A DNA stretch of 64,000 nt, from IMG/VR virus record IMGVR_UViG_3300044675_007236. The stretch is one strand, 5' to 3'. The notes under the pieces were generated by a model, which did not search any database, was not told where the DNA came from, and was given only the letters and a program-made list of their open reading frames with translations. Positions 1-64,000 of the stretch are shown in pieces. Positions within the stretch are counted from its first letter, which is position 1. The number at the start of each line of letters is the position of its first letter. Source of the DNA: a virus. Taxonomy: Duplodnaviria; Caudoviricetes. Made by a program: the position numbers and the translations under genes.

Positions 1-65
1 CGCGCAAAGCTCCATGCCTTGTACCTTATTTTCAATCGCCTTAAATTGGTCCTGTGTTAAATTTT

Positions 66-3000
66 TCATTTTTTTCGCCTTTGTTCGTAAGGTGGTGGTG
101 GGGTCATATCACGTTTAAGTCTGGGTTTTGTGTTAAAAACCACGGACCTGTCGTCACCAGCTTTAGCCGGTTCACTGTAATGAAAAACGCAGCCTTCGAC
201 AATGCCCTGGCCCAACGGTAAACCGTATTTTTTTGCTTCAGTATCCGTTACTTTCTCGCCCCAGTGCGTCATGACCTCACCTTCAATTCCAAGATAATAG
301 GGTCCTGAACCTGTGGGCTCACCCTCCCTGTCGCCGGAAATGTAAGTTGGATAAATCGGAACTGATTTTCGCATGTAAGTCGGCAGCACGTACTCGCAAA
401 CATGTTTGACATATTTGTACGGCACCTCAAGCAAGATCGCATCGTGAACCTGCAGCAAAAGCCTGAACATATCGTGTCCTTGTTTTCGCTGCTTGTCGCG
501 ATAATCCATGATGTAGCCTAGCGCTCGGCTTACTACGGAAGCAATCATGCTTTGGATTGGAAAGTTCATGGCTTGTCGTTCAAACTCAGCTGCAAGATCA
601 CTTGCACCCGAGCTGTCTGGAAACCGTCTAAACCGTCCAAAGCAATTGCAAAGATATCGTGGCACTTCAACTGGTTGTTGATTTTCATCCAGGTAATAGC
701 CGCGAGCTCTTTCCTTGCAACCTTCAAAAAACGGAACAAGGGCTGGGTACGTGTTGAAGATAGTTTTAATTACGGCTTTAGCTTCATCTACCGTAATGTC
801 AATACCTTCCTCTTTTGCGGCGATCGAGATAGCCTTGGCTCCTCGCCCGTAAGCAATACCGAAAATAACAGACTTGGCTACAATGCGTAGGTGTGTTTTT
901 TCAATGGACTTAAGCCCTGTTTTAGTGGGGGCACACTTCAGCCTAAACGCATTAACAGCTACATTTGAATGTATGTCGTAAAAATCAGGATGATTCTCTG
1001 GTAGCTGATTACGCTTAGCATGGTCAATCATGTTAACATCGCCAGCCATGACCGCCATTCCAAAAAGTTCAGCGCCGACATAGTCCGCCTCAACAAGCAC
1101 ATAACCTGGCGAGGCTTTCAACAAGCTTCTTAGTTTGTATTTGTACCTAGATTTAAGCAGCCGTTTGAAGTCGTCGTCGCGTTTTTTGGATATATTTTGA
1201 AGATTAGGCCTGGCACTTGACCATCGACCTGTTTCCTTAGTTTGATATATGTGCGTTCGTACTTTTCCGTCCGAGCAACAAGCCGCGGCTAGCCCTTTAT
1301 CGTACTCCATGTTGCCGTCGTCGTCGTAACAAACTTCTTTAGTGTCCTCATCGATTGAGGGTGGCCGTAAAACCGTTTTTAACGCTTGATCCAGGAAACG
1401 ATAATCTCGGATCAATCTAAGCAACGCTTGCTTATTTTCGTCCTTTATCTCCTGTGCAAGGATAGGAAGAATCTTATTGCTGGTAGACGGATTATGTTGG
1501 CTTTCGACTCCTTTTTGTCTGATCTCCTCCCATGGTTTAGGCGGTTTGCTTGTGTCGTAAAGCGGCATCAAATTCAACGATTTGGCGTCCGCAGGTCTAA
1601 CCCTAACCGGTGCTCCAGTTTCTTTGTCTCGTTTGCCGTTTAGTTGGTGCCCAAACAAAGCTTCTCGAAGATGAACAAGAGACCTGATATTAAAATCAGG
1701 CCAGTTAAAACTCTTTCGAATCTTTGCTTCGATTTCGTTTCTACCGTCTACAAATTGCACCGTCAAAAAGTCGACTCTGGCTTTATCGAGTGTTATGCCG
1801 TTTCGGTGAATATCCAAAACAGCAGGCGTGGCTATTTGAGATTCCCAGAAAGCTTCACGGCAGCAGTTACCGTCGTAGTCGCTATCAAGCATGGGATTGA
1901 ACTTGTAGTACAGCCTAAGTGTGACGTCCGCGTCCCACATGCCATAAGGTAAAAGCGTTTCGTTTGGACATTCGCCGTAACCTTCCAGCTCTTCAGACGA
2001 CAGCCCGTGCTTTTTACAGTACGTTGTTTTCCACTCCTGCAACGCCGTATCGTACCTTGGAGCGTTTAAGTAACGAGCTGCGAGCAGCTCAAGCTTGTAT
2101 TGAGCTGTCTCCTCAATTGCGTGACACATAAGTCCCGTGTCTGCCCCGCCTTCGTACTTAGTTCGGTACCAAGCAGGAACAGTAGAACCAGGCTCAAAAC
2201 CGTCAGCAAAATAGGCATTAAATAATGCCTTACTGCCTTTTGGTAGCTTGTCTAATTGCGGTAGCTCGAGATCGTAAAGCTTACATGAAAAACACTCCTG
2301 AATGTCAATACCGTATCCAACTAGCCACTCCAAGTCAGCGTTAAAGAAATGCCCGACAACCCGCTTTCGTTTAAATTGTAAATCAAGCTTTTGTCCGTCT
2401 TCGCGTGTAACTGTTACCTTACCACCTTTGAAAAAAGTAGTCAGAAGAGCAGCTATCTCTGGATCGTTTAAAACGTCCAGTTCCTCGTTTATCGCACCGC
2501 CTGCGTGATGCAGAATAATACCGATAGCTTTTTTAGGTTTCCAAGCTAGCTGTATAGTTCGCATGTAGGAGCCTTTGTTAACCCCGTGCGAACCGTGCCA
2601 TTCTGCGTCGACCGCAATAACTTCTTCGATCGAAATGTACTCTTTATCTATTTCAGTCAAGTAGTAAATCAGCTCGTCAACTGTACTAACTACATTGTGC
2701 TGAACGGTCGTATCGAAGCTTACGTCTTTGCCGCTTGTGAGATTTACAAACGAAGCAATTCCAGTTTCTAAAGATCTAATTGCAGACTGATCTCTGATAG
2801 TTTGCCGTGGATGCACAACAGTCATCACGGCAGCTTCTGACCAGCTATCCGCTACGCTCTCTTTATCTAACGCTGTGTTGTATTTGTACTTGACGACTTT
2901 ACCTAGCATTTCGTTGACGCCGTGTCCGTCGCCAAGAAGAGCCTTACTTGCGTCAGTTCCAAGACAAAGAATAAAATCCGGTCTAACTATTTTGATCTCG

Positions 3001-3569
3001 TGAGCAAGTAGATAAGCACCGTCTTTTACCCACTGCGCTCTAAACGTCGTTTTACCGTTTGGAGGCATAAACTTCACAAGATTGGTAACATAAATGCTAC
3101 CAATGTTAGGAAGCTTAAACTGCTCAAAAAGTTTGAGCAACATTAAGCCGTCTTCGTCCGCAAAGCACCGTTTTTGATTAAGGGCCGCACCCCATGGATT
3201 TTTGTTAATGATCATTATCTTGGCCGGTCGAGGGCCAGCAACGTCAGCCCCCCACAAGTGCCCAGGAAGAAACTTTACGTCTTTCGTTTGATGTGATGCT
3301 ATTTCTACCGGCAAAACAAACGAAGAGTCTCGCAAAGCACTGCGGATAAGCTCGTACATAAACGAGTCACTAGCGTCGCCTCTCGCTTCAGCGTGTTGTG
3401 TAAAAGCACTTCCACCGTAAAGCGTAGGTAGTTCCGGCGAATCTAAAGGATAAATTGCAGAACTAGTTCTAATTTCTGCTAACTTGTTCAGCTTGAATTG
3501 CTGTGACTTGACATTAGAACGATTAAGAACGTTTACCGTCCCACCTAGTTTTTGTATTTTTCTAGCCAT
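66..3569 (-). CDS. Family A DNA polymerase with N-terminal uracil-DNA-glycosylase-like domain and 3'-5' exonuclease (SPO1-like architecture)
   Basis: PolA motifs TGRWSSARPNLQNI, LVEADYVGAEL, RIVAKSVIFGIAYG, AMNFPIQS, LLQVHDAILLE; exonuclease AVDAEW / FNADLEW / YGMWDAD; UDG family-4-like YVTNLVKFMPP and VHPRQTIR in the N-terminus. Confidence 0.95.
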   Translation of the reverse strand: MARKIQKLGGTVNVLNRSNVKSQQFKLNKLAEIRTSSAIYPLDSPELPTLYGGSAFTQHAEARGDASDSFMYELIRSALRDSSFVLPVEIASHQTKDVKFLPGHLWGADVAGPRPAKIMIINKNPWGAALNQKRCFADEDGLMLLKLFEQFKLPNIGSIYVTNLVKFMPPNGKTTFRAQWVKDGAYLLAHEIKIVRPDFILCLGTDASKALLGDGHGVNEMLGKVVKYKYNTALDKESVADSWSEAAVMTVVHPRQTIRDQSAIRSLETGIASFVNLTSGKDVSFDTTVQHNVVSTVDELIYYLTEIDKEYISIEEVIAVDAEWHGSHGVNKGSYMRTIQLAWKPKKAIGIILHHAGGAINEELDVLNDPEIAALLTTFFKGGKVTVTREDGQKLDLQFKRKRVVGHFFNADLEWLVGYGIDIQECFSCKLYDLELPQLDKLPKGSKALFNAYFADGFEPGSTVPAWYRTKYEGGADTGLMCHAIEETAQYKLELLAARYLNAPRYDTALQEWKTTYCKKHGLSSEELEGYGECPNETLLPYGMWDADVTLRLYYKFNPMLDSDYDGNCCREAFWESQIATPAVLDIHRNGITLDKARVDFLTVQFVDGRNEIEAKIRKSFNWPDFNIRSLVHLREALFGHQLNGKRDKETGAPVRVRPADAKSLNLMPLYDTSKPPKPWEEIRQKGVESQHNPSTSNKILPILAQEIKDENKQALLRLIRDYRFLDQALKTVLRPPSIDEDTKEVCYDDDGNMEYDKGLAAACCSDGKVRTHIYQTKETGRWSSARPNLQNISKKRDDDFKRLLKSRYKYKLRSLLKASPGYVLVEADYVGAELFGMAVMAGDVNMIDHAKRNQLPENHPDFYDIHSNVAVNAFRLKCAPTKTGLKSIEKTHLRIVAKSVIFGIAYGRGAKAISIAAKEEGIDITVDEAKAVIKTIFNTYPALVPFFEGCKERARGYYLDENQQPVEVPRYLCNCFGRFRRFPDSSGASDLAAEFERQAMNFPIQSMIASVVSRALGYIMDYRDKQRKQGHDMFRLLLQVHDAILLEVPYKYVKHVCEYVLPTYMRKSVPIYPTYISGDREGEPTGSGPYYLGIEGEVMTHWGEKVTDTEAKKYGLPLGQGIVEGCVFHYSEPAKAGDDRSVVFNTKPRLKRDMTPPPPYEQRRKK

Positions 3570-4662
3570 CTATCTTCTTCCAAGAAACTTTGACACCTTG
3601 TTTAGCCGCTTCACTGGCAATGTAGTCGTAAAGAAAAGCTTGCTCAAAATCAGCCGGGTCGGTGTCGTCCGGCAACCATACCGAACAACAACCACCAGCT
3701 AATTCTGCTTTTAGCCGTTTTTCTGTTTCCATTAAATTTTCAAGTACTTTAGCTTTTTCTGCGTCTTTACGTACGTCTGGGTCGAGCAAAAATACAACGG
3801 AATGATTTTTAAAACTGGCTGCCAGCAGTTCAAACTGCTTTGTGGTAACAGACGCACCAAGTATTGCACCAAACGAGTCGCCGCCCCGCCAAACACTGGT
3901 AACACCCTCAACAACAATTCCGGTTTCACGTTTTCTCATGTTACCAAAATTATAAATTACTTGTCGTTTAGGTGTTCCTCTTGCGGTGTAGTATTTAGGA
4001 ACGCTTGCCAGTTTCCAATCGATGTCAAAAGGAGCTCTAGCTTGAAATCCAACCATCTTTTTGTTCATGTAGATCGGAATAATTATACGTTTACGGCACA
4101 AAGCATGACTACTGTTTTCGCACCAGTGCACGTTATAATAAACACCAAGCTTTTTTACATCGAATCCACGAATACTAGTCAACCAAACAACAGCTTGGTG
4201 ATCTTGAGGTAATTTGTCTATTCGAACAACTTCTCCGGGCCAGCTCATTCTAAATGAATCAAGATCTACTTCTTTACCCTCTACGACTTCCGCTTTTGTT
4301 AAATCAAAAAGTTTATGCCCGGTAAGCATCACTTCAAGCCGATCGTAACATTCTTGTTTTTTTAGCGATAGCGGACAACCTGCGTTAAAACAAACAACAA
4401 GCCTGTTTTGTATTCTCTGATACTCATCGACTGTTCCATATCTGTGATTAATCAAACATCGAAATCGCGTGTCGTTGCAAAACGGGCAGCAGACGGCGTA
4501 AGTCTCCCCCCAGTTTTGAATGTCAACTGTTTCTTTGTTAGTTAAAAAATCAATGCGACGCTTTCGTTCTTGTTTCTCGCTTGAATTTCCTATTCTTACG
4601 TTTTTGAAAGTCGCTTTAATTCTGTTGTAAAGAAGTAAATTTAAAGGTTTGTCTGCCATCAT
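3562..4662 (-). CDS. DNA primase (Zn finger plus TOPRIM)
   Basis: CCPFCND Zn-ribbon, RIIIPI..VGFQAR, KYY, IVVEGVTSV and LLDPD TOPRIM motifs; lies between helicase and polymerase. True start is probably the MADKPL or MSA codon near 4659. Confidence 0.88.
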   Translation of the reverse strand: MMADKPLNLLLYNRIKATFKNVRIGNSSEKQERKRRIDFLTNKETVDIQNWGETYAVCCPFCNDTRFRCLINHRYGTVDEYQRIQNRLVVCFNAGCPLSLKKQECYDRLEVMLTGHKLFDLTKAEVVEGKEVDLDSFRMSWPGEVVRIDKLPQDHQAVVWLTSIRGFDVKKLGVYYNVHWCENSSHALCRKRIIIPIYMNKKMVGFQARAPFDIDWKLASVPKYYTARGTPKRQVIYNFGNMRKRETGIVVEGVTSVWRGGDSFGAILGASVTTKQFELLAASFKNHSVVFLLDPDVRKDAEKAKVLENLMETEKRLKAELAGGCCSVWLPDDTDPADFEQAFLYDYIASEAAKQGVKVSWKKIDG

Positions 4663-6356
4663 GTCTGCTCTTGTGTTTCATTTGCTTCGTCATAGGAATT
4701 GTTAAAATCAAATTCGTCATCGACATCAGAACCATCAGCTTCCGTATTTTCTTCAATACTTGGTATAAACCCATCAATCGGTGGTGCAACAATTTGACTG
4801 TCAGCAATACTTTCTTTTCGAACTATTCGACCAAGTCTGTCAATTGTGTAACCTTCGGGCGACGTCACAGTGTTAAATAGGCCATCTACTTTAAGAAGAA
4901 CAGGATTGTGTTTTCCAGCTCGTCGCTGCTTAGAACAAGTAAGCTGACCCATGTAGTCGTCATTTAACCTACTACCTGCAAAACAGAAAGCGAAGTTTTC
5001 TCCGAAGCTTTTTGAACCTTTTGCCTGTGTGTGATCCATTCGTTTTGCTGGATTTAAGATAGCGTTGGCTTCGCCCGATAATTGATGAAAGGCCCAAACA
5101 GGGGTGTTAAAAGGCATAGCAATCCTGTTAACAAGGTTTAAGCCAGCTAGCTGATACAAAACGTCTTCCCTTTGTCTTTGCTTCGGGTCAACCGTCACAT
5201 CTCGCTGTACCATCAAGCCTACATAGTCCAAAATAACGGTAGCTACAAAATAATCAGGACCACATCGCTTTAATTCCGTTTTTATAGCCGAAGCTATCTC
5301 AGGAACACCGCGGTTTCCGGCAGTCTTGAACTTCTCGTGTCTACCGGTAAAGTCGAGGCAAACAGTGTGCTCGTTAACAATCGGCAAAACACGTTGGTAC
5401 CTTTGCATTTCAGGTTCAAATACACCGTTGGCAATCTGCTCCTTAAAAAGTACTTTTTCGTAATCGTTTGGTTGTTCTGGATCAGTGCCGAATATTGAAA
5501 CACCGTTGGTTCCCATCACTTGCAATCGTGTGCGAGATATTTGAGCTGAGTACATCAGCAACCTATCTCGAAGTTCGTTTTGCAGTGGAGCCTCGTAGGA
5601 AACTAAAACAGCCAAACCTTTTTTACCGTTCGATTCACCGCTTAAAAACCTAGCAAAAGCTTGTTTCGCAGCCGCGTACCACAGCATTACAGCCAGCGTG
5701 GTCTTGTACGAACCAAACGGAGCTAAAATAGCGTACGCTTCACCCGGAGCCGTACCGCTGTCAAGAAACGTATCAAGAAAACCAATACCGCACGATGTCA
5801 AACTTACATTTGCACGCTGATCCCAGCCGTCGGGCAAAGTTAAATTTCTACCGCCAGATATCGACAAGCCCATCAACGACTCAGTCTGTGCTGATGCTTG
5901 CTCGAAGATAGCAGGTAACTGCCCTATATCATCTAGGTCCCGTAGCTTGGCTATTGCAAGCTTCTTTTGCTGCTCGAGCAAAAACTTAGTCGCAAACTTG
6001 AAAGCAAACGATTCTGACTTTGAACTCTTTGGACCTTCTTGATCTTTAAACAAGTCAGGATCGAAGGCGTAGTAAAGAAAATCGTCTAGCTCGTCGTACT
6101 CTTCGGTATCTAGTTCCAAAAAGCCTTTTTCAATATAGCTAGCGACATCCGCATTAATCTGCGAAAGCTCAGGAAGACAGTTGTTTTCGTTAAAATAATC
6201 CCAAACCACTTTGTAAAGTAACTGATACCCTACAAAATCAAAATGACCCGCAGTCAGGCTCGATCTGAAACTTTCAAATACCTGTTCGTTTCTGAACAGA
6301 ATTGCCAGAAAAAGTTTCAAGTGAGCGTCTGACAGCGTCGATTGCTGCCCACTCAT
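4659..6356 (-). CDS. DnaB-like replicative helicase
   Basis: Walker A-like APFGSYKTT, SYEAP, VILDYVGL, AFHQLS, KQR arginine finger; adjacent to primase. Confidence 0.8.
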   Translation of the reverse strand: MSGQQSTLSDAHLKLFLAILFRNEQVFESFRSSLTAGHFDFVGYQLLYKVVWDYFNENNCLPELSQINADVASYIEKGFLELDTEEYDELDDFLYYAFDPDLFKDQEGPKSSKSESFAFKFATKFLLEQQKKLAIAKLRDLDDIGQLPAIFEQASAQTESLMGLSISGGRNLTLPDGWDQRANVSLTSCGIGFLDTFLDSGTAPGEAYAILAPFGSYKTTLAVMLWYAAAKQAFARFLSGESNGKKGLAVLVSYEAPLQNELRDRLLMYSAQISRTRLQVMGTNGVSIFGTDPEQPNDYEKVLFKEQIANGVFEPEMQRYQRVLPIVNEHTVCLDFTGRHEKFKTAGNRGVPEIASAIKTELKRCGPDYFVATVILDYVGLMVQRDVTVDPKQRQREDVLYQLAGLNLVNRIAMPFNTPVWAFHQLSGEANAILNPAKRMDHTQAKGSKSFGENFAFCFAGSRLNDDYMGQLTCSKQRRAGKHNPVLLKVDGLFNTVTSPEGYTIDRLGRIVRKESIADSQIVAPPIDGFIPSIEENTEADGSDVDDEFDFNNSYDEANETQEQT

Positions 6357-6367
6357 GACGATTTCCT

Positions 6368-7210
6368 TTAAGCGTCTCTGGCTGATTCAACCAAAGACAA
6401 AGCCAATTTTTTAAACCTTGAAGACAAACTAGCACCGTAAACCGAATTGTAAATTTCCGGAAAAACAGTGTAGTCAAAAGCCGCCAAAAATTCTAAATCG
6501 TCTGCGTACTGTTGCATACGCAAAAGAATAGAATCTAAGTTCACATCGGCTTTACGCTTGTCTTCTTCCGCTTGAAGTGTACTGACCGCTAAACAATAAC
6601 GAAAAAGCGGCGATAACTCCAAACGAACATCAAGTAAAGAACAATATACAGCTGAAGCCATAGGCTGCCTAGCCCCTGCGGCTGCAGATGTTCGAAGAAG
6701 TATTTCAGTTTTTGCTCTGTGTGAATCCGCTATAAATTTTGCCTGCACACGTCTAAAAGCGTCTTTAGCAAAATCCGCGACGACTGTTGCGTTATTTTGA
6801 GATGCCAATTGCAAAACAGTCGGCGTTGGTAACGAACTAGATCGCAACGAATAAAACAAAATCCGCACGTATTCAATAGGTGTTTTAGGTTTTGAAATAT
6901 CCGCCACCTTCTGATAAGCAACCAACCACTGGTTCTTTTTTGGCTTTTCTTCTGGTGTGTTGTAACGGTTACCACCGTCCAAGCTTTTAGCTGGATTGTA
7001 AACTTGCGAGGCAGAACTGAGCCTACACAAATCCAAAACACGACGCTCAAGTACGTAAGTTTTCTTAAAAAGATCTACGTAGACTGGAATTTCCGGTTGG
7101 TCGCTGAAAGTGACGCAGGCAGGCCTAGCTGTCGCTGACGGTTTAGGCTGCTTTGAAAATGTCATTCGTATTCCTTCTCCAGCTGTGGATTTTGAAACTT
7201 CTGTCTCCAA
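6368..7210 (-). CDS. Hypothetical protein in replication operon
   Basis: 280-aa ORF, co-oriented and tightly packed between the helicases; no motif recognised. Confidence 0.6.
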   Translation of the reverse strand: METEVSKSTAGEGIRMTFSKQPKPSATARPACVTFSDQPEIPVYVDLFKKTYVLERRVLDLCRLSSASQVYNPAKSLDGGNRYNTPEEKPKKNQWLVAYQKVADISKPKTPIEYVRILFYSLRSSSLPTPTVLQLASQNNATVVADFAKDAFRRVQAKFIADSHRAKTEILLRTSAAAGARQPMASAVYCSLLDVRLELSPLFRYCLAVSTLQAEEDKRKADVNLDSILLRMQQYADDLEFLAAFDYTVFPEIYNSVYGASLSSRFKKLALSLVESARDA

Positions 7211-8670
7211 CCGTGTTTTCTGTAAACTTTCATACGACCTTTTGTGTGCCGATTAAAACCACTGTCCCAGCCGTCAAGATAGTCGTGAATAACACCGCTA
7301 GCTTTGCCTTCAGCGATGCGACTAACGCGGCCTGGAATTTGCGTGCTGTCAATTTCACTGCTGCCGCCGTTTCCACGTATAAGTACAGCTAAGTTGTTAA
7401 ACGAAACACCTACATTCCAAACAGTCGTAGCAATCACTTTTTTCAATTGACCTTTTTCAAACTGCTGCGTGAGCATCTTCTTACGTGTAAAATCCATAAG
7501 CGGTTCTTCGGAACTACAAAACCCTTGTTGCTTGTAGGCCTGGAGCTCTTGCGGTTCCAGCCCATTGTCAGCATACACCAAAGTAAACTCAGGCAACAGC
7601 TTTTTCAAATGAAAAGCGTGAATAATGGTATCTACCGTAATAAGTACTTGCGTATCTTTATCGTAGCTCCTGGCATCTTGTGCGATCAAAGCGTTGCGAC
7701 CGTCGTTTTTCCACAAACCTGCACGTTTTCGTTTAACTTTTTCGTCCGTGTCTATACCGGCACAGGGATTGTAGTCCAGCTTTACGTTTGTCCAATGCAC
7801 TTCAATAGGAACAACCAGTCCCGCCCCCTGGGAAGTCTGGTAATCCACACGATAAATTATCGGCCCAAATATTCCCTCTAATCGCAAATCCTTTCCATCA
7901 AATCGAGCATCGTGCGAAGCTGATAATCCGTAGTTTCGACTGTTTTGCCAGCGAATAAGCTCTTCTGAGGCGTTATCCGCTGCAAGTTCATGGCACTCGT
8001 CTCCGATAAGAATATCGGCGTCCGCCGGACTGTGCTTAAGCGAACCAGCCGTGTAACACATGACTCGTCGGTTTTTAACCTTGTGGCCGCCACCTACAAT
8101 GCCGACGTCACCAACCATGGAAGTAAGCTCGTTGTAGATTCTATCACAAAGAACAGGCACACGCCTGGAAACGATATCAATCCTAGCTTTAGGAAAAACT
8201 GACGCAATAATTCCTATCATAAACGATTTACCGAAACCAGGAGCACAGTCAATTCTACCGCAACTATTGTTGATGACTGCCTGCAAAAACTCAGGTTGAT
8301 GTTCTCGTAACGTGTAATCTTTGATGTTCTGCATGTAAAGCTTGAATCGATCTGGCTTTTTTACCGTGGTAGTATCGACAAAGCTAACTTTGTAGCCCGC
8401 AGCTTTAAGTGTTTTAGATATGGTTTTCCAAAAACCAAAAGGTGTGGCTATTCGTCCTTTATGATCTAGCTCAAACAAAGTGTGGTGGTCGATTGCAAAT
8501 GGCTTTTGTCCGCTTCTTTTAGCCTCGTAAAGCTCTTTTCCAACAAGTTGCCTATACGAGTCGAAACTAAGCTTTGGCGACAATATAGCTTCTATTTTGT
8601 CATCTGGAATTAAAGGATCAACAAGCAAAAAATTACCGTTTTTACGTAAAACAACTTCTTTAGCCATCAT
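7162..8670 (-). CDS. Superfamily 2 (UvsW/XPB-like) helicase
   Basis: CAPGFGKS Walker A, DECHE (DExH), GLSAS motif III, VIATTVWNVGVS and QIPGRVSR motifs; start placed at MMAKEV (8670). Confidence 0.9.
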   Translation of the reverse strand: MMAKEVVLRKNGNFLLVDPLIPDDKIEAILSPKLSFDSYRQLVGKELYEAKRSGQKPFAIDHHTLFELDHKGRIATPFGFWKTISKTLKAAGYKVSFVDTTTVKKPDRFKLYMQNIKDYTLREHQPEFLQAVINNSCGRIDCAPGFGKSFMIGIIASVFPKARIDIVSRRVPVLCDRIYNELTSMVGDVGIVGGGHKVKNRRVMCYTAGSLKHSPADADILIGDECHELAADNASEELIRWQNSRNYGLSASHDARFDGKDLRLEGIFGPIIYRVDYQTSQGAGLVVPIEVHWTNVKLDYNPCAGIDTDEKVKRKRAGLWKNDGRNALIAQDARSYDKDTQVLITVDTIIHAFHLKKLLPEFTLVYADNGLEPQELQAYKQQGFCSSEEPLMDFTRKKMLTQQFEKGQLKKVIATTVWNVGVSFNNLAVLIRGNGGSSEIDSTQIPGRVSRIAEGKASGVIHDYLDGWDSGFNRHTKGRMKVYRKHGWRQKFQNPQLEKEYE

Positions 8671-8775
8671 ATAGCCCATTGTAAACAAGAGATTTTCAAG
8701 TAGAATAGCTATAGCTGCGACGACAGCGAAGCCAATTACCATCTGAGCCTCACAACTCAGATGGTTTTTTTTTGT

Positions 8776-9252
8776 CTAATCCGAAGTTTTGTTTTGTCTT
8801 TCAAACACGTCGACAACTTCATAATGCCCATACTCGCCAGGCTTCCAAGGTGATAAACCTTTGTACTTGCCTGCAATGGTCATAAGCTGAACAAACACGT
8901 CCGGCAAAAAGCCAGTCGGTAAAACAAAAGCAATCGTAGCAATCTGGCCCGGCACTATTGATTCGTGAACGGAATAACGTTCTCTGCCGACTGCATTCTT
9001 GTAGTAAACTCTGTGCCATCTTTTTTCCCTTAGTTCAACGTCGATTGCAGTGTCCCAGTGAATTTTCTTTACTGCGTCTTGATGCGACGAAAGTAGTTTC
9101 GACGCCATTACCATGTTCGATCTATGCCATGTCGACAAAAACAAAATCTTGTCTGTTAGGTTTCTGGCAAACAAAAATCGACCAGACTCCTTGTCCTTAG
9201 CATTACCCAAACAAGGCGACGTAAATCGTATCTGAACGTTGTAATCTTTCAT
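8776..9252 (-). CDS. Putative solo RAMP/Cas7-like protein
   Basis: N-terminal VQIRFTSPCLG, internal ERYSVHESIVPG and C-terminal Gly-rich loop AGKYKGLSPWKPGEYGHYEV follow the RAMP pattern (beta1-TP..G; G..R..G.G.F.V). Recognised by eye only. Confidence 0.45.
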   Translation of the reverse strand: MKDYNVQIRFTSPCLGNAKDKESGRFLFARNLTDKILFLSTWHRSNMVMASKLLSSHQDAVKKIHWDTAIDVELREKRWHRVYYKNAVGRERYSVHESIVPGQIATIAFVLPTGFLPDVFVQLMTIAGKYKGLSPWKPGEYGHYEVVDVFERQNKTSD

Positions 9253-17992: not shown

Positions 17993-19321
17993 AATTTTTT
18001 CCGTTTGTCTGTTAATCGCGATCGTCCGAACTGTTGGCTGGTACTATTCGTGTAAAAAATTTGTCGTGGTTTAGGTTGATTGCCGCACCGGTTTCTGTCC
18101 TGTCTGCCTTTCGCTCTACCATCGGCCCCATTCGGCTTTCAATATTGCCGGTAGCTTTTTCCACTATTTCGACGTAAAACATGGGTATGTTCGCATCGTC
18201 CATGCTGTTTAAATCCATATCACCAAAACTACGTATTGCCATGTTATTAACCTCGATGGTTTGTTGAAAAAAACACTCAATCGGCGTTTAGTCGCTACGT
18301 TAAACGTTCGACGATAACGGTTTTAACGGTTTCTGACGTTGCCGGTATTAAGAGAAAACAGCTCGTAGTTTTGATTTTAATACCGCAGCGACTTGCAAAC
18401 GCTTGCGAAGTTGCACCTGCGTTTTTTGTAGTTTCCGGCTCTGCGAATACACAGCAATCACCTACAGCCATTATTTTAAGTTCTCTAGCTGAAACCTTTT
18501 TAATTTTTGTTGATTTAGCTATTTTTTGTCGCAGAACATTAGCTGCATTTGCCAACTCCCAATCGTCTTCTCGTGGTATTTCGTTGCGACTGTCGACAAT
18601 TTTAATCGCGTCTTCAATCGACATTTTCTTTTTTTGTTTCATTTTTTAGTTCTGACACCAGGCTTGAAAATACGAAACGTAAAGCTAACTTTAGCTTACT
18701 TCTGGTTTGATCTGAGCTAGTAATTCAAGCATCGCGGTTTCAACTTCTTCTTTGGTTGCTAACTGCAATTTTAGCTGAAGTGCGCGTTCGCGTTTTTGAT
18801 GCGTCGACAACCGACGTAGTTCGCGGCTAAAAAGGTCTACGGCAGTTTCCCATGTACGTTTGCCTTTTAAACATTTGTAAGTTTTAAAATCCCACCTTAT
18901 ATCTTGGCTATAAAGTTCAACAGATAGCTCTACTTCGATTTTGACTTTACTTCCGTCGTCGCGACGTATGATTTTTTCGTGTCTCATGTTATCTCCTAGT
19001 AACCACAGTCTTCTAGTTACATAAACAGGTTATTTACCGCCACAAAGCTATGTCGAAACTCCGGACCCATAACTTCTAATAGTTGTCGAAGCTTTTCTAA
19101 TGCCTTTTTAACCGTAACAGCGGTTTCTTTATCAATTTTGCCTTCAGTTTGTCGTATTTTTATGTATCGCTTAAGTGCTTGTCTTTCTAATTCCGCTATT
19201 TGGCTCATGTTTGCTCCTATTTTGCGTATTTTGAAGTAATGTTTAAGACCTTGGTTTTCGGTATACATTTCATTTGTCGCTGCCCGTCGGTTTAAAACAG
19301 GCAGAATAAAAGCTTACGAAA

Positions 19322-19624
19322 CTAACGTCTTCCGTTTCCAGAGACAGTAGCGTAGCCGTCTCCCCAGCCGCTGCCATCGCCGTAACCGTTGCCGTCGCCA
19401 GAGCCGTAGCCGTAGCCGTAGCCGTCGCCGTAGCCGTAGCCGTAGCCGTAGCCGTAGCCGTTGCCGTAGCCGTAGCCGTTGCCGTCGCCAGAGCCGTAGC
19501 CGTAGCCGTTGCCGTCGCCAGAGCCGTTGCCGTGGCCGTAGCCGTAGCCATAGCCAGAGCCGTCGCCCCAGCCGTCGCCGTAGCCGTTGCCTACTGGTTT
19601 AAAATTTTGTTCAACGTTTGGCAT
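19322..19624 (-). CDS. Gly-Tyr/Asp/Asn repeat cassette, type B (MPNVEQxFKPVG...ATVSGxGRR)
   Basis: GGC-NNN hexamer periodicity; AGGAG RBS within the upstream cassette end; conserved terminal boxes. Confidence 0.7.
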   Translation of the reverse strand: MPNVEQNFKPVGNGYGDGWGDGSGYGYGYGHGNGSGDGNGYGYGSGDGNGYGYGNGYGYGYGYGYGDGYGYGYGSGDGNGYGDGSGWGDGYATVSGNGRR

Positions 19625-19627
19625 TAT

Positions 19628-19951
19628 CTAACTCCTTCTTCCACTGCCAGAAACAGTAGCAAAGCCGTAGCCGTAGCCATCACCGTAGCCGCAGCCGTAG
19701 CAATAAGCGGCACCGTTGCCGTAGCCAGAGCCGTAGCCGTCGTCAGAGCCATATCCTTTGCCGTAGCCAGCGCCGTAGCCAGTGCCGTAGCCGCTGCCGC
19801 AACCCCAGCCGCTACCCCATCCGTCGTTGTAGCCCCAGCCGCTGCCCCAGCCGTTACCGTCGCCGTAGCCATCGCCGTCGCCGTCGCCGTCGCGGTTGCC
19901 TACTGGTTTAAACGTATTTGGCAGTACTATCAGTTCTTTTATTTGACTCAT
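19628..19951 (-). CDS. Gly-rich repeat cassette, type A (PNTFKPVG...AAYCYGCG...FATVSGSGRRS)
   Basis: Same periodicity and terminal boxes; 123 bp identical to 56888-57010. Confidence 0.7.
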   Translation of the reverse strand: MSQIKELIVLPNTFKPVGNRDGDGDGDGYGDGNGWGSGWGYNDGWGSGWGCGSGYGTGYGAGYGKGYGSDDGYGSGYGNGAAYCYGCGYGDGYGYGFATVSGSGRRS

Positions 19952-21834
19952 GTTTAATCCTAAAAGCGTAATTAGCTGTTTGCTTCAACTAGTTTTTCTA
20001 CAATTTCTGTGTATGTCTCTGAAGCGGTACCGGGGTTTTCTTCTTTTGTTTGAAGCGGATCGTCTACGACAATAAATTCCGTCCAGACGTCTGTAATTAA
20101 ACCTTCGCTGGTGAAATTAAAAACTAGAGCACCATTTTCGTTGTCTTCGCCAGGGCAACCGGAAAAAACAGGTAGAGGACTAACGAGGACTCTAATACCT
20201 TGCTTGGCTGTAGTCCAGGTTTTTCCGCCGTCAAGTGACATAGAAATTGACATGATTATTCCGGAATGAAGTGGTGTGTGTTAAGATGTGCAAGCACGTT
20301 GGCTGCGTGTTGTCTATTTTCGAAGTCGCTGATGTTTTCGCTTTCATAAATTAGCACGCAGCGTCCGGAATCATAAGTATCGCCTAAGACTACTGTTGCA
20401 CGTGAACGAAGAATATCCGATCCACCCTGGCCTTGTATAATTTCTAGCCGGTGTAAGTCGTCGCTCCAGTCTAAGATCTGATATTCAATTGCATCGACTT
20501 CAAACGAGTAAACAACTTTTTTAGTGTACATGCTTTCGCCTAAATAAAACTTGATCGAAACATTAGTTAAATCACGTGTTGTCTTCCCACGACCATTCGG
20601 GATACCCGTCGGCGTAAAAGTATTCCTGAACCGCCTTCATCTTTTCGTCTTCGGTCGCAGCGGCCCATGCCGCACGACTTTCAAAGCCAAGTTCTTCAGC
20701 AGATGTAATGACGTCATTTGAGCTTTTGCAATTTGCTCCGCTTTCTAACGACACTAAAATCTCGTCACCTTTTGGTTTTGGTTTGCCATCCCAACTCATA
20801 AGTATTTCCTTTTAGTTTAGTAGTTGTGTGCGACCCAGGACCCGTCGTAGTCGTCAATTGCTTCTTCAGGAGTCGATTTGCCCGTTACCACTCGCTTCGG
20901 TCGCTTCGCGCCGCGATTCAATGCGGCACATGACCTCGAGCAGGTTTTACCCCAGCCGCGATCGACGTCAGCCTTGCGGACTTCGATCTGCTTTCCACAT
21001 GTCCGACAAAATACTTTAACGAGTGTTGCCATGTTTACTTGTTTACTCCGGTTACTAAAGCGAACAACGCTGCTCCGAGTAGCATAAAAAGCAAACCGAC
21101 AACGCCCATCGCCACAAAAGATATTAGCGATTCAGCAAATCCCGTAGGCCTACTTTCAGCGTATTGTGCTTCTAGCATTTCGACGCGTTCTTCTAGCGAC
21201 GGCTTAGTCGGTTCTGTGGGTTGATATGGGTTCATCTGTTGTGCCTTTGCCGCTTCTAAAATGTCTTTGACAATGTTCATGGAGTGGCCTCTTTAGGTTG
21301 CTCGACGCACACGAAAGAGACTCGAAAGTAAAACTCCTGGCCGTCACGATCAAAAAAGCGATTTTCATCGCCACGTGCTTTTCGAAGATTTTTGAATTCA
21401 CCAAGCTTGGTTGTGACCGTGTATTCGGTGACTGTACTTTGTGAAGGTTTCGAAAAGAAAGAATTAGTTACTGCGGCTAATATGAACGCTATTGCCAGTA
21501 CGACAATAACAATCCATCCGCCTTTGTCTTCGTTGCTTTCCATTGTTTTATTCCTTAGATTACTCAAAAGTTGGAGGCCAGTGAAATCCGTTTTCTATTT
21601 CAGGGTCCTCAGGTTGTTGTTCGTTCGGCTTGTCAGGTTTTGAGGTTTTAGACTGTATTTTTTTCATGACGTCTGCAAACGACATTGACTTTCCTACCTT
21701 CCAAAAGATATCTCTTGGGCACTTCTTGCAGCGGTATCTGCCTTGCTGTCCGTTTAGATGCGTGTCGTATAGCTCGATGTCTCCGCCGCAATCGGGACAC
21801 CCCCTGTTTAACATTGTCTGTTCGTGATTTGTCA

Positions 21835-22080
21835 TTAGATTTGCTTCTCCCTGTGAGGAGGTTTGGGCACAAAAGCCGAGCGGATCGAGCGATCTTCGGG
21901 AGTTCGAACGGGGATATTTTGCAGGTTGGGTTCAACGCTGCTGAGTCGTCCGGTCGGCTCGCAGGACATCGGGGCCACCGCTGGCTGATCGTCGACCATC
22001 TCAGCCCATTGCTGCGGATACAATCGCTTATGCTCAGGTGGCAGCGAAATAAACAATCTCAACACCTCGAATTGGTTCAC
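21835..22080 (-). CDS. Small protein carrying an isolated DNA polymerase I motif fragment
   Basis: TGRLSSVEPNLQNIPVRTPEDRSIRSAFVP closely matches the bacterial Pol I TGRLSS.PNLQNIP.RT..GR.IR.AF segment. Confidence 0.7.
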   Translation of the reverse strand: MNQFEVLRLFISLPPEHKRLYPQQWAEMVDDQPAVAPMSCEPTGRLSSVEPNLQNIPVRTPEDRSIRSAFVPKPPHREKQI

Positions 22081-23292
22081 GATGCCGCCTCCAGTTCGCT
22101 AATCTTGTCGTTAATCACCATACGGATCGCCTTGACTTCGCTAATGGCTTCTTCGATGCGATCTTGGATTTCCTCGAATTCGACCACCGGGAGCTCCTGG
22201 AAGTCGCGGAACATGTTGAAATTATGCTCCAAGTTCTCGATCGCCCGAAACAGGCTCGCGTGTCGGTGTTTCAAAAACTTAGCTTTACCGTTCATATTTT
22301 AATCTCCCTGGTAAGGTAGGTCCGGATTTAATTTGCCATCGCTCTATTCTTCGGCTTGCTGGCCGAGGGCTACCTGATTTATAACCGCACATTCCTCGAT
22401 CCCTGCGGCTACACCTCGGTTGTAAGTCCTGTGCGATTCGTTCGTAGCCGTAGCTGTGAAGTTTAGGTAACGCTCGCGAATCTTTTCAAATTTTTCAATA
22501 GTTTCAGCAAAACGCTTGCGAGTCTTTTCAAGCTTTTCAAGAACTTCAGCAAGCCGCTTTACGGTCAACTCGTTGTCCGACTCTGTTTGCGACGATTTCA
22601 TTTGTAGTTTGATCCTAGCTTTATTCCAACTGGTTAATGCTACATTAGGGTCTAAAACATTAGAACCTATTTCAATTACGGTGAAACGGCTTTCTGCGTT
22701 AGAGTTGGCAATATGCACAAGCTTTCGCTTACACCACTTTTTACCGTCGTCGCTGACTTCTACTACTGACTCAATATCCTGGTCTGTCGGCTCTCTGTAC
22801 TGGTTGTTCATACTCACTCGCTTTCTTTTTAAACGTGCTCGACCGGCTCGGAAGGTTCTGCGGGTGCCCAAACCTCTAGACCGCCAACAAAATAAACTCC
22901 GTCCGAAGTTCTTTGAGTGCACGTGTACTCAAAACGCTCGATCAGTTCTTCGGTCAGTTGAATATCTTGATTTTCTTCGGCTATATGCCTCAATACTTGC
23001 TTAGATTCACTCATAGAGCTAGCCACCCAAGTTCTTCCAAGTAAACCATCTTCACCGATAAACCCAATTACATAACGCATCTGTTGTTTTTACTCCTCGT
23101 AAACATCTATACCAATTACAACACCACCTTCACCGTCAAGTACAATTGCTGCGTAGGCACTATCAGGATATTCGGTACGAATTATACGCTGGCAATAAGC
23201 CTCAAAAGAAAACCAGATTGCTTCAGCCTGTTGTTCTGTCGCTGAAAGCTGTTGTACAATCACCGACTTTAAAAATGCTTCCGGTGTACTCA

Positions 23293-24726
23293 CTAAACAA
23301 GTGCTACCTTTCTAATTTGATCGGTGAAGCATTTGTTAAAACGCTTCCTGTTTTTCATAACCAATGCCATAAGATCTGTAAGGTCTCCTGCAAAATCTTC
23401 ATCATGATAGCTGCGGCCATATTGCCCGTGAACAAACTCATGGGCGGCGATGGCAATCAGCTTGTCTTTGTCTTTTGACGAAAACCGGCGTTTGAACCCT
23501 GGCAATGTTGGATTGATGTAGTAGATAGGTTCGCCGTTGTGTGACTCGTAGCCCGCGACGTACGAACCTTCTGGGTCTTCATCAAAAACAAAACCAACTG
23601 AGAAAGAAGCCGATTTTTTAGTTATGTTGTGCAACTCGACTAAAATACTTGCCCAGGTATGCACGAGTTTTCGGGCAAAGCTTCGCATGCTGGTTCCTGG
23701 CGTTAGCCATTTTGGAATCTTGCGGTCGGTCCTATTGTAAACGACGAAACGCATTTTATAGCTAACGGCTCGGGTTGTGCTGTAACTACTTGCAGCACTA
23801 GCCTCGTATTTTGTAGTTTCAAACAGCGAGGGAATTTCACTTGGTTTGTTTTCGACGTGTAACGGTTTTTCTGGTATCTCGTTGAAAGCACAAGACATTC
23901 TAACGTTTCCAAAAAACTCACGTTCTTGTCGTTTGCTTGACAAAGCACTTCGGCGGTCGACCGCGATCTCAGTAAGAAAATCGTCGAGCTCGTAGGAGTA
24001 CTTTGAAAGCAGTGAGTCGCGATTGCTAGTTAGCCTGTCAGCACTCGATCCGTTTAGCTCCAGTACAACACAGCGATTAAGCCGGATATGCTTGGTAAAC
24101 ATAGGAATGCCGCCGATGCGTACAACAAGCATGTTTTCTTCGGTCTTGTTGGTGTAGACTTTGCCGAAAGAAAAGTCGCGACGATGACTTCCTTTTCGCA
24201 AGTTAGCCCGGCCAGCAACGCCGTCGATATGAAAAGTACCGTGCCATTGTGCAAGGTTTACAAATCTAGAAGCCTTGCCGTTTAGCGATTCTGCGTAATT
24301 GCCTTCAATGCTAACAACAGAAATAGTGCCTTTGCGGTTATCCGCAGGGTAAACCGTATAATCACCGCCCTGCCCGTTAACAACTAGTTGCCCTGTATGA
24401 ATGCTGTAGTTTTGCTGTGCAAAGTACAGAAGCGTTTTAGCTTTACCAAAGCCGCCGACAGTGCCGTCAAAACCTTTTCCAGTACCACCGAGAGCGAAGA
24501 GTTTATTCTCGACGGTTTCTTGGTCCATCGGTTTGCCGTTGTTTGACCAAGTTACCACCGTTGTGTTACCAATGTCTTTTGCTTGGAAGTGTATTTCTTG
24601 AGAACCGGGTGCGTCGATGCAATTCTGCAAGGCTTCACGGACGAATGCCCACTGCCAGTTAGCATACTCGCGTAGCTCCTTTTGAAAGAACTCAGGCCCA
24701 ATCTTAACTGATTTCATTTCGCTCAT
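23293..24726 (-). CDS. GHKL (Hsp90/MORC-like) ATPase with C-terminal HExxH motif
   Basis: FVREALQNCIDA (N box), SNNGKPM (G1-like, D replaced by N), GGFGKAK (G2); AAHEFVH near the C-terminus. Confidence 0.75.
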   Translation of the reverse strand: MSEMKSVKIGPEFFQKELREYANWQWAFVREALQNCIDAPGSQEIHFQAKDIGNTTVVTWSNNGKPMDQETVENKLFALGGTGKGFDGTVGGFGKAKTLLYFAQQNYSIHTGQLVVNGQGGDYTVYPADNRKGTISVVSIEGNYAESLNGKASRFVNLAQWHGTFHIDGVAGRANLRKGSHRRDFSFGKVYTNKTEENMLVVRIGGIPMFTKHIRLNRCVVLELNGSSADRLTSNRDSLLSKYSYELDDFLTEIAVDRRSALSSKRQEREFFGNVRMSCAFNEIPEKPLHVENKPSEIPSLFETTKYEASAASSYSTTRAVSYKMRFVVYNRTDRKIPKWLTPGTSMRSFARKLVHTWASILVELHNITKKSASFSVGFVFDEDPEGSYVAGYESHNGEPIYYINPTLPGFKRRFSSKDKDKLIAIAAHEFVHGQYGRSYHDEDFAGDLTDLMALVMKNRKRFNKCFTDQIRKVALV

Positions 24727-25878
24727 TATTTTTCCTTGTTAGCTGTTAGCTACCCCAGTCTTCTTGTGACTTTAGTTGTTCGTCGTAACAACGCTGGCAG
24801 GCACACCGACTGCACCAGCCTTCGTTGTCTTCTTCCTCCGAAGCCCCGATTAAACTTTTCATTTCATCGGCTGCTAATTGAGCTCCTTTAGCCATAGCCA
24901 AACGGTATTGGTCGGTCAGCCAGTCCGCAAAAGCTAGACTTGTGACATCGGTAGGTACGCGTTCCAGGTCACAATAATTGGTAATTGGTACAGTTTGGTT
25001 TATAGCTCTTTGTATCGCTTCGGGTTTGTACCACTGACAAGCAAACGCCCACGGGTTACTGACGATTGATAGGTTTTTGTTTTTTCCGGAATCACTCATG
25101 TTTTTCTTTCGGTAAAAACCATACAGGTACAACCCCTGTAACGATTCTATCATCAACTCGAGCAGCTACACGCAAACAAAAAAGACCGAGTTCGGTTGGA
25201 ATCGGGCTAAGCATTGCTCGAGCGTCGAAGCTGACACCTTGAGCCTTAGCCGTGTCATTTATTCCTTGTACAATATCGAATTCTCTTGGAAAATTGCCGG
25301 TTATTTTAGAATCGTCGTCTGCGTAGACTTCGAAGTTAATGCAGATACTTTTTAGCGATGTAAATTTTGCGTCTGCACTCGGCGGAAAATCTCTGTCAAA
25401 CTTTTCGAGCTTTGCTTTTAACGTCGCAAGTTCTTCTTCTAGATCAATCAGGTCGATAATTGCTGTTGTAAGCATTATCTCGGTGGATTGTTGTTCTTCA
25501 ACACCGATACTGTTAATTGCGTAGAAATCAAATTTAGTCTGTATTTTGTCTTTGATACGCACTGACTAGTCTCCGTATAGGTTTTCGGCTGATAACGCTT
25601 CTAACACGTCGTCGACCACTTTTTCGTTATCAACCATTTTTAGATGACACCTAAGCAGCACACGCTTGGCGTGTCTGTCTATAGTTTTTTCGCGTTCATT
25701 TCGTTCTAACCAATCGCAAAAGGACTCAGAAGAATACGCAGAATCGTGACACGGTATATCGAGAGCTTCCGTAACAGCCCGAATTATTTCACGTATCTGA
25801 CGATTCTCTGCGTCTGTTTTTTTGATGATATCGTCTTTGATATGAATGCGATATTTACGCAGCAATCTTCGCTGATTG

Positions 25879-26406
25879 TCAGTTAACACGTCTAATCCTT
25901 TGCATTAATATGTATTGTGCTAAACGGTATTTATCTTTCAAAGATCCTTCGTTTAGATCGCTCATGTTATGTTGAAGATCAGCAAGTTTGACTGCTATTG
26001 CTCCAACGCTAATCGAACCACTGTTCATAATTCTAACTACGAAATCTAAATAGTTCTCATCTTTTTTTCGTGACACAACCTCGACAATTTCAGCCGTCAA
26101 AGGTGTAAAACCTTCGGCTTTTATATCTTCCTTAGTTACGCCGCAGTCCTCAATTACGTCATGCAAGTACGCCGCATCGACTATGTTTTCGTAAAGCGGC
26201 CCCCAGACTGTCAACGCGTGAAACGGCATCAAATTTAACCAGTCATTCCTAACGATACCAGCCACAGCTTCTACGTGCGTAAAGTAAGGCTTGCCGTCTT
26301 TTCGCTTCTGATCTTTGTGTTTAGCCGCGGCATAGGCACGAGCTTTGTTTATTAGGTTTTCAGTCGTCATTTTTGGTTTCCTTCTGTATGCGGATAACGC
26401 GATCAA
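25879..26406 (-). CDS. HD-domain hydrolase, RelA/SpoT (Mesh1-like) family
   Basis: AKHKDQKRKDGKPYFTHVEAVA, AAYLHDVIED, VKLADLQHN. Confidence 0.9.
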   Translation of the reverse strand: MIALSAYRRKPKMTTENLINKARAYAAAKHKDQKRKDGKPYFTHVEAVAGIVRNDWLNLMPFHALTVWGPLYENIVDAAYLHDVIEDCGVTKEDIKAEGFTPLTAEIVEVVSRKKDENYLDFVVRIMNSGSISVGAIAVKLADLQHNMSDLNEGSLKDKYRLAQYILMQRIRRVN

Positions 26407-26489
26407 TTCTTCGGTTCTTGTCTACACAGGCTTCAATTTGCATAAGCAAAAACGCGAAGATAAACAAAAACACAATTACACCTGCTCCT

Positions 26490-27233
26490 TTAGTCACGTC
26501 TCATTGTCCCCCACTGAGTACAGACTTTACCGGCCTTTTCGATGTCATCTTTGATTTTCAAATACTTTTTGTCAAAAGCGGCGTAGTCAAAGGCACGCCA
26601 AATGTCCCACACCGCAACATTGAAAGATTGTTGCCAGTCAAAATCGTAGGCACTTGTATGAACAAGCGTTATTGGCTTGTCGTATATCGCTTTTAGTCTT
26701 GAACCGAAGAAGTCTAAAACATCTTTGTTGTCGTCAACGATTACAACTTCAGTTACTTTTTTTCGTTGAAGTACTTGAGCCGCGAACCAACCCATACCCA
26801 TACCGGCGATGATGGTTTTACCGCTTGTGCGTCTGATCTGCGAACGTTGAGTCACCATTTCGCTTGGAGTAAGGCTCATCCAAGCACGCCCATCTGTGTC
26901 TTGCAGTATTGGAAGCAACACGTCGCCTGAAAACCCGACTTTCTTATCGCTGCCACCTACGATATCGAGCCAATTTCGATGCAGTTTTGGATTGCTAAAC
27001 AAAAAAGTCGAACGCATAGAGAACTTGGGAAATACTGCGTTGAAAAGTCTAAACTCGCCCAGCTTAATTGCGTTTTTAGGTGGGTTATTCACTTCGCCCC
27101 TGGGTAGTTCTTTCGACCAAGGTAATTGTTCTTCGACTAGTTTGTTGTAAGCCTCTGCGTCGAACACCGTGTACCGTTGCAACGGTTTGAAATCAAGCGT
27201 AAACTTGATTGTTTCTTCTACTGTTGTTGTCAT
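26490..27233 (-). CDS. Class I SAM-dependent methyltransferase / spermidine-synthase-like protein
   Basis: WMSLTPSE, IIAGMGMGW glycine-rich SAM loop, VVIVD acidic end of beta2, VWDIW. Confidence 0.7.
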   Translation of the reverse strand: MTTTVEETIKFTLDFKPLQRYTVFDAEAYNKLVEEQLPWSKELPRGEVNNPPKNAIKLGEFRLFNAVFPKFSMRSTFLFSNPKLHRNWLDIVGGSDKKVGFSGDVLLPILQDTDGRAWMSLTPSEMVTQRSQIRRTSGKTIIAGMGMGWFAAQVLQRKKVTEVVIVDDNKDVLDFFGSRLKAIYDKPITLVHTSAYDFDWQQSFNVAVWDIWRAFDYAAFDKKYLKIKDDIEKAGKVCTQWGTMRRD

Positions 27234-27245
27234 CGTTTACTCCAT

Positions 27246-27269
27246 AAAAAAACCCGCCTTTCAGCGGGT
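27246..27269 (-). terminator. Rho-independent terminator
   Basis: Minus strand ACCCGC-TGAAAG-GCGGGT followed by a T run. Confidence 0.7.
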
Positions 27270-28245
27270 GTGGTGTTAACGTAAGTTTACTTCGGTTCAA
27301 AGCGTAACTCGTAAAATATTTACTGCGAACACGGTGGGCTGACATATTCTTCGTAATTAACGATGTCAGCTATCTGTTTTAGCTTGTCGTAGTCACAACA
27401 ATGCCTTACGCACTCTGCTATCGAGTACCTATCTGCAACAAGTGCCCGCCGATTAATCTCTTCCTCAGAAAAGACATGGGCGTGACCTTCTTTTTTAGGT
27501 ACTTTTCCGCCACAACTTGTAACCCAGCTTCTTGTTGTTTCTCCGACGATTTCAATTTTAACCCAGTGTTCTCGCCAAATTGGGCCACCGAATGTTTCGC
27601 CTTTGTCGTTTCGGCGATATACACGACGGTTAGGTTCAAATAACCAGCAGTCCGGATACCCAGCGGGTTCGGTTTTTGTTGCCTTCATGTTGTTCTTAGT
27701 TCCGTGCAAAGCCACCAGGTGGTGTACCGTCAAAAGAAATGCGAACGTTTGTTACTTCGTTGCGACCTGGAAAGCGGTCCATGGGGTCGCCATCGACTTC
27801 TTGAATTACGTATTCAATTTTGACGTTCAAACCTGAAAACAGCTTTTCGCTGATAATTTTGTTGATCTGTTCAACAGGGTAGTCTACGGTCGTTGTCGTT
27901 TTACTTGTTGCCATGTTAACTTTCTTTGCTTCTAAAATTTTCAAGATTCGCATACGATAGTTGTCAAACACGAATTCTTTGTATTCTTCGCAATAATCCT
28001 CTTCTTCGTACGAGGCGAAATCAAACTCTTTGACAGCTAATTCAACGATTGTACCGGCTGGACGAATTAATTTGCCTTTCTTCAAATCTTTTTCTGCTCT
28101 TACAACGTACAACGTAACGGTTTTAGGTTTACCCCAGTCAGGAGCACAGCCGGTTTCGTTATCTCGAGTAGAAAACTGTGCAACAACTTTTACGCCGTCG
28201 TACAAATCTTTGAGAGACATTTCGTTCGCCGGTTCTGTTAGGTTA

Positions 28246-28785
28246 TTAGACATACCACTCAGACCTTTCTCTGTAGATACCGCTAATCTTTGGTTCTTTT
28301 TGCCCGACGTACTTGCCGTCATATAACCGGTAATTAACACCGTCTGTTTTAGGTTCAAAGAAGTAGATTTGACAAATACGCATGTTGGCGTAAATGCGAA
28401 CAGGTTGGATACACGATACTTCTAGCGTCCAAGTTCCTTTGAAACCGATGTCACCAAAGCCTGCCGTTGCGTGAACGTTAATTCCAAGCCTGCCGATAGA
28501 CGACCGGCCTTCAATGCACGGCACGTATTTAGAAGTGTACGTTACCTCTCTGGTTGCCATTAGATAGAGCTGGCCGGGGTTAAGCCGCAACCCTTCTTTT
28601 GGTATCTTGCTCTCTATAAACACAGGCCTTGAGGCTGCATCGATTTCTTCGTAAAGACTGATAGAGTAAACTTCACTTAGCCGAAGATCGTATGAGTTTG
28701 GGCCGAGTTGGCTTTTGTCGTACGGGGTTATCTCGATATGGCCTAGTTCTACCGCTCGGTCTATCGCTCCGCCTGTTAAAATCAT
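28246..28785 (-). CDS. dcd: dCTP deaminase
   Basis: PNSYDLRL, EGRSSIGRLG, AGFGDIGFKGTWTLE, MRICQI, YDGKYVGQ. Confidence 0.95.
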   Translation of the reverse strand: MILTGGAIDRAVELGHIEITPYDKSQLGPNSYDLRLSEVYSISLYEEIDAASRPVFIESKIPKEGLRLNPGQLYLMATREVTYTSKYVPCIEGRSSIGRLGINVHATAGFGDIGFKGTWTLEVSCIQPVRIYANMRICQIYFFEPKTDGVNYRLYDGKYVGQKEPKISGIYRERSEWYV

Positions 28786-29333
28786 TTGTCACCCAACTTA
28801 GATAAAATAGCGTATAAAAAAACAATGAAAACAATAAAAGCAGCAAGTTCAGGGCTTATTTGACTTAGGTTTGTTTGTGCGATCATTTGGTTCCTCCCAG
28901 TTGATAGCCAGTATTCCTTCGGAAACAGCTTTGGCTAGTTTGGTTATATCAGGATAGTGAATTGGTCTACCGCCGGTGCGTAAAATAAAACCGTTTTCAA
29001 TTTTGTTGATACGAACTGTGGTAGTTGTATCGTTACCTTCAGATGTAACTGAAAATTTAGGTAGCATAGTGATTCTTTATTTGAGACAAGAACAGCACCA
29101 CCAGTAGTTGGTTGTTTCGCTAGCCTGGCACCAGTACTTTTCGCTAGGCTTTAGTTTTTTGCGACAAATACCGCAGACTACATCTCTAGATCTGGCGGGA
29201 AGTGTTCTTAAAACAGGACCGCATTCCTCTGCTGGTTTTTCTTGCTTAGACTGTTTTGGAATTTCTTGTTTGGTGGGTTTTAAGTCTTCTTTTTTAGTTG
29301 TACCCTCAAGCTCAGCCAAAAGATCTTCAATGT

Positions 29334-29849
29334 TCATGTGGTAGGTTCAATTTCATAAGCGGTTTGTTTTCCTAGAAGTGTTATGGCGGTTTGATCGTAC
29401 TTCGCGTTTTTGATGTCTGCTCGAGCGTACTTACTAACCATATCGGCAAGTTTGTTGGCTTCTAACGTAGAACGTTCAAGCCAGTGCGTCTTTACGATAA
29501 AACCTTTAGCTAGAAAGTCCGACAAGAATTTACCGCAGATGTAGGTGGTGCTGGCGGCGGCGACAACTTGGCTATCAGTGATGATGTGCACGTGTTGGAA
29601 GTTGTCGTATTTTCTGCTAGCGTAGTAAATAAGCGGTTGAATGTAAGCCATGTACTCGGCCACGTTTACCGTGCCATGGTTCATGCTGCCATACCACATA
29701 GTTCGGCTAAAGTCTTTACGCTCAATCGACAAACAGCCCCAGCCGCAAGGCCCCCACGACGCACCAGATCCGTCACCAATTAGCAAAATGTCCCAGTTTT
29801 CGATTTTTAGATGATCTAACAATTGGGACAATTGTTTACAGTTTTCCAT
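29334..29849 (-). CDS. Ribonuclease H-like protein
   Basis: LIGDGSG..GWG, TVNVAEYMA, IITDSQVV, NKLAD give the D-E-D-D RNase HI catalytic pattern. Confidence 0.75.
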   Translation of the reverse strand: MENCKQLSQLLDHLKIENWDILLIGDGSGASWGPCGWGCLSIERKDFSRTMWYGSMNHGTVNVAEYMAYIQPLIYYASRKYDNFQHVHIITDSQVVAAASTTYICGKFLSDFLAKGFIVKTHWLERSTLEANKLADMVSKYARADIKNAKYDQTAITLLGKQTAYEIEPTT

Positions 29850-31173
29850 TGTATTTTCCTAATGCAACATGCTAGCAAGAAATATTTAAAACAGCTATTG
29901 GTTAGCAACTAAAACCCACTAACCGCTGTGCTGTTTAAGCGGAACGAGAATCTGATTGAAGTCTGACGCATAAGTGTGATCTTCATGAGGAACGCTCGGG
30001 CTTCCTTGTTTAAATAAATTGGCCGTTAGCGTTCTATCGAACATAATGTCCAATTCTGGTAACGCTTCATCTTCAATATCGGACAATACCAAGCTGACCT
30101 TGTTTCCGTTTGGAAGCTCAATTACAACTTCGTCTCCGTCAACTTCAAGTTTAACTTTCACTTTCACAGTGTCTTTCTCCGGTAATGTCGCATCTTCAAT
30201 AGCTGATGTGATCCTCGACTGCCCATTCTTTTAACTTATCAAAAACTTGTTCAATGCAAGCGACTGCGTTAAACGCGTCGTAGGAGTCTGTTGGACTATC
30301 ACCATACGATGGAGCTCCGGTAATACCTAGTCTGTAGTTCATAGGGGCAACACAAAGCCATCCAACGTCTTTTGAAGCATTTTGAAAGTTTTCGCAGACT
30401 TCTACTACGTATTCAAGGAGCTTTTCTCTAATTACTGTGATGTCGCTGTCGCCGTAAAACTGATAAGACTCTTCAAATTCGTCGATTTCTAACGTGGCGA
30501 TTAACGATTTCATGGCTGCTTTCCGCACTTCTGTGAGTTCACACAGCGGTGCGGCTGCAAAAGTCATACTCATGCCCATGCTACTACCTTCTTTCTACAA
30601 CGCGAGTAGTTGTTATTGTTTCAGTTTCAACGATTTCAGCTATGTGGTACTCTGTCTGCATGTCGCTAAAAGCTGCATAGGCCTCGATGATTGCACCGGA
30701 CAAGAAGTACTCACCTTTTTTTGGGCACCGTTTTTCACCGGTCCAACGTGCTTTAAACCTGCGGTCAATAAGCAACTTATTGGGTATTACAGGGTAAAGC
30801 CCGAATCGGCTTAGTTTCTCAGTCATTAGTGTTCGATTTCTCCGCGAGCTTAAGCCTAAGTGCAACCACGCGGTCTTCGAGTTCTTCCAGTTCCGCCTCC
30901 AAAATAGCTCGGTCGAGGTCTACGACGATAACGTAATCGTCGTATTTCAGCCTAGACGTAAAAACAAAAATATCTTCGATATCGGGTCTAACTGTCAAAA
31001 GGCTAAGCTGACGCAATAAAACTTTTTTGCTATCGAAAATTCTGGCGTTTTTTAGATCCGGATTCCAGCAAAAGTCGTCGTCATCTCTATCATACATAAG
31101 ATAAGAAACTGTTCCGGTTTGTTTGTGCCGTAGAGCTGCACCGTAACCACTATTAATTTCAAGGTTTTCCATG

Positions 31174-31395
31174 TTATTTTCTTTTGTTGTTTGTGATTCT
31201 TGTATTCCAATCAACTATCGCTAGACTGCGGTCGTAGCGAATACCTTCAGGGCAACTGCTAGCGCCACAGTCGTCACATTGCACTACCCAATCGTCAAGG
31301 TCGTGCAATTGGTAGTGCAAAAGAGGTTTGTCACCGCAAAACGGACAAACAAGTAACGCAGATTTTTCTTCGCTGGTGAAATCGAAAGTTGTCAT
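31174..31395 (-). CDS. Lar-family restriction alleviation protein
   Basis: LLVCPFCG...VQCDDCGAS...AIVDWNTR. Confidence 0.75.
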   Translation of the reverse strand: MTTFDFTSEEKSALLVCPFCGDKPLLHYQLHDLDDWVVQCDDCGASSCPEGIRYDRSLAIVDWNTRITNNKRK

Positions 31396-32488
31396 GCTAA
31401 TCTTTCGATACGTTAGTTATGTCGGGTTGTTCAAGATTACTTGCTTCTTTTTCTTCTGCGTCCATAAGTCTGTTAATTGAAAAGACTCTCGCGTACACGT
31501 CCGGCGTGTTATCGTAAAGCCATTTAATGCCTTCTTGGTATCTTCTAGTTTCCAAAAACCATTCAACTACCGGCGATATGTCTTCCCACGCCGAGTCGAT
31601 AAGAACCATGTACTGCAGATTATGATCGGCAGCAAGCCGAAACAACTGTAGCGATGCAGAACATTCCAACTTCGCCGCCAAAGCTGTCGGCATTCCGGAA
31701 GCAACGTCAAAGCGATCTTTTTCTACGTAACGCATAATTTTTACAAGTTTCATAAGGGTTTTAAAGTACTGCGAGTTTAAGCTAATCTTTCGATACGTTA
31801 GCCGTGTTGGGTTGTTCGGAGCTCGTTCTGTAAGAATCTTTTTCGACGGACAGTGATAGGTCGGCTCTGACCGCTATGCCCTCTTCACGGTGTTTAACTG
31901 TGTACCAGCCAGATGTGTGTAACGCTATGCGGTTGTTTTCTTTTTGTTCTATGCTTACCACGCGTACCCACTGATACGGAGGATGTTTGGCTAAAGAATT
32001 CCACAGATAGTCACCAACTTTTACGTCTTTTGCGGCTATCGTTATTGTATAAGCCATTTCAAGTCTTCTTTCTTAGTATCGGGCTCCAGCCGAGATACTA
32101 ACAGGTGGTTCTTTTCCTTTTTTCAATGCGTCTTTTTCCAGCCTGCGGAACTTACGTTTCGCTTGCTTGGTTTTCAACTTGACATTAGGCAAATGCTGAA
32201 TGCATTTGTCCCACGCTTCTCGACACAACTTGTACGGACTAGGTATTGCGTTGCTTTTTCCTGTGTTCTTGGCAGCACTCGCCGCTGCAGTAAGCGTTGT
32301 TGTGTTGCTTTTCTTTGCCGCAGTTAAGGCACGGCCTTTTAGTTATCTCCGGTTCGCCCCGCGGTTGTCCGCCCCACCCATACATGCCGTTGTAATTAAC
32401 CAGCATTGCAGCTGCCATCGCTGAGTGCATTTGCAGCTTACTCCTTATTCCAAGTCTGTGGTATTTTTGTACTTCTGTTTCTTTGTTT

Positions 32489-32848
32489 TCATTCATCTTT
32501 TTTAGTTCCTGTTTCAGTTTCTGTTTCAATGTTCAAATCTTCGACACTAAACCTAGGCGTTCTGCATACAGTGTAAAAATAATCGTTGCCCAGGTTGGCT
32601 AGTCGGGAAACTGCTAAAGCCGTAATTACGGATTTAGCAAACCATACCGCCAACCTGGTGTCTTGACAGCACATGACAAGAGTGCACAGGAGTGCAACCC
32701 AGGGAGACAGGCAAAAACAGCAAACCAGGAGTTCTCCTAGTTTACTTGTCCAAGTTTCTACTATTGCGCGGGGTGTCGCAAACAGTAAGGAGTGATGCCA
32801 TATCTCGACGATTTGCCATGTTGCCAAGGCTGCAACGATTAGTTCCAC
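32489..32848 (-). CDS. DUF1360-like membrane protein
   Basis: Hydrophobic segments with ELLVCCFCLSPWVA (C..C.s.W) motif. Confidence 0.6.
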   Translation of the reverse strand: MELIVAALATWQIVEIWHHSLLFATPRAIVETWTSKLGELLVCCFCLSPWVALLCTLVMCCQDTRLAVWFAKSVITALAVSRLANLGNDYFYTVCRTPRFSVEDLNIETETETGTKKDE

Positions 32849-33429
32849 GTGATTACCCGTTTACTATTTTTATAGAAGCAAATAGCAACAAAAATGCCAT
32901 AATACCTAAACCGATTTGGCCTGAAAGCATCAGATACAAACCAGCACACAGTAAACCAAGAAACCAAACTGCAATCGCGTTATCCATTGTTATCATCCTC
33001 TGAAATTGTCGGAGGAGACCAACTATTTAAGCTAACTCTATCAGAGGGAGGTGCTCCTTCGCCTGCTATTAACTCTTCCAGAGGTTTGCCGCTAGGCACC
33101 TCGGTTTGATTGACTAGCAACTGCGGTGGAGAAAATGAGGACGACGGCCAATTCAGCGGTCGCAATTGTTTTCTCCGGCTAAAGGCGAAAGAACTTCTGG
33201 TCGGCATTGTGGCCTCCCCTCTGTGGGTTACTCTTTGTTATCTTGTCCAAAAACCATATTATGGACGGCGGCGACGGTCATTAAAAGACCGGCACCTATC
33301 AAAATTACGGACTTGGCGGCAAACGATGCCACCCCGATTATTGCTTTGGCTGTGAGAGACAGCAAGTCAAACACAGTATCACTTAGCTTAAAAATGACAT
33401 CCTCCTACGATTTGATTAAAAATGCCAGA

Positions 33430-36400
33430 ATGACCTCTAGCGAGGTCATGGCAGAAGAACAAGCACACGATCCTTACGTTATCAGCGAAACTAAGCTGGT
33501 AAACGTAGCTCGGCAGATGGGCTACAAGCCGTCTGCATCGACAAGCCTTGTGGAACGCAGATTACACTTGGCGGATTTTATGCTGAAATCGTCGGGATAC
33601 CCGACGCTTCAGCCACTTCTTCCGCTACTGCTTTCCATCAGGGGCAAGCCCTATCACTTACATGATCACTTTCCGTTTGCTCCTTTCTTTAGAACGAGAA
33701 TGGCACGGACGACGCTGCTAAAAACGGGCCGTCAAGTGAGTAAAAGTACTTCACTGGCAGCTCAAGGTGTTTTGTTCTCAAACTGCATACCGTACTTCAG
33801 TACGCTTTTTCTTACGCCTTTGTTTGAAATGATCCGGCGGTTTTCTCAAAACTACGTCGCAGAATTCATTACAACAAGCCCTGTAGGCCGACTGTTCACT
33901 GACGAAACTACCGTGAACAACGTACTACAACGTTCGTTTAAGAATAGATCTAAGATGATCTTTTCTTTTGCCTACCTGGACGCCGAGAGAACTCGAGGTA
34001 TCTCTGCCGACAAAAACTGCCTCGTCGGAAATACCATGTTGGAGCTTTCTGACGGTAACTTTGTCGCCATAAAAAATGCTAAACCAGGCATGGCTGTACT
34101 TTCTACGGATAAGAATGGTACAATCAGTACCGATGTAATAACTGAGGTGCTGTATCACGGCGTGCAGCCTGTTTTTGAGGTTAAGTTTTCCGGCGGTGAA
34201 GTTGTACGGTGTACTGCAGATGAGCGATTTAGAACAGCCAGCACAAAACAGTGGAAATATTTGGCAGAGCTTGTACCAGAACTGCTCGAATTCCAAAACG
34301 GACAAGCGAAAGCGGAACCAGGACAAACCTTTAAGCTACCCGCAGAAACAAATGCTACTAGGTTGCTTACTAGGCGATTCCGGAATAGCTCAAGCTTCAA
34401 AAACCTCAAATTACCGAATATATTTCAGACACGGACTGAAACAAAAACAGTACTGTCAGGACAAAGCCGACACTTTGGCCGAGTTTGTTTCAACCCAACC
34501 GAAAGAAGTGCTCAACCGAGGCTACGGAAAAAAGTCGGTAATATTTGCTACTGTTTCAAGTCCTGCGTTTCTGGAAATAGCTCGAACTGTCACCGTCGAA
34601 GGCAAAAAAACGGTAACTACAACTTGGGCAAATCAACTGGATTGGGCGGCAATAGCTTATTGGTACATGGACGACGGAAGCTGCGGTGCTCGAAGAAGCA
34701 ATTGTGTTTTTCATACACAAGGGTTTTCAAAAGCCGAGTGCGAAATACTTTCAAGCCGATTAAAAGAGCTGGGCATCTACAACAAGGTGACGCCTGTAAA
34801 AAACAAAAATCAAGCCAGGCCGTATTACGTGCTTTGTCTAACTGCCGAGAGTTCTCGAAAATTAGCGCTAAATATTGCACCTTGGGTGCATCCGTCTATG
34901 CGTTACAAAATCCCAAGACAAAAAGAAACAGTAATCTGTTCAATGTGTGGATCGATTTTTTCGGGTCGAAAAGACCAGCTGGAGGCAAAAGAAGCTATTT
35001 GCAAAAAAGAAAATTGCAAAAAACTTCGACACAGAAAGTTGAATTTGGAATATCGCGAAAGAAAGAGAGCTGCGAAAGTTCGGTTATAACTTGTGTAACC
35101 TATGTCGGCTTACGTCCAACTTGGGATATAAACACAGCGAAGTATCATTCATTTTTTGCTAACGGTGTAAATTGCCATAACTGTATAGACGAGATCCAGG
35201 ACATGGATATCTCGTTTCTACCTGTTATTCACGAGACTATTTCTGCCTCACGCTCTTGGGGAATCAAGCAATATGCTGGAACTCCCAAGACACTTGACAA
35301 CACAATCGAGCGGCTTTGGATAGATAGTTCCATGGCCGAGTGGATTATCAAATGCCCTCACGGAGGCTGCGGTCACTGGAATATTCCTTCACTAGATCAC
35401 GATCTTCTCAAAATGATCGGACCGGTTCACGACGGCATTAGCGACACGTGTCCAGGTGTTATTTGTGCTAAGTGTGCAAAACCAATCAATCCAAGACCAC
35501 CCTACCAGGGCGGAACTGGACGGTGGTTGCACCGGCATCCCGATAAGCGTTGGAGCTTTGCTGGCTACCATGTGCCTCAGCTTATCATGCCTATGCACTA
35601 CGCTAGCCGCGAGAAGTGGCAAACGCTAGTCGATAAACGAGATGGCAAAGGTAACACACCTATCCACGTTTTTTACAACGAAGTATGCGGCGAGTCGTGG
35701 GACTCAGGTAGCAAGCTTGTAACCATTACAGATCTCAAACGTGCTGCGTGCCTGCCGTGGAAAAATACCATGGAGACAGCTCGAAATAACATCGACGGCT
35801 ATTTGTACCGCTTTGTGGCCGTTGACTGGGGTGGAGGTGGCGTTAGCAACGGTAAAAGCGATCTTGCGTTGCAGTCTTACACTTCGATTGCGGTATGCGG
35901 TCTTTGTCCTGATGGTCGCGTGGACGTTATTTACGGGTACCGAAGTATGACACCGCACGAGCACGAACGCGAAGCCGGTTTGATTTTGAACATCATGGGA
36001 GCTTTCAAGTGTTCTCACGTTGTTCACGATTACACAGGAGCCGGTACAGTGCGAGAAACGCTGCTAGTGCAGGCTAGGCTTCCTCGAGAAAGGATTCTTC
36101 CTGTGGCCTACACTGGGCCTGCCAAGGGTGGTTTGATAGGTTACAAACCTGCAAACCCGAAACACCCTCGAGATCACTATGTAATGGACAGAAATCGAGC
36201 TTTGAATTACTGCTGTCAATTCATCAAAGGTGGGGTTATTAGATTCTTCGAATACGACTACAAAGGATCAGATGATGTCGGTCTTTTGCACGACTTTTTG
36301 AATTTAATCGAAGACAAAGCCGAGTCTGGATCCGGCAGGGACACTTACAAGATTTTGCGAGATCCTGCCGGACCTGATGACTTTGCACAAGCTGTTACCA

Positions 36401-36525
36401 TGGGCTCAATGATGCTGTTCCAAATGGCAGGTAGGTTTCCAGACCTATCAGCCTACAAGGACATAGAGATAAGCGACGATGTGCTACTCTCTACCCAGGG
36501 TATTAAGGACATGGATTGGTACTAG
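33430..36525 (+). CDS. terL: Terminase large subunit (GpA-like) precursor containing an intein
   Basis: LLKTGRQVSKST Walker A, RGISADKN|CIDEIQD Walker B split by the intein, KCPHGGCGHWN Zn site, GYHVPQL, FYNEVCGESW, VAVDWG nuclease motif. Start uncertain (33394-33448). Confidence 0.88.
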   Translation: MTSSEVMAEEQAHDPYVISETKLVNVARQMGYKPSASTSLVERRLHLADFMLKSSGYPTLQPLLPLLLSIRGKPYHLHDHFPFAPFFRTRMARTTLLKTGRQVSKSTSLAAQGVLFSNCIPYFSTLFLTPLFEMIRRFSQNYVAEFITTSPVGRLFTDETTVNNVLQRSFKNRSKMIFSFAYLDAERTRGISADKNCLVGNTMLELSDGNFVAIKNAKPGMAVLSTDKNGTISTDVITEVLYHGVQPVFEVKFSGGEVVRCTADERFRTASTKQWKYLAELVPELLEFQNGQAKAEPGQTFKLPAETNATRLLTRRFRNSSSFKNLKLPNIFQTRTETKTVLSGQSRHFGRVCFNPTERSAQPRLRKKVGNICYCFKSCVSGNSSNCHRRRQKNGNYNLGKSTGLGGNSLLVHGRRKLRCSKKQLCFSYTRVFKSRVRNTFKPIKRAGHLQQGDACKKQKSSQAVLRALSNCREFSKISAKYCTLGASVYALQNPKTKRNSNLFNVWIDFFGSKRPAGGKRSYLQKRKLQKTSTQKVEFGISRKKESCESSVITCVTYVGLRPTWDINTAKYHSFFANGVNCHNCIDEIQDMDISFLPVIHETISASRSWGIKQYAGTPKTLDNTIERLWIDSSMAEWIIKCPHGGCGHWNIPSLDHDLLKMIGPVHDGISDTCPGVICAKCAKPINPRPPYQGGTGRWLHRHPDKRWSFAGYHVPQLIMPMHYASREKWQTLVDKRDGKGNTPIHVFYNEVCGESWDSGSKLVTITDLKRAACLPWKNTMETARNNIDGYLYRFVAVDWGGGGVSNGKSDLALQSYTSIAVCGLCPDGRVDVIYGYRSMTPHEHEREAGLILNIMGAFKCSHVVHDYTGAGTVRETLLVQARLPRERILPVAYTGPAKGGLIGYKPANPKHPRDHYVMDRNRALNYCCQFIKGGVIRFFEYDYKGSDDVGLLHDFLNLIEDKAESGSGRDTYKILRDPAGPDDFAQAVTMGSMMLFQMAGRFPDLSAYKDIEISDDVLLSTQGIKDMDWY
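34018..35181 (+). mobile_element. Intein (388 aa) in terminase, inserted immediately before Walker B
   Basis: Block A CLVGNT.., block B RCTADERF (canonical His replaced by Glu), block F/G TWDINTAKYHSFFANGVNCHN followed by +1 Cys. Confidence 0.92.
34220..35089 (+). CDS. LAGLIDADG homing endonuclease encoded in the +1 frame inside the intein
   Basis: MLLGCLLGDS and AIAYWYMDDG motifs, FHTQGFSKAE, C-terminal CSMCG Zn ribbon; own stop at 35087-35089. Start uncertain. Confidence 0.88.
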   Translation: MSDLEQPAQNSGNIWQSLYQNCSNSKTDKRKRNQDKPLSYPQKQMLLGCLLGDSGIAQASKTSNYRIYFRHGLKQKQYCQDKADTLAEFVSTQPKEVLNRGYGKKSVIFATVSSPAFLEIARTVTVEGKKTVTTTWANQLDWAAIAYWYMDDGSCGARRSNCVFHTQGFSKAECEILSSRLKELGIYNKVTPVKNKNQARPYYVLCLTAESSRKLALNIAPWVHPSMRYKIPRQKETVICSMCGSIFSGRKDQLEAKEAICKKENCKKLRHRKLNLEYRERKRAAKVRL

Positions 36526-38187
36526 CTTTACGATTTCTCGTTACTCTATTTCAATCCCGTTAGCAGTGACAGTAAGAATCCTACCGTTGGGCAGCAGAAT
36601 TCTATCGTTAGGCTTAGCAACAAGATCAGCGGCTGGCTTTGTTTGCTCCTGCTTGCGTCGGTACCAGATAGCTTCGAGTTGCTCGCCGGTCAACTTTGTC
36701 GATGCAACCCACTTAACACCGTCCCACCACTCGTCGTTGGCTTCTAGAGTCTCGTGCGGATATTTTCCGAGCAGCGTGTAGCCTTTACCCGGCTCAGGCT
36801 TTTTGAGCCACCAGGACTGCGGCTCGTAGACTTGGCATTGAGACCAACACATGCCTCCGTCGCACTTGAAGTGGCCTCGTTCCCATCCAACAAGCATCAG
36901 GTCGTACCCGTCACCGTCGAGGCAGACCCAGTTTTGAGTTTTGTCATCCCTAAATCTAGCCACTTTTCCGTTGTTGGTTCTTACGATCTCCGCAACATCC
37001 ATATCCGTCGCGTCTCTGTAAAACGCTTCAATCTTTGTAGTCATCGTGATAATTCTCCTTATCGGCGATTGCCGAAAATAAATTTGAACTAACGCATACC
37101 GACTTCTTTTCGGCTCGCGCAAGAACGCTCGTAGTCTCGTTTTTCAACACTAGACATTAAACCTAGTTTGTAGCGTAAGCGTTTAGATAAATCTTGCTTG
37201 CAGTATTTACAACCGTACTTAGAACCTATGCGAGCTCTAATGCTAGCAAGAACAGCCATGTACGGTTTTACATCTGGCAATAGACTGTACTTACGCAAAC
37301 AAAAGAAAGCGGCGTCCAAGTGGTTAATAACGCGTATTTGGTGGTAAAATCTAGCACTAGCTTTTTCAGCCTCTAAAGCTAGTTTTATATGTTTAATGAA
37401 CAATTTTTTAGCTTCTTTTAACGCTGTTTGCCGATCCAGCGATGCTTTAAAACTATCAGAATTACTCGAATCAATTTCAAGTTTAGTCAGGTTCACAGAT
37501 ACGCCAATCTCCAGAAAGGTTTTCGATATTACACTCACACCATTCAGCAGTTGCTTTTTCTTCGTTTAAATCAAAAGCTTCGCCGTATTTTTCCCATGCA
37601 ACATCTTCACATGTGCTCGGATCATCAGTTACAGCTACCAGCCGACAAAGTGCTAATCTCTCTGCCAATGCGCGACGACGGCTGCTAGGTACAGTTTCAG
37701 GTACGTATATTTCTACGATACCTTTAAACGAAACGTGCACCTTGATTTGCTCTGAAGGTTTTGGTTCGAACTCAATCAAATCTTCGAATTCAAATGTTCT
37801 TCGTTGAACTGTGGATTCTACGAACGCAGCGATGTATCCGCGTCGCAACGCTTCGACATGCGGTCCGGTTAGGTACCTGGAAAATACCAGCGAGATTGCT
37901 GCCTGGTAAACCATTGCCGGTTCTTGTTGCAGTAAGTCGGCAAGACCCAGCTTTGTGAAAATCTTAATTTCGTTGGTTGAAAAGTTACTCATGCTTTGTA
38001 AGTAATGCAAAAAGCAAGGAAGTAGCATAGAAACACTAACACGGACGCCATGCTGCCGATTGCGACACCCTTTAAAAATTCACCACGGTAAGCGTATAGC
38101 GTGGTGTTACCTATAAAAACACCAAAAGATAAGCCAAAACCGTATAAGTATTCATTCATATTTTTTTCATGTTTTTTCATTAGAGGT

Positions 38188-38472
38188 TTACTTTACTTCA
38201 ACTCCGTTTGCCGTTGCAGTTGCGAGTTGATATGTTTCATCAGACACATAGGAAAGAGAGCTGAAACCGCTCAGTGAATAGCCGATCAACTGTGCGAACT
38301 GTTCGCGGTCTTCGTTTGACCAGTTCATATAGCCTAGTTGATTCATATCAAAAGGACCGGCATCTAGTAAGAACTTTACAATCGCGTTTTTCTTGAAACG
38401 TAAAGTACCGTCAGTATCTTTTTCTAGCGGTTGAACCGGGTGTCTTGCAGTTTTGGCGGAAGAGTTACTCAT
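38188..38472 (-). CDS. Conserved phage hypothetical protein
   Basis: HPVQPL..DGTLRFKKNAIV...EDREQFAQLIGYSLSGF resembles a small phage family I recall as widespread. Confidence 0.6.
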   Translation of the reverse strand: MSNSSAKTARHPVQPLEKDTDGTLRFKKNAIVKFLLDAGPFDMNQLGYMNWSNEDREQFAQLIGYSLSGFSSLSYVSDETYQLATATANGVEVK

Positions 38473-39123
38473 GACGATACCTCCATCATTCTAATAACCC
38501 GGTCTTCACCTACGTATACACGTTGTTTTTCAAAATGTTCAGGGCTAGGTTTGATACCATTTAGAGCTAGTAGTTTTGAAAAAACTTTCACAGCTTCAGC
38601 TTTGTTTTTGCAAAGCTTAGCTTGCCCATCTAAACCATCTTTGCTGATTTCCAACACCACCCAAGCTTTGTTTTCTTCAACGTTTTTAGCAACTGAAACC
38701 TTGGTTTCTTCGATTTCTTGCGGCTTGCCCCAGACAGGATTTTTTACAATCTGAAAGCCAAGCTTTCGAAAAGCTTGCTCGCAATCAGTCTTTTTCATTT
38801 TAGGCGACAGTTTGTGTTCTTCGCATTCGTAGAAGCCAGGAATGTTAAAACCCAAACAGGTGTCCGGAATGAAACCATTAGCTGCCCAGAATGGTTTAGG
38901 TGCAACGCTCCACACTTCTTCTACCCAGTCTGACTCTTCGCCGTCCTCTGCATCGTAGTTAAAGTCATCTTCGGCGGAAAATATAGCCACCCATTTTGTG
39001 AAATCAGGCTTCCAATTTTTTTGTTTAACCCAATCGCCAGCTTTGTTTTTACGCAGCCCGTAAAATTCCGAAAACTGTTCTTCCGTAAGCTCAATCATGA
39101 TTTACTCCTGGTTTGTGTGATTA

Positions 39124-39480
39124 TCAACGGCTAACTGAAACGTCGGCTTCTGGATAAGCCAGACAAGCTCCAATATAAGATTTGATGAAAGGTATGAAAT
39201 CTTTGTACGTACCCCAACCATTTGTCGCATTAAAGGTTTCAAATCTAGCACGATCGCTCTGCATTAAAGCTAAACCGGCTGTTAGTGGTTCGATTAGCTG
39301 CTTCGCTTTTTCGATACCAATTTCTTCAGGCCGCCAAAGATGCTCGTATATTCCAGCTTCTTTGGCCATTTTTCCTAGGTTGTGCGTGATGTTTGAAGTA
39401 TACAGCTCCATAGTTTCTGCTGAGACATTGGCAGTGGATTGACCGGGTTTCGGTACGGTTAAACTAACATCTAAACTCAT
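39124..39480 (-). CDS. Conserved phage hypothetical protein
   Basis: NITHNLGKMAKEAGIYEHLWRPE...FNATNGWGTY resembles a small phage family I recall as widespread. Confidence 0.6.
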   Translation of the reverse strand: MSLDVSLTVPKPGQSTANVSAETMELYTSNITHNLGKMAKEAGIYEHLWRPEEIGIEKAKQLIEPLTAGLALMQSDRARFETFNATNGWGTYKDFIPFIKSYIGACLAYPEADVSVSR

Positions 39481-39665
39481 GTTTTACTCCTCAGGTAAAT
39501 GTAAATTTGCTGTTTCAACTTCTTGTTGTGAGTCTAGCTTAAGTTCGATGTTGAAAACTTCGTCATCGCTTACTAAATGTCGATTATAGTAGTCGACGTT
39601 AATTAGTTTGCAGAGTTTTTCCCATGCAAATAGCATGTCTAACTCTTTTAGTGTGCCCGTTATTT

Positions 39666-39827
39666 TCATTCGCCCACCTCCTTTCTTGCCTTGGTTATTC
39701 TGCATTGCTGTCGGAAAAAAGCAGATTCCGCTTTGCCCCGAGTCGAATCGCGCAGTGTTCGGTAGTCCAGTTTTTTTCGGTATAGACTGAGCCTTTCGAC
39801 TATCTTCCCGGCTTGCCTGATCTTCAT
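39666..39827 (-). CDS. Small basic protein MKIRQA...KEVGE (copy 2; missed by the ORF track)
   Basis: 53-aa ORF, ATG at 39827, paralogous to 39824-40012; shared junction GGAGGTGGGCGAATGAA. Confidence 0.6.
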   Translation of the reverse strand: MKIRQAGKIVERLSLYRKKLDYRTLRDSTRGKAESAFFRQQCRITKARKEVGE

Positions 39828-40012
39828 TCGCCCACCTCCTTTCGTCGCTTGCGAAAAATCCCCATCGCTTCTGCGTACCTATAATCAACAGCCTTGACGT
39901 AATAATCAACAGCCTTGACGTAAGTTGCTTTTTTGATTCGGTAAAAATAGCTATCTGATTTTCGCTCTCGATGCGCACGCTTCCAGATTTTTCTTGCTTG
40001 CCTGATTTTCAT
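39824..40012 (-). CDS. Small basic protein MKIRQA...KEVGE (copy 1)
   Basis: ATG at 40012 overlapping the upstream stop; internal 21-bp tandem duplication (YVKAVDY twice). Confidence 0.6.
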   Translation of the reverse strand: MKIRQARKIWKRAHRERKSDSYFYRIKKATYVKAVDYYVKAVDYRYAEAMGIFRKRRKEVGE

Positions 40013-41467
40013 TCGCCCACCCACTTGTGTTTTTCCCAAACGAGACGCTGTGGCGCGTGACCGCCGGTACCGTCTTCGTCCGTGTCCGGAGAATCCGAAC
40101 AACCGTAGTCACCGTCCGCTGTTGACCAGTCCGGACAACCTCCGCCAACTAGAAGATCAACATAAATAGTTTCGCCGCAGTGCTTGCACGTTGATTCTGC
40201 CCCTTCTACATTAGACAGAAAGCTGTCAAGAAACTTTTCGGCACCATATTCCTGCAGCCAACTCAACCAGTTTTGTTTGTCTTGTTTCAACCTGTTCAGT
40301 TTTTCGGTCTCAATGACTTGTGCTTTATTTTCGTTTTCCTGGCAGTAATCTTTAGCTACGTGCAGTGAATCAAAAACAGTTGCAGATGACAACAACGTTG
40401 GCCTTGGTATGTGTCGTTCGATACCGATCGGAAACACTACGGCGAATCGACCTTTTTCAGTCATCAAAATATGCCAATAACACTCGGGTTTATCTCGTTC
40501 TGCGAACCAATTCCCGCGATCAAAACTCCACACTAATTGTTTTTCAGTCAAGTTTATTCTCCTGATTTTCTGTGCCGTTTAACAACTGCGGCGGCATAAT
40601 TTGGTTGAACAGATTACCGTCCTCTTGCAGTTTCGCTCGTACAAATTTAAAGGTAGTATCAAATACAGCACCTTCAGTGAAAGTAGCCAATAAAATATTC
40701 GGCCTATTTGCAGCTAGCCAATTAAGTAAATCGTATGAATCTACCTCGCACTCAAAACCGTTTGTATCCCCAGAAAAAGGTTGACGCGTTACAATTTTCA
40801 AAAATTCAAATAACGCTGCAGCTTTTTCGTCGCCGTTGTCTGCCATGAACATAACAACGTCGTCTGCAGGGTAATCGCCGCGAAACCCGCACGCACCTAG
40901 TGCGATTATCGCTTCATCACTAGCCCGCTGTGCCCACAGAGTAGCGTCAAATTCGATTTCAAATTGACGGCAGTCGCTCCAGGCTTTTGCATGAATCATT
41001 TTTGCTCCTAATCAAATACGAAGTGCCATTTTTTGTTCAACAGTCAGTTGTGCCAATGTTTCCTGTTTGATTTGGTTTTGCGACTTACCGATCAAATCAG
41101 GGTACAGTTTATTGTCAAAAGCGATCACAAAATTCTGGATAGCTTTCGGAACGTCTGGGTCCATAGTCTGGTGGTCGTTCCAAGTTATTTTGACCTCGCT
41201 TCTACCTTCAAAGTAGAAGATACCGTAGCCTGTATCGCGGTAACCTGGAGCGTATCTAACCGTGTCAACCACCAGCCCACGGCTAAGGTTTGGAAACTTA
41301 CGGTAGATTGCTTTTATAACAGGGCAAAATTCTCTGTTGCGAACTTCTCCGGTTATACCGTACACTCGACAGTAATCCGCAACTTCGTCGGTTGTGTTGC
41401 CCATTGACGCAAGAAACTCTGAAATTTTCATTTTTTTCCTTTTGAGTTAAATGCTGTTACCAAGCAG

Positions 41468-41779
41468 CTAGCCGCCGTGTTTTTCGAGTAGCTTATAGGC
41501 CTCCGTGTGAGCCGCTTCCGCTTCATCGAGCGTCAACCAGCTTTGATCGATGTGCGAATACTCAAGCACCTGTCTAAGCACCTTGAGCAACCTTGGAGCG
41601 TCTGCCCAAAGTTCCGCGTTGGCCTTGGTCTCTTCGGCGGTAGTTCCATTCCCAGACTCTAGACGCCCAACCGCCGCTCCTAAAAACACGTCTCTAGCCT
41701 TGACCCGGTACGTGTTTTTGAAGTTGGTAGACTTCTCAACCCGCCACGGCCCCTTAGTAAATTTCGATTTCGTCATCAT
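41468..41779 (-). CDS. Phage protein SKFTKGPW...ANA.L.A.AP family (paralog 2)
   Basis: Shares KSKFTKG.WRV and AN(A)..ADAPR.L.VLR with its neighbour. Confidence 0.6.
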   Translation of the reverse strand: MMTKSKFTKGPWRVEKSTNFKNTYRVKARDVFLGAAVGRLESGNGTTAEETKANAELWADAPRLLKVLRQVLEYSHIDQSWLTLDEAEAAHTEAYKLLEKHGG

Positions 41780-41806
41780 GTTTCCTTTCGAGTTAAACCG
41801 CCTGAA

Positions 41807-42115
41807 TTAGCCGCCGAGTCTTTCGAGTACCGCCCTGGCATCTGCAAACGCTTGCTCGGATTCCGCTGCAAGCTCTCTGTCTCGCAATGGTAAAGCGAAA
41901 TCGTGAAGCGTTCGCAGCACTTCCAGCATTCTTGGAGCTTCGGCCATTAGGTTTGCGATAGCCTCGATCTCCTCGGGCTTGAGTAAGTGACTCGACACGA
42001 CGGCAAGGCATAAATCCGCAGATGCTATCCGCTTTGAATTAGGGATGTCCCTTGCTCCTAAAACCCGCCACGTACCCTTAGTAAACTTCGATTTTGCCAT
42101 TTCATTTCCTTTCAA
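41807..42115 (-). CDS. Phage protein SKFTKG...APRMLEVLR family (paralog 1)
   Basis: Tandem paralog of 41468-41779; both end LE.(H/L)GG. Confidence 0.6.
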   Translation of the reverse strand: MKGNEMAKSKFTKGTWRVLGARDIPNSKRIASADLCLAVVSSHLLKPEEIEAIANLMAEAPRMLEVLRTLHDFALPLRDRELAAESEQAFADARAVLERLGG

Positions 42116-44478
42116 GTGTTAACTTTCAGTCTCGCGTAAGCTTTGTCCAGCATTTCTGCCGGTACAAAATCAAAAACCTCGCCTAAGTTTTTGCGTGTAA
42201 AATCAAGCCAACCTTTGTACATACGAATACCTTTTGGAATTTCAAGCTGTGTAAAGTGTTTAAGATAGTTCATGGCTATCTTGTCAGCACTGTGCGACAG
42301 TAGTCTTGGCTCTAGGTCTTCGTCTGTAACGTCGACTTCAACTACTTCAATAGCGTTCGGTTTGTCGTTAAACGCTATGAAGTAATTGTCAGCGCACTTA
42401 CGAACAGCTGTACTTAGTTTTTCAAGCTTTCTCGGCCAGTGATGCTTCCAACCGGTCAGCGGTCCCTCTTTCAAATCGAACCTAACGAAAAGCTGATGCA
42501 AAAAAGCATCGTATTCGTCGCGGGTAAGTGATATGCCGTATGGAGTTTTTTTACCGACTTGAGCCGTAATTTGAGCACACATAGCAATAGCCAACGCCCA
42601 CATAATTTCCATTTCGGGACCGGTTTTTTGCAGTGCCTCTTTGACGTCTTCCGTCATTTTGCAGTAGCTTTGTCGCGGACCTGGCGCGTCCTCGGGAAAA
42701 GCGTATTTAGGTGTGTCTCTAAATACGCTTTTAACCAGCTTGGCGTTGAAAAACTGAAATCCTTCTGGATCCCAACCAATTCGGTCGAGACCTTTAACAA
42801 CGCTTGGCTCTTCAAACTTACAAGCTACAAACAGTGGATCAAATTTTTCCATGCTTTTTTTGCCCCAGGTGTTTGCCTCGTGCGACAAAAAGACAGGAAT
42901 TTCATTAGCTAAGGCGAGTTCTACAAAGTACCTGAGCGTTCCTTTTTTTTCTTCAACCCTAAAAGGTATTTCATGACCTTTGATAATAAATTTTCCAATG
43001 TACTCGTGTTTGTTATCTGGTCTTACAACGATGTGACTTACACGCAATACACCTGGAAAACGTATTACGCCCTCTAAGTTAAACCACTTGCCGTCTCGCT
43101 CTACGACAACAACATGACCAAAATTGAAAATTTTGCCTGAACTAATGTCGGTTGGAACCTTAACACGCCTCGAGAAACCGGCTTTGACTTTAGGATCTAT
43201 GTGTTTTCGGACTAACTGCGAAACGCTTTCATTGTAATTGTCGCAGTCACTAAGTAGCTGTGCTTTCTTGTCGAACGACGTTGTTTTAAGCCAGTCTGAC
43301 AAAGCTTTCTCGTAAGGTTTGGCGTTGTCTGCTATACGTCTAACAATGTCTAGTGGCGGATCGTGTCTCAGCCAACTGTGCCAGTTACTAGGAGTAACTT
43401 GGACATTCTGTTGACGTAAAGATTCAGGCCCGACAAATGACAATTTGGCGTCCAGCATCATAGCTTGATGTAAAATAAGCGGCGTCGGATACTTTTCCCA
43501 AAAGATAGGCAACCGACCTTCTGCAATAGACCACTGGCGTTTGCAAAACGACCTTGGCGGTCTTTTCCAACCGAACATAGGAAGAGGTACGTCGCTGGTA
43601 AGAAAGTTCAAATTCTGCAATTGCAGGTAGTTGAGCATCATAGACGTTACTACTACAAACGGAGACTGAAACCTGTGCATAAGTTGCAAACCGGAAAAAG
43701 CAATGTTGCTCATGCAAAGTTTCATACCAGGAGCTATTTCCTCGTCCTGCGTTGTCAGCGTCACGTAACCTATGTCGACAGGGTTACGGTAACAGGGCAC
43801 AACTAGAAGCGACCTATCGCGGGTTTTAAACTGCGGCTCGTTGAAAAGATTGCGTATTTCTCTATCGCTGATTGTACCGTACAAAGCACCAGGGCCAGCC
43901 ATAAACCGTTCTCGGCTCATTCGATCAGGACGTAAGCCGTAGCGGTTTAGTAGCTCTGTACCCTGAACTGTAGGTTTAATCATTTCCTGTTGTGCAGTAT
44001 GCCAGATTTTGTTTATGCGGGCTTGTCGCTCGGTTACACGCTTAAAATCCTCAAAAACGGTGTCTGGCATTTTGCATTCTATTTTAGAATACAAGTACCT
44101 AACAGCCTCGGTCTGGGACATCTTCAGGCGTTCAGCCGCCAGGCTAAATACTGTTCCTGCCTTTTTGCACTCGAAACAGTAGTGCGATTCTTCTAAATAT
44201 TTGTTATCCTGGTGTATAGTCCAGGCGTTTTCGCCGCAATATGGACACGTTCCCGACGCCGTGTAGATATCGAAGGGTTCTAGCCCTATGTAAGGGGCTA
44301 TAACGGAATACGGCAAACTGGCGTGAATTTCGAGGAGACTAGACACAATGACTAACCCTGTACTTGACCCTATCAATGATAAAAATAAGTCCGGCCTGTT
44401 CAAAGTCGCAGAGGCTTTTGAGCTCCCTGACTTTGTCAAGACAGCGAATATGGACGCTACGCTGCATCCGGTAAACAT
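42112..44478 (-). CDS. Large protein with N-terminal primase-type Zn finger
   Basis: CPYCG...HYCFECKKAGTVF..A....SQTEAVRYL resembles the CHC2 primase Zn-binding domain; no intact TOPRIM motif seen. True start is probably downstream of 44478. Confidence 0.5.
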   Translation of the reverse strand: MFTGCSVASIFAVLTKSGSSKASATLNRPDLFLSLIGSSTGLVIVSSLLEIHASLPYSVIAPYIGLEPFDIYTASGTCPYCGENAWTIHQDNKYLEESHYCFECKKAGTVFSLAAERLKMSQTEAVRYLYSKIECKMPDTVFEDFKRVTERQARINKIWHTAQQEMIKPTVQGTELLNRYGLRPDRMSRERFMAGPGALYGTISDREIRNLFNEPQFKTRDRSLLVVPCYRNPVDIGYVTLTTQDEEIAPGMKLCMSNIAFSGLQLMHRFQSPFVVVTSMMLNYLQLQNLNFLTSDVPLPMFGWKRPPRSFCKRQWSIAEGRLPIFWEKYPTPLILHQAMMLDAKLSFVGPESLRQQNVQVTPSNWHSWLRHDPPLDIVRRIADNAKPYEKALSDWLKTTSFDKKAQLLSDCDNYNESVSQLVRKHIDPKVKAGFSRRVKVPTDISSGKIFNFGHVVVVERDGKWFNLEGVIRFPGVLRVSHIVVRPDNKHEYIGKFIIKGHEIPFRVEEKKGTLRYFVELALANEIPVFLSHEANTWGKKSMEKFDPLFVACKFEEPSVVKGLDRIGWDPEGFQFFNAKLVKSVFRDTPKYAFPEDAPGPRQSYCKMTEDVKEALQKTGPEMEIMWALAIAMCAQITAQVGKKTPYGISLTRDEYDAFLHQLFVRFDLKEGPLTGWKHHWPRKLEKLSTAVRKCADNYFIAFNDKPNAIEVVEVDVTDEDLEPRLLSHSADKIAMNYLKHFTQLEIPKGIRMYKGWLDFTRKNLGEVFDFVPAEMLDKAYARLKVNT

Positions 44479-45502
44479 TGCAAAAACTGCGTTTGCGGAT
44501 TTCCCTAGTAGTTTAAGATATCCTTGCCATACTGCAGCTGCAACGTGGATGTCTACTGCCTATTTTCAGCTCAAAAAAGCTTCTTTCAATACTGCGGAGC
44601 AGAAAAGAATTAAGGATAACCTGCAAAAAGCAGCCGCGTATTTCGGAATAAGACCCGCTTGCGACAAAGTTTTGTCACACGAAGTGCACGTTGAGAAGCT
44701 GGCTGACAGCGACTATGCGTATGTCTACCGGTCAGATACAGGCGATGTTGAACGACATTTTCCAATCACCAACGCAGAGGAAATCAAAGTCGCCGCAGAT
44801 TGGCTCGAAGAAAATAAACAGCACTTCATTTTCGAAGATCGCTGCATTGTAGCCGAGAAGATTCTGCGTAAAGCCGCGTCGGTCGGTGTTCGACTGGACG
44901 ACGAACTGGCCAGCAAACTAGAAAAGCAAGCCGGTTACGGGCTTCCAGATCTTACGTTAGTACAATTGGCTTTGAGTAATAGAGCTTTGCTTACCCGAGA
45001 CAGTAAACACCGAGCTAGCATTGAGAAGCTTGCTGAAGAAATAAAAGACAAGCCTGAGCTTTTCCTAAGTCGGGAAACCTCGCTGAAGCTGGCCTCGGCT
45101 ATCGACCAGCTTGATCACGCTATCGGGCTTAACGGAAAGTACACAGCCCTTATTCCCAGTCCCGAAGACATTGTTTTCACGGTTTCGCTCGTTAAAGCAG
45201 CCGCAGCTTGCGGCGATATGTGCGAGCTGCAGACAGGTAACGTTTATGAAAAAGATCAACTTGCCAAACTAGCACGACAAGACCTTGTTGAAATTTTTGG
45301 TGACGATTTCGCCAAGGAGGCTTGCGTGGGTTTGGCAGTTGATCCCGAGAAGTTGGCTACTATTGCTCACACGCTACCTAAGCCCGACGCGGAGCTGCTT
45401 GAAAAACTTCTTAAAGAAGCAGGACAATCGCCTGCCAGATTTAAAGTGGCAAGCAGTCCGCTTGATGAAATGGACTTAGATAGTATTGCAGCTAGTTACT
45501 AA
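44348..45502 (+). CDS. Hypothetical protein (possible head morphogenesis)
   Basis: 384-aa plus-strand ORF with GGAG RBS; Ala/Lys-rich; function is a guess from orientation shared with the terminase. Confidence 0.5.
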   Translation: MTNPVLDPINDKNKSGLFKVAEAFELPDFVKTANMDATLHPVNIAKTAFADFPSSLRYPCHTAAATWMSTAYFQLKKASFNTAEQKRIKDNLQKAAAYFGIRPACDKVLSHEVHVEKLADSDYAYVYRSDTGDVERHFPITNAEEIKVAADWLEENKQHFIFEDRCIVAEKILRKAASVGVRLDDELASKLEKQAGYGLPDLTLVQLALSNRALLTRDSKHRASIEKLAEEIKDKPELFLSRETSLKLASAIDQLDHAIGLNGKYTALIPSPEDIVFTVSLVKAAAACGDMCELQTGNVYEKDQLAKLARQDLVEIFGDDFAKEACVGLAVDPEKLATIAHTLPKPDAELLEKLLKEAGQSPARFKVASSPLDEMDLDSIAASY

Positions 45503-45910
45503 CTGCGAGCTAGCGGTCGAAGTGGTTTTCGTACACCTATACCCTTGAAGCCGTGCTCGGAAGCGACAGACTTAAGTAAGTCGCGATCGGAGCAGAAGCT
45601 ATTTACGTTGTCGGTATTTCGACAGCCTTCGCACTTTCCGCAGCGGTGGTGTACAAGTGCTCGAACCAGTTCTTTTCGGGTTTTAATACCCCAAAGTAAC
45701 TGGATAACGTAAGGCATTTCTTCGACCTGTTTACACACACGTTGCGATACCGGTCGCTGCGGTAGGTCGATTAGTTCAGCCATGTATTTCCAACGCTCGA
45801 GTTCAGCCGTGGCAATTGCACCAAACTTGCCGTCTTCGTCGTAGTAACGAGCCTGCATTTCATCGCGAAGCCAGTTTTTCGATTTGCTGTAAACGGCAAT
45901 TAGCCTGCCG

Positions 45911-46792
45911 TCAAGCATGTAGACTTTTACGTTCGGCTTTGACCGATTTAGGTTTTGACCTTGAGTGTTTTGATTTCTGCTTTGACTTACTGTTGCAGTT
46001 TCGTTTCGCATTCTTTGCTACTTTCTGTTTAAAATTCTGTTGCAATTCGTGGCTAGCTTTAAAAGCGGAATTAGCGTTGCCACTTACGCTGTTTTCCGAG
46101 TTACTTCTGACAATTTTGGCGTTTACCCTGTGTAACAATGCCGGGGTATAGCACAGCTTACAAGCACTACACGTTGTCTTTGTAGTGCCGTTTTCTACCG
46201 GGCAGACTATTGTGCTCCTGACTTGTTTGACGACGCTCTTACGCTTATTGCGAAAGAATAAGTCGACACTGTAATCAGGAATATCGTCGTCGCTGCCCTG
46301 TAGGTAGCATCGCATCACGTGCGAAGTCGACGGAGGTTCACCGGTGTTCTTGTCACAAGAATACCAAAGACGTGCGTTAGGTAACGCAGCAAATTTGGAA
46401 AAGGCTTGCACCATAGAATCATTGATAGAACCATCCCTATTCCGCCAGCTACGGGTGTAGGCGTAGAACGTTACGTCCGGCCTTCGCGTAGCAATTTCTG
46501 TCCACTTTTCAACATATTCCGGGCTGTAGAAATCACCTGCGGCGTGGATACGGACAGTGCGGATTTTAAAAAGAAGCAAACAACCTAGTATGAAACCGAC
46601 AAAGAAGTCAGTTAAAGATAGTTTGTAGTTGTTGGCTAGACTTGTTTTTACTGTCTTGTGGTTGTAATGGCTTTGCATTGCATAACATATTGCAAGACAA
46701 GCAACTGTAGCCCCAATACAAATGTGACCTAGTCCTGCAGGTAAACTCCACTGCCAGATAAATCTTCCAAGTTTACGATTGCCTCGTTTCAC
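45911..46792 (-). CDS. GP88-like protein
   Basis: CIGATVACLAICYA, VRIHAAGDFYS.EY..KW..IA...P...FYAYTRSW, CSACKLC. Confidence 0.75.
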   Translation of the reverse strand: MKRGNRKLGRFIWQWSLPAGLGHICIGATVACLAICYAMQSHYNHKTVKTSLANNYKLSLTDFFVGFILGCLLLFKIRTVRIHAAGDFYSPEYVEKWTEIATRRPDVTFYAYTRSWRNRDGSINDSMVQAFSKFAALPNARLWYSCDKNTGEPPSTSHVMRCYLQGSDDDIPDYSVDLFFRNKRKSVVKQVRSTIVCPVENGTTKTTCSACKLCYTPALLHRVNAKIVRSNSENSVSGNANSAFKASHELQQNFKQKVAKNAKRNCNSKSKQKSKHSRSKPKSVKAERKSLHA

Positions 46793-47994
46793 TCGTCATC
46801 CTCGTCGTCTATGAGTTCGTTTTTCTCTGCTAACCAGTGTGGAACAACGAAGTAACCTTCGTCACCCTTCGCAAGACAGTCCGTGTCTTTTAGCTGGCTA
46901 AGAGGTATCCAGATTTCACTGACTTTTGGTGCGGTTAAAGTTACAAGCATCGCTTTGGGTGTAAGATGTTTGACTTTACCTTCTAGTGTGACGTCATCTT
47001 TATCGGGCATCAAAACTCTCCCGAGACAAAACAGCTACAATCGAATAAGTAGAACCTCTGTCTGCATACGGACGAACGAGACCGTTGTCGGGGACTTCTT
47101 TAAACGTGTTGCTAGGCCCGTAGGGCAAAATGACTTTATTGCCTAATCTCGACGAACACATGTCGTGACATTCGCTTAGAAACCAGCCTGCAGGATTGAA
47201 TTTGCGTGTCTGCTCGAGAAGTATCTCAGCCAGTTTTTCTGTTGTTGATTCTTGTGTTTCGCAATAACTATCTGCAAATTCCTTGAAGTTAATCTTTTCC
47301 ATTTTCCACTTTACAAAAAAGCTGCTCGCTAGCACCTGGCGAGCAGCTACCATAACTTGTCCGTGGTACAAAGTTAGTACATGATTCGGGTAGCGAGGTT
47401 GGCGGTTGCAACTTCTTATTCTTGGTTTTCACCTTAGGCTGATACCGCTTGCAGTGCTCTCTGAAAATGCAGTTAACACCAGAACATAACTCGCTACTTT
47501 TCATCGTTACTTGCCTCTAGGTGAACGCTTGGCTACAACGGTTTCTGGTCGAACGCTGATAGTGCCGTTGACGGTAGTGTTGCCTTCCTTTGGCTTTTTG
47601 CTCTGCTGGTTTTGGAAGCTTAGCTTGCACTTTTCAACTTCGCTTTCAAAATGCGATCGAATTTCATTGTTGACCGCTGCAGATTTATTAGCTCTGATAA
47701 GTTTACCCATAACACCCTGGTCGCCAAAGAGACTATCAATCCAGGCAAGGCTTTCTTCAGGTTTCTTTTTGTTGCTGTCGAGCGATTGCGCGTACATCAA
47801 AATTGTCTCAACGAGGAAATCACCGACTTTAAATTGCGGATAAGCCTCACCGGCTTCCGCTTTAACAAGTGCATAAGTTACGTCGAGCGTCAGATCGCCG
47901 CTGTATGCACCGGCTTCAAACTTTTTAGTTTCAAGCTTTTCTTTTTCTTTCTCGAGTAGTTTGATTGTGGCAGTAACATCCGCTAAAGACAGAG

Positions 47995-48309
47995 TCATGT
48001 GGTTTCTCCAAGTAGTTGTTGTTCAATGAATTCTATCTCGGCGTCGATAGCTTTTTGCCGAGAATCGTACGGACCTAGCACCGGTCCATCAAAAATGCGG
48101 GCTTGCCAGCGACAAGTCCAAGTTCTAGTCCAGCACGCAAGCTTTGAATCGTCGCTGACACGCTTTCTAATCGCACGGAAAATAGATTGCAAAACCGGGT
48201 TTACCGGTTCAACACGACTGACCCGCCTTTTGCAGGTCAGCCCCAGGTCCCGTGTTATCTCATTCTCCAGGCTTTCGATGTTACCATTTGGGTGAATGAT
48301 TATGCGCAT
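47995..48309 (-). CDS. Small conserved protein of the DUF2997/AAA module
   Basis: MRIIIHPNG...RRVSRVEP...GPVLGPY.SR..A..AE; position at the end of the module. Confidence 0.5.
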   Translation of the reverse strand: MRIIIHPNGNIESLENEITRDLGLTCKRRVSRVEPVNPVLQSIFRAIRKRVSDDSKLACWTRTWTCRWQARIFDGPVLGPYDSRQKAIDAEIEFIEQQLLGETT

Positions 48310-49550
48310 GCTTTATCGATCTTGCGACCGACCTTTTGAATTTTTCTAATCTCGATCTCTTGCGTAGAGATTTTTTGAAGCAAATTGTTGAACGTGGTGT
48401 GTGCAGACTTGCGAGCAAAGCCGCTGTTTTTGATTTCTCGCGTGATGGAGTCTGCCGAATTGCCCATATTTGAAAGAGCATCCTGCACTTCCTTAGCCAA
48501 GTCAATTACAGGCTTGCCCTCTTCGCCTAGCATATTTTGGACCGACGCGATTTTTTGTGCTAACCATTGCAAGTTGCTAAAACCACTTTGCGTTAGCGAT
48601 TTGTATTCGTCAGTTTCGTAGGGTTTCAGCTCGAGATACTCCTGCTCTGTAAGTAGCAGGCTTTTTTCTTTTCCAACTTGCTTGAAACCATTTTTACCGG
48701 CAGGTACACATTCTTGTGCGATGATTTGTACGTAACCTGCTGGTATCTCATCGTTATCGCTGTGTCGAATAATCTCACGCACTTCGGCATCTCGCAAGTT
48801 GTAGTACGGATTATCAAGTCCAGGAATAAGCCGTATTCGCTTGCCGCAGTTTCTAGCTACAGTAGCTACCATTTCCTTGAGCTCGTAAACAAGCTCACCA
48901 ACTGCACCGTTTACAGACGCTTCAAGCCGCTGTTCTGCTTGTTTACGTATTTTTTCGGAAGTGGCTGGAGCTAAATTTGCTATAGTAAATGTGGCGTTGT
49001 ACGGCTCAATCCTAGGTACGTCGCAAGTAATGGCGTCTGCTAACTCTTGCGATGTCGGATATTTGCGTTCAACGACCACCCAGTCTTTGCCCAGCTTTAT
49101 TTTGTCGCTTTCTTTGATCTTGTTGTAGTTTTCCTCGGAGGATACACGCTTGCCCCAGTCCAGGTACTGATCCCTTGCCGCGTTAAATCGGGTTAGAAAT
49201 TCATCGAGCTTTGCAGCCTCGATCAGATGGGAGCCTGGAACCTTTTCTGGTTTAAGATTTTCCGTATCCGCAGCCGTACCGACAAGCGTGTACTCTGGGA
49301 TGGTATACTCGTCTCGTATGATGCCCAGCAGCCTACGAAGGTTTGTACCTTCTTTGATCAGATCGTCGTTTGACGCACCGAGAATCGCATAGGATCCTCG
49401 GAGAACTTTAGAGTCCACGCCTTGCTCTCTGGCAAGAACAGCTTTAGATTGTTCAGTAAGTGCTATCGACGATGGCAGCCAGCCTACTGTGTATTTGATA
49501 GTCAAATACTCGACTTTGTTTTCTTCTTGGTTATTGGGTTGGTTTTCCAC
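48300..49550 (-). CDS. DUF3150-like protein
   Basis: Helical 416-aa protein directly after the AAA ATPase, as in the DUF2997-DUF1257-AAA-DUF3150 gene neighbourhood; assignment largely from context. Confidence 0.45.
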   Translation of the reverse strand: MENQPNNQEENKVEYLTIKYTVGWLPSSIALTEQSKAVLAREQGVDSKVLRGSYAILGASNDDLIKEGTNLRRLLGIIRDEYTIPEYTLVGTAADTENLKPEKVPGSHLIEAAKLDEFLTRFNAARDQYLDWGKRVSSEENYNKIKESDKIKLGKDWVVVERKYPTSQELADAITCDVPRIEPYNATFTIANLAPATSEKIRKQAEQRLEASVNGAVGELVYELKEMVATVARNCGKRIRLIPGLDNPYYNLRDAEVREIIRHSDNDEIPAGYVQIIAQECVPAGKNGFKQVGKEKSLLLTEQEYLELKPYETDEYKSLTQSGFSNLQWLAQKIASVQNMLGEEGKPVIDLAKEVQDALSNMGNSADSITREIKNSGFARKSAHTTFNNLLQKISTQEIEIRKIQKVGRKIDKACA

Positions 49551-49554
49551 TAGA

Positions 49555-51351
49555 TTACTCCTTTGCTCGAGTTACTTTACGAACGACACGTTTTGGGGCT
49601 GACACTGCGTCTATTGCATTTTTTGCTTTGAAGCGGTCTCCGGTTTCTGCACAAATGCAACCGGCAGCTTCTGCCCATTCCAGCAGATTATCCATCTGCT
49701 CTTTATTCTTCTCGTAAGACGGTGTTATCCACTTTGATGCTGTCTTGATATCTACTCGCTGCATTTCTGCCAGACGACAGCACGAAGCGATGTCAGCCGG
49801 AGTCCAGTACTGATCAGTTGGTAGATCTTGGTCTGCAAGATCGTGTCGCTGCATATACATTTCCCAGGCGTGGCTCTTTGCATCGCTGCCTGGAAACCCA
49901 ACAAAGAACAAGGCGTCGACACGCCCAGAACGTGTAATCTCGTCTGGCAAGTTTGCGATGTTATTTGCAGCCGACAAAATCACCGTGCTTTTTTGATCGT
50001 TAAACCAAGTTAGCAAAGTGCCAAGCATACGGTTTTCTAGCCCGCCCGACTCACCGGATCCGCCCTGCGGCAAGAATCGCTGAAATTCGTCGATACCCAG
50101 GATGCCGCCAATTTCTTCGACTGTACGAAGCATGTTAGCTAGAATCTTGTCAGTGTCGCCAACCCACTTTGAATACAGGTTGCTAGCTTGCATCGAAGAA
50201 AGCGGAAGACCGAACTCACCTGAACAGCACTTCATAGTCATTGACTTACCGGTACCTGGAACACCAAGCATCAGCACGTGTCGTAACTTAGATCGGTCTG
50301 GAACGTCAGGGCTAAAACCGTTTTTAAGGTAAGACTTAAGCCCGTTTAGTCCGATGATCGAATCGAATGTATAGAAGTTACGCTCGGGTCGGTAGAGTTT
50401 GTTGAAGCTGTCAACTGGCATTGGCTCAAGCCACTGCTCAATCTTTTTGCCGTTTTGCATGAAACTGATACGAGCTCTAATCTCGTCTTGGTTCACATAC
50501 TCTTCTGAAAGCATTGTTACGTCGACAGCTTCGCGTAACTCTTCTATCGTTTCTTCGGGCCATAGTTTGATCGCTTGCTGAAAAGCGGGCGACCAAACAT
50601 CTAGCTTAGAGCTACGAGACAGGTGTTTGGCTTTTCGGTGAAAAAGGAAACCAGGATCAAACGAACCTTTTTCCGACAAGGACTCGGCACCGTACTGGTT
50701 CACCTTTGCTCGAGACAAACCCGCGGTGGCTTCAATAGACTTATCGCTTACCTCAGATTCGCTGTCAAGATTTGACAAAAGCGCTTGACGTTCTTCTTCG
50801 TCCGGCAAGTTGTGATGAAGAACTTCGAAGTGCTCGACAAGCTCGTAAGGTAATTCGACGTCCGGTGCAGTCTGTGCGATCAAAAATACACGAGCGTTTT
50901 GACCTTCTAAAATTAGCTTCTGGGTTTGAGCCAGAAGAAACGCATCGACTTGACCCCCGGCAGTGCCGTTTGGAAAAAGAAATCGGTCGTAATTCCTAAC
51001 CAGAACAACAAACTTTTTGACAGACTCGTCCTGCATGTTTTCTAGCGAAACACCGCTCTGCTCGATTGCAATACGATTACGTGCGTTATTGATCGCAAAA
51101 TCCATTGCAGCGTACAGTGTAGCTTTTTGTTTGCCAAATGCATCTTCACTTACTGCCACCGTTTCGCCTTTTATGTCGGTCAGGCCGTCAACCGGATCCC
51201 AGTTAAGTAGAATGATACCGTCCGGGCCAGTCGTGTCGACGTTGTCAATTGCATAGTTAAGAAGTTCAATGTGAACATCTTCTGGCTCCAGTGATGTTAC
51301 ACATAGCCCGGCTTGACCCGATGCAAGATATTTCAAAATCGTCTTAAGCAT
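49555..51351 (-). CDS. AAA+ ATPase (Ycf46-like)
   Basis: GVPGTGKS Walker A, LYSKWVGDT, GIDEF Walker B, AANNIANLPDEITRSGRVD SRH. Confidence 0.9.
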   Translation of the reverse strand: MLKTILKYLASGQAGLCVTSLEPEDVHIELLNYAIDNVDTTGPDGIILLNWDPVDGLTDIKGETVAVSEDAFGKQKATLYAAMDFAINNARNRIAIEQSGVSLENMQDESVKKFVVLVRNYDRFLFPNGTAGGQVDAFLLAQTQKLILEGQNARVFLIAQTAPDVELPYELVEHFEVLHHNLPDEEERQALLSNLDSESEVSDKSIEATAGLSRAKVNQYGAESLSEKGSFDPGFLFHRKAKHLSRSSKLDVWSPAFQQAIKLWPEETIEELREAVDVTMLSEEYVNQDEIRARISFMQNGKKIEQWLEPMPVDSFNKLYRPERNFYTFDSIIGLNGLKSYLKNGFSPDVPDRSKLRHVLMLGVPGTGKSMTMKCCSGEFGLPLSSMQASNLYSKWVGDTDKILANMLRTVEEIGGILGIDEFQRFLPQGGSGESGGLENRMLGTLLTWFNDQKSTVILSAANNIANLPDEITRSGRVDALFFVGFPGSDAKSHAWEMYMQRHDLADQDLPTDQYWTPADIASCCRLAEMQRVDIKTASKWITPSYEKNKEQMDNLLEWAEAAGCICAETGDRFKAKNAIDAVSAPKRVVRKVTRAKE

Positions 51352-52043
51352 TATTCTTCTTCTTTCTGTTTAAATTCACCGCAAAAATCTGTTTTCCACT
51401 TTACTTTTGTACTGGGGTAACGAGTACAGCGTATTTGCTGTTCGTGTTTGTTCATTGCTTCCAGCCAGTTTGATCTCAGTATGTTGTGCACAACTCTATC
51501 GAAATTATGCGGCTCAGTCTGCCAACTAAAACACAAAAATCTGTGTGTAGTTTTTTCCGGAGTATCTGGCGGCTGCTCGCCGCTTGGCGGCGGTATAGTT
51601 CTGGCATAACAGCAGTTCTTACACATCTGTCGCATAGGTTTTGGTTTGTCTTCCTTTAATTTCATAGTAAACGGATTTTGTCATCTCTTCAGCTAGTTTT
51701 TCAATTTCTTGGTGATCCCGTGACCAACAAGAAGTATTTTCCCGTTTTGGAAAGCCAGAATTCCACCATTCTTCGTTTGTGTCTACGCAAGGTGTTTCCG
51801 ATAGCCCGTCGATTACCACCTGCGTCATTTCGTTGACGATTACTTTTCACCAATGCAGCGAGAAATTGTCAATGTGATTTACCTGAGCTGTTAGAATAAC
51901 TTTGTTATCGTTTAGAAAACGTTGACGTATGTCCGGTAAGGCTAAAAGCAACTTTTGTCGTAACGGTGCGTCTATAGTTTTTTCTTTGACCGCTGCTTGC
52001 CTTTTTGCAAGCAGCGGGTAGAACTGATTGTTGTGCGACACTG

Positions 52044-52295
52044 TTAAACTCTTCTTCCGCGGCCAGAGACAGTAGCACAGCCGTAGCCGCCGCCATCGCC
52101 GTGGCCGTCGCCGTCGCCGTAGCCGTGGCCGTCGCCGTCGCCGTAGCCGTATCCGTCGCCGTTGCCGTCGCCGTTGCCGTTGCCGTAGCCGTTGCCGTAG
52201 CCCCAGCCGTAGCCCCAGCCGTAGCCGTAGCCGTAGCCGTTGCCGTAGCCGTCGCCACGACCTACTGGTTTAAAACTTTGTTCAACGTTTGGCAT
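52044..52295 (-). CDS. Gly-rich repeat cassette, type B (solo copy)
   Basis: MPNVEQSFKPVG...CATVSGRGRR; followed by an 11-bp perfect hairpin at 51990-52017. Confidence 0.7.
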   Translation of the reverse strand: MPNVEQSFKPVGRGDGYGNGYGYGYGWGYGWGYGNGYGNGNGDGNGDGYGYGDGDGHGYGDGDGHGDGGGYGCATVSGRGRRV

Positions 52296-52492
52296 TACTG
52301 TCTAACTCCTACAGCCGCCTTAATTTCAGGTAGGTTATACTCTGGCTTTAGCGTCTGCTTGTCAGGTTGTTCGCCAATCAACGCGTCTTTTAGCGGTTGC
52401 GTTGCCTTGACACAGCTGCCGCCGGTGTAGCCGTTTGCTTCGATGGTTGTGTTACCGTCGACAGCTACAATGATTGTGATTATCTTTTCCAT
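52295..52492 (-). CDS. DUF2997-like protein
   Basis: I.V..DG...IEANGYTGGSCVKATQPL..AL...KPEY. Confidence 0.75.
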   Translation of the reverse strand: MEKIITIIVAVDGNTTIEANGYTGGSCVKATQPLKDALIGEQPDKQTLKPEYNLPEIKAAVGVRQ

Positions 52493-52493
52493 A

Positions 52494-53192
52494 CTATCTT
52501 CCTCTCACTTGGTAAACGATTCGACCGTCAGGTAATTTTTGCTTGCTGACTTGCCCGTAAGCTGGATTTTGCATTGATTGTTGCCGTTCAATAGCTCTTT
52601 CAGTGGCCCTCGCGGCGTAGCTTTGTTTGAGCTCGTTTGCCCAGGCATCTACCCCACCTTTGCTAGTATGCTGGCCGACGCCCTTCGCCCGAAGCAAACC
52701 GTTTCCTTGCGAATAAAAATCAGTCATCATGATGTATTCGCCCTTTTGGAAAGGATGCGGTACTAGCCCTATCTCGTAGGCTTGTGGCTTATTTTCCGAA
52801 GCTTTGTATCGGATGACATACTGACTATCTTTACTCATGCGATTCTTAACGATGTTTTCGTATTCGTTACGCACAGAAGAGTTATTGAGGAGCTTTTTTT
52901 GAGTCACCAAATCCCAAGGATTGTTCTCGAGATCGCGAGTGTTGACGGGAAGTGTGACGCCCAGCTCAGCTGCAATCTTAACTAAATCCAAGCCCTTTGC
53001 TTTAAGGTTTTCGGCTAGAATTGTTTGGTATACGCCTGGAATCGGGTAGTCTCCAGCAAGCCGCCCGTGATCGGTAATCCAGGTGCGATACTTTGTACCT
53101 TCGACTAACTCGAGTTGAGGACACTGTTTTTCCACAACCTGCTTCAGTGCAGTAATATCCTTAACGCAGAAACCATTAACTAAGTGACTCAT
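52494..53192 (-). CDS. DUF1257-like protein (with insertion)
   Basis: MSH....VKDITAL...; C-terminal LKQSYA..A..RA; precedes the DUF2997-like gene. Confidence 0.55.
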   Translation of the reverse strand: MSHLVNGFCVKDITALKQVVEKQCPQLELVEGTKYRTWITDHGRLAGDYPIPGVYQTILAENLKAKGLDLVKIAAELGVTLPVNTRDLENNPWDLVTQKKLLNNSSVRNEYENIVKNRMSKDSQYVIRYKASENKPQAYEIGLVPHPFQKGEYIMMTDFYSQGNGLLRAKGVGQHTSKGGVDAWANELKQSYAARATERAIERQQSMQNPAYGQVSKQKLPDGRIVYQVRGR

Positions 53193-53414
53193 TTTCGCTC
53201 TCCAAACAAAACCTACGGGATAAAAAACACTTATTTTCTTCGTCGCCCCAAAACCCCAAGTGACTGAGCCTAGACTTATCTGGTTCTCTGACTTTTTCTG
53301 GATTTGCTAGAATCCTAAGAACGCCTGATTCGCAGGCAATCGGATAGTTTAAGTGGTCGGCGTATTTCGAAAATATGAACAACGCTTCAAGCAGCTCAGA
53401 CATGTTTACTCCAT

Positions 53415-53451
53415 AAAAAAACCACCCGGCCAGAAACTCCAGCCGGGTGGT
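53415..53451 (-). terminator. Rho-independent terminator
   Basis: Minus strand ACCACCCGGC stem / GCCGGGTGGT followed by a T run. Confidence 0.75.
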
Positions 53452-53470
53452 ACACCTGCGGAAATAAAAA

Positions 53471-53731
53471 CTAGCGACAGCAACGTGTTCGACGAGCAAA
53501 CACGCGTTTTGCTGGCTGCGTTGTGGCTGCAACTGCCTTTCGTGTACTACAAGCTGCAAGCTGCACAGTTTGCTCTGCTACGCCTACAACAGCCTCGGTA
53601 ACACCGACAACCTGAGTTGCTGCGACAGCGACTACACTGCGAACCGGTCGCTGACAAGTGCCTGTGCTGCAATCTTGAGCCGACGCGAAACCTGCACTAA
53701 GGGCAGCCAATACGAACACAAACTTCTTCAT
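53471..53731 (-). CDS. Small secreted protein, planctomycete-style
   Basis: Signal peptide MKKFVFVLAALSAGFASA then DCSTGTCQRPVR and basic Cys-containing tail RRTRCCR. Confidence 0.6.
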   Translation of the reverse strand: MKKFVFVLAALSAGFASAQDCSTGTCQRPVRSVVAVAATQVVGVTEAVVGVAEQTVQLAACSTRKAVAATTQPAKRVFARRTRCCR

Positions 53732-54495
53732 TCTTCTGCTCCTGATAAGTATACTATTTGTTGCAGCTGACGAACCACAACTTCTGTCGAACCGTTGCTC
53801 AATGGTAGCATACGCAGCTGGTCCATCAAGCCCTGCATGTTTTCCAGGTACATCGTACGCAGATCACCTGTTTTTTCCTGCTGCATTTCGTAGATAGCCG
53901 AATACATTTCCGGGTCGTCGGCATACTCTGCGTCTACTTTGCTTGCACTGTCGTCACTCATTGCAAATTTCAGGACATCGAAGGGTTTTAGTATACCCTC
54001 CTCACGGAGTACTTGTCTGATGTACTCCTGAATTTCTGCCGAAAACTCGGTGTCCTCTGGATCCTCGTTAGGAGGGTACAGCAGTAATGCTTCCGTGATT
54101 CCTAGAAGCATTTCACCGGCATCAGCAGGTTCAAACTCGTCTGGTTGAAAATCATCGCCAGAAAGGATGTTGCAGATCTCGACAAACCGAGTTACGTCTT
54201 TGTAGAAGTAATTCGTTGTCAAAATCGTTATAGCTGCCATAATTTTGTCCAACGTGATCTTAGGCAGCTTCAATTGAAAATCCTGCTCTAATTCCAGCCT
54301 GATTGTAGCCGGTGCCCAAGAGAGTACGTCTGTTCCGTACTTGTCTAAGACAAGTAGTATCAAAGGCGTTGCGTAAGCTTCTTCGGCTGCAAGCAGCGTA
54401 CGCTGGGCTAGCTTTGCAGCTTGTGGCTGACTAATCGAACTGTTGGCCCGCTTTATTAGCGATTGCATTAACGCTGACGCTGCTTTTTGATCCAT
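53728..54495 (-). CDS. Conserved large-phage hypothetical protein
   Basis: 255-aa acidic helical ORF; function not recognised. Confidence 0.5.
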   Translation of the reverse strand: MDQKAASALMQSLIKRANSSISQPQAAKLAQRTLLAAEEAYATPLILLVLDKYGTDVLSWAPATIRLELEQDFQLKLPKITLDKIMAAITILTTNYFYKDVTRFVEICNILSGDDFQPDEFEPADAGEMLLGITEALLLYPPNEDPEDTEFSAEIQEYIRQVLREEGILKPFDVLKFAMSDDSASKVDAEYADDPEMYSAIYEMQQEKTGDLRTMYLENMQGLMDQLRMLPLSNGSTEVVVRQLQQIVYLSGAEE

Positions 54496-54982
54496 GTTTT
54501 TTTCTCTGTATTAGTGCCAGGCAGTCGCAAGTTATGAATGTGATTGCAGGCTGAGGTAAGCGTTCAACTTCTTCGGCAGTCGCCGTATCCCAAAAAGAAT
54601 CATCAGTCCAAGATGGGATCCACCTGCTGTCGCATATAACCAAATTGAAAAGTCGTACGCTTTTTGCAGACAACGTCGATATCTCGATCGCGGTTATGTT
54701 GTCTGTATTTAGGAATTTGATTATATCGTAAATCTGCGACTCAGAGAACATATTTAGATGCTCAAGCCATTCCACAAGCCAAACGACTTGGTCGTGGCAA
54801 GAACCTGTAGCGTGTTTCAACCGTTTGATTTTGTTTGAATCCATAGTCAATAGCTAAAAAAAAGTCACACAAACCGTAACAAAAGTAAAGAAACAAAGTC
54901 GCAAGAGGGCTTGTTTATTTTAGGGATAAACAAGCCGCTCCTGCGACTAATAGTTTGTTACCTGGTACGAGCCTTCGGCGGT

Positions 54983-55576
54983 TTACGCCGATTTGTGTTC
55001 TTGGTCTTTTTCAATCGTCGCTTTGAAGCCGAAGTTTCCAGCAACGTGATAGCAGATGATGCCTTCGGGCCGCATGAATCCGACTCTTGCGTGGCTACCT
55101 CCCATTTGTAGTTCTTTAAGAGCTTCGTACACTCGGGCAGTGTCGAACAAGCCCTGATACAAAATAGGAACCAAACCGCAGCACGAAGGCAACCGCTGTT
55201 GGTACTTCTCAATTCGAGGGTCTGCGGTTGCAATTCGTTTTGGCTCTTGACCAGGTAAACACCACCTTGCCACGTTGAAAAGACTCCATCGCTTTTCTCC
55301 GTTGGTCAAGCCATACCCTCGCTGGATTCCACTGCCCCACCATTCTCCGAAGTGCGTACCAGGGCCTAGTTGCATCAATTCATCGCGGTGGGCCTCGGCC
55401 CACCCTGCGAATCCGAAATTGTCGTCTTGGGGCGTGATCCATCGCGACCGGCTACCGGTCAAAAACTGACCGTCCTCGGTGATGCAGACACAGGCGTTGG
55501 TCCCGTCGATCTTTTCCGTAATGATGCACTCTCGAAACATTCGAGGCATTTTCGGAAACGCTACAAACTCTTTCAT
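54983..55576 (-). CDS. RNA ligase (Rnl2-like nucleotidyltransferase domain)
   Basis: Motif I TEKIDGTN, GSRSR, FGEWWG (motif III), FNV (IIIa), PEGII (IV), C-terminal K; AGGAG RBS. Confidence 0.85.
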   Translation of the reverse strand: MKEFVAFPKMPRMFRECIITEKIDGTNACVCITEDGQFLTGSRSRWITPQDDNFGFAGWAEAHRDELMQLGPGTHFGEWWGSGIQRGYGLTNGEKRWSLFNVARWCLPGQEPKRIATADPRIEKYQQRLPSCCGLVPILYQGLFDTARVYEALKELQMGGSHARVGFMRPEGIICYHVAGNFGFKATIEKDQEHKSA

Positions 55577-55610
55577 TGTGATTCTCCTAAAGTAAAAGTA
55601 AAAGTAAAAA

Positions 55611-55730
55611 GGATCGGGCAGGTTTGGTTACCTGCTTACGGCTCGCAATCACAATCCAGCCATCGAGTGTATCTGGGATTGCTACTTTCATATCCGCTAT
55701 CTGTCGTAGTTACCGCCACGCCGCCGATCC
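55611..55730 (-). ncRNA. Atypical tRNA-like RNA 1 (120 nt, enlarged central region)
   Basis: Acceptor GGATCGG/CCGATCC, D-like arm CGT...ACG, T-like arm GCAGG-TAACCAAA-CCTGC. Confidence 0.55.
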
Positions 55731-55738
55731 AAAAAATT

Positions 55739-55816
55739 AGCAGAGGTTGGAACCCGACTCCAACACGCACAGGCACTATCTCAGCCCAGTTGTTCTTCCT
55801 CTTAAACTACTCTGCT
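55739..55816 (-). ncRNA. Degenerate tRNA-like RNA 2 (78 nt)
   Basis: Acceptor AGCAGAG/CTCTGCT, TA, D arm GTTT/GAAC, T stem GTTGG/CCAAC with non-canonical loop; irregular anticodon arm. Confidence 0.55.
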
Positions 55817-55822
55817 AATAAA

Positions 55823-55948
55823 AGACCTGGCAGGATTGGTTACCTGCTTAGGGATGGTTACGTGCCAGAACGCCCACCTAGGGTAAATTCTGTACTCATC
55901 ACTCCTATTTTAGTCTATGACTGTGTGTAACTTCCACACCGCTGGTCT
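55823..55948 (-). ncRNA. Atypical tRNA-like RNA 3 (126 nt)
   Basis: Acceptor AGACCAG/CAGGTCT (one mismatch), D arm GTGT/ACAC, T-like arm GCAGG-TAACCAAT-CCTGC nearly identical to RNA 1. Confidence 0.55.
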
Positions 55949-56089
55949 TAAGTTGATTAGGTCAACCACTCCCTTTCCAATTCACTTCGCATACTTGTTA
56001 CCAAATAATTCGTGAAATTAAGTCCGTCAACTTTCGCGAGAGCCGCCAGACACAGGAAATAGAAAAACTAGCTTTTAAAGTAAAGTTAA

Positions 56090-56181
56090 AGGACCGGCCA
56101 GGAATTACCACAATAACCTGCAGGTTCTCTTCTGGGTCACGACCTCCCAAAAGGAACACCTAGCCGTTAGACACCGATCCT
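56090..56181 (-). ncRNA. Atypical tRNA-like RNA 4 (92 nt)
   Basis: Acceptor AGGATCGG/CCGGTCCT, D-like arm TCTA/TAGG, CAGG...CCTG T-like arm with enlarged loop; T-rich trailer shared with RNA 1. Confidence 0.45.
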
Positions 56182-56210
56182 TTTAACTTAGGCAATCACA
56201 GCCGTAGTGG

Positions 56211-56510
56211 CTAGACGCCCCAGTTAGCGTCAACCGGGATGCTGAAGATTTCCGCGTTTTGCGGGATATCGACAGGCTGGTCCAGTTTCTTCAATGTAAC
56301 CTTACTGCTCTTTGGATCTTTCAGCATCCCGTCGAACCCAATCTGCTCCCACTTGAAAACGTGTACGGCATTTTGAAGCAAAAGTCTACCGTTTTCTCGT
56401 GTCAGATCTCCAGCGAAAATCCATCCGCGATCAACTACGACCACGTGCCGGTTTCCGGTAGTTTCCCGAACAAACTTTACACCATCAACAATTACAGAAT
56501 CATTAGCCAC
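56211..56510 (-). CDS. DUF6948-like small beta-rich phage protein
   Basis: HVVVVDRGWIFAG....LQNA.HVFKW..IGFDGML; from recollection, a family often found next to GDGYG-repeat genes. Confidence 0.65.
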   Translation of the reverse strand: MANDSVIVDGVKFVRETTGNRHVVVVDRGWIFAGDLTRENGRLLLQNAVHVFKWEQIGFDGMLKDPKSSKVTLKKLDQPVDIPQNAEIFSIPVDANWGV

Positions 56511-56612
56511 AATAAAACCCTTTCAAAAGACTAAACCACTCTGACAACACCGGAAACATTCTCAGTGTCGCTGCCCGCCGGTTTAAAGCAGGCAGAATAA
56601 AATCTTACTAAA

Positions 56613-56885
56613 CTAACGTCTGCCGCTTCCAGAGACAGTAGCAAAGCCGTAGCCGCAGCCGTCGCCGTCGCCGTTACCGTCGCCGTCGCCGTAACCGTAG
56701 CCGTTGCCGTTGCCGTTGCCGTTGCCGCCACCGTTGCCGTCGCTGGTGCCGTAGCCGTAGCCGTAGCTGCCGCCACCGTAGCCGTTACCGTCGCCGTAGC
56801 CGTAGCCGTAGCTGCCGCCACCGTAGCCGTTACCGTCGCCGTAGCCACGACCTACTGGTTTAAAACTTTGTTCAACGTTTGGCAT
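56613..56885 (-). CDS. Gly-rich repeat cassette, type B
   Basis: MPNVEQSFKPVG...FATVSGSGRR; downstream non-coding block shared with the 19.3-kb locus. Confidence 0.7.
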   Translation of the reverse strand: MPNVEQSFKPVGRGYGDGNGYGGGSYGYGYGDGNGYGGGSYGYGYGTSDGNGGGNGNGNGNGYGYGDGDGNGDGDGCGYGFATVSGSGRR

Positions 56886-56887
56886 AG

Positions 56888-57166
56888 CTAACTCCTTCTT
56901 CCACTGCCAGAAACAGTAGCAAAGCCGTAGCCGTAGCCATCACCGTAGCCGCAGCCGTAGCAATAAGCGGCACCGTTGCCGTAGCCAGAGCCGTAGCCGT
57001 CGTCAGAGCCGTAGCCGTAGCCGTAGCCGTAGCCGTTGCCGTAGCCGTAGCCGTTGCCGTCGCCAGAGCCGTAGCCGTAGCCGTTGCCGTCGCCAGAGCC
57101 GTTGCCGTGGCCGTAGCCGTAGCCATAGCCAGAGCCGTTGCCTACTGGTTTAAACGTATTTGGCAT
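56888..57166 (-). CDS. Gly-rich repeat cassette, type A (chimeric)
   Basis: MPNTFKPVG...; mosaic of the two 19-kb cassettes. Confidence 0.7.
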   Translation of the reverse strand: MPNTFKPVGNGSGYGYGYGHGNGSGDGNGYGYGSGDGNGYGYGNGYGYGYGYGSDDGYGSGYGNGAAYCYGCGYGDGYGYGFATVSGSGRRS

Positions 57167-58981
57167 CGCTACACCTTAGCCGTTATCTCAAACCCCACCT
57201 GATAATAAGCAGGCTTGACGTCCGGATGGTCGAACGGCAGTGGTTTACCGTCGGCGTCACGAAGGTCTTCAAGAGCTTTACCTTCTTTGTTTCGCGGATG
57301 GATAGCCTGGGCAAGTCCAGATATACCCGGACTACCCTTAATACCAGCGGCACTGGCAGCTTTTAACGCCTCATTCCTCGCGGCAGCCGAAGATAGCTCG
57401 TCGATTTGCTGCGGGAAAGTCTTAGCGTTTGACCTGACGGTAACAACCGCACGCGTGCCGCCGTTCCCCAGGATGCACTCGATAACCTCAATCATTGTAT
57501 GACCTTTCAAAATGAAACTAATCTACCTGCCAACCTGCGGCTAGCACTTCTTGTTCAGACGAATATGAGATAGTGTTCCCGTTTCCTCCGTCCCAAATGT
57601 AGCCTAGAAATACATCCTAGCTGTTTTCTAACAGAAAACCATGCTCTCGGTTACCCTCACGTTCGCGAATAACGCACAAGTAACGTGAACCGTCTGAAGC
57701 TTTAGGCCATTCTTTAAGCTCAAGTAAACCCATACTACCCTCACTTTAGTTTGAATTCTACTGCGGAAATAAAACTTCAACAAGTTCTGCGTATTTGCCT
57801 TCAACCTGTCGGGCTGTCGACTTTTCTTCTTGGGATTTTCGAACAACCTTTCGGTCAATCGCAACATCTTTCGGAGCCTGAAAAGCCATTCTCACGACTT
57901 TTGAGCTGCTTGATACCAAGTTGATCACGCTTTGCCCGTAACTGACAGGCTTGTCGTACGTGATATTCCTAGTAAAAGCAGCCTTGCCTAACGGCATAAA
58001 TCTAAACCTAGCAAAACCTTTTTCCGCGGCGAAAACTTGGATTTCGGTTTTACCAATAAAGAAACAACTTTCGTCGCTTGGGTTTTCGATGTTAGCGTCA
58101 ACCTTCACCGCGAAAGACAAGCCTCCAAATTGCTTAGACACTGATATTTTCCTTTCCGAAGTTTTCAAACTTCCACTCAAGCCGTCGTTCTGAAGCTAAA
58201 TTTTTCAGCCTTTTTTTCCAGCTAGATTCGAGAGCGTTGTCGTGAATGCATTGCAAGTTCGAAATAAGTCCTCTGTGTGCAAAGGGTACAATGACACGAT
58301 GACTTAACCTAGACCAGGTATCGCCTTCAAATTTAGCAGAGTAAGCCTTATCTGGTATTAGACAGCCTGCAGCGCACTTCCTACCCTGCTCATCACGATA
58401 AACGCAGTTTTCCTCTTGGTCTACTGACCGGCAGTTTTGCGTAAGCAGATGTTCAGCAACGCGGTCAAAACATTCTTGTTCAGTTTTGGGAAAATCTTCC
58501 CAAAGTTTCGGGTCGTAAGACATCATTCACTCCACAATATTAAAGGTTCAGTCTTTTGGTGCAGCTCAGCCAAGTCGCACGCGGTGAAGTACTCTAGCTG
58601 TCGCATCAGTTCCTCGGGCTCGAGGTGATCGTGATCACCGTCCATACCTACGAGGTGCGGTTGTTGCGGTTCAGGTTGGAAGCCATCAACCTCTTTTTGA
58701 GCGATCACGATATAGCCCCTGGCTACATAGGATCTCATTTTGCGAGCAAACTTTTGTCGAGGTTTTGCAACTTGAGGTACGGAACTCATGTTGAGAATCT
58801 TTCTTTTTACCAAACCGACGAATAAGAAACTGCGACGTTGCCGTTTCCGGAAATTTTGCTGTCGTAGACCTCTACATTATGCATGTAAACATCTACCTTC
58901 AGCATTTGTTGTCTAGGAGCAGTACAACCACATACTAAAACAATAGAAAGCAAAATCCATTTAATCATTATTTCCTCCTTG

Positions 58982-59019
58982 AAAAAGCCGCCCACCTAAG
59001 AAGGCAGGCGGCTTAAAAA
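58982..59019. terminator. Terminator-like hairpin
   Basis: AAGCCGCC/GGCGGCTT stem flanked by A/T runs; followed by TTTTTC on the minus strand. Confidence 0.55.
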
Positions 59020-59509
59020 CGCTTTTAGCCTGTGGCTAGCGGCTGTTAGCTGTATCCAGTACCGCTTGAGCCGCAGAAACCACCTTGAGCACATGCAGAT
59101 TTACTTGTTCAGGTTGTGCGGTTTCTGTGGGCTGTTCTGGTTCGATCCCAAGCATAGCACATGTCTCCAAGTACTTCTGCGCATGCGGAGTTACTTGTTC
59201 AGGTTGTGCGGTTTCTGCGGGCGGTTCCGGTTTGAACGGATACACAAAAAGTGTATCTGCTGCATTCGTGTTGTTGCGGATTGCGAACTTCACGCTGCGA
59301 GACCTGAGCTCGTGGCGGATCTCTTCTTGCGAAGCTCCGTCTTTCCGCAACGCAAATTCCAGCCCGATTGAATCAGCTGGCAGACTGTGGGCCTGCCTTG
59401 CGATTCTATCGAACCACTCCTTGCGATTCTTTTTCCTCATTGAACCTATCATACTCAATTCCTTTGAAAAAGGTTTAACGAACAAAGCAACATCAAAGAT
59501 GTCACACAA

Positions 59510-59583
59510 TGGGACTGCCCGGACTTGAACCGAGAACCGAGAGATTATGAGTCTCCTGCTCTAACCTATTGAGCTACAGTCCC
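59510..59583 (-). tRNA. tRNA-Ile2 (CAT anticodon, lysidine type), no encoded CCA
   Basis: GGGACTG TA GCTC AATAGGTTA GAGC A GGAGA CTCATAA TCTC...GGTTCAAGTCC..CAGTCCC A; the GACTCATAATC anticodon arm is typical of Ile2. Confidence 0.9.
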
Positions 59584-59591
59584 AATCGAAA

Positions 59592-59852
59592 CTAGATGTC
59601 TAGCTCTTTAAGAACAGCAAGGACTTCTTCTTTAGTACGTTCAGGATCATCATTCCAGTCAATTACTCTCATCCCCAAATGTTCTTTGAGTTTAGGGTAG
59701 TTCAAGTCCAAAGTACCAGTAGCTTTCAGTAACCCTACTGCGCAAAAGCTACAAGCTTGAGGATCATTAACTTCTACCCAGTGATCGAATGCGTTTCTTG
59801 CTAACGCTCCTTGACACCAGTCTTTTTCTTCTAACAGTTGCCAAGCTTTCAT
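59592..59852 (-). CDS. DUF6197-like paralog (cluster 1, c)
   Basis: MKAW..LE..WCQG...C..G...WND.PERTKEEV...LKELDI. Confidence 0.75.
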   Translation of the reverse strand: MKAWQLLEEKDWCQGALARNAFDHWVEVNDPQACSFCAVGLLKATGTLDLNYPKLKEHLGMRVIDWNDDPERTKEEVLAVLKELDI

Positions 59853-60121
59853 ATGTCTAGCTCCTTAAGTAAAGCGATGACTTCTTCCTTAGTGCGGTCG
59901 GGATGGTCGTTCCATTCCGTAATTTGCAAAGTGGAGTAAAGCGAGAGGTGATGTTCTAATTTTTTAAGTGCAGGGCTACCCGCACCTACCCGTTCTAAAG
60001 CTCCGCGGGTGCAAAAACTACAAGCCATAGCACTATCAATAGGAGCCGGAAGGCCTTCTGCATTTCTTGCCCATGCGTATTGACACCAGCCTTTTTCTTC
60101 TAACAATTCCCAAGCTTTCAT
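59849..60121 (-). CDS. DUF6197-like paralog (cluster 1, b)
   Basis: Same terminal motifs; ATGA stop/start overlap. Confidence 0.75.
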   Translation of the reverse strand: MKAWELLEEKGWCQYAWARNAEGLPAPIDSAMACSFCTRGALERVGAGSPALKKLEHHLSLYSTLQITEWNDHPDRTKEEVIALLKELDI

Positions 60122-60423
60122 ATATCAAGCTCCTTAAGCAAAGCGATGACTTCTTCTTTGGTACGTTCAGGATGGTCGTTCCAAACTGAAATTAACGCAT
60201 GTTGATCTGTTGCCTGCAATTTATCTTGCACGCTATTAACATCGTCATACACACCAATGGCGTCTACAGCTCCGTATTTCGATGTGTGTTTTCTGTCTAT
60301 CGCTCCGAAAATACAAAAGCTAACGGCTTTGTCGCTAATCGGGGAACAAGACCGCCCTTTGTCGCTTCTTGCGTTAACCTTTTGACACCAGCCGTTTTGC
60401 TCGATGATTTGCCAAGCCTTCAT
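60118..60423 (-). CDS. DUF6197-like paralog (cluster 1, a)
   Basis: Same terminal motifs. Confidence 0.75.
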   Translation of the reverse strand: MKAWQIIEQNGWCQKVNARSDKGRSCSPISDKAVSFCIFGAIDRKHTSKYGAVDAIGVYDDVNSVQDKLQATDQHALISVWNDHPERTKEEVIALLKELDI

Positions 60424-61183
60424 AAGCTAAACTCCTTAAGTAAAAAGAAAACAATTAGCTACAGAAATGATGTTCAGTAAGTGAATGCCGCTTCATCATG
60501 TCTTGTTCGACCATTTCTGCCCACTTTTCAAATTCACCGTTATCAAACGAATCTTCAACATCCAGAAAAGGAAAAACCCAACCCAGTTTATTGAAATTAG
60601 AACTGCAAATTTGAGGACCAAGATGACTTGGTCTTGCTGACGTGAATGGGCATTCGCAGTATTCACCGAGCAAGAACATGTATTCTGACAAGTACTGGTG
60701 TGGTAGATTTGGAACTACTGTCCTTGCCCAAAAGATATTATCCGATTTTCTCATTTTGACACGTTATCCGTTTAGAATCCGTTTAGAATCGCCTTGTCGA
60801 TGTTAGCTGCGGCAGCCGCTTCAGCGGCGATACAATCGGCGTTCGCTTGTTCCGACCACTCGCTGAAATCTTTCATCTTTTGCGTGTGATCAGTTTCTGT
60901 CTCTTGCTCGCGGATACAATCAGTATAGTCCGCAATAAATTCTTTAGCCCTTTCAAGTAAAAAAGCTGCTTCTTCAAGCGTACTGAGCATTTGCGAAAAC
61001 CCAGACACGTCATCGTAATCGTTGTCAACAAACCAGTTACGAACGTCTTCAATTGATGCTATATCTTTTCTCAAGGCGTATTGTTGACGACGTAGCAGAA
61101 TTTTCAGAGTATCTTTAGACATAGAAATATTCCTTAACAGAAAGAAAAAAACCGGAGCCTATCCCGACATGGTTGGGGTGGGT

Positions 61184-61750
61184 TTACTCGGACTCGCAAG
61201 AGGTTTGCTCGGCCTGCCGATTGATTTGGCAGCGTAACCACGATCGACCACAGGCGTCGAGGAAATAAATCAAACTTGGCTCTCCGGCGTAGGCTAGTCG
61301 GAACCCGATCAATTCTACCTGCGACCACGGATCTGTCGGGAAATTCTTAACCCTAGCTTCGACCGGCTTGTGCGTCTTGACAATCGAATGTGTGATCTTG
61401 ACAAGATCGTCGAGGTTTAGGTCCTCCCAGCAAGATTTCGTAACTTGATCCACCAGCGGAGCCAATGCCCTTTCTGCTGCTCCTTGTCCGTTGTCACGGT
61501 CATACAGCTGCGGATTTAACGTATCTTTTCCTAGATCTACTTTCATCACACGACCCCTTAAATAGTCTTAATACTGGCCGCCTCTGTTGACTGTGCTAAT
61601 GCCGCTGGTGTACTGTCTTGCGTCTTCCACCGTCATGGGGACCGCACCGGACTCATCCAAAAAACCCATTCCCTGTTGCTTGCTTGCGTTAAACAGTGCC
61701 GCTAGTACTTCCGCTTTGTCCAACTTGCTAATATCAATTGTGTTGCTCAT
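61184..61750 (-). pseudogene. Conserved phage protein (IDISKLDKAEVLAAL...YDRDNG family) interrupted by an in-frame TAA
   Basis: The two ORF-track pieces are in one frame: ...GGQY*DYLRGRVMKVDL...LYDRDNGQGAA; the family as I recall it reads YFDYL.GRVMKVD. Confidence 0.65.
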
Positions 61751-61816
61751 TTTATAGTTCCCAAAAAAGTGTTAGTAAACCGGAGCCTATACCGGCAGAA
61801 GGCAGTTAGAACTAGA

Positions 61817-62077
61817 CTAGATGTCTAGCTCTTTAAGAACAGCAAGGACTTCTTCCTTAGTACGTTCAGGATGGTCGTTCCAGTCAACTACATTCATCCC
61901 TAAATGTTCTTTGAGTTTAGGGTAGTTCAAGTCACAAGTACCAGTAGCTTCCAGTAACCCTACCACGCAAAATCTACGAGCCTGAGGATCGTGAACTCTT
62001 ACACTTTGACCGCTTGCGTTTCTTGCGTAATCTCCTTGACACCAGTCTTTTTCTTCTAACAATTCCCAAGCTTTCAT
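61817..62077 (-). CDS. DUF6197-like paralog (cluster 2, c')
   Basis: Near-copy of 59592-59852. Confidence 0.75.
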   Translation of the reverse strand: MKAWELLEEKDWCQGDYARNASGQSVRVHDPQARRFCVVGLLEATGTCDLNYPKLKEHLGMNVVDWNDHPERTKEEVLAVLKELDI

Positions 62078-62394
62078 ATATCAAGCTCCTTAAGCAAAGC
62101 GATGACTTCTTCTTTGGTACGTTCAAGCTCGTCGTTCCAATTTATCAAACAGTCGTCGCGACCTAGAAACTCCAACTTTTCCTCGGCTTTGCCGATGTCA
62201 AAATATGCCGCTAAGTTTGCAGTATCGGTTTCCCACGGACCAAAAGTTTTAGCTGAGTGCTTTCGAAGAATGGCTCCGACGGCACAAAAGCTAATGGCAG
62301 TCGTATCGACAGGCCTACAAGTTAAGTCTAGTTCGTTTTTTGCCATGCGACCTTGGCACCAGCCGTACTTTTCAAGTATTTCAAAGGCTTTCAT
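62074..62394 (-). CDS. DUF6197-like paralog (cluster 2, b')
   Basis: Same terminal motifs. Confidence 0.75.
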   Translation of the reverse strand: MKAFEILEKYGWCQGRMAKNELDLTCRPVDTTAISFCAVGAILRKHSAKTFGPWETDTANLAAYFDIGKAEEKLEFLGRDDCLINWNDELERTKEEVIALLKELDI

Positions 62395-62678
62395 ATGTCA
62401 AGCTCCTTGAGTAACGCAACAACTTCTTCTTTGGTACGGCTAGAATGATCGTTCCAAACTGAAAGGCTTGCACTGCTTCCAAAACCAAGTTTACGGCAGG
62501 CTTTAGCAAGGTCTTCCGTTAGAGTAGTGCGTGAGCATCGATTCTTTCGATATATCGCACCTATTAAACAAAAGTTAGCTGCAGTTTTGTCGTTAATACT
62601 ACAGCCAACCCCTGTTTCGTCTGTTGCCAGGTTTTCTTGGCACCAGCCGTACTTTTCAAGTAGCTCGAAGGCTTTCAT
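62391..62678 (-). CDS. DUF6197-like paralog (cluster 2, a')
   Basis: Same terminal motifs. Confidence 0.75.
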   Translation of the reverse strand: MKAFELLEKYGWCQENLATDETGVGCSINDKTAANFCLIGAIYRKNRCSRTTLTEDLAKACRKLGFGSSASLSVWNDHSSRTKEEVVALLKELDI

Positions 62679-64000
62679 ATCAGTCTCCGTAGATAGGTAA
62701 AAGTAAACTGTCGCTGTCGCGAAGAGTATATTTTTGGCAAATGGCGATAACCCATTTAAAGTCTCGCTTAGAAATTAAAAGCACCTCGCCGCGACCAGTC
62801 ATACCGACAGCTGTCCAGCCTTTGTTAAGGTACAGTCGCAAAGAAGTTTCGTCCGCTTCAGGCCACAAGGCCTGAAAGTAGCTCAAAACAATCTTAGACT
62901 GCACTGGGTCTTCGGTTGAAAACATCATCAGGTACCTAACAGGATTTTTCATATCTTCCCAGTAGGATCCATGAATTGGAATTTTGAAATTTTGAGGCTT
63001 CTCCTGATAGTCAGAATTGAGACGGATCGCTTTTTCCCTTAGCTCGCAGATATCGTTTCGTCGCATTTCGGGATCAAGTGTTTCTACGATCACGTCTACA
63101 AATTTCTTGTAGCGATCTACTGTGCATTTCAAACACGGTAGACCGCTGATTTTGTCGCAACAGTTAGAGCAAAGATTTCTAAAACTAGCGTCGTTCATTT
63201 CTTTTTTCCCCTTTTATTACCACGTCTTTAGCGACACCAAATCCGCACAGTTTGGCAAACATTTCCTGCCAATCGAAAGCTTTTTCGTTCCACTCTCCGT
63301 CGATTTGTAATGGATGCGGGTTTAGAAGCTCTTCAAAATGGGCAAAAAGGTCGTGTTTGTCCGGTGCTTTCGACTTGCCGACTAGCTCCGCCGCTTTTTC
63401 AAGCGTCATTGTCGTTTTCATTTCTTTTTCCTCCATGGAACTTGAATTTCTGCAACTCTGCGGTTGGCTTCTGCACATTGTTTGTCGATACCGTCAAGCT
63501 CGGCAATAAGCCTTTCAGCAATATCGCCAAAATAAATTCGTATAAGCCTTTTGAGAATCTGGCGATCTCCGTGAGGCCAAACCAGACCGGCCTGCTTTAA
63601 GCTGTTTATGACAGCTTCGAGAACGATTGAATCTGTACTTTCCATGTCATTTGCTTTCTAAGTATTGATAGGCGGGACTAAGCTCGCGATCGTTCCAGTA
63701 GGTACCTACGATCATGCGATGCTGATCAACTGGTGTTTCGACTTTTATCGAAAGACCAGCTGCAATTTTTTCTTCAACAGCTGCGTTAAGTTTTTCAGAA
63801 CGCAAACGGTATGAATCCCAACAAAAGCGGCGATAGTCCTCTAGGGGTAGAGATCCAGCATAAACTGCTGTTATCGATTTACAGTTACGGGCAACCCTTT
63901 TGACAACCAAATGCGTCCAGTCAGCGGGAGGTATTTCGTCTACGAAAACGATAATACCAATTGGTTTTCGAAGCCGATTCCAGACAGTCGCTTCAAATAG

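What the first reader, a model, noticed from the sequence alone, without database searches (positions are those of the whole stretch)
8776..9252. Solo RAMP/Cas7-like gene embedded in the phage replication operon with no CRISPR array or other cas genes
Seen: a 158-aa ORF begins with beta-strand + TSPCLG and ends with a Gly-rich loop (GKYKGLSPWKPGEYGHYEV) before a final strand, the layout of RAMP (Cas5/6/7) proteins. It sits between an SF2 helicase and the Nop-like ORF, with a 4-nt overlap to the latter. Known: Cas7 polymerises along guide RNA at about 6 nt per subunit, and I recall reports of phage-encoded stand-alone RAMPs guided by non-CRISPR, GGY-patterned RNAs (needs checking). Inference: a minimal CRISPR-independent RNA-guided or RNA-binding filament. 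Candidate RNAs in this window are the GGY-NNN cassettes, the tRNA-like array and the 16.1-kb element.
Basis: partly seen in the sequence, partly recalled or inferred. Interest (0 to 1): 0.82.

Follow-up and report, generated by a model that had tools for sequence, protein, structure and literature searches.

The report
Array-less Vipr-like RAMP in replication operon
A large freshwater phage keeps a small protein shaped like the guide-RNA-binding subunit of CRISPR and VIPR systems, next to a TasR-like protein and a helicase in its DNA replication operon, yet no guide-RNA array exists in this or related genomes, so it probably has a different job there.

Summary
Window 8776-9252 (minus strand) is a real, conserved 158-aa gene. 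Its AlphaFold2 model (pLDDT 93.7) is a single-RRM RAMP with a G-loop. Among 2.3 million AlphaFold DB fold clusters, all five Vipr seed proteins named in the 2026 VIPR paper rank in its top eight. The best sequence match among solved structures is the SUSP1 Vipr protein (E 0.024).

It does not behave as a canonical VIPR effector. This 175-kb genome, a 100%-complete relative and 27 related loci have no pentanucleotide vrRNA array of any motif, although the scan recovered the SUSP1 array and an array in one relative. Key GGY-contacting residues are replaced (D177 to Pro, H17 to Asn).

In every lineage examined, down to 24% identity, the gene lies between sbcC and an SF2 helicase in the core replication operon. 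It is usually preceded by a TasR-like protein (dead RuvC plus Nop domain, Z 11.8).

My best reading is a Vipr-like nucleic-acid-binding partner of the helicase, recruited to replication or recombination. The scan reached the same reading on another genome (e1-5336261).

The parts
8776..9252 (-). ORF158: divergent single-RRM RAMP, Vipr-like. It carries the N-terminal T-x-P-x-L motif and the G-loop GKYKGLSPWKPGEYG.
9249..10073 (-). ORF274: TasR-like protein with an N-terminal RuvC/RNase H-like domain lacking conserved acidic residues and a C-terminal Nop-like helical domain. It is translationally coupled to ORF158 through an ATGA overlap.
   Evidence: The model has pLDDT 90.6. VIA-align gives TasR 9mty_B Z 11.8 over residues 5-272, TasH Z 7.8 over 115-274 and IS110 ISCro4 Z 6.7. 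The invariant residues H10, N47, H139, P167 and W169 include no Asp or Glu.
7162..8670 (-). SF2 helicase (ResIII and Helicase_C; XPB-like by sequence). The conserved N-terminus shows the real start is near 8670, not the ORF's first ATG at 8742.
8671..8775 (.). About 105-nt spacer between the RAMP and helicase genes. It holds a conserved 10-bp hairpin (8738-8765) flanked by an A9/T9 run, and a second hairpin. Read on the + strand it is a hairpin plus T9 terminator downstream of a TAGAAT box (8701-8706), so it may encode a roughly 60-nt antisense RNA. Read on the minus strand it is a two-hairpin element in the operon mRNA.
   Evidence: Eight of 10 stem pairs covary across 12 loci. It is the best terminator-like site in the first 20 kb. 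Fold z-scores are -3.2 for the sense strand and -4.8 for the antisense strand. The strand is unresolved. There is no Rfam match. The spacer is absent in distant lineages where the RAMP and helicase genes overlap.
10070..12208 (-). SbcC/Rad50-like ATPase. Its stop overlaps the start of ORF274.
12198..13412 (-). SbcD/Mre11-like phosphoesterase. The likely true start is near 13316.
6368..7210 (-). Conserved 250-280-aa protein of unknown function between the helicase and the DnaB-like gene.
   Evidence: There are no family hits. Its position is conserved in 28 loci.
4659..6356 (-). DnaB-like replicative helicase, the downstream end of the conserved module.
   Evidence: PHROG_19, E 6.9e-12. Synteny is shown.

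Best explanation
ORF158 is a divergent member of the Vipr-like branch of RAMP proteins. It has one RRM core, a Gly-rich loop and a beta-hairpin 'thumb'. In a widespread clade of large freshwater phages it has become a fixed gene of the core replication and recombination operon: SbcD, SbcC, (TasR-like), RAMP, SF2 helicase, unknown gene, DnaB, unknown gene, PolA.

Shown: the fold; its closeness to Vipr; the universal adjacency to the SF2 helicase, often with overlapping stop and start codons; the basic, aromatic-rich conserved surface residues; and the absence of any vrRNA-type, TIGR-type or CRISPR-type array.

Inferred: the protein binds single-stranded nucleic acid (RNA or ssDNA) on its RRM and G-loop face, probably as an oligomer like other Cas7 and Vipr proteins. 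It would work with the helicase, and in most lineages with the nuclease-dead TasR-like Nop protein, on replication or recombination intermediates such as R-loops, D-loops or resected ends made by SbcCD. It would not act as an array-programmed silencer of competing elements.

If it uses an RNA, that RNA is not a tandem-repeat guide. The only conserved non-coding candidate nearby is the two-hairpin spacer element at 8671-8775.
For: - Fold: Foldseek against PDB puts Cas7 and Csm3 on top (E 2.5e-7). In AlphaFold DB clusters, all five Vipr seeds named in the VIPR paper (A0A1F4YLN4, A0A2D6XG06, X1U2U4, A0A661D0E2, A0A0F9A1L0) rank 1, 2, 3, 7 and 8. In the ESM Atlas, the neighbours outside the family are PF03787 RAMPs (TM 0.73).
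- Sequence link to Vipr: a 93-sequence profile has SUSP1 Vipr (36pp_D) as its top PDB hit (E 0.024). hhalign gives 76-84% probability over the helix, G-loop and last strand. The N-terminal motif matches position for position (T11, P13, L15, A18).
- No guide array: motif-specific and motif-agnostic period-5 scans of the 175-kb genome are at shuffle level. The same scan finds all four SUSP1 vrRNAs and the 12-unit array of L022. A 100%-complete relative with terminal repeats (204,794 bp) and a 94%-complete relative have none.
- Distinct from canonical Vipr: relative L022 carries both a canonical vipr (33% identical to SUSP1 Vipr) next to its array and a separate ORF158 homologue in the replication operon.
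- Synteny: 28 loci at 40-61% identity and four distant members at 24-34% identity all show SbcC, RAMP, SF2 helicase.
- Nucleic-acid-binding character: the family's median pI is 9.3, with conserved Arg/Lys and aromatic positions.
- The family is 96-100% viral and has no isolate relative in INPHARED.
Against: - No experiment or RNA-protein data exist, so binding and oligomerisation are inferred from the fold alone.
- The own genome is only 84% complete, so an array could lie in the missing part. The complete relative argues against this.
- VIPR types III-V are reported to have nuclease or helicase accessory genes. I could not see their supplementary tables, so this family might already be one of the 2,664 catalogued Viprs.
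- Guides with very degenerate or non-periodic patterns would escape my scans.
- Conserved W136 and K137 match the GGY-contacting W178 and R179 of SUSP1 Vipr, so some related RNA recognition may persist.
- Gene neighbourhood suggests, but does not prove, a functional partnership with the helicase.
Confidence: 0.55

Rival explanations
1. It is a true VIPR-type RNA-guided DNA binder whose guide is unconventional. The guide could be a single, non-repetitive or highly degenerate RNA, such as the conserved two-hairpin spacer RNA at 8671-8775. It could also be supplied in trans, with the TasR-like protein and the helicase acting as accessory (vap-like) proteins.
For: Vipr proteins are the closest structural neighbours. 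W136 and K137 match the G-loop residues W178 and R179 that hold GGY. Some VIPR types have helicase or nuclease vap genes and a single vrRNA, and non-canonical 5-mer motifs exist. The spacer directly downstream of the gene is conserved with covarying stems. Both the RAMP and the TasR-like neighbour belong to guide-RNA-binding protein families.
Against: No period-5 array of any motif is present in the genome, in a complete relative, or within 10 kb in 27 loci. The essential D177 is Pro in 95% of the family and H17 is not conserved. The spacer is missing in the distant lineages that keep the RAMP-helicase pair. Placement in a core operon is unlike the small accessory VIPR loci with flanking intergenic arrays. 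One phage carries a canonical VIPR as well.
Confidence: 0.2
2. It is the phage's single-stranded-DNA-coating protein, an SSB-like or mediator-like factor built on a RAMP fold. It would cover ssDNA produced by SbcCD resection and helicase unwinding.
For: No PF00436 SSB and no RecA family member were found in the 175-kb record. The protein is basic and sits in the core replication operon between the nuclease and the helicase. Cas7 and Vipr proteins polymerise on single strands with a 5-6 nt footprint.
Against: Phage SSBs are diverse (gp32 and gp2.5 types) and were not exhaustively searched. The record is 84% complete. No RAMP is known to act as an SSB. This overlaps the best explanation and differs only in the substrate.
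Confidence: 0.12
3. It is a Cas6-like, metal-independent endoribonuclease that recognises and cuts the conserved hairpin just downstream of its own gene. This would separate or stabilise the helicase part of the operon mRNA.
For: Cas6 enzymes are RAMPs that bind hairpins. H96-E97 are 98-99% conserved. A conserved hairpin with covarying stem lies 10 nt after the stop codon.
Against: The hairpin is absent in distant lineages that keep the protein. The structural neighbours are Cas7, Csm3 and Vipr rather than Cas6; the best Cas6 hit is rank 12 with TM 0.41.
Confidence: 0.06
4. It is a decoy or anti-defence protein: a RAMP mimic that poisons host type I or III CRISPR complexes or rival phages' VIPR filaments.
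For: It is a solo RAMP in a virus. VIPR conflicts involve decoys and orphan components.
Against: Its fixed position in a core replication operon across deep divergence, with translational coupling to the helicase, is unlike the variable accessory location of anti-defence genes.
Confidence: 0.04

Closest known systems
Vipr proteins of VIPR systems (Viral Interference Programmable Repeat; e.g. Escherichia phage SUSP1 Vipr, PDB 36pp; bioRxiv 10.64898/2026.04.26.720920 and .720927)
   Same: Both are small, phage-encoded, single-RRM RAMPs with a G-loop and thumb and no second RRM. All five Vipr seed models fall in the top eight structural neighbours. They share the C-terminal A-G-x-x-x-G-x-x-x-W-[KR]-P...G-x-[FY] block and the N-terminal T-x-P-x-L motif.
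   Different: It is shorter (158 aa against about 195). The GGY contacts D177 and H17 are replaced by Pro and Asn, and R138 probably by Glu. There is no vrRNA array in the genome or in complete relatives. There are no long flanking intergenic regions. It lies in a core replication operon next to an SF2 helicase rather than in a two-gene accessory locus. It coexists with a canonical VIPR in one relative.
CRISPR Cas7-family backbone subunits (type VII Cas7; type III Csm3 and Cmr4)
   Same: The RRM, G-loop and thumb fold is shared. Foldseek gives E 2.5e-7 to 1e-5 and TM 0.6-0.7.
   Different: There is no CRISPR array, no other cas genes and no Pfam RAMP or PADLOC Cas model hit. It is smaller than Cas7 proteins. 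The family is essentially viral.
TIGR-Tas (TasR) and IS110 bridge recombinases, for the coupled neighbour ORF274 (Faure et al. 2025, PMC12045711)
   Same: ORF274 has the RuvC-like plus Nop-domain architecture. TasR gives Z 11.8 over the full length, TasH Z 7.8 on the Nop half and IS110 Z 6.7.
   Different: No acidic catalytic residues are conserved, so the RuvC domain is dead. There is no TIGR array of 18/36-nt period, no IS ends and no bridge-RNA-sized 5' region. It is absent from the most distant RAMP-helicase lineages.
Phage recombination-dependent replication modules, such as T4 gp46/47 (Rad50/Mre11) with the UvsW SF2 helicase (recalled from general knowledge, not tested here)
   Same: An SbcCD-type nuclease and an SF2 helicase sit in one replication gene cluster.
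   Different: Those modules are not known to include RAMP-fold or Nop-fold proteins.

Membership tests
RAMP superfamily (Cas5/6/7/Vipr fold) | RRM (ferredoxin-like) core with a glycine-rich loop between helix 2 and the last strand | tested here: met
   The AF2 model has pLDDT 93.7: helix 117-130, G-loop 131-143, strand 144-151. Foldseek probability is 1.00 to Cas7 and Csm3 and to AFDB RAMPs. The Atlas gives TM 0.73 to PF03787.
RAMP superfamily (Cas5/6/7/Vipr fold) | Match to curated sequence models (Pfam RAMPs PF03787, PADLOC Cas models) | tested here: not met
   No Pfam, PHROG, NCBIfam or PADLOC hit for ORF158 or for 93 family members. This is expected for RAMPs, which are weakly conserved in sequence.
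Vipr protein family | Structural and sequence similarity to described Vipr proteins (X1U2U4 and the other seeds; SUSP1 Vipr) | tested here: met
   The five seed accessions rank 1, 2, 3, 7 and 8 of 2.3 million clusters. SUSP1 Vipr is the top PDB sequence hit (E 0.024). hhalign probability is 76-84% over 37-45 columns.
Vipr protein family | Residues that lock the GGY motif (SUSP1 H17, R138, D177, W178, R179; D177A and R138A abolish silencing) | tested here: not met
   By alignment, H17 becomes N17, D177 becomes P135 (Pro in 95% of the family), W178 is kept as W136 (aromatic in 89%) and R179 becomes K137. R138 becomes E97 only in a low-confidence alignment.
VIPR system | vrRNA: 9-16 tandem pentanucleotide repeats (YNNGG or variant trinucleotide/NN) with a conserved 3' tail, in the locus or genome | tested here: not met
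   Motif-specific and motif-agnostic period-5 scans of the window and the 175-kb genome stay at shuffle level. There are none in a 100%-complete or a 94%-complete relative, and none within 10 kb in 27 loci. The positive controls SUSP1 and L022 were recovered.
VIPR system | Minimal accessory locus: vipr plus a vap gene, flanked by long intergenic regions | tested here: not met
   The gene is packed into a core operon, with a 4-nt overlap upstream and a spacer of about 105 nt downstream. Synteny with SbcCD, helicase, DnaB and PolA holds in every locus. Whether the helicase or ORF274 counts as a 'vap' cannot be decided.
CRISPR-Cas (class 1 effector) | CRISPR array and further cas genes (Cas5, Cas8/Cas10, Cas6, Cas1-2) | tested here: not met
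   There are no interspaced repeats and no Cas model hits for the neighbours. The neighbours are replication genes.
TIGR-Tas (for neighbour ORF274) | Nop-domain protein (here with a RuvC-like N-domain) adjacent to a TIGR array of alternating 8-12-nt repeats and 9-nt spacers | tested here: inconclusive
   The protein architecture is met (Z 11.8 to TasR). The array is not met: TRF finds period 18/36 repeats only in collagen-like coding genes. Catalytic acidic residues are not conserved.

The most novel reading that the evidence does not exclude
The Vipr-like RAMP, the nuclease-dead TasR-like Nop protein and the SF2 helicase form a previously unknown array-less RNA-DNA machine. It would use one dedicated, non-repetitive RNA, perhaps the conserved two-hairpin spacer transcript, or nascent transcripts. 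With that RNA it would form or resolve R-loops that start or restart phage DNA replication. Guide-RNA-type proteins would then have a housekeeping role in replication, and this may be the ancestral context from which VIPR and TIGR effectors were recruited.
Probability: 0.12. Interest if true: 0.9.

Novelty: new variant of a known kind. Interest (0 to 1): 0.7.

Why it matters
VIPR (2026) and TIGR-Tas (2025) were both described as array-programmed weapons of mobile elements, and Vipr was proposed as the ancestor of CRISPR RAMPs. Here, relatives of both effector folds sit side by side without any array. They are fixed in the core replication and recombination operon of an abundant, uncultured clade of 175-220-kb freshwater phages, and the RAMP is always welded to an SF2 helicase.

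If these proteins act on replication intermediates, that gives a concrete non-defence function for the RAMP and Nop folds. It would also offer a candidate for the housekeeping origin, or an exaptation, of RNA-guided effectors. The papers I could search describe orphan vrRNAs without vipr, but not the converse of a vipr-like gene without vrRNA.

The pair is small (158 and 274 aa) and easy to express. RNA or DNA binding, filament formation and helicase stimulation are therefore directly testable.

Tried and rejected
- GGY-NNN cassettes as guide RNAs: rejected. They have a 6-nt period and are five paralogous ORFs of the form MPNVEQSFKPVG-(Gly-X)n-ATVSGSGRR. They have SD sites and synonymous Arg codons, and four of five near-complete RAMP-carrying relatives lack them.
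- vrRNA elsewhere in the genome: rejected for canonical and variant 5-mers.
- The array in relative L022 as ORF158's partner: rejected. It sits next to a separate canonical vipr gene.
- TIGR arrays: the period 18/27/36 repeats found by TRF are collagen-like coding repeats.
- The long 'intergenic' region upstream of sbcD as an RNA gene: it holds a conserved opposite-strand ORF of about 125-143 aa that is called as a gene in relatives.
- P0041 (6,824 aa, 25 matched stretches) as a giant fusion: it is a coiled-coil repeat false positive.
- Isolate relatives: tblastn against 50,697 phage records found none.
- Metatranscriptome runs were held only as contigs. They show that the operon sequence, including 9018-9241, is present in RNA libraries. 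They show no strand, ends or small RNA.
- Strand of the spacer RNA: the A.C versus G.U asymmetry and the fold energies gave mixed answers.
- The VIPR paper's supplementary tables are not held. I could not check whether this family is already among the catalogued Viprs or types.
Full report
**1. The observation.**

Window 8776-9252 on the minus strand is a 158-aa ORF. Its ATG overlaps the stop of a 274-aa ORF (9249-10073) in an ATGA. That ORF in turn overlaps the end of an SbcC/Rad50-like gene (10070-12208), which is preceded by an SbcD/Mre11-like gene. Downstream lie an SF2 helicase (ResIII and Helicase_C, PHROG_16), a conserved unknown gene and a DnaB-like helicase.

The ORF has no Pfam, PHROG, NCBIfam or PADLOC hit, but it is clearly a gene:
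- It has 28 close homologues.
- It has 157 50%-identity cluster representatives at E<=1e-3.
- A tight conservation pattern includes F10, L15, G16, H96, E97, G128, G132, S134, P135 and G142.

One apparent hit, P0041 (6,824 aa), is a coiled-coil repeat artefact. The window belongs to a 175,160-bp IMG/VR virus record that is 84% complete. The virus recurs in many lake-water metagenomes, and an identical contig covering 9018-9241 occurs in a lake metatranscriptome.

**2. The fold.**

AlphaFold2 with 23 homologues gives pLDDT 93.7 and pTM 0.86. The order of elements is beta1, helix, beta strands including a hairpin (79-85 and 91-99), helix 117-130, a 13-residue Gly-rich loop and a last strand.

Three structure searches agree on a RAMP fold:
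- Foldseek against the PDB returns only class 1 CRISPR backbone subunits at the top. These are type VII Cas7, Csm3 and Cmr4, with E 2.5e-7 and TM up to 0.70.
- Against 2.3 million AlphaFold DB clusters, ranks 1, 2, 3, 7 and 8 are A0A1F4YLN4, A0A2D6XG06, X1U2U4, A0A661D0E2 and A0A0F9A1L0.
- The ESM Atlas gives the same picture: the family's own clusters are 96-100% viral, and the next neighbours are PF03787 RAMPs.

The five AlphaFold DB accessions are exactly the ones the VIPR discovery paper lists as its non-CRISPR RAMP seeds (bioRxiv 10.64898/2026.04.26.720920). Its vague recollection of phage stand-alone RAMPs with GGY-patterned RNAs corresponds to a real, recently described system.

**3. 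Relation to Vipr in sequence.**

A 23-sequence profile touches the SUSP1 Vipr chain (PDB 36pp_D) at E 0.98. A 93-sequence profile makes it the top PDB hit at E 0.024. I fetched SUSP1's vipr gene (L007:2539-3126). hhalign then gives 76% probability (E 2.3e-5) over helix 2, the G-loop and the last strand, and 84% against a second canonical Vipr. The N-termini also line up residue for residue: SUSP1 I8-T-G-T-R-P-F-L-S-H17-A against ORF158 I8-R-F-T-S-P-C-L-G-N17-A.

The cryo-EM paper (10.64898/2026.04.26.720927) names H17, R138, D177, W178 and R179 as the residues that lock the GGY motif, and D177A and R138A abolish silencing. The ORF158 equivalents are:

| SUSP1 Vipr | ORF158 | Note |
|---|---|---|
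| H17 | N17 | not conserved in the family |
| D177 | P135 | Pro in 95% of the family |
| W178 | W136 | aromatic in 89% |
| R179 | K137 | conservative change |
| R138 | E97 | probable only; low-confidence alignment |

The scaffold is Vipr-like, but the GGY-reading pocket is not kept.

**4. The search for a guide RNA.**

Known vrRNAs are 9-16 tandem pentanucleotides (YNNGG). Variants include NNNGG, YNNNG and NNNNG, and other fixed trinucleotides such as GAC/NN.

- I scanned both strands for each motif, and also motif-agnostically for any three near-invariant columns at period 5 over ten units.
- The scan recovers all four SUSP1 vrRNAs.
- It finds nothing above shuffled controls in the window or the whole 175-kb record.
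- Periods 4, 7 and 8 are also empty.
- Because the record is incomplete, I searched whole records of relatives. A 204,794-bp relative with terminal repeats (100% complete) and a 94%-complete relative have no array, and two others have one chance-level match each.
- Among 27 relatives' 20-kb loci, only L022 has an array of 12 vrRNA units with GGGCCGCAAGGCTAG tails.
- That array abuts a separate gene (L022:1508-2200) that is 33% identical to SUSP1 Vipr. The ORF158 homologue sits 7 kb away in the replication operon.

Canonical Vipr and the ORF158 family are therefore distinct paralogous lineages that can coexist in one phage. The own genome has no canonical vipr.

**5.

The GGY-NNN tracts (19322-19951, 52044-52295 and 56613-57166, minus strand) have a 6-nt period. 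They are five paralogous small ORFs with a shared leader (MPN[VEQS]FKPVG), a Gly-X repeat body and a shared ATVSG-x-GRR end.
- In the conserved tail the Arg codons vary among CGT, AGG and AGA, and Val and Gly codons vary at third positions.
- Each start has a Shine-Dalgarno-like site.
- Four of five near-complete RAMP-carrying relatives have no such cassette.

They are protein-coding and are not the RAMP's partner. ARAGORN and Rfam find a single tRNA-Met in the window.

**6. Gene context.**

In 28 loci at 40-61% identity the order is the same: SbcD, SbcC, a protein of about 270-330 aa, the RAMP, an SF2 helicase of about 500 aa, a protein of about 260 aa, DnaB-like, a protein of about 360 aa, PolA with a fused UDG domain, and thymidylate kinase.

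I looked at six members at only 24-34% identity. Four had enough context to judge. All four show SbcC, then the RAMP (two small ORFs intervene in one), then the SF2 helicase. In these the RAMP stop overlaps the helicase start, and the 270-aa protein is absent. The RAMP-helicase pair beside SbcCD is thus the invariant core. The helicase's nearest solved relatives by sequence are archaeal XPB-type ATPases (E 6e-8). It has no HD domain and is not Cas3.

**7. The coupled neighbour.**

ORF274 was modelled from 18 orthologues at pLDDT 90.6. An exhaustive structural alignment to 48,161 PDB representatives gives:

| Hit | Z | Region of ORF274 |
|---|---|---|
| TIGR-TasR (9mty_B) | 11.8 | residues 5-272, 227 aligned |
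| TasH | 7.8 | C-terminal Nop half |
| IS110-family ISCro4 | 6.7 | residues 3-257, most of the protein |
| RuvX, YqgF and other RuvC-like folds | about 5 | residues 1-105 |

Foldseek agrees. The alignment has no invariant acidic residue; the invariant positions are H10, N47, H139, P167 and W169. The RuvC-like domain is therefore predicted to be inactive as a DEDD nuclease. No TIGR array exists: the period 18/27/36 repeats in the genome are collagen-like coding repeats. This confirms the 'Nop-like' label given by the first readers.

**8. The spacer.**

Aligning helicase N-termini shows the true helicase start is near 8670. That leaves about 105 nt (8671-8775) of non-coding sequence after the RAMP stop.
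- It contains a 10-bp hairpin (8738-8765). Eight of its 10 pairs covary across 12 loci, and it is flanked by an A9/T9 run. A second hairpin follows.
- On the + strand this is the best intrinsic-terminator-like site in the first 20 kb.
- It lies about 35 nt downstream of a TAGAAT box (8701-8706). The alignments suggest this box persists in relatives as TACAAT or TAAAAT, though I judged that by eye.
- The 68-nt + strand RNA folds with z = -4.8, and the sense RNA with z = -3.2.
- Strand evidence is mixed. Several A.C mismatches become G.U on the antisense strand, but 12 of 17 orthologous elements fold better in sense.
- There is no Rfam match.

The element is well conserved in lineages that have the TasR-like gene. 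It is absent where the RAMP and helicase genes overlap, so it cannot be an obligate partner of the RAMP. It is a candidate cis-element or small RNA worth testing.

**9. Interpretation.**

Shown:
- a Vipr-like RAMP fold;
- loss of the key GGY contacts;
- no array of any kind;
- universal linkage to an SF2 helicase and SbcCD;
- frequent coupling to a dead-RuvC Nop protein;
- a basic character with conserved aromatic residues (median pI 9.3);
- a strictly viral distribution.

Inferred: the protein still binds single-stranded nucleic acid and probably oligomerises. It would serve replication or recombination together with the helicase, acting on R-loops, D-loops or resected ends, rather than array-programmed silencing.

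The record shows no PF00436 SSB and no RecA. An ssDNA-coating role therefore stays open, although phage SSBs are diverse and were not exhaustively searched.

The rivals are an unconventional single-guide VIPR-like system, a Cas6-like processing enzyme for the adjacent hairpin, and a decoy. The evidence does not exclude any of them. The context and the lineages that lack the spacer make them less likely.

**10. Novelty.**

VIPR and TIGR-Tas are published. The literature I could search describes orphan vrRNAs without vipr and non-canonical vrRNA motifs. It does not describe a Vipr-like gene without vrRNA fixed in a replication operon beside a TasR-like gene. I could not inspect the VIPR supplementary tables, so the family may be among the 2,664 catalogued sequences.

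Within this scan, a follow-up on another genome (e1-5336261) reached the same reading independently. My analysis agrees with it and adds four things:
- the residue-level comparison with SUSP1 Vipr;
- the coexistence with a canonical VIPR in L022;
- the complete-genome negative for arrays;
- the rejection of the GGY-NNN cassettes.

I class the finding as a new variant of a known kind.

Noticed in passing
window 19322-19624, 19628-19951, 52044-52295, 56613-56885, 56888-57166 (minus strand): Five paralogous small genes (83-107 aa) share a leader (MPN..FKPVG), a long Gly-X dipeptide repeat rich in Tyr, Asn, Asp and Trp, and a conserved ATVSG-x-GRR end. Two of the sites are tandem pairs. They look like a family of secreted or processed Gly-rich peptides of unknown function. 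They are absent from four of five near-complete relatives.
   Followed up: partly
L022:1508-3200 (IMGVR_UViG_3300016667_000797): A relative carries a complete canonical VIPR system. Its vipr gene is 33% identical to SUSP1 Vipr and is followed by an array of about 12 YNNGG vrRNA units, each ending in a GGGCCGCAAGGCTAG-like tail. The system lies about 7 kb upstream of that phage's ORF158 homologue. Targets were not searched.
   Followed up: partly
window 8701-8775 (+ strand): A candidate roughly 60-nt antisense small RNA: a TAGAAT box, two hairpins and a T9 tail, convergent with the RAMP gene. The stem covaries in relatives. The strand and expression are unresolved.
   Followed up: partly
window 13270-13701 (+ strand): An opposite-strand ORF of about 125-143 aa sits just upstream of sbcD. 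It is called as a gene at the same position in relatives (L002, L004, L006). It is the only gene in the module on the other strand, and its function is unknown.
   Followed up: no
window 55577-56210: A 630-bp gap between genes contains repeated hairpin units (for example 55608-55641 and 55820-55853). ARAGORN and Rfam find no tRNA there.
   Followed up: no
window 59590-62700: A cluster of diverged direct repeats (126-300 nt, 68-90% identity) lies next to the single tRNA-Met (59509-59584). Each ends in a CAT...AAGGAG-like reverse-strand start, which suggests a tandem family of small paralogous genes.
   Followed up: no
G000:C1:123314-123964 and 163517-164232 (outside the window): Long period 9/18/27/36 repeats encode collagen-like Gly-X-Y tracts, probably in fibre proteins. 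They are the only 18/36-nt periodic sequences in the genome and are not TIGR arrays.
   Followed up: partly
L002:15727-19281, L004, L006, L048 (relatives): The clade's DNA polymerase A carries a fused uracil-DNA-glycosylase-family domain (PF03167 plus PF00476, about 1,180 aa). In L048 the polymerase appears split.
   Followed up: no

Follow-up and report, generated by a model that had tools for sequence, protein, structure and literature searches.

The five cassettes of GGY plus a variable triplet found in the window, a stretch of 64,000 nucleotides from the 175-kb genome of a lake phage, are very probably paralogous protein-coding genes, which specify small, disordered proteins rich in glycine and tyrosine and belong to a widespread phage family. 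The encoded proteins open with an F-K/R-P-V/I-G motif, continue with a (Gly-X)n tract whose X residues are chiefly Tyr, Asp and Asn, and close with a basic tail of the T-V-S-x-x-R-R type. Family members normally lie directly 3' of a conserved gene of about 100 aa with a predicted Sm-like (DUF6948-like) fold, in clusters of early or recombination genes. In the jumbo phage studied here, the family appears to have expanded to five dispersed copies, and to have been unhooked from the partner gene. No published account of the GY-repeat/Sm-fold gene pair was found.

All the cassettes announced by the original prediction were recovered, as five ORFs of 83-107 aa made of GGY+triplet units, and all reside on the minus strand (Table 1). 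An SD motif is located 5-11 nt ahead of the ATG in each of the five genes. The final codons of c19b, GGA AGA AGG AGT, double as the SD motif of c19a; both c19b and c56b are followed by the next ATG within 2-3 nt of the gene end, and the ATG of c52 overlaps the stop codon of a DUF2997 gene (TAATG). The region of about 0.9 kb which holds c52, between the DUF2997 gene and a gene encoding an AAA ATPase, is absent from a syntenic relative. The c19 and c52 copies are preceded by unrelated genes. As judged by sequence comparison, c56b looks like a chimera, the N-terminal part being similar to c19a, the C-terminal part identical to that of c19b. The c56a gene carries 3-nt register shifts and an internal 45-nt duplication.

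Table 1. Repeat genes, partner gene and stem-loops in the window
Feature	Coordinates	Strand	Description
c19b	19628..19951	-	GY-repeat gene, 107 aa; first of tandem pair; N-box TFKPVG, C-box ATVSGSGRRS
c19a	19322..19624	-	GY-repeat gene, 100 aa; 38 GGC among Gly codons; 6-nt register unbroken
c52	52044..52295	-	GY-repeat gene, 83 aa
c56b	56888..57166	-	GY-repeat gene, 92 aa
c56a	56613..56885	-	GY-repeat gene, 90 aa
Partner gene	56211..56510	-	99 aa; motifs VVVVDRGWIFAGD and IGFDG; predicted fold Sm/LSm-like
3' stem-loop after c19a	19280..19304	-	9-bp stem lacking a U tract; paralogue of 56571-56595
3' stem-loop after c56a	56571..56595	-	Paralogue of 19280-19304
Stem-loop downstream of c52	51990..52017	-	11-bp, unrelated to the other two, no U tract

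The cassettes are period-6 arrays of 30-45 units each (29-41 copies according to TRF). Throughout the 175-kb genome, runs of at least five GGYNNN units are confined to the five ORFs and to a sixth tract (genome positions 29165-29230), and none is found on the plus strand or elsewhere. The sixth tract, which is short, lies outside the window and lacks both boxes, may be the remnant of a family copy. The early observation that Gly is encoded nearly always by GGC proved right, since GGC accounts for 160 of the 187 Gly codons (86%) in the five ORFs, versus 28% in the other long ORFs of the phage; the genome is not AT-rich as had been stated, its GC content being 42-51%. TAC, AAC and GAC in the five ORFs are likewise C-ending at a level of about 90% relative to the alternatives, and together make up 117 of the 179 triplets of the window units. 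Triplet entropy amounts to 3.2 of the possible 6 bits, and unit positions 5 and 6 are mainly A and C. The conserved nucleotide boxes thought to bound the cassettes, TTTAAACCAGTAGG at the 5' end and GCTACTGTYTCTGG at the 3' end, were both found in five of five. In the alignment of the five genes the former encodes FKPVG, the latter ATVSG, within ends of the form ATVSGxGRR(S/V). Because other phages encode the same peptide boxes with many different codons, the nucleotide identity of the boxes among the five copies reflects recent paralogy.

The same architecture occurs in at least 117 IMG/VR contigs, retrieved with the pattern F[KR]P[VI]G(xG)5, in which the third bases of the Gly codons were left free. 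Family statistics refer to 87 unique homologues, 76 of which are complete. Both in these 87 sequences and in the five window copies the F-[KR]-P-[VI]-G motif is found within about 15 residues of the start. At the X position of the tract, family-wide, Y is found in 50% of cases, D in 20%, N in 18% and S in 6%; the C-terminal tails, which follow a T-[VIC]-S-type box, have a mean net charge of +2.8. Codons of the N-box vary among the 87 members, freely so in their third bases: Phe is encoded by TTT in 67 and by TTC in 20, Pro by CCA in 41, CCT in 26, CCG in 12 and CCC in 8, and 10 and 7 codons are used at the Lys/Arg and Val/Ile positions, respectively. Register shifts of 3 nt, 41 in all, have been identified in 26 of the 76 complete members, and the frame is never broken; the non-repetitive peptides at the N- and C-terminus are in mutual frame across at least 76 complete members. 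Of the two readings originally put forward, that of real Gly/Tyr proteins is thus favored by the presence of SD motifs and ATG codons, by peptide motifs maintained with synonymous variation in at least 87 homologues, by shifts of the tract register which are always multiples of 3 nt, and by the partner gene found upstream of most homologues. The GY protein is modelled by ESM with a pLDDT of 0.39, which indicates disorder. Searches of Pfam and PHROGs with the GY proteins gave spurious low-complexity matches only, and the narrower peptide patterns PNVEQxFKPVG and G[FYC]ATVSGxGRR gave zero matches. Looking for related loci in IMG/VR with one protein as the query yielded 353 pattern hits, of which none was confirmed, probably owing to the low-complexity filter of tblastn. 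Comparing the cassettes by blastn to phage and plasmid collections returned composition-driven matches only, which yet led to the examples in cultured phages described below.

A conserved gene of about 100 aa is located directly upstream of the GY gene in 78 of the 87 homologues, mostly with stop/start overlap; the remaining nine are either located at the edge of a contig, or represent the second or third copy of a tandem. The sole partner gene detected in the window is downstream of the c56 pair, in the reverse of the usual order. This is taken as a derived arrangement, and not as a ground to exclude the cassettes from the family. The AF2 model of the partner protein has a pLDDT of 87.9, and its top 50 Foldseek matches in the PDB are all Sm/LSm chains (E 0.02-0.1, TM 0.45-0.73). 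No homology to Hfq or Sm proteins was detected at the sequence level, and the likeness is one of fold only, at a TM of about 0.5. The partner has no match in Pfam at E 0.1, the PF22253 model none in the genome at E 10, and alignment with one DUF6948 protein by hhalign is insignificant (E 0.23). Remote kinship with DUF6948 is nonetheless likely, if unproven, because PF22253 (DUF6948) is carried by 22-30% of the members of the ESM-Atlas clusters nearest to the partner. At E <= 0.001, the partner family alone accounts for 1137 matching proteins in a database clustered at 90% identity; a tblastn search of cultured phages with the partner protein gave zero matches. Among the observations counted against the preferred explanation are the presence of a partner gene near no more than one of the window loci, that of the c56 pair, and in reversed order, and the failure of the partner to reach the Pfam threshold for DUF6948. 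By analogy with Sm-fold proteins carrying low-complexity tails, the repeat protein and a putative Sm-like ring probably act together. The former would provide, in trans, a low-complexity arm which is rich in Tyr and associates with itself, and which would tune nucleic-acid binding or form condensates early in infection.

The synonymous sites of the tract had been described as unusually uniform. This is true, and holds family-wide, as GGC makes up 93% of the Gly codons across the 87 members, in genomes ranging from 36 to 64% GC. Relaxed sets exist: the four paralogues of L124 have 52 GGC (42%), 55 GGT (44%), 11 GGA and 6 GGG, GGA accounts for 83% of the Gly codons in L105, and L020 and L047 are mixed. 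Family-wide, Phe in the tract is encoded by about 32 TTC and 3 TTT, whereas Phe in the N-box is mostly TTT; the C-ending bias is therefore specific to the tract, and not gene-wide. An explanation of the GGC bias by translational selection alone was considered and rejected, since Phe and Pro codons of the N-box are not C-ending, and the phage has no tRNA genes for Gly, Tyr, Asn or Asp. The tract would rather grow and shrink by duplication and loss of whole units derived from GGC-TAC, codons being inherited by copying, and the residues frequent at X (N, D, H, F, S, C) would each be one step from TAC, the final C being kept. GGC dominance confined to the tract, and relaxed in degenerate relatives, fits the descent of the units from GGC-TAC by duplication. 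Rare GGT variants travel along with internal duplications, as predicted by copying without selection.

At 93%, the level of GGC exceeds that expected from simple drift of a copied unit, which counts against the preferred explanation, and some nucleotide or codon selection may act on the tract. According to the strongest alternative, the genes are translated and the tract is also selected at the nucleotide or RNA level, which would keep GGC-NAC; candidate causes include binding by the Sm-like partner, autoregulation by that same protein, or a need to avoid sequences that form G-quadruplexes, resemble SD motifs or give off-frame stops. This is unlikely, even though the third position of Gly is less variable than the first position of X in the window tracts (0.70 and 1.63 bits of entropy, respectively), GGC prevails regardless of genome GC, and the fold predicted for the partner is of the RNA-binding type. 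The codon table may be read in the same sense, since the three sense frames all stay open in any run of NNC codons, G4 motifs would arise from GGG-NNN repeats, and GGA or GGT followed by GAY would give SD-like strings. However, the protein architecture is kept in members with GGT, GGA or mixed codons, duplications carry the rare GGT variants along, and the bias is weaker in irregular tracts. The C-ending fraction correlates with tract regularity (Spearman rho 0.39, p 9e-5); for GGC alone the correlation is weak (rho 0.18, p 0.08), and the measure of regularity penalises Gly-Ser tracts. Nor were matches to any Rfam family found in and beside the cassettes.

Conservation past the stop codon at the 19.3- and 56.6-kb loci, reported at the outset, extends for about 49 nt, and includes a hairpin devoid of a U tail. 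The paralogous hairpins differ by one compensatory change, C-G to U-A, in the RNAfold structures. The shared hairpin is not an element following every cassette, but is found 3' of c19a and c56a only, the final gene of each tandem pair; the separate hairpin attributed to the 52-kb copy is there, and also lacks a U tail. The hairpins after c19a, c56a and c52 would be ordinary 3' stem-loops of transcription units, functioning as terminators or RNA stabilisers.

In four runs of lake metatranscriptomes, contigs cover the whole region as pieces of 150-270 nt at a depth of 2-5, too fragmentary to tell RNA ends, strand or discrete species, and the repeat bins are inflated by paralogues and by other organisms. 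Three RNA contigs lead from the start of c56b into DNA unlike the 19-kb stretch, with loose ends that correspond to the DNA immediately upstream of c56b.

The second reading originally proposed saw in the cassettes guide RNAs with a 6-nt period for a solitary RAMP. Guides of a comparable make have been described in VIPR systems, in which vrRNAs consist of alternating GGY/NN repeats, one repeat being bound by each RAMP protomer (bioRxiv 10.64898/2026.04.26.720920, 10.64898/2026.04.26.720927). The vrRNAs are non-coding, feature 9-16 repeats over about 100 nt, with hypervariable NN and an invariant structured 3' tail, and flank vipr; the repeat variants, YNNGG, NNNGG, YNNNG and NNNNG, all have period 5, and the solved Vipr pocket excludes purines at the third position of GGY (same references). 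The cassette transcripts could be a 6-nt-period variant of vrRNAs, used by the array-less Vipr-like RAMP encoded at 8776-9252, with the protein holding GGY and NNN reading the target. GGC makes up 86-93% of the Gly codons, and the C-terminal G-loop region of the RAMP aligns (E 0.001, single comparison) with an L063 protein located between period-5 arrays. Under the VIPR repeat definition (5-nt period, at least 4 units) no period-5 array is present anywhere in the 175-kb genome, where runs of four YNNGG or five NNNGG units are missing on both strands, which counts in favor of the guide reading.

We nevertheless hold the guide reading to be very improbable. The cassettes have period 6, and all the described variants 5; their triplets are not hypervariable (TAC, AAC and GAC fill 65% of 179 units), an invariant 3' tail is missing, as the hairpin is common to two of the five copies only, and c19b and c56b run straight into the following ATG. 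Cassettes are 10-48 kb away from the RAMP gene, and do not adjoin it. The two entities do not travel together, as a RAMP was found in none of 50 cassette-bearing records, 20 of which are at least 90% complete, and a GGC-NAC tract in one of 25 RAMP-bearing records, the 24 which lack it including a complete 205-kb genome with terminal repeats. L063 has a true period-5 array locus and a GY gene as separate entities, and the GGA codons of L105 are purine-ending, though the Vipr pocket excludes purines at that position. Free GGN drift among homologues, which the original prediction had itself listed among the findings that would speak against guides, is observed in a syntenic relative. A dual use of the genes, in which the expanded GGY-NNN transcripts would be bound by the Vipr-like RAMP as a 6-nt-period guide or sponge while the protein is also made, appears just as improbable.

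Least credible of all is the view that the tracts are DNA repeats, either hexanucleotide microsatellites without a function or elements akin to attachment sites, in which ORFs are accidental. In its favor, GGC-NAC repeats are open in several frames, and the (KMGCCG)35 sequence of Iodobacter phage phiPLPE has in the past been cataloged among DNA repeats, with a speculative role as an attachment site (PMC3391216). Against it, the conserved terminal peptides are always in mutual frame across no fewer than 76 complete members, the stop codon of the upstream gene usually overlaps the start of the GY gene, an SD motif is found ahead of every start, and five intact copies have been kept in one genome.

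Though failing for the cassettes, the idea of guides anticipated a newly published mechanism, that of VIPR guides made of GGY and variable bases, and its failure keeps period-6 repeats of Gly codons from being taken as vrRNAs in VIPR surveys. [quoted passage not shown] Should the two proteins make up a unit that binds RNA or forms condensates early in infection, bacterial viruses would have a simple counterpart to the Sm/LSm proteins that carry low-complexity tails. The jumbo phage is an unusual case, featuring five dispersed GY copies uncoupled from the partner gene.

Pairs like those of the family found in the window occur in cultured phages. Rheinheimera phage vB_RspM_Barba has an Sm-like (DUF6948-type) and a Gly-X repeat protein (QNO03357/QNO03358), Ralstonia phage NK-7 the pair XCO36016 and XCO36015, the latter called 'fibroin heavy chain-like', and Pectobacterium phage Taid the pair XDF89793/XDF89792. 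In all, the small (Gly-X)n proteins abound in Tyr, Asp, Asn and Ser, are annotated as hypothetical and are encoded by GGC-rich hexamers, and the repeat gene adjoins a small-barrel gene of about 100-130 aa. The window differs by hosting five copies at three loci, and a partner downstream of one pair, whereas cultured phages have one to three tandem copies, and partners located upstream with stop/start overlap. Moreover, neither the FKPVG box nor the basic tail is present in the repeat proteins of NK-7 and Taid, whose partners, unlike that of the window, score above the Pfam threshold for DUF6948. The cassettes share with VIPR vrRNAs the short tandem repeats starting with GGY, in a phage genome encoding a Vipr-like RAMP, but differ in being ORFs with conserved peptide ends, a 6-nt period and triplets of low diversity, unlinked to RAMP genes.

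Arg-Gly tails are found on eukaryotic SmB, SmD1, SmD3 and LSm4. Acinetobacter Hfq has a C-terminal domain made of 'GGFGGQ' repeats (PMC11617691). As in these proteins, a predicted Sm-fold core is accompanied in the phage by a glycine-rich, aromatic-containing disordered repeat of variable length with a charged tip. In contrast to Acinetobacter Hfq, core and repeat reside in separate genes, the repeat is strictly Gly-X and rich in Tyr, Asp and Asn, and RNA binding is predicted by analogy. Low-complexity proteins rich in Gly and Tyr include silk fibroin (GAGAGY), the [G/S]Y[G/S] domain of the FUS type and the high-Gly/Tyr keratin-associated proteins, and resemble the phage GY proteins in composition, predicted disorder and evolution by slippage. 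Pfam KRTAP is found in 16% of the members of one ESM cluster neighbouring the GY protein. To our knowledge, no homology links the phage GY proteins to the silk, FUS or keratin-associated types, from which they are set apart by their very small size and by conserved terminal motifs.

The five cassettes of GGY plus a variable triplet are confirmed as minus-strand ORFs with common end motifs, named here by kilobase locus and encoding Gly/Tyr (GY) repeat products. The window belongs to a 175-kb IMG/VR phage record estimated to be 84% complete; with a GC content of 42-51%, the genome is not AT-rich as first assumed. Mean column identity in the protein alignment of the five products is 67%; an N-terminal FKPVG, a C-terminal ATVSGxGRR and a central tract with Gly at nearly every second residue are invariant. 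In a genome scan, GGYNNN runs of at least 5 units were found only in the five GY genes and in one short sixth tract, with none on the opposite strand or elsewhere in the genome. The sixth, a GGC-NAC tract on the minus strand outside the window (genome 29165-29230; window -22981 to -22916), includes …HIGDGYGWGYGNGYGYGYGDGYGG… and has neither FKPVG box, ATVSG box nor ATG. A long ORF in another frame terminates within it as an Arg/Leu-rich tail, and the tract may be what remains of a decayed copy, or else a site of recoding.

GY repeat genes of the window
Gene	Position	Strand	Description
c19b ORF	19628-19951	-	GY repeat gene
c19a ORF	19322-19624	-	GY repeat gene
c52 ORF	52044-52295	-	GY repeat gene
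c56b ORF	56888-57166	-	GY repeat gene
c56a ORF	56613-56885	-	GY repeat gene

The notion that the cassettes encode real proteins is supported by translation signals, conserved peptide boxes and frame-preserving shifts. A Shine-Dalgarno (SD)-like motif lies 5-11 nt before each of the five ATGs, and in the tandem pairs the final codons of the upstream gene (GGA AGA AGG AG) are the SD of the downstream one. At least 117 IMG/VR contigs were matched by a degenerate pattern, F-[KR]-P-[VI]-G and then five x-G units, in which Gly was coded GGN, so that GGC was not favoured. Family ORFs measure about 60-135 aa from N-box to stop (median 86), and share the architecture M-x(0-8)-F-[KR]-P-[VI]-G (the N-box), a (G-X)n tract, and a T-[VIC]-S-type C-box with an Arg-rich tail. 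Third codon positions of the N-box vary freely among 87 unique members: Phe is TTT in 67 and TTC in 20, Pro is CCA in 41, CCT in 26, CCG in 12 and CCC in 8, and ten and seven codons are in use at the Lys/Arg and Val/Ile positions, respectively. The boxes are therefore peptide motifs, and their nucleotide identity inside the window is recent paralogy. Register shifts of 3 nt, 41 in total, occur in 26 of the 76 complete members, and none breaks the frame between N-box and C-box; c56a carries such shifts along with an internal 45-nt duplication. TAG terminates four of the five cassettes and 23% of long ORFs. Read-through would fuse c19b to c19a, which continue in one frame across the TAG. An amber-suppressor-type tRNA (anticodon CTA, labelled Pyl by ARAGORN) is found outside the window (genome 1206-1278), and a distant homologue, contig L001, had been called with TAG=Q.

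The unusual uniformity of synonymous sites holds family-wide. GGC makes up 160 of 187 Gly codons in the five genes, against 28% in the other long ORFs of the phage, and the five genes' Tyr, Asn and Asp codons are about 90% C-ending. Across the family, whose genomes have 36-64% GC, 93% of 3018 Gly codons are GGC, compared with a background of 42%. The phage carries no tRNAs for Gly, Tyr, Asn or Asp. The C-ending bias is limited to the tract, where Phe is about 32 times TTC and 3 times TTT, whereas N-box Phe is mostly TTT, N-box Pro rarely CCC and C-box Gly often GGA. Gene-wide translational selection is thus rejected as sole cause. The bias is best read as the outcome of copying: all units would descend from one GGC-TAC founder, their turnover would be faster than point mutation, and selection on composition (Tyr plus acidic/polar residues) would retain non-synonymous unit types in the pool. 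The common codons following Gly (AAC, GAC, CAC, TTC, TCC, TGC) are exactly the one-step neighbours of TAC keeping the final C, tracts contain higher-order duplications of 12-45 nt in which rare GGT variants are copied along, and the bias decays in irregular tracts. A further nucleotide-level selection on the tract, for example against G4-forming or SD-like strings, is an unlikely addition to such copying.

Homologues drift at synonymous sites. Four tandem paralogues of the syntenic relative L124 use GGC 52, GGT 55, GGA 11 and GGG 6 times and mix TAC/TAT and GAC/GAT, while retaining boxes F-M-P-V-G and T-V-[EQ]-S; elsewhere in the family, GGA accounts for 83% of Gly codons in one member, and two more have mixed usage. 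Drift of this kind had been named at the outset as evidence that would refute the original suggestion of GGY-NNN transcripts as guide RNAs of 6-nt period for the lone CRISPR-type protein (RAMP, 8776-9252; Vipr-like), an idea that now appears highly improbable. The intuition came close to a real mechanism, since VIPR guides (vrRNAs) are built on GGY repeats. Those bound by Vipr RAMPs carry 9-16 YNNGG repeats, one 5-nt repeat per protomer (bioRxiv 10.64898/2026.04.26.720920, 10.64898/2026.04.26.720927). According to these preprints, Vipr reads GGY specifically, the third base excluding purine, NN is hypervariable, each tract ends in an invariant structured tail, vipr is flanked by vrRNA genes, and the known variants NNNGG, YNNNG and NNNNG have period 5 too. 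In contrast, the cassettes have a period of 6 nt, 65% of their triplets are TAC, AAC or GAC, they lack a common 3' tail, their tracts are coding, and the RAMP gene is 10-48 kb away; every testable defining feature of vrRNAs is missing. Moreover, 3-nt shifts are tolerable for a protein frame, but not for a RAMP backbone in fixed 6-nt register. A RAMP homologue is detectable in none of 50 GY-bearing phage records, 20 of them at least 90% complete. In turn, among 25 RAMP-bearing records collected with a profile, a GGC-NAC tract occurs only in G075, the closest relative; the 24 without one include a complete genome of 205 kb with terminal repeats. GY and RAMP families are thus inherited independently, and the explicit test of the link in the window, new to this work, is negative.

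The two kinds of repeat can coexist as distinct things. On its minus strand, the 8.6-kb IMG/VR contig L063 has period-5 arrays with 5-11 units of YNNGG (L063:6232-6433 and L063:7788-7871), and between them an ORF of ~250 aa (L063:6948-7700) that weakly matches the solved SUSP1 Vipr (PDB 36pp, E 0.17). In a single BLASTP comparison this ORF also matched the window's RAMP in its C-terminal G-loop region (E 0.001). It is probably a genuine VIPR locus, and a separate partner and GY pair lies roughly 1.3-3 kb from the arrays. In four lake metatranscriptomes, the region of the window is represented only by short RNA contigs of low depth, too fragmentary to show RNA ends.

Nucleotide conservation past the stops of c19a and c56a, and a hairpin of its own at c52, had been correctly spotted. 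The former extends for ~49 nt and folds as a 9-bp stem-loop without U tract; the latter is an unrelated 11-bp stem-loop. The one compensatory pair in the 9-bp stem supports the structure, but no special role. An Rfam search gave no match, and the likeliest reading of the hairpins is that they are 3' stem-loops belonging to the transcription units.

Clustering of flanking ORFs revealed that a ~100-aa protein with motifs VVVVDRGWIFAGD and IGFDG directly precedes the GY gene, usually with stop/start overlap. By HMM, 78 of 87 members have this partner immediately upstream, and the remaining 9 sit at contig ends or are second/third tandem copies; the partner profile matches none of the 25 RAMP-bearing records. 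The partner family includes 1137 protein matches (E <= 0.001, database clustered at 90% identity); all those bearing a name are hypothetical proteins, and no Pfam domain occurs among the 120 matches listed. The best 50 PDB matches of its AlphaFold model (pLDDT 87.9) are all Sm/LSm proteins, with modest scores (E 0.02-0.1, TM about 0.5). PF22253 DUF6948 is found in 22-30% of members of the nearest ESM-Atlas clusters; the window's protein falls below the Pfam threshold for it. A few genes after the partner, relatives of the phage have a 91-aa gene that faintly matches CsrA (PF02599; L124:5335-5610 and syntenic loci).

New in the window are five dispersed GY copies that have become uncoupled from their partner. 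A single partner gene was found there (56211-56510, minus strand), downstream of c56a and past the hairpin, and c19 and c52 copies have unrelated genes upstream. In L124 (8198-10188) a DUF2997 gene abuts an AAA ATPase gene; in the window (51350-52492) the two are separated by about 0.9 kb with c52, a hairpin and two or three small ORFs, which suggests that a GY copy was inserted there. These differences indicate that GY copies dispersed in this lineage. In its N-terminal part c56b matches c19a, and over the final ~40 residues it is identical to c19b; it looks like a recombinant and shows exchange between the dispersed loci.

GY genes sit among Erf, YqaJ, helicase and Ref-like early genes, and their product is predicted to be disordered (ESM pLDDT 0.39) and has a Tyr/Gly/Asp/Asn composition with a basic tip. 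From these features and the near-obligate link to the Sm-fold partner, the GY protein would most likely work with the Sm-like protein by providing it in trans with a low-complexity arm that self-associates. A second family of low-complexity small proteins beside a small-barrel gene may exist in the RAMP-bearing 157-kb phage record G054. Four tandem genes (L156:1416-2500; 72-83 aa) start with MIRKVT and end with KTRSAK. Their Ser/Trp/Gly repeats are encoded by an array of GGTCTK hexamers with GGY out of frame, and a 105-aa protein that weakly matches DUF2642 (E 0.04) is encoded ~0.8 kb upstream of them.

No paper was found on DUF6948 or on the Sm-like and GY gene pair, and the phage phiPLPE repeat is listed only as a DNA repeat, (KMGCCG)35 (PMC3391216). 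Yet the same kind of pair occurs in cultured phages. The HMM recognises the partner of Rheinheimera phage Barba at 1.6e-13. Ralstonia phage NK-7 encodes a (Gly-Ser/Tyr/Asp)n protein after one of DUF6948 type (E about 1e-30), an arrangement repeated in Pectobacterium phage Taid. The nearest described analogue of the proposed pair is the Hfq of Acinetobacter, whose RNA binding and autoregulation are influenced by how many GGFGGQ repeats it has (PMC11617691).

Follow-up and report, generated by a model that had tools for sequence, protein, structure and literature searches.

An endonuclease gene lying out of frame inside an intein is a layout that has been known since 1998 and has been taken up again in preprints of 2025–2026. 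The cyanobacterial dnaX intein carries an out-of-frame LAGLIDADG endonuclease (Gorbalenya, 1998, as cited; Phillips, DeSimone & Gogarten, bioRxiv 10.64898/2026.09.14.751524), and a preprint by Gosselin et al. (2025) describes actinophage terL inteins whose EndoVII-like nucleases are out of frame. In the so-called fractured genes (Dassa et al., 2009, as cited), split inteins have a free-standing endonuclease gene between their halves. Here we describe a further example, an intein in the large terminase gene (terL) of an uncultured giant (jumbo) phage from lake water, located in a window of 64,000 nucleotides (the whole stretch of DNA that was analysed). The original prediction, made from the letters of this DNA, had called the layout rare and not unprecedented, in agreement with the dnaX and actinophage precedents. 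We read the locus as a separate LAGLIDADG_2 gene in the +1 frame of a splicing-competent terL intein, expressed separately, homing into intein-less alleles and derived from the invasion of a mini-intein, and we give this reading a probability of roughly 0.85.

The terL Gene and Its Intein

The host gene, its exteins and the splicing parts of the intein are the following.

33391..36525, + strand: terL (large terminase) with intein; precursor of 1044 aa, 656 aa once spliced (splicing presumed)
33391..34017, + strand: N-extein, last residues ...ISADKN; the intein-less L001–L017 continue directly into CIDEIQ or VIDE
34018..35181, + strand: class-1 intein, 388 codons and no stop; Cys1 ... His-Asn, with Cys at +1; HINT fold predicted
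34018..34371, + strand: N-terminal splicing domain, residues 1 to ~118; AF2 pLDDT 82–92 to about residue 90 and lower after
34213..34224, + strand: block B, T-A-D-E; Thr retained, Glu for His; GAT-GAG contains the +1 ATG
35080..35181, + strand: C-terminal splicing domain with blocks F and G, ...FFANGVNCHN; AF2 pLDDT 80–92
35182..36525, + strand: C-extein, first residues CIDEIQDM, including the Walker B Asp-Glu

The terL assignment is given by a match to phrog_675 (E 5.3e-36), and the 175-kb phage record contains a single copy of the gene; as this record is 84% complete, a second terminase is still conceivable. An open reading frame runs from 33166 to 36525 with no interruption anywhere, and the ATG at 33391 is the point where terL relatives begin to align; a nucleotide search with terL against the phage collection gave no matches. 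The insertion falls in the Walker B region, four codons ahead of the end of Asp-Glu. In 17 intein-less terL loci (L001–L017) the insert is absent at its exact borders, with the N- and C-extein joined at the insertion codon. The N-extein ends in ADKN, replaced by SDRV in L015–L017, and two of the empty alleles (L004 and L011) have Val at +1, not Cys. The C-extein is 74–89% identical to those of L001–L014, and its population variants are all synonymous in terL (6/6).

The claim that the intein frame stays open for 388 codons is borne out from Cys1 (34018–34020, right after ...ADKN) to the terminal His-Asn, which is followed by Cys. The Pfam match of the intein (PF14890) is weak, and the best Foldseek matches of its predicted HINT fold in the PDB are the Mtu RecA, Ssp/Npu DnaB and Npu DnaE mini-inteins (E ~2e-6). 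Residues 1–93 of the N-terminal splicing domain share 54% identity with L028, a divergent homologue, and Asp370 and Asn388 of the intein are invariant. Because the record holds a single terL and the layout has persisted across many lineages, the intein probably undergoes protein splicing.

A LAGLIDADG Endonuclease in the +1 Frame

A complete nuclease frame is nested on the same strand within the intein (34220–35089 inside 34018–35181), with these parts.

34220..35089, + strand: gene of the +1-frame homing endonuclease, 289 aa and TAA; start codon putative
34352..34381, + strand: LAGLIDADG motif 1, MLLGCLLGDS, with the acidic Asp53
34655..34681, + strand: LAGLIDADG motif 2, AYWYMDDGS; the intein frame here reads LLVHGRR, the "shadow motif"
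34937..35017, + strand: Cys4 zinc-ribbon-like C-terminal tail of the endonuclease, CxxC ... Cx4C

The product was predicted to be a complete two-motif LAGLIDADG enzyme with its own stop, and it indeed matches Pfam LAGLIDADG_2 (PF03161, E 5.7e-30; 104.9 bits, the cut-off being 25) and ends in TAA; it also matches phrog_11023. Both helices, LLGCLLGD (Asp53) and AYWYMDDG (Asp151/152), are conserved in 16 relatives, in which A146, W148, D151, D152 and G153 of motif 2 are invariant. The AF2 model has a mean pLDDT of 88.8 (above 85 over residues 35–289, with residues 1–34 predicted to be disordered) and adopts the pseudo-dimeric alpha-beta-beta-alpha-beta-beta-alpha fold. Foldseek places it with I-WcaI and I-SceI (TM 0.81, E 9e-16), and its TM-score against the intein-resident PI-SceI and PI-PfuI is only ~0.33. 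The tail cysteines (C240, C243, C261 and C266) are shared with L028, and the zinc-ribbon-like unit occurs in up to four repeats in L036/L038. The stop codon TAA sits in the Ile-Thr codons (ATA-ACT) that open the C-terminal splicing domain; the endonuclease of L028 stops at the homologous Ile codon, where ATA-G yields TAG. A protein search with the endonuclease returned only distant relatives, either in frame or free-standing. Gene callers skip the nested frame, and here it was called only on short fragments.

Selection on Both Reading Frames

34372..35064, + strand: endonuclease gene as read through in the intein frame; stop-free and basic, no confident fold

The middle of the intein frame had been described as off-frame nonsense, which fits what is seen at the protein level. 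Intein residues 119–349 have an AF2 pLDDT below 50, compared with 82–92 in both splicing parts, and the read-through region contains 22% Lys + Arg, with a pI of 11. Where the two frames overlap, the nuclease frame is modelled at pLDDT ~95 and the host frame at ~30, and in comparison with L028 the +1 frame is 51% identical while the intein frame, on the same DNA, is 26% identical.

Selection nevertheless holds the host frame free of stops over the length of the nuclease gene. None of the 87 endonuclease codons that start with AA, AG or GA is preceded by a codon ending in T, while T occupies the third position in 33% of the other codons (P ~4.8e-16). Among 20,000 shuffles of synonymous codons none left the intein frame open, the mean being 16.7 stops, and stops are likewise avoided in L019, L030, L031, L033, L035 and L038. 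The overlap holds two population variants, both at endonuclease third positions, one being synonymous and the other changing Asn to Lys in the tail. The original prediction that both frames are under selection is upheld, with the endonuclease frame carrying the conservation and the fold. Its chance estimate of 6e-6 was right in that the openness exceeds chance, but the figure itself is far too mild against P ~5e-16. The term "overprinted" would fit better with the roles reversed: it is the endonuclease that resembles an invader, a free-standing gene of the I-SceI type, and the open intein-frame read-through looks like the secondary frame.

Relatives of the Element

The two-frame layout is shared by divergent homologues including L028, L030, L031, L110 and L113. 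L028, with a GC content of 0.64, keeps the same insertion site, the TADE of block B and both frames, its endonuclease being 50% identical to the present one. The host frame is open across the endonuclease in 10 non-redundant metagenome loci, and protein hits led to four further loci. Three of these (L110, L112 and L113) proved intact; in the fourth, L111, which is the closest intein relative, a single TAG replaces the motif 2 Trp, so that the lineage includes endonucleases open to decay. The shadow motif was found in 25 of 134 HMMER hits (25 protein clusters), and AYWYMDDG was in frame in none of these 25. In total the clade is represented by 14 or more loci verified in DNA and by some 25 protein clusters, and the present element occurs in roughly 14 lake runs. 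In the endonuclease tree, the present enzyme and that of L028 belong to a group of six terL endonucleases, all of them out of frame (SH-aLRT 92), with the free-standing endonuclease genes elsewhere in the tree. Out-of-frame dnaX inteins were recovered as well (L081–L083), and their endonucleases sit on different branches from the terL ones.

Glutamate in Block B

The block-B His is usually essential in inteins. In the T-x-x-H position of this intein Thr66 is present, and is invariant in nine relatives, but His is replaced by Glu. Of 129 aligned relatives, 29 share this Glu, with the consensus C-T-x-N-E-K/R, and many relatives have Glu, Ser or Thr there. It was originally noted that the GAT-GAG of TADE creates the ATG at 34220, and the sequence confirms this. 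The need for that ATG does not explain the Glu, as L028 also has TADE, coded GAC-GAG, and L031 has TSNE, coded AAC-GAA, neither of which contains an ATG. Glu is a family trait and thus not a by-product of creating the start codon.

According to PMC6333167 and its reference 16, the inteins of a small natural group, that of Tko CDC21-1, are likewise class-1 inteins with Cys1 that lack the block-B His and reside in essential genes, from which a compensating mechanism is implied. The present case differs from this group in that Glu recurs in many relatives. A limited literature search found no published report of Glu at the block-B His position. We tentatively suggest, as a possibility we hold to be rather doubtful, that Glu (consensus C-T-x-N/D-E-K/R) represents an uncharacterised class-1 catalytic variant, in which a carboxylate and not an imidazole activates the N-terminal scissile bond, and that phage terL inteins have this variant widely, with an enrichment among those that carry out-of-frame endonucleases of the I-SceI type. 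On this reading, the long basic read-through linker may also make splicing conditional, for example on nucleic acid binding.

Expression, Mechanism and Alternative Explanations

Our best guess is that the endonuclease is made by internal initiation, probably at the ATG at 34220, no other ATG being present before the first LAGLIDADG helix. No clear Shine-Dalgarno sequence precedes it, merely GGTG at -12, and about half of the genes of this phage have one. A conserved endonuclease start codon was looked for across the family and none was found: here and in L030 the ATG lies at block B, whereas L031 has it some codons further on and L028 further upstream, and the start position differs in L111 as well. 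In L035/L038 an ATG follows directly after an in-frame stop, with a good Shine-Dalgarno sequence (GGGGGA/GGAGAG) 5–7 nt ahead. A scan for sigma-70 promoters, whose consensus may not be that of the phage, gave 6 sites where 4.3 are expected, which is at chance level, and none just upstream of 34220. Contigs from RNA libraries (X15 and X16) cover 33300–33727 and parts of 34111–34786, with DNA carry-over possible; they leave 33744–34076 and 34854–35500 uncovered and cannot rank expression.

The following scheme would account for the locus. The two halves of the splicing domain enclose a separate I-SceI-like LAGLIDADG_2 gene with a zinc-ribbon-like tail, which lies in the +1 frame and is not an in-frame domain. 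Ribosomes translating terL would pass the endonuclease gene in the 0 frame, producing a basic, disordered linker of ~230–260 residues, after which the N- and C-terminal HINT halves would pair and excise the whole 388-residue intein to leave the 656-aa terminase. The endonuclease would arise from internal initiation on the terL message, or from a transcript of its own, and would cut the intein-less terL of co-infecting relatives, into which the element would then be copied. As originally proposed, expression of the endonuclease would be decoupled from that of the terminase, and splicing would have to proceed without the block-B His. Its most likely origin is a free-standing homing endonuclease gene that invaded a mini-intein and was then inherited by the terL intein clade of phages.

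For a metagenome-assembled contig, an assembly artefact is the default suspicion, in this case two compensating indels that displaced a normal in-frame intein endonuclease. The original prediction asked that indel errors be ruled out, and independent lake-metagenome contigs without indels now do so at the contig level: the 16.8-kb contig X7 of another lake run spans 33300–36600 with 4 substitutions and zero gaps, and the X8 contigs of a further run and the JGI contig L029 (1 mismatch/1234 nt) agree with the stretch. At least 14 divergent loci, whose GC contents range from 0.34 to 0.64, have the same frame layout, the endonuclease ends in its own stop codon, and indels would not yield a 0 frame that is stop-free far beyond chance, so that we give an artefact next to no credence. 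It is just as hard to believe that the insert is a group I intron with a LAGLIDADG gene, removed as RNA. LAGLIDADG_2 enzymes of the I-SceI type are typical of such introns, but no Rfam family, intron or other RNA, was found over 33300–36600 at E up to 1, and the flanks in the terL frame encode Cys1, the block B Thr, blocks F/G, His-Asn and Cys+1 with a predicted HINT fold. An open 0 frame, not needed by an intron, has moreover been kept.

The remaining alternatives concern how, and whether, the +1 frame is expressed. In programmed frameshifting, ribosomes would enter the +1 frame past block B and return to the 0 frame ahead of block F, giving a canonical intein-endonuclease fusion, or would shift once, giving a fusion of N-extein and endonuclease. 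The endonuclease frame is open from 34142, within the N-terminal splicing domain, and no strong ribosome-binding site lies ahead of the ATG at 34220, both of which would suit such a model. Two precise shifts would be required, though, and the endonuclease frame runs into a stop just before block F; nothing would then keep the 0 frame stop-free over ~290 codons in every family member. No slippery site was noticed in an unsystematic look, and the Shine-Dalgarno sequence and ATG after the in-frame stop in L035/L038 point to independent initiation. We regard frameshifting as very unlikely. Alternatively, the +1 frame could be an unexpressed relic, the intein being effectively a mini-intein with a long linker in which the endonuclease frame has not yet been broken, as the TAG for the Trp of motif 2 in L111 might suggest, together with the chance that the RNA-library contigs over 34111–34786 stem from DNA carry-over. 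This is unlikely in view of an endonuclease that is intact, its two catalytic Asp motifs included, even in lineages of no more than 33–50% identity, of an endonuclease frame whose conservation is double that of the intein frame over the same stretch, and of the one population variant in two in the overlap that is synonymous for the endonuclease. Intein-less and intein-bearing alleles also coexist among close relatives (exteins 89% identical), as active homing predicts. A separately expressed homing endonuclease gene within a splicing intein is the reading that we favour.

Comparison with Known Systems

The terL intein is a well-supported case, tested for selection, of a mobile element whose DNA codes in two frames. 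It supports the view that full inteins arose with the splicing domain first and the endonuclease gene invading later, and the related loci include neighbouring stages, namely free-standing, split "fractured", out-of-frame and decaying genes. It also exposes a blind spot of annotation, as nested endonuclease frames are missed by gene callers, and for protein engineering it offers a natural intein expected to tolerate a disordered insert of ~250 residues and Glu at the block-B His position.

Among the known systems, the dnaX intein (bioRxiv 10.64898/2026.09.14.751524) likewise has splicing halves that flank a LAGLIDADG gene sharing their strand but not their frame; the middle of its intein frame is predicted to be disordered, its endonuclease frame is under purifying selection, and invasion of a mini-intein has been proposed as its origin. 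The two differ in host gene (phage terL here, bacterial dnaX there), in frame (+1 of the host frame here, +2 there), in the accessory cysteines (a C-terminal zinc-ribbon tail here, N-terminal Cys knuckles there) and in block B (Glu here, His there). In the actinophage terL inteins (Gosselin et al., 2025) the nuclease is also a separate overlapping frame, taken to descend from a free-standing nuclease gene that invaded the intein, and splicing was similarly deduced, there from the essentiality of terL. In that survey, LAGLIDADG endonucleases were in frame or antisense only, and the same-strand out-of-frame case was EndoVII-like and in frame 3; the hosts were actinobacteria, whereas the present element belongs to an uncultured lake jumbo phage. 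I-SceI and I-WcaI (PDB 1r7m and 6x1j) have the same fold at 25–27% identity, also with two motifs per chain, but are encoded in mitochondrial group I introns, while the enzyme described here is encoded within an intein and has a Cys4 tail. Fractured genes (Dassa et al., 2009, as cited) similarly have a free-standing nuclease gene at the endonuclease insertion point of the intein. We found this fractured form in dnaX at L044 and L065, whose endonucleases are sister to the out-of-frame dnaX one. In terL, unlike in fractured genes, the host frame is uninterrupted, and the protein would therefore be made as one polypeptide and spliced in cis. Finally, there is an insert type without a splicing domain that hides a nuclease gene in a shifted frame; its host frame is likewise open and the start codon lies a few bases inside, and as it has no splicing domain the insert remains in the host protein.

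The terL intein and the gene within it

The window belongs to a 175-kb IMG/VR virus record with a completeness of 84% (CheckV); the minus strand carries almost all of the long ORFs, and the large terminase gene is on the plus strand. A long ORF at 33166-36525 matches phrog_675 (terminase large subunit; E 5.3e-36), and since its relatives align from ATG 33391, terL is placed at 33391-36525. It is the sole terminase gene found in the record at this completeness.

33391-36525, plus strand: terL (phrog_675 and alignment of relatives)
34018-35181, plus strand: class-1 intein of 388 codons (Cys1, block B T-A-D-E, blocks F and G ending His-Asn, Cys at +1)
34220-35089, plus strand: homing endonuclease gene of 289 residues in the +1 frame (PF03161; ATG 34220, TAA 35087-35089)

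The intein frame is open for 388 codons, from Cys1 to His-Asn and then Cys, as originally noted. Its Pfam Intein_splicing match is weak; AlphaFold2 gives confident structure for residues 1 to ~118 and 350-388, and in structure comparison these flanks of the predicted model match mini-inteins of the HINT fold. The insert is absent from 17 related terL loci of viral metagenomes (C-exteins 47-89% identical), where ...ADKN (SDRV in L015-L017) runs directly into CIDEIQDM at the same codon as the intein border of the window, four codons ahead of the end of the Walker B Asp-Glu. At two intein-less sites (L004:6001-6003 and L011:1707-1709) the +1 residue is Val, not Cys (ADKN-VIDE); an intein could not splice at such a site, so these alleles may be refractory to invasion.

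The +1 frame had been read as a complete two-motif LAGLIDADG enzyme with its own stop, and it is one: the product matches LAGLIDADG_2 (PF03161) with E 5.7e-30, far over the curated cut-off, both motifs (LLGCLLGD and AYWYMDDG) are intact, and a Cys4 zinc-ribbon-like tail lies C-terminal to them. An AlphaFold2 model built with 16 relatives has a mean pLDDT of 88.8 (>85 for residues 35-289). The closest solved structures are I-WcaI and I-SceI (TM 0.81, E ~1e-15), and the intein-resident endonuclease domains of PI-SceI and PI-PfuI fit far less (TM ~0.33). In a related locus (L036/L038:2190-3557) the tail has grown to four tandem Cys4 zinc-ribbon-like units within a 456-aa open frame, and long basic tails also occur in L030, L031, L112, and L113.

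Two frames on the same DNA

The overlap as read in the intein frame is Lys/Arg/Ser-rich with a pI of 11, and residues 119-349 have pLDDT <50, in keeping with the suggestion that this middle part resembles off-frame nonsense. In this frame a stop is created by any endonuclease codon starting with AA, AG, or GA that comes after a T-ending one. None of the 87 endonuclease codons with these starts follows a T-ending codon, for which P is ~5e-16 given a T-ending share of 33% among the other codons, and synonymous-codon shuffles of the endonuclease gene left the intein frame open in 0 of 20,000 cases, with a mean of 16.7 stops. The endonuclease gene is therefore constrained at its third codon positions so as to keep terL readable, and the proposal that both frames are selected holds. 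The same shuffle test in seven relatives gave 0/20,000 in six and 46/20,000 in the GC-rich locus L028.

An assembly error as the source of this layout is ruled out by gap-free contigs from independent runs. At least 14 DNA runs of lake or freshwater origin, dated 2016-2024, contain the stretch; a 16.8-kb contig from a run not flagged as the source covers 33300-36600 with four substitutions and no gaps, and contigs of another run and the JGI contig L029 (a single mismatch over 1234 nt) also agree with the window. Both substitutions in the overlap hit third positions in codons of the endonuclease. The first, 34843 T>C, leaves the endonuclease residue unchanged and turns Cys into Arg in the intein frame; the second, 35014 T>G, replaces Asn by Lys in the endonuclease tail and Leu by Val in the intein frame. 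The six C-extein variants are all silent in terL.

Distribution of the layout

The 1265-nt contig L028 (64% GC) cannot be aligned to the window as DNA and shares its terL junctions, TADE, a +1-frame endonuclease (50% identical), and an intein frame open throughout; the endonuclease stop sits in the homologous Ile codon directly before block F. A metagenome contig scan with both endonucleases returned 80 loci. In all the closest ones (33-39% identity; L019/L032, L030, L031, L033, L034, L035, L036/L038, L042) the frame one base upstream is open across the endonuclease, within host ORFs 2.7-4.4 kb long (unless truncated at the contig end), which represent terL and one helicase-like gene. A tree of 74 endonucleases groups the window with L028 (support 97) among six out-of-frame terL endonucleases that form one clade (support 92); free-standing genes form a large clade elsewhere.

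The 388-residue intein, used as query in an exhaustive HMMER search, gave 134 cluster representatives, 25 of which carry [LIVM][LIVM]V[HY]GR[RW], that is AYWYMDDG read one base early; none has AYWYMDDG in frame. Among four representatives checked at the DNA level (L110, L111, L112, L113), the +1 endonuclease is intact in L110, L112, and L113. In L111, the closest intein relative, a lone TAG (1681-1683) replaces the Trp of AYWYMDDG and the rest of the +1 frame and the whole host frame are open, so that from its sequence this endonuclease looks freshly inactivated.

Two insertion points four codons apart occur within the family: N|CIDE, before C-I-D-E (window, L028, L111), and DE|CQD, directly after the Walker B Asp-Glu (other members, e.g., L110, L113, L030, L031). 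The terL of a close relative (L013:4117-7344; 87% identical) has no Walker B intein and carries, at the Walker A site, a canonical intein whose LAGLIDADG domain is in frame (GRQVSK | ... SHN | STSLAAQG); different terL sites are thus occupied by different inteins among related phages. Two inteins per terL gene are found in L030:979-4449 and L112:501-5180. The downstream one is the Walker B intein with a +1-frame LAGLIDADG_2 gene; the upstream one has an in-frame LAGLIDADG_3 domain in L112 and is cut off by the start of the open frame in L030.

Block B

The replacement of the block-B His by Glu, with GAT-GAG creating the candidate ATG, stands for the window; the proposed tie between Glu and ATG does not. 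The block-B Thr is invariant among the relatives compared, and at the His position the window, L028, L030, L031, L110, and L113 have Glu, L111 and L112 have Ser, L033 has Thr, and L019, L035, L038, and L082 have His. An ATG across block B recurs in L030 (AAT-GAG) and is absent from L028 (GAC-GAG) and L031 (AAC-GAA). Glu is frequent at this position (29 of 129 aligned hits; Ser in 17). It is therefore characteristic of the family rather than a side effect of creating the start codon. Natural inteins without the block-B His are a small group on record (PMC6333167); a limited literature search found none with Glu at this position.

Expression, splicing, and origin

Translation of terL would read through the endonuclease gene in frame 0, and the two HINT halves would join across the disordered linker and then splice. 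We infer that the intein splices because the record has no second terminase gene, the two splicing parts are conserved, and the layout has long persisted. The endonuclease would have to be translated separately. Upstream of its first LAGLIDADG helix, which starts at residue 40, there is no ATG other than 34220, and this codon has no clear Shine-Dalgarno sequence, though about half of the genes of this phage have one. Both L035 and L038 have an in-frame stop and a good Shine-Dalgarno sequence ahead of the endonuclease ATG, which favors independent initiation over frameshifting as the probable route. Terminator-like hairpins are commoner in 33000-36700 than in shuffles (12 vs. 4.1, sd 2.1), and one (34149-34168) lies just upstream of the endonuclease start region.

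The I-SceI-type fold, the own stop codon, the free-standing relatives, and the split dnaX loci point to an origin in which a free-standing homing endonuclease gene would have invaded a mini-intein. These dnaX "fractured genes" (L044:1722-4723 and L065:231-4828) consist of three ORFs: N-extein and N-intein with a stop, a free-standing LAGLIDADG gene, and C-intein with C-extein. Their LAGLIDADG gene has N-terminal Cys knuckles and is sister to the out-of-frame dnaX endonuclease (L082).

Comparison with known systems

We found no literature on an I-SceI-type endonuclease gene in the +1 frame of a terL intein. An HNH gene that lies out of frame with no intein around it has been described (PMC11855218), and actinophage terL inteins carry an out-of-frame EndoVII-like nuclease, or antisense LAGLIDADG or VSR-like nucleases (bioRxiv 10.1101/2025.01.02.630785). 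The cyanobacterial dnaX intein, whose arrangement was pointed out by Gorbalenya, 1998 (as cited), resembles the window in its same-strand, out-of-frame LAGLIDADG gene (bioRxiv 10.64898/2026.09.14.751524); unlike the window, the cyanobacterial-type dnaX inteins L081-L083, which came up in the metagenome contig scan, have the endonuclease in the other offset. The layout is thus rare with precedent, as had been supposed, and the window intein belongs to an already described kind.

Follow-up and report, generated by a model that had tools for sequence, protein, structure and literature searches.

The gene-free stretch upstream of an RNA ligase gene in a giant phage from lake water carries a tandem set of tRNA-like small RNA genes on the minus strand. 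With moderate confidence, we read this stretch as an array of non-decoding, tRNA-derived stable small RNAs, combining a tRNA frame with a variable domain. At least two of the array's RNAs, none of which would read codons, belong to a phage RNA family that is recurrent and undescribed; these are RNA1 and RNA3. The family retains the 'top half' of a tRNA, namely the acceptor, a D-like hairpin and a stacked T-position hairpin, and this constant frame carries unrelated inserts that differ both between paralogues and between phages. The adjoining ligase is an independently acquired, horizontally mobile Rnl2-like cassette rather than a conserved partner of the RNAs. The window analysed here is a stretch of 64,000 nt from this phage, which has a 175-kb genome and a contig that is 84% complete; the features of the locus are collected in Table 1.

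Table 1 Features of the RNA array and its surroundings (positions in the window)
Feature	Position	Strand	Basis or remark
Accessory block, 2.3 kb	54851-57168	-	Missing from syntenic relatives
RNA4	56091-56180	-	90 nt, cloverleaf-shaped; fold and homologue in contig L265
Hairpin-rich spacer, ~140 nt	55949-56090	-	Begins with TTTAACTTTACTTT trailer
RNA3	55823-55948	-	R1 family member, 44.8 bits, E 9e-6
RNA2	55736-55819	-	Orphan closed-stem element; sequence, fold, descriptor scan
RNA1	55611-55730	-	Best R1 family member here, 75.6 bits, E 4e-11
RNA1 trailer and ligase leader, U-rich (TTTTAC)x3	55577-55610	-	Read directly
Ribosome-binding site AGGAG	55584-55588	-	Inside ligase leader
Rnl2-like RNA ligase, 197 aa	54983-55576	-	Pfam, PHROG, family profile
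Long terminator-like hairpin, then second TTTCTTTACTTTTG motif	54898-54947	-	Read directly, 3' of ligase

The array lies 3.3 kb away from the nearest tRNA, within an accessory block that also contains a Gly/Tyr-repeat ORF, a repeat ORF, a 99-aa ORF, the ligase and a terminator. A sequence-only reading of this DNA had described four tRNA-like RNAs, three of them 6-8 nt apart, with the ligase starting 35 nt after RNA1. The tight packing of the three elements stands, with gaps of 3-5 nt between RNA3, RNA2 and RNA1 when read from the sequence, and the ligase ATG (55576) follows the 3' end of RNA1 by 34 nt. Three of the four RNAs are upheld, RNA1 and RNA3 by a covariance model (R1, below) and RNA4 by a homologue, and RNA2, for which viral and metagenome contigs gave no homologue, is uncertain. 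The motifs described by that reading are present as well. RNA1 and RNA3 have in common the 18-nt hairpin GCAGGTAACCAA(A/T)CCTGC, preceded by TAA, and the tetranucleotide ACAG 3' of the D-like hairpin, together with unrelated ~70-nt inserts, and R1 matches both. RNA1 and RNA4 both start with GGATCGG at the 5' end and are trailed by TTTAC-type repeats, resembling the TTTTAC trailer originally noted. As also noted then, a TTCRA loop and an encoded CCA are absent from all four elements; the T-position loops are UAACCAAA, UAACCAAU, GUCGGGU and a 14-nt extended loop, none of the UUCRANY type that goes with G18G19 in the D loop. Of the 11 copies of TTTACTTT that the 175-kb genome has on this strand, five fall within this 1.2 kb. 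The terminator scan lists part of the hairpin 3' of the ligase, and the promoter and terminator scans overall gave no excess over shuffles. No protein-family match was found for the short ORFs in the gap, including the one that overlaps the spacer.

The prediction that these atypical RNAs are neither ordinary tRNAs nor a known Rfam family, and that the standard callers would return no confident match, was borne out. ARAGORN called only a tRNA-Met at 59509-59584 and none in the array, its intron mode with a lowered threshold likewise gave no tRNA in the array, and at a limit as lax as E<=10 Rfam assigned no family to the gap and no tRNA to 54800-56400. The array RNAs do not have the 5-bp anticodon stem with a 7-nt loop that tRNA models recognise. 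In RNA1 and RNA3 a 5-bp T stem stacks immediately on a 7-bp acceptor, and variants of the T-position stem occur in RNA2, which has a 1-nt spacer, and in RNA4, which has an extended T hairpin. The G3:U70 alanine identity is absent from the RNAs of the window and present in 8 of 42 family members. We also considered RCCA in the loop as a sign of a permuted tRNA and dropped this reading, as the spacing misfits a discriminator plus CCA.

Membership of RNA1 and RNA3 in a wider family was established with R1, a covariance model built from 18 RNA1/RNA3-type elements of other phages (scores in Table 1); at E<=10 the same model leaves RNA2, RNA4 and the 140-nt spacer unmatched. The family layout comprises a 7-bp covarying acceptor-like stem, a D-like hairpin, an abutting 18-nt T-position hairpin and a folded insert that replaces the anticodon arm. 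Its members are defined by the acceptor, a 5' part of the CGGCGUGG type and a hairpin with the loop UARCCAAU, as modelled by R1, which RNA1 and RNA3 match. In RNA1 the acceptor GGATCGG/CCGATCC is followed by the D-like hairpin CGUGG/CUACG, the ~70-nt insert and the T-position hairpin at 55618-55635. The acceptor-like stem of RNA3 is 6/7 bp, its D-like hairpin is GUGUG/CACAC, and a structured ~70-nt insert comes before the T-position hairpin at 55830-55847; this shared hairpin is also recovered by pattern search. Across the family the 5' parts resemble tRNA D arms, with U8 followed by a covarying GCGG...CGC or CGUGG...CCACG hairpin, and many of the D loops are without GG.

A pattern search with the 18-nt hairpin returned 44 viral loci, in most of which a segment 60-230 nt further 5' pairs with the 7 nt that follow the hairpin. 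The acceptor stems themselves vary by locus (GGATCGG, GGAGCGG, AGCAAGG, GACGGAT and others). The R1 search gave 60 matches, and their alignment, which was fitted to the R1 model, has double-sided changes at six of the seven acceptor pairs with 99.2% of cells paired. None of 500 shuffles was as good, and sliding the pairing partners lowers pairing to 29-49%. The family is recurrent but rare, being present in dozens of contigs out of 2.9 million. BLAST of 50,697 GenBank phage records, a search of low sensitivity, gave no family member, the combination of hairpin and acceptor occurred in cultured phages at chance level only, and a permissive Rfam search of the window and 10 family loci returned sub-threshold noise and flanking tRNAs only. 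Real tRNAs adjoin family members in at least eight loci, and a third family copy (genome 4665-4736) lies inside this genome's own tRNA cluster. The only proteins enriched beside family members were RecT and a PD-(D/E)XK exonuclease, which represent ordinary early operons.

Among 43 unique family members there are 32 unrelated insert types. Individual types are conserved and retain stable stems; one type is ~95% conserved over four phage contigs. A constant frame with so many middle domains agrees with the earlier suggestion of a scaffold carrying variable inserts. The companion idea that the inserts are guide-like found no backing, as antisense matches of the inserts and RNAs to the phage's own genome did not rise above shuffles.

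RNA4 is a second type of tRNA-like RNA, conserved in the tRNA cluster of another phage. It folds as a closed cloverleaf whose acceptor is GGATCGG/CCGGTCC. The D hairpin is small, the anticodon position is taken by a 12-bp hairpin with a 9-nt loop, and the T-position hairpin is extended. Its homologue, L265:4027-4114(-), is located between a mini tRNA-like element and a tRNA-Arg(tct) and is 86% identical; the common structure is retained and the changes are one-sided only. Neither ARAGORN, Rfam nor R1 calls RNA4.

The presumed descent of these RNAs from tRNAs raises the question of whether they are decaying pseudogenes, that is, functionless duplicates of phage tRNA genes in which the anticodon arm has gone. 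The acceptors of RNA1 and RNA4 and the T stem of RNA1 are common to the phage's tRNA-Gln/tRNA-Lys genes, the acceptor and T stem of RNA1 being identical to those of tRNA-Gln(ttg) at genome 5103-5174; the inserts are hypervariable and the block is missing in close relatives, as decay would predict. However, compensatory changes hold the acceptor paired in 99% of cells over many lineages, the T-position hairpin is identical among phages although the GC content of the flanking locus ranges from ~43 to 67%, single insert types are conserved with their stable stems, and RNA4 has been kept with its structure in an unrelated contig. We therefore regard decay as unlikely.

No more probable, in our view, is that the elements act as processing punctuation, i.e. 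as RNase P and 3'-processing sites that cut a polycistronic transcript and set mRNA ends and stability, including those of the ligase mRNA. In favour of small RNA genes in general, lake metatranscriptomes of 2017-2018 contain the stretch in contigs of identical sequence; parts of it occur in 24 runs, of which four assemblies were examined. In keeping with punctuation, these RNA contigs extend from the upstream ORF through the array, the elements lie between same-strand ORFs both here and in L091, and conservation is confined to the acceptor/T 'minihelix', a structure sufficient for RNase P. One contig only ends at the 3' end of RNA1; contigs from RNA libraries may include carried-over DNA and cannot show ends, which makes their depth and ends unusable for processing. 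Tandem copies 3-5 nt apart are not needed for such a role, however, and the conservation of particular insert types and the placement of many family members inside tRNA clusters, not between protein genes, also speak against it.

In the syntenic relatives L124-L127, a gap of 20-125 nt separates the homologue of 57169-57510 from that of 54431-54850, and the whole 2.3-kb block is missing. These closest relatives are without the RNAs, the ligase and the three small ORFs together, and the block is therefore dispensable. Among phages that are 93% identical the number and type of elements vary, with one in L003, one of another type in L096 and three in L091. Such turnover, the identical ends of paralogues (GGATCGG... 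/ ...CCGATCC-TTTT) and a locus that is a hotspot, has also captured the ligase and has short direct repeats at junctions could reflect selfish or recombination-prone tRNA-derived cassettes, whose ends drive gain, loss and shuffling without any RNA role. Yet no transposase, integrase or target duplication is linked to the elements themselves, and acceptor covariation between classes points to selection acting on RNA pairing, which leaves this explanation quite improbable.

The ligase matches Pfam PF09414 (E 5e-13, 50 bits against a 27-bit cut-off) and PHROG 548 'RNA ligase' (E 1e-27), and its family profile finds T4 Rnl2 (1s68, 2hvq) at E 8e-7. In the KxDG motif K22 and G25, with 28 other columns, are invariant in the family and D24 is nearly so. 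By its sequence the enzyme is thus classed as Rnl2-like and not Rnl1; its 197 aa cover the nucleotidyltransferase domain only, with no match to the Rnl2 C-terminal domain, and the genome has no second PF09414 match. Phage RNA ligases, such as T4 Rnl1 with Pnkp, repair tRNAs cleaved by host anticodon nucleases, and the sequence-only reading had taken this as its premise. An Rnl2-type ligase requires 3'-OH/5'-P nicks. Neither a Pnkp-type kinase/phosphatase (PF13671, PF08645) nor RtcB (PF01139) was found in the 84%-complete contig, in which the classical repair pathway is therefore incomplete. PF09511 (Rnl1) had no match in the contig either, a weak negative given that the control matched 0 control genomes.

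A copy of the ligase ORF, 97% identical at the nucleotide level, is present in the unrelated phage L003 as an insertion flanked by 18-nt direct repeats, with homology starting 12 nt upstream of the ligase ATG. There too it directly follows a tRNA-like element (L003:3824-3935), a divergent one and the only such case among the ligase loci. This recurrence, together with the short distance between RNA1 and the ligase here, could suggest that the RNAs are substrates of the adjacent enzyme, be it as intron-bearing, split or circularised tRNA mimics or as repair templates, and some relatives with a canonical T loop can indeed be forced into an intron tRNA, e.g. L086:5644-5762 as Leu(taa) with a 35-nt insert at 37/38. 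In L096, L119, L091 and L084, however, a tRNA-like RNA is present at the empty site and the ligase is absent. Co-occurrence of the covariance model with the ligase, proposed earlier as a check on a functional unit, was found in none of 77 other ligase loci, and tblastn found the ligase in none of the 44 hairpin loci. Coding sequence precedes most ligase homologues. The 77 ligase loci gave no BLAST match to any of the elements, the neighbours of the ligase show no synteny in common, and the 80 loci recovered through the 99-aa upstream ORF have nothing else in common. The proposal of spliced or circularised mimics fared no better: besides the empty intron-mode search, anticodons are inconsistent for homologous elements elsewhere, and no skipping or circular joints occur within 55611-56180 in the four metatranscriptome assemblies, although contigs are weak evidence on this point. 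With no healing enzyme or Rnl1 found in the contig, we consider a coupling to the ligase slightly less probable even than selfish cassettes.

RNA2 is closed by a perfect 10-bp terminal stem, which encloses one internal hairpin and, 1 nt before the 3' strand, another of 5 bp with the loop GUCGGGU. It is among the matches of a closing-stem-plus-hairpin descriptor, of which the array has five; the figure for shuffles is 1.0, and 2% of them reach five. An exact-pattern search for RNA2 gave zero matches in viral contigs and 13 in metagenomes, the latter being chance matches in unrelated contexts; a candidate assignment to the Rfam 'skipping-rope' family was rejected, as it lies on the opposite strand at 20.7 bits with a cut-off of 36.7. 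Whether RNA2 is more than chance is uncertain. The spacer, which the sequence-only reading had singled out as a structured stretch, does contain hairpins, but its fold energy is no better than that of shuffles (z -0.37), R1, Rfam and BLAST found no relatives, and its status as an RNA element is unsupported. As comparative support is absent for these two, chance hairpins or terminators without any RNA gene could apply at most to them, and as an account of the array this is very improbable, since the weak fold z-scores of single elements (-0.4 to -1.7) are set against matches to the covariance model and a homologue that exclude it for RNA1, RNA3 and RNA4, and even the RNA2 stem is expected by our estimate only ~0.04 times per 600 nt.

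Under the reading we favour, that of stable, non-decoding RNAs derived from tRNAs, the elements would be co-transcribed with the flanking genes and excised like tRNAs, by RNase P at the 5' end and by 3' trimming of the U-rich trailer, perhaps with CCA addition, and the processed RNAs may then accumulate as stable species. The tRNA frame would provide processing and stability and the variable domain specificity. We infer that their most likely job would be to occupy a tRNA-binding host or phage factor, for example a tRNA-directed defence enzyme, in which case they might serve as decoys. A bolder extension, which we put forward as speculation and think rather unlikely, is that phages of this group keep a repertoire of 'tRNA-chassis' RNAs, in which the top half would secure host processing and stability and the fast-exchanging middle anti-defence or host-takeover specificity; their loci would then be preferred landing sites for RNA-repair genes, the Rnl2-like ligase among them, because RNAs and repair genes would act in the same tRNA-centred conflict.

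A literature search found no paper that deals with phage decoys or arrays of tRNA-like RNAs lacking an anticodon. The covarying frame, the non-canonical T-position hairpin and the dozens of interchangeable middle domains provide a comparative handle that is new relative to Rfam and the papers searched. Should these RNAs undergo tRNA-like processing and bind host factors, they would constitute an unannotated class of phage effectors in a tRNA-centred arms race. The movement of a single-ORF RNA ligase cassette between unrelated phages cautions against inferring function from adjacency here.

Several known systems bear comparison with the array. Its T-position hairpin is common, letter for letter, to a class of group II introns: the identical 18 nt, GCAGGUARCCAAWCCUGC, occur ~70 nt from the 5' GUGCG of RF02005-class introns in at least nine bacterial genomes from several phyla. 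In the Oceanobacillus iheyensis group II intron D1A is a T-loop hairpin (PMC3964913), and the intron hairpin is possibly this D1A of domain I. Outside the hairpin there is no similarity to the introns, no consistent complement to the UARCCAAU loop was found in them as a kissing partner, and no group II intron was found in this phage. YrlA and other bacterial Y RNAs, which associate with Ro60, are described as non-coding tRNA mimics, some of them phage-encoded (Chen et al. 2014, PMC4201824). The contig has no match to Ro60/TROVE (PF05731) and none to the Rfam Y RNA and YrlA models, and RtcB is absent from it. Y RNA genes are sometimes tied to an RNA ligase operon (rsr-yrlBA-rtcBA). The ends of YrlA pair into the Ro-binding stem, with the tRNA-like module inside the molecule, whereas the termini of the array RNAs make the acceptor stem. 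The ligase resembles T4 RNA ligase 2, as the profile of its family can be aligned with the adenylyltransferase domain of Rnl2, lysine motif I included; it differs from Rnl2 in the missing C-terminal domain and from the Rnl1-Pnkp pair in type and in the want of a Pnkp-like partner.

With canonical phage and bacterial tRNAs (RF00005) the array RNAs share the 7-bp acceptor, a U8-like linker and D hairpin, a 5-bp T-position stem stacked on the acceptor and the lack of an encoded CCA, and with the phage's own tRNA-Gln and tRNA-Lys the U-rich trailer; unlike RF00005, RNA1 to RNA4 have neither a 7-nt anticodon loop nor a TΨC-type loop. T4 has for some fifty years been known to make stable, anticodon-free tRNA-like RNAs, which have no assigned function. 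T4 species 1 (rnaC, 139 nt) and species 2 (rnaD, 119 nt) are annotated next to tRNA-Arg, and they resemble the present family in being small RNAs encoded with phage tRNA genes, as is its third copy, although the array of the window lies outside the tRNA cluster, in the accessory block. There is no sequence or model similarity to these T4 RNAs, the best R1 score on the T4 region being 11.9 bits and outside rnaC, and the T loop of rnaC is the canonical UUCGAAU as opposed to the 8-nt UAACCAA(A/U) of RNA1 and RNA3. The layout of rnaC is alike: it lacks an anticodon arm, carries long inserted hairpins, and has a T arm immediately ahead of the 3' strand of its terminal stem. By this analogy the array RNAs are best read as closest to T4 species 1 RNA.

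The window lies in a 175-kb IMG/VR phage contig (completeness estimate 84%), and every gene surrounding the RNA array is carried on the minus strand. A gap of 634 nt separates the 99-aa ORF upstream of the array from the 197-aa ligase ORF, and it contains short ORFs only, none of which matched a Pfam or PHROG family. The 99-aa ORF likewise has no Pfam or PHROG family, and its 316 relatives among viral contigs never have neighbours in common with the window. In the four closest syntenic relatives (L124-L127) the flanking proteins are 36-81% identical to those of the window, and the homologues of 57169-57510 and 54431-54850 lie side by side. The 2.3-kb block missing from these relatives (54851-57168), which comprises three small ORFs, the array, the ligase and a terminator, is therefore an accessory insertion. 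A 92-aa ORF at 56888-57166 (minus strand) consists almost entirely of Gly-Tyr/Gly-Asn-Gly repeats and is followed by a repeat region (56531-56885, minus strand) that is open in two frames. A 140-aa ORF (57758-58180, minus strand) is weakly CsrA-like in its C-terminal part (Pfam E 0.0012; PHROG 9500 E 8e-5). Outside the window, at C1:1206-1278 (minus strand), ARAGORN found a tRNA whose anticodon is CUA (label Pyl), hence one of amber-suppressor type, which scores 63 bits to the Rfam tRNA model.

All motifs named by the sequence-only reading were present when the array was read on the minus strand. RNA1 and RNA3 have in common the hairpin TAA-GCAGGTAACCAA(A/T)CCTGC; RNA1 and RNA4 share the 5' end GGATCGG, with TTTAC repeats downstream of each; and no TTCRA loop or CCA occurs in the sequences of RNA1-RNA4. 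RNA3, RNA2 and RNA1 are spaced by 3-5 nt, and a 140-nt stretch lies between RNA4 and RNA3. As had been expected, neither ARAGORN nor Rfam made a call in the gap, even when the search was relaxed to E<=10 and introns were permitted. Single-sequence fold energies of the elements were unremarkable (z-scores -0.4 to -1.7), and the case therefore rests on comparison across genomes.

Coordinates of the array elements, adjoining ORFs, second-frame elements and group II intron hairpins
Feature	Contig	Position	Strand	Remark
99-aa ORF	window	56211-56510	-	just upstream of array
RNA4	window	56091-56180	-	closed by terminal stem
RNA3	window	55823-55948	-	closed by terminal stem
RNA2	window	55736-55819	-	closed by terminal stem
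RNA1	window	55611-55730	-	closed by terminal stem
197-aa ORF (RNA ligase)	window	54983-55576	-	
Second frame	L093	3344-3426	-	
Second frame	L095	686-778	+	
Second frame	L105	6410-6478	+	
Second frame	L118	1029-1119	-	
Second frame	L084 and L115/L122			
Intron hairpin	L217	1315-1333		genome contig
Intron hairpin	L220	3387-3405		genome contig
Intron hairpin	L229, L231, L233, L237, L246, L254, L260			genome contigs

The hairpin common to RNA1 and RNA3 has a third genomic copy inside the phage's tRNA cluster, between tRNA-Lys and tRNA-Gln. Scanning 2.9 million viral contigs with a 19-letter hairpin pattern yielded 44 loci, in most of which the 7 nt 3' of the hairpin find their pairing partner 60-230 nt further upstream; the sequence of this closing stem varies from locus to locus. 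A tRNA-like D arm (CGG-CGUGG...CCACG or U-G-GCGG-AAnnAnA-CGC) comes after the 5' strand. With 18 elements of these loci we constructed the covariance model R1. Its scores were 75.6 bits for RNA1 (E 4e-11) and 44.8 bits for RNA3 (E 9e-6), and within the array it did not match RNA2, RNA4 or the spacer. Over all fetched loci R1 gave 60 matches, and in their alignment, which was fitted to the model and is hence biased towards the structure, double-sided changes were seen in six of the seven acceptor pairs and 99.2% of cells were paired. None of 500 shuffles attained the observed acceptor pairing, and slid partners left 29-49% paired; the diversity of acceptor sequences was already evident in the raw pattern hits, before any model fitting. 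The middle parts fall into 32 unrelated kinds in 43 unique members, one type being about 95% conserved in four phage contigs. Elements of this frame can also carry one of several other 7-nt loops in the T position (CGCAAAU, UUUGAAU, UGAAAAU, UUCAAGU and UUCGAAU), so that the family grades into RNAs with ordinary T loops. It is recurrent but rare, and in at least eight of its loci a canonical tRNA lies no more than about 500 nt away.

A second frame, GCYCYGG-AAGUUA...GAGGGUUCRAAUCCCUC-YCGGRGC, often adjoins an R1 element, usually directly after it. Its acceptor, D and T arms are canonical, and the anticodon arm is swapped for a different stem in each phage, such as the 5-bp stem with a GCGA cap in viral contig L105. 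At L086:5644-5762 (minus strand), 150 nt from an R1-family element, we observed a leucine-tRNA-like gene with canonical D and T loops and a 35-nt insert exactly at 37/38, called Leu(taa) by ARAGORN in intron mode. The pair of tRNA-like elements seen in viral contig L118 recurred in L236, a 3.5-kb contig of a MAG labelled Crocinitomicaceae; this is probably a phage fragment misplaced in a bacterial bin and therefore gives no host evidence.

A scan of bacterial genomes found an 18-nt hairpin identical to the T-position hairpin of RNA1 and RNA3 in group II introns (Rfam class RF02005) from several phyla, some 70 nt away from the intron's 5' GUGCG; the remaining hits of the bacterial scan were chance coding matches. 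In the solved intron of Oceanobacillus iheyensis, D1A, a small hairpin near the 5' end, is a T-loop (PMC3964913), and the intron hairpin may be the counterpart of D1A in solved introns. Since D1A forms a T-loop and no consistent complementary partner for the hairpin loop was found in the intron sequences, the 18-nt hairpin may plausibly form a self-contained, T-loop-like unit that would substitute for a tRNA T arm.

Searching with the 17 nt at the start of RNA4 led to a single viral contig, in which an 88-nt homologue, 86% identical, has a mini tRNA-like element on one side and tRNA-Arg(tct) on the other. Both copies keep the cloverleaf, the changes being one-sided only, which makes RNA4 a genuinely conserved RNA of a type other than RNA1/RNA3. 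RNA2 combines a perfect 10-bp terminal stem with an abutting hairpin and is detected by a simple descriptor. No relative of RNA2 turned up: viral contigs gave 0 hits, and the 13 hits in metagenomes were all due to chance, each in an unrelated context. The 140-nt spacer had no support of any sort as an RNA element. The claim of four tRNA-like RNAs thus held for RNA1 and RNA3 through their R1 matches and for RNA4 through its homologue; it was uncertain for RNA2 and unsupported for the spacer.

The 197-aa protein matched Pfam RNA_ligase (PF09414, 50 bits, E 5e-13) and PHROG 548 'RNA ligase' (E 1e-27). The best solved relative of a profile of 16 homologues was the adenylyltransferase domain of T4 RNA ligase 2 (E 8e-7), and K22, in the KxDG motif, is the same in all homologues; the enzyme is accordingly Rnl2-type, and Rnl1 of the T4 tRNA-repair pathway was rejected as its identity. 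No polynucleotide kinase, phosphatase, RtcB, Rnl1, CCA-adding enzyme or Ro60 was found in the 84%-complete contig, which counts against a repair module. The array had been read as a unit feeding into the ligase, and its RNAs might on a rival reading be ligase substrates. Co-occurrence spoke against the unit: R1 matched none of the loci of the 77 ligase relatives in viral contigs, most of which come straight after coding sequence, and the ligase was present in none of the 44 hairpin loci. The window and the 77 relatives have no neighbouring genes in common either, and as far as co-occurrence shows the ligase is not a partner of the array. A copy in viral contig L003, otherwise unrelated at the locus, is 97% identical to the window ORF in nucleotides, with homology running from 12 nt before the ATG to the stop codon. 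There the ORF is an insertion between 18-nt direct repeats (3959-3976 and 4595-4612), and the empty site is seen in L096, L119, L091 and L084. The ligase ORF is a mobile cassette. In the window, the ligase and terminator are bracketed by similar TTTAC-rich repeats (55591-55610 and about 54876-54895), and the L003 cassette likewise directly follows a tRNA-like element (3824-3935) and that element's terminator. The two positions are independent landings beside tRNA-like RNAs, which could stem either from a permissive site prone to recombination or from functional affinity.

Part of the stretch is contained in 24 lake-water metatranscriptome runs. In contigs from four runs, which are assemblies and may include carried-over DNA, the array was covered with identical sequence continuing into the upstream ORF, no skipping or back-joined junctions were found inside it, and one RNA-library contig stops 1 nt beyond the 3' end of RNA1. 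Metatranscriptome contigs also have variant joints and loose ends at 56925-57130, in the Gly-Tyr repeat ORF, which suggest repeat-length variants or related copies. The proposal of guide-like inserts found no backing in the phage's own genome: antisense matches between the five elements and the remaining genome reached at most 11-12 nt, which did not exceed shuffles.

Most economically, RNA1, RNA3 and RNA4 can be read as non-decoding RNAs on a tRNA frame, perhaps together with RNA2. The parts conserved in these RNAs coincide exactly with those required by RNase P, by 3'-end processing and by the CCA-adding enzyme, and the anticodon arm is swapped for domains that are stable within a type and exchanged between types. 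The phage's tRNA-Gln and tRNA-Lys have the GGATCGG acceptor and U-rich trailer in common with RNA1 and RNA4, which suggests common processing and a common origin. Processing punctuation is a rival role for such RNAs, and they could otherwise be neutral tRNA remnants or selfish cassettes. Our best guess is that they would occupy tRNA-binding host factors or act as decoys for them. T4 species 1 RNA is alike in layout and has no sequence relationship to them.
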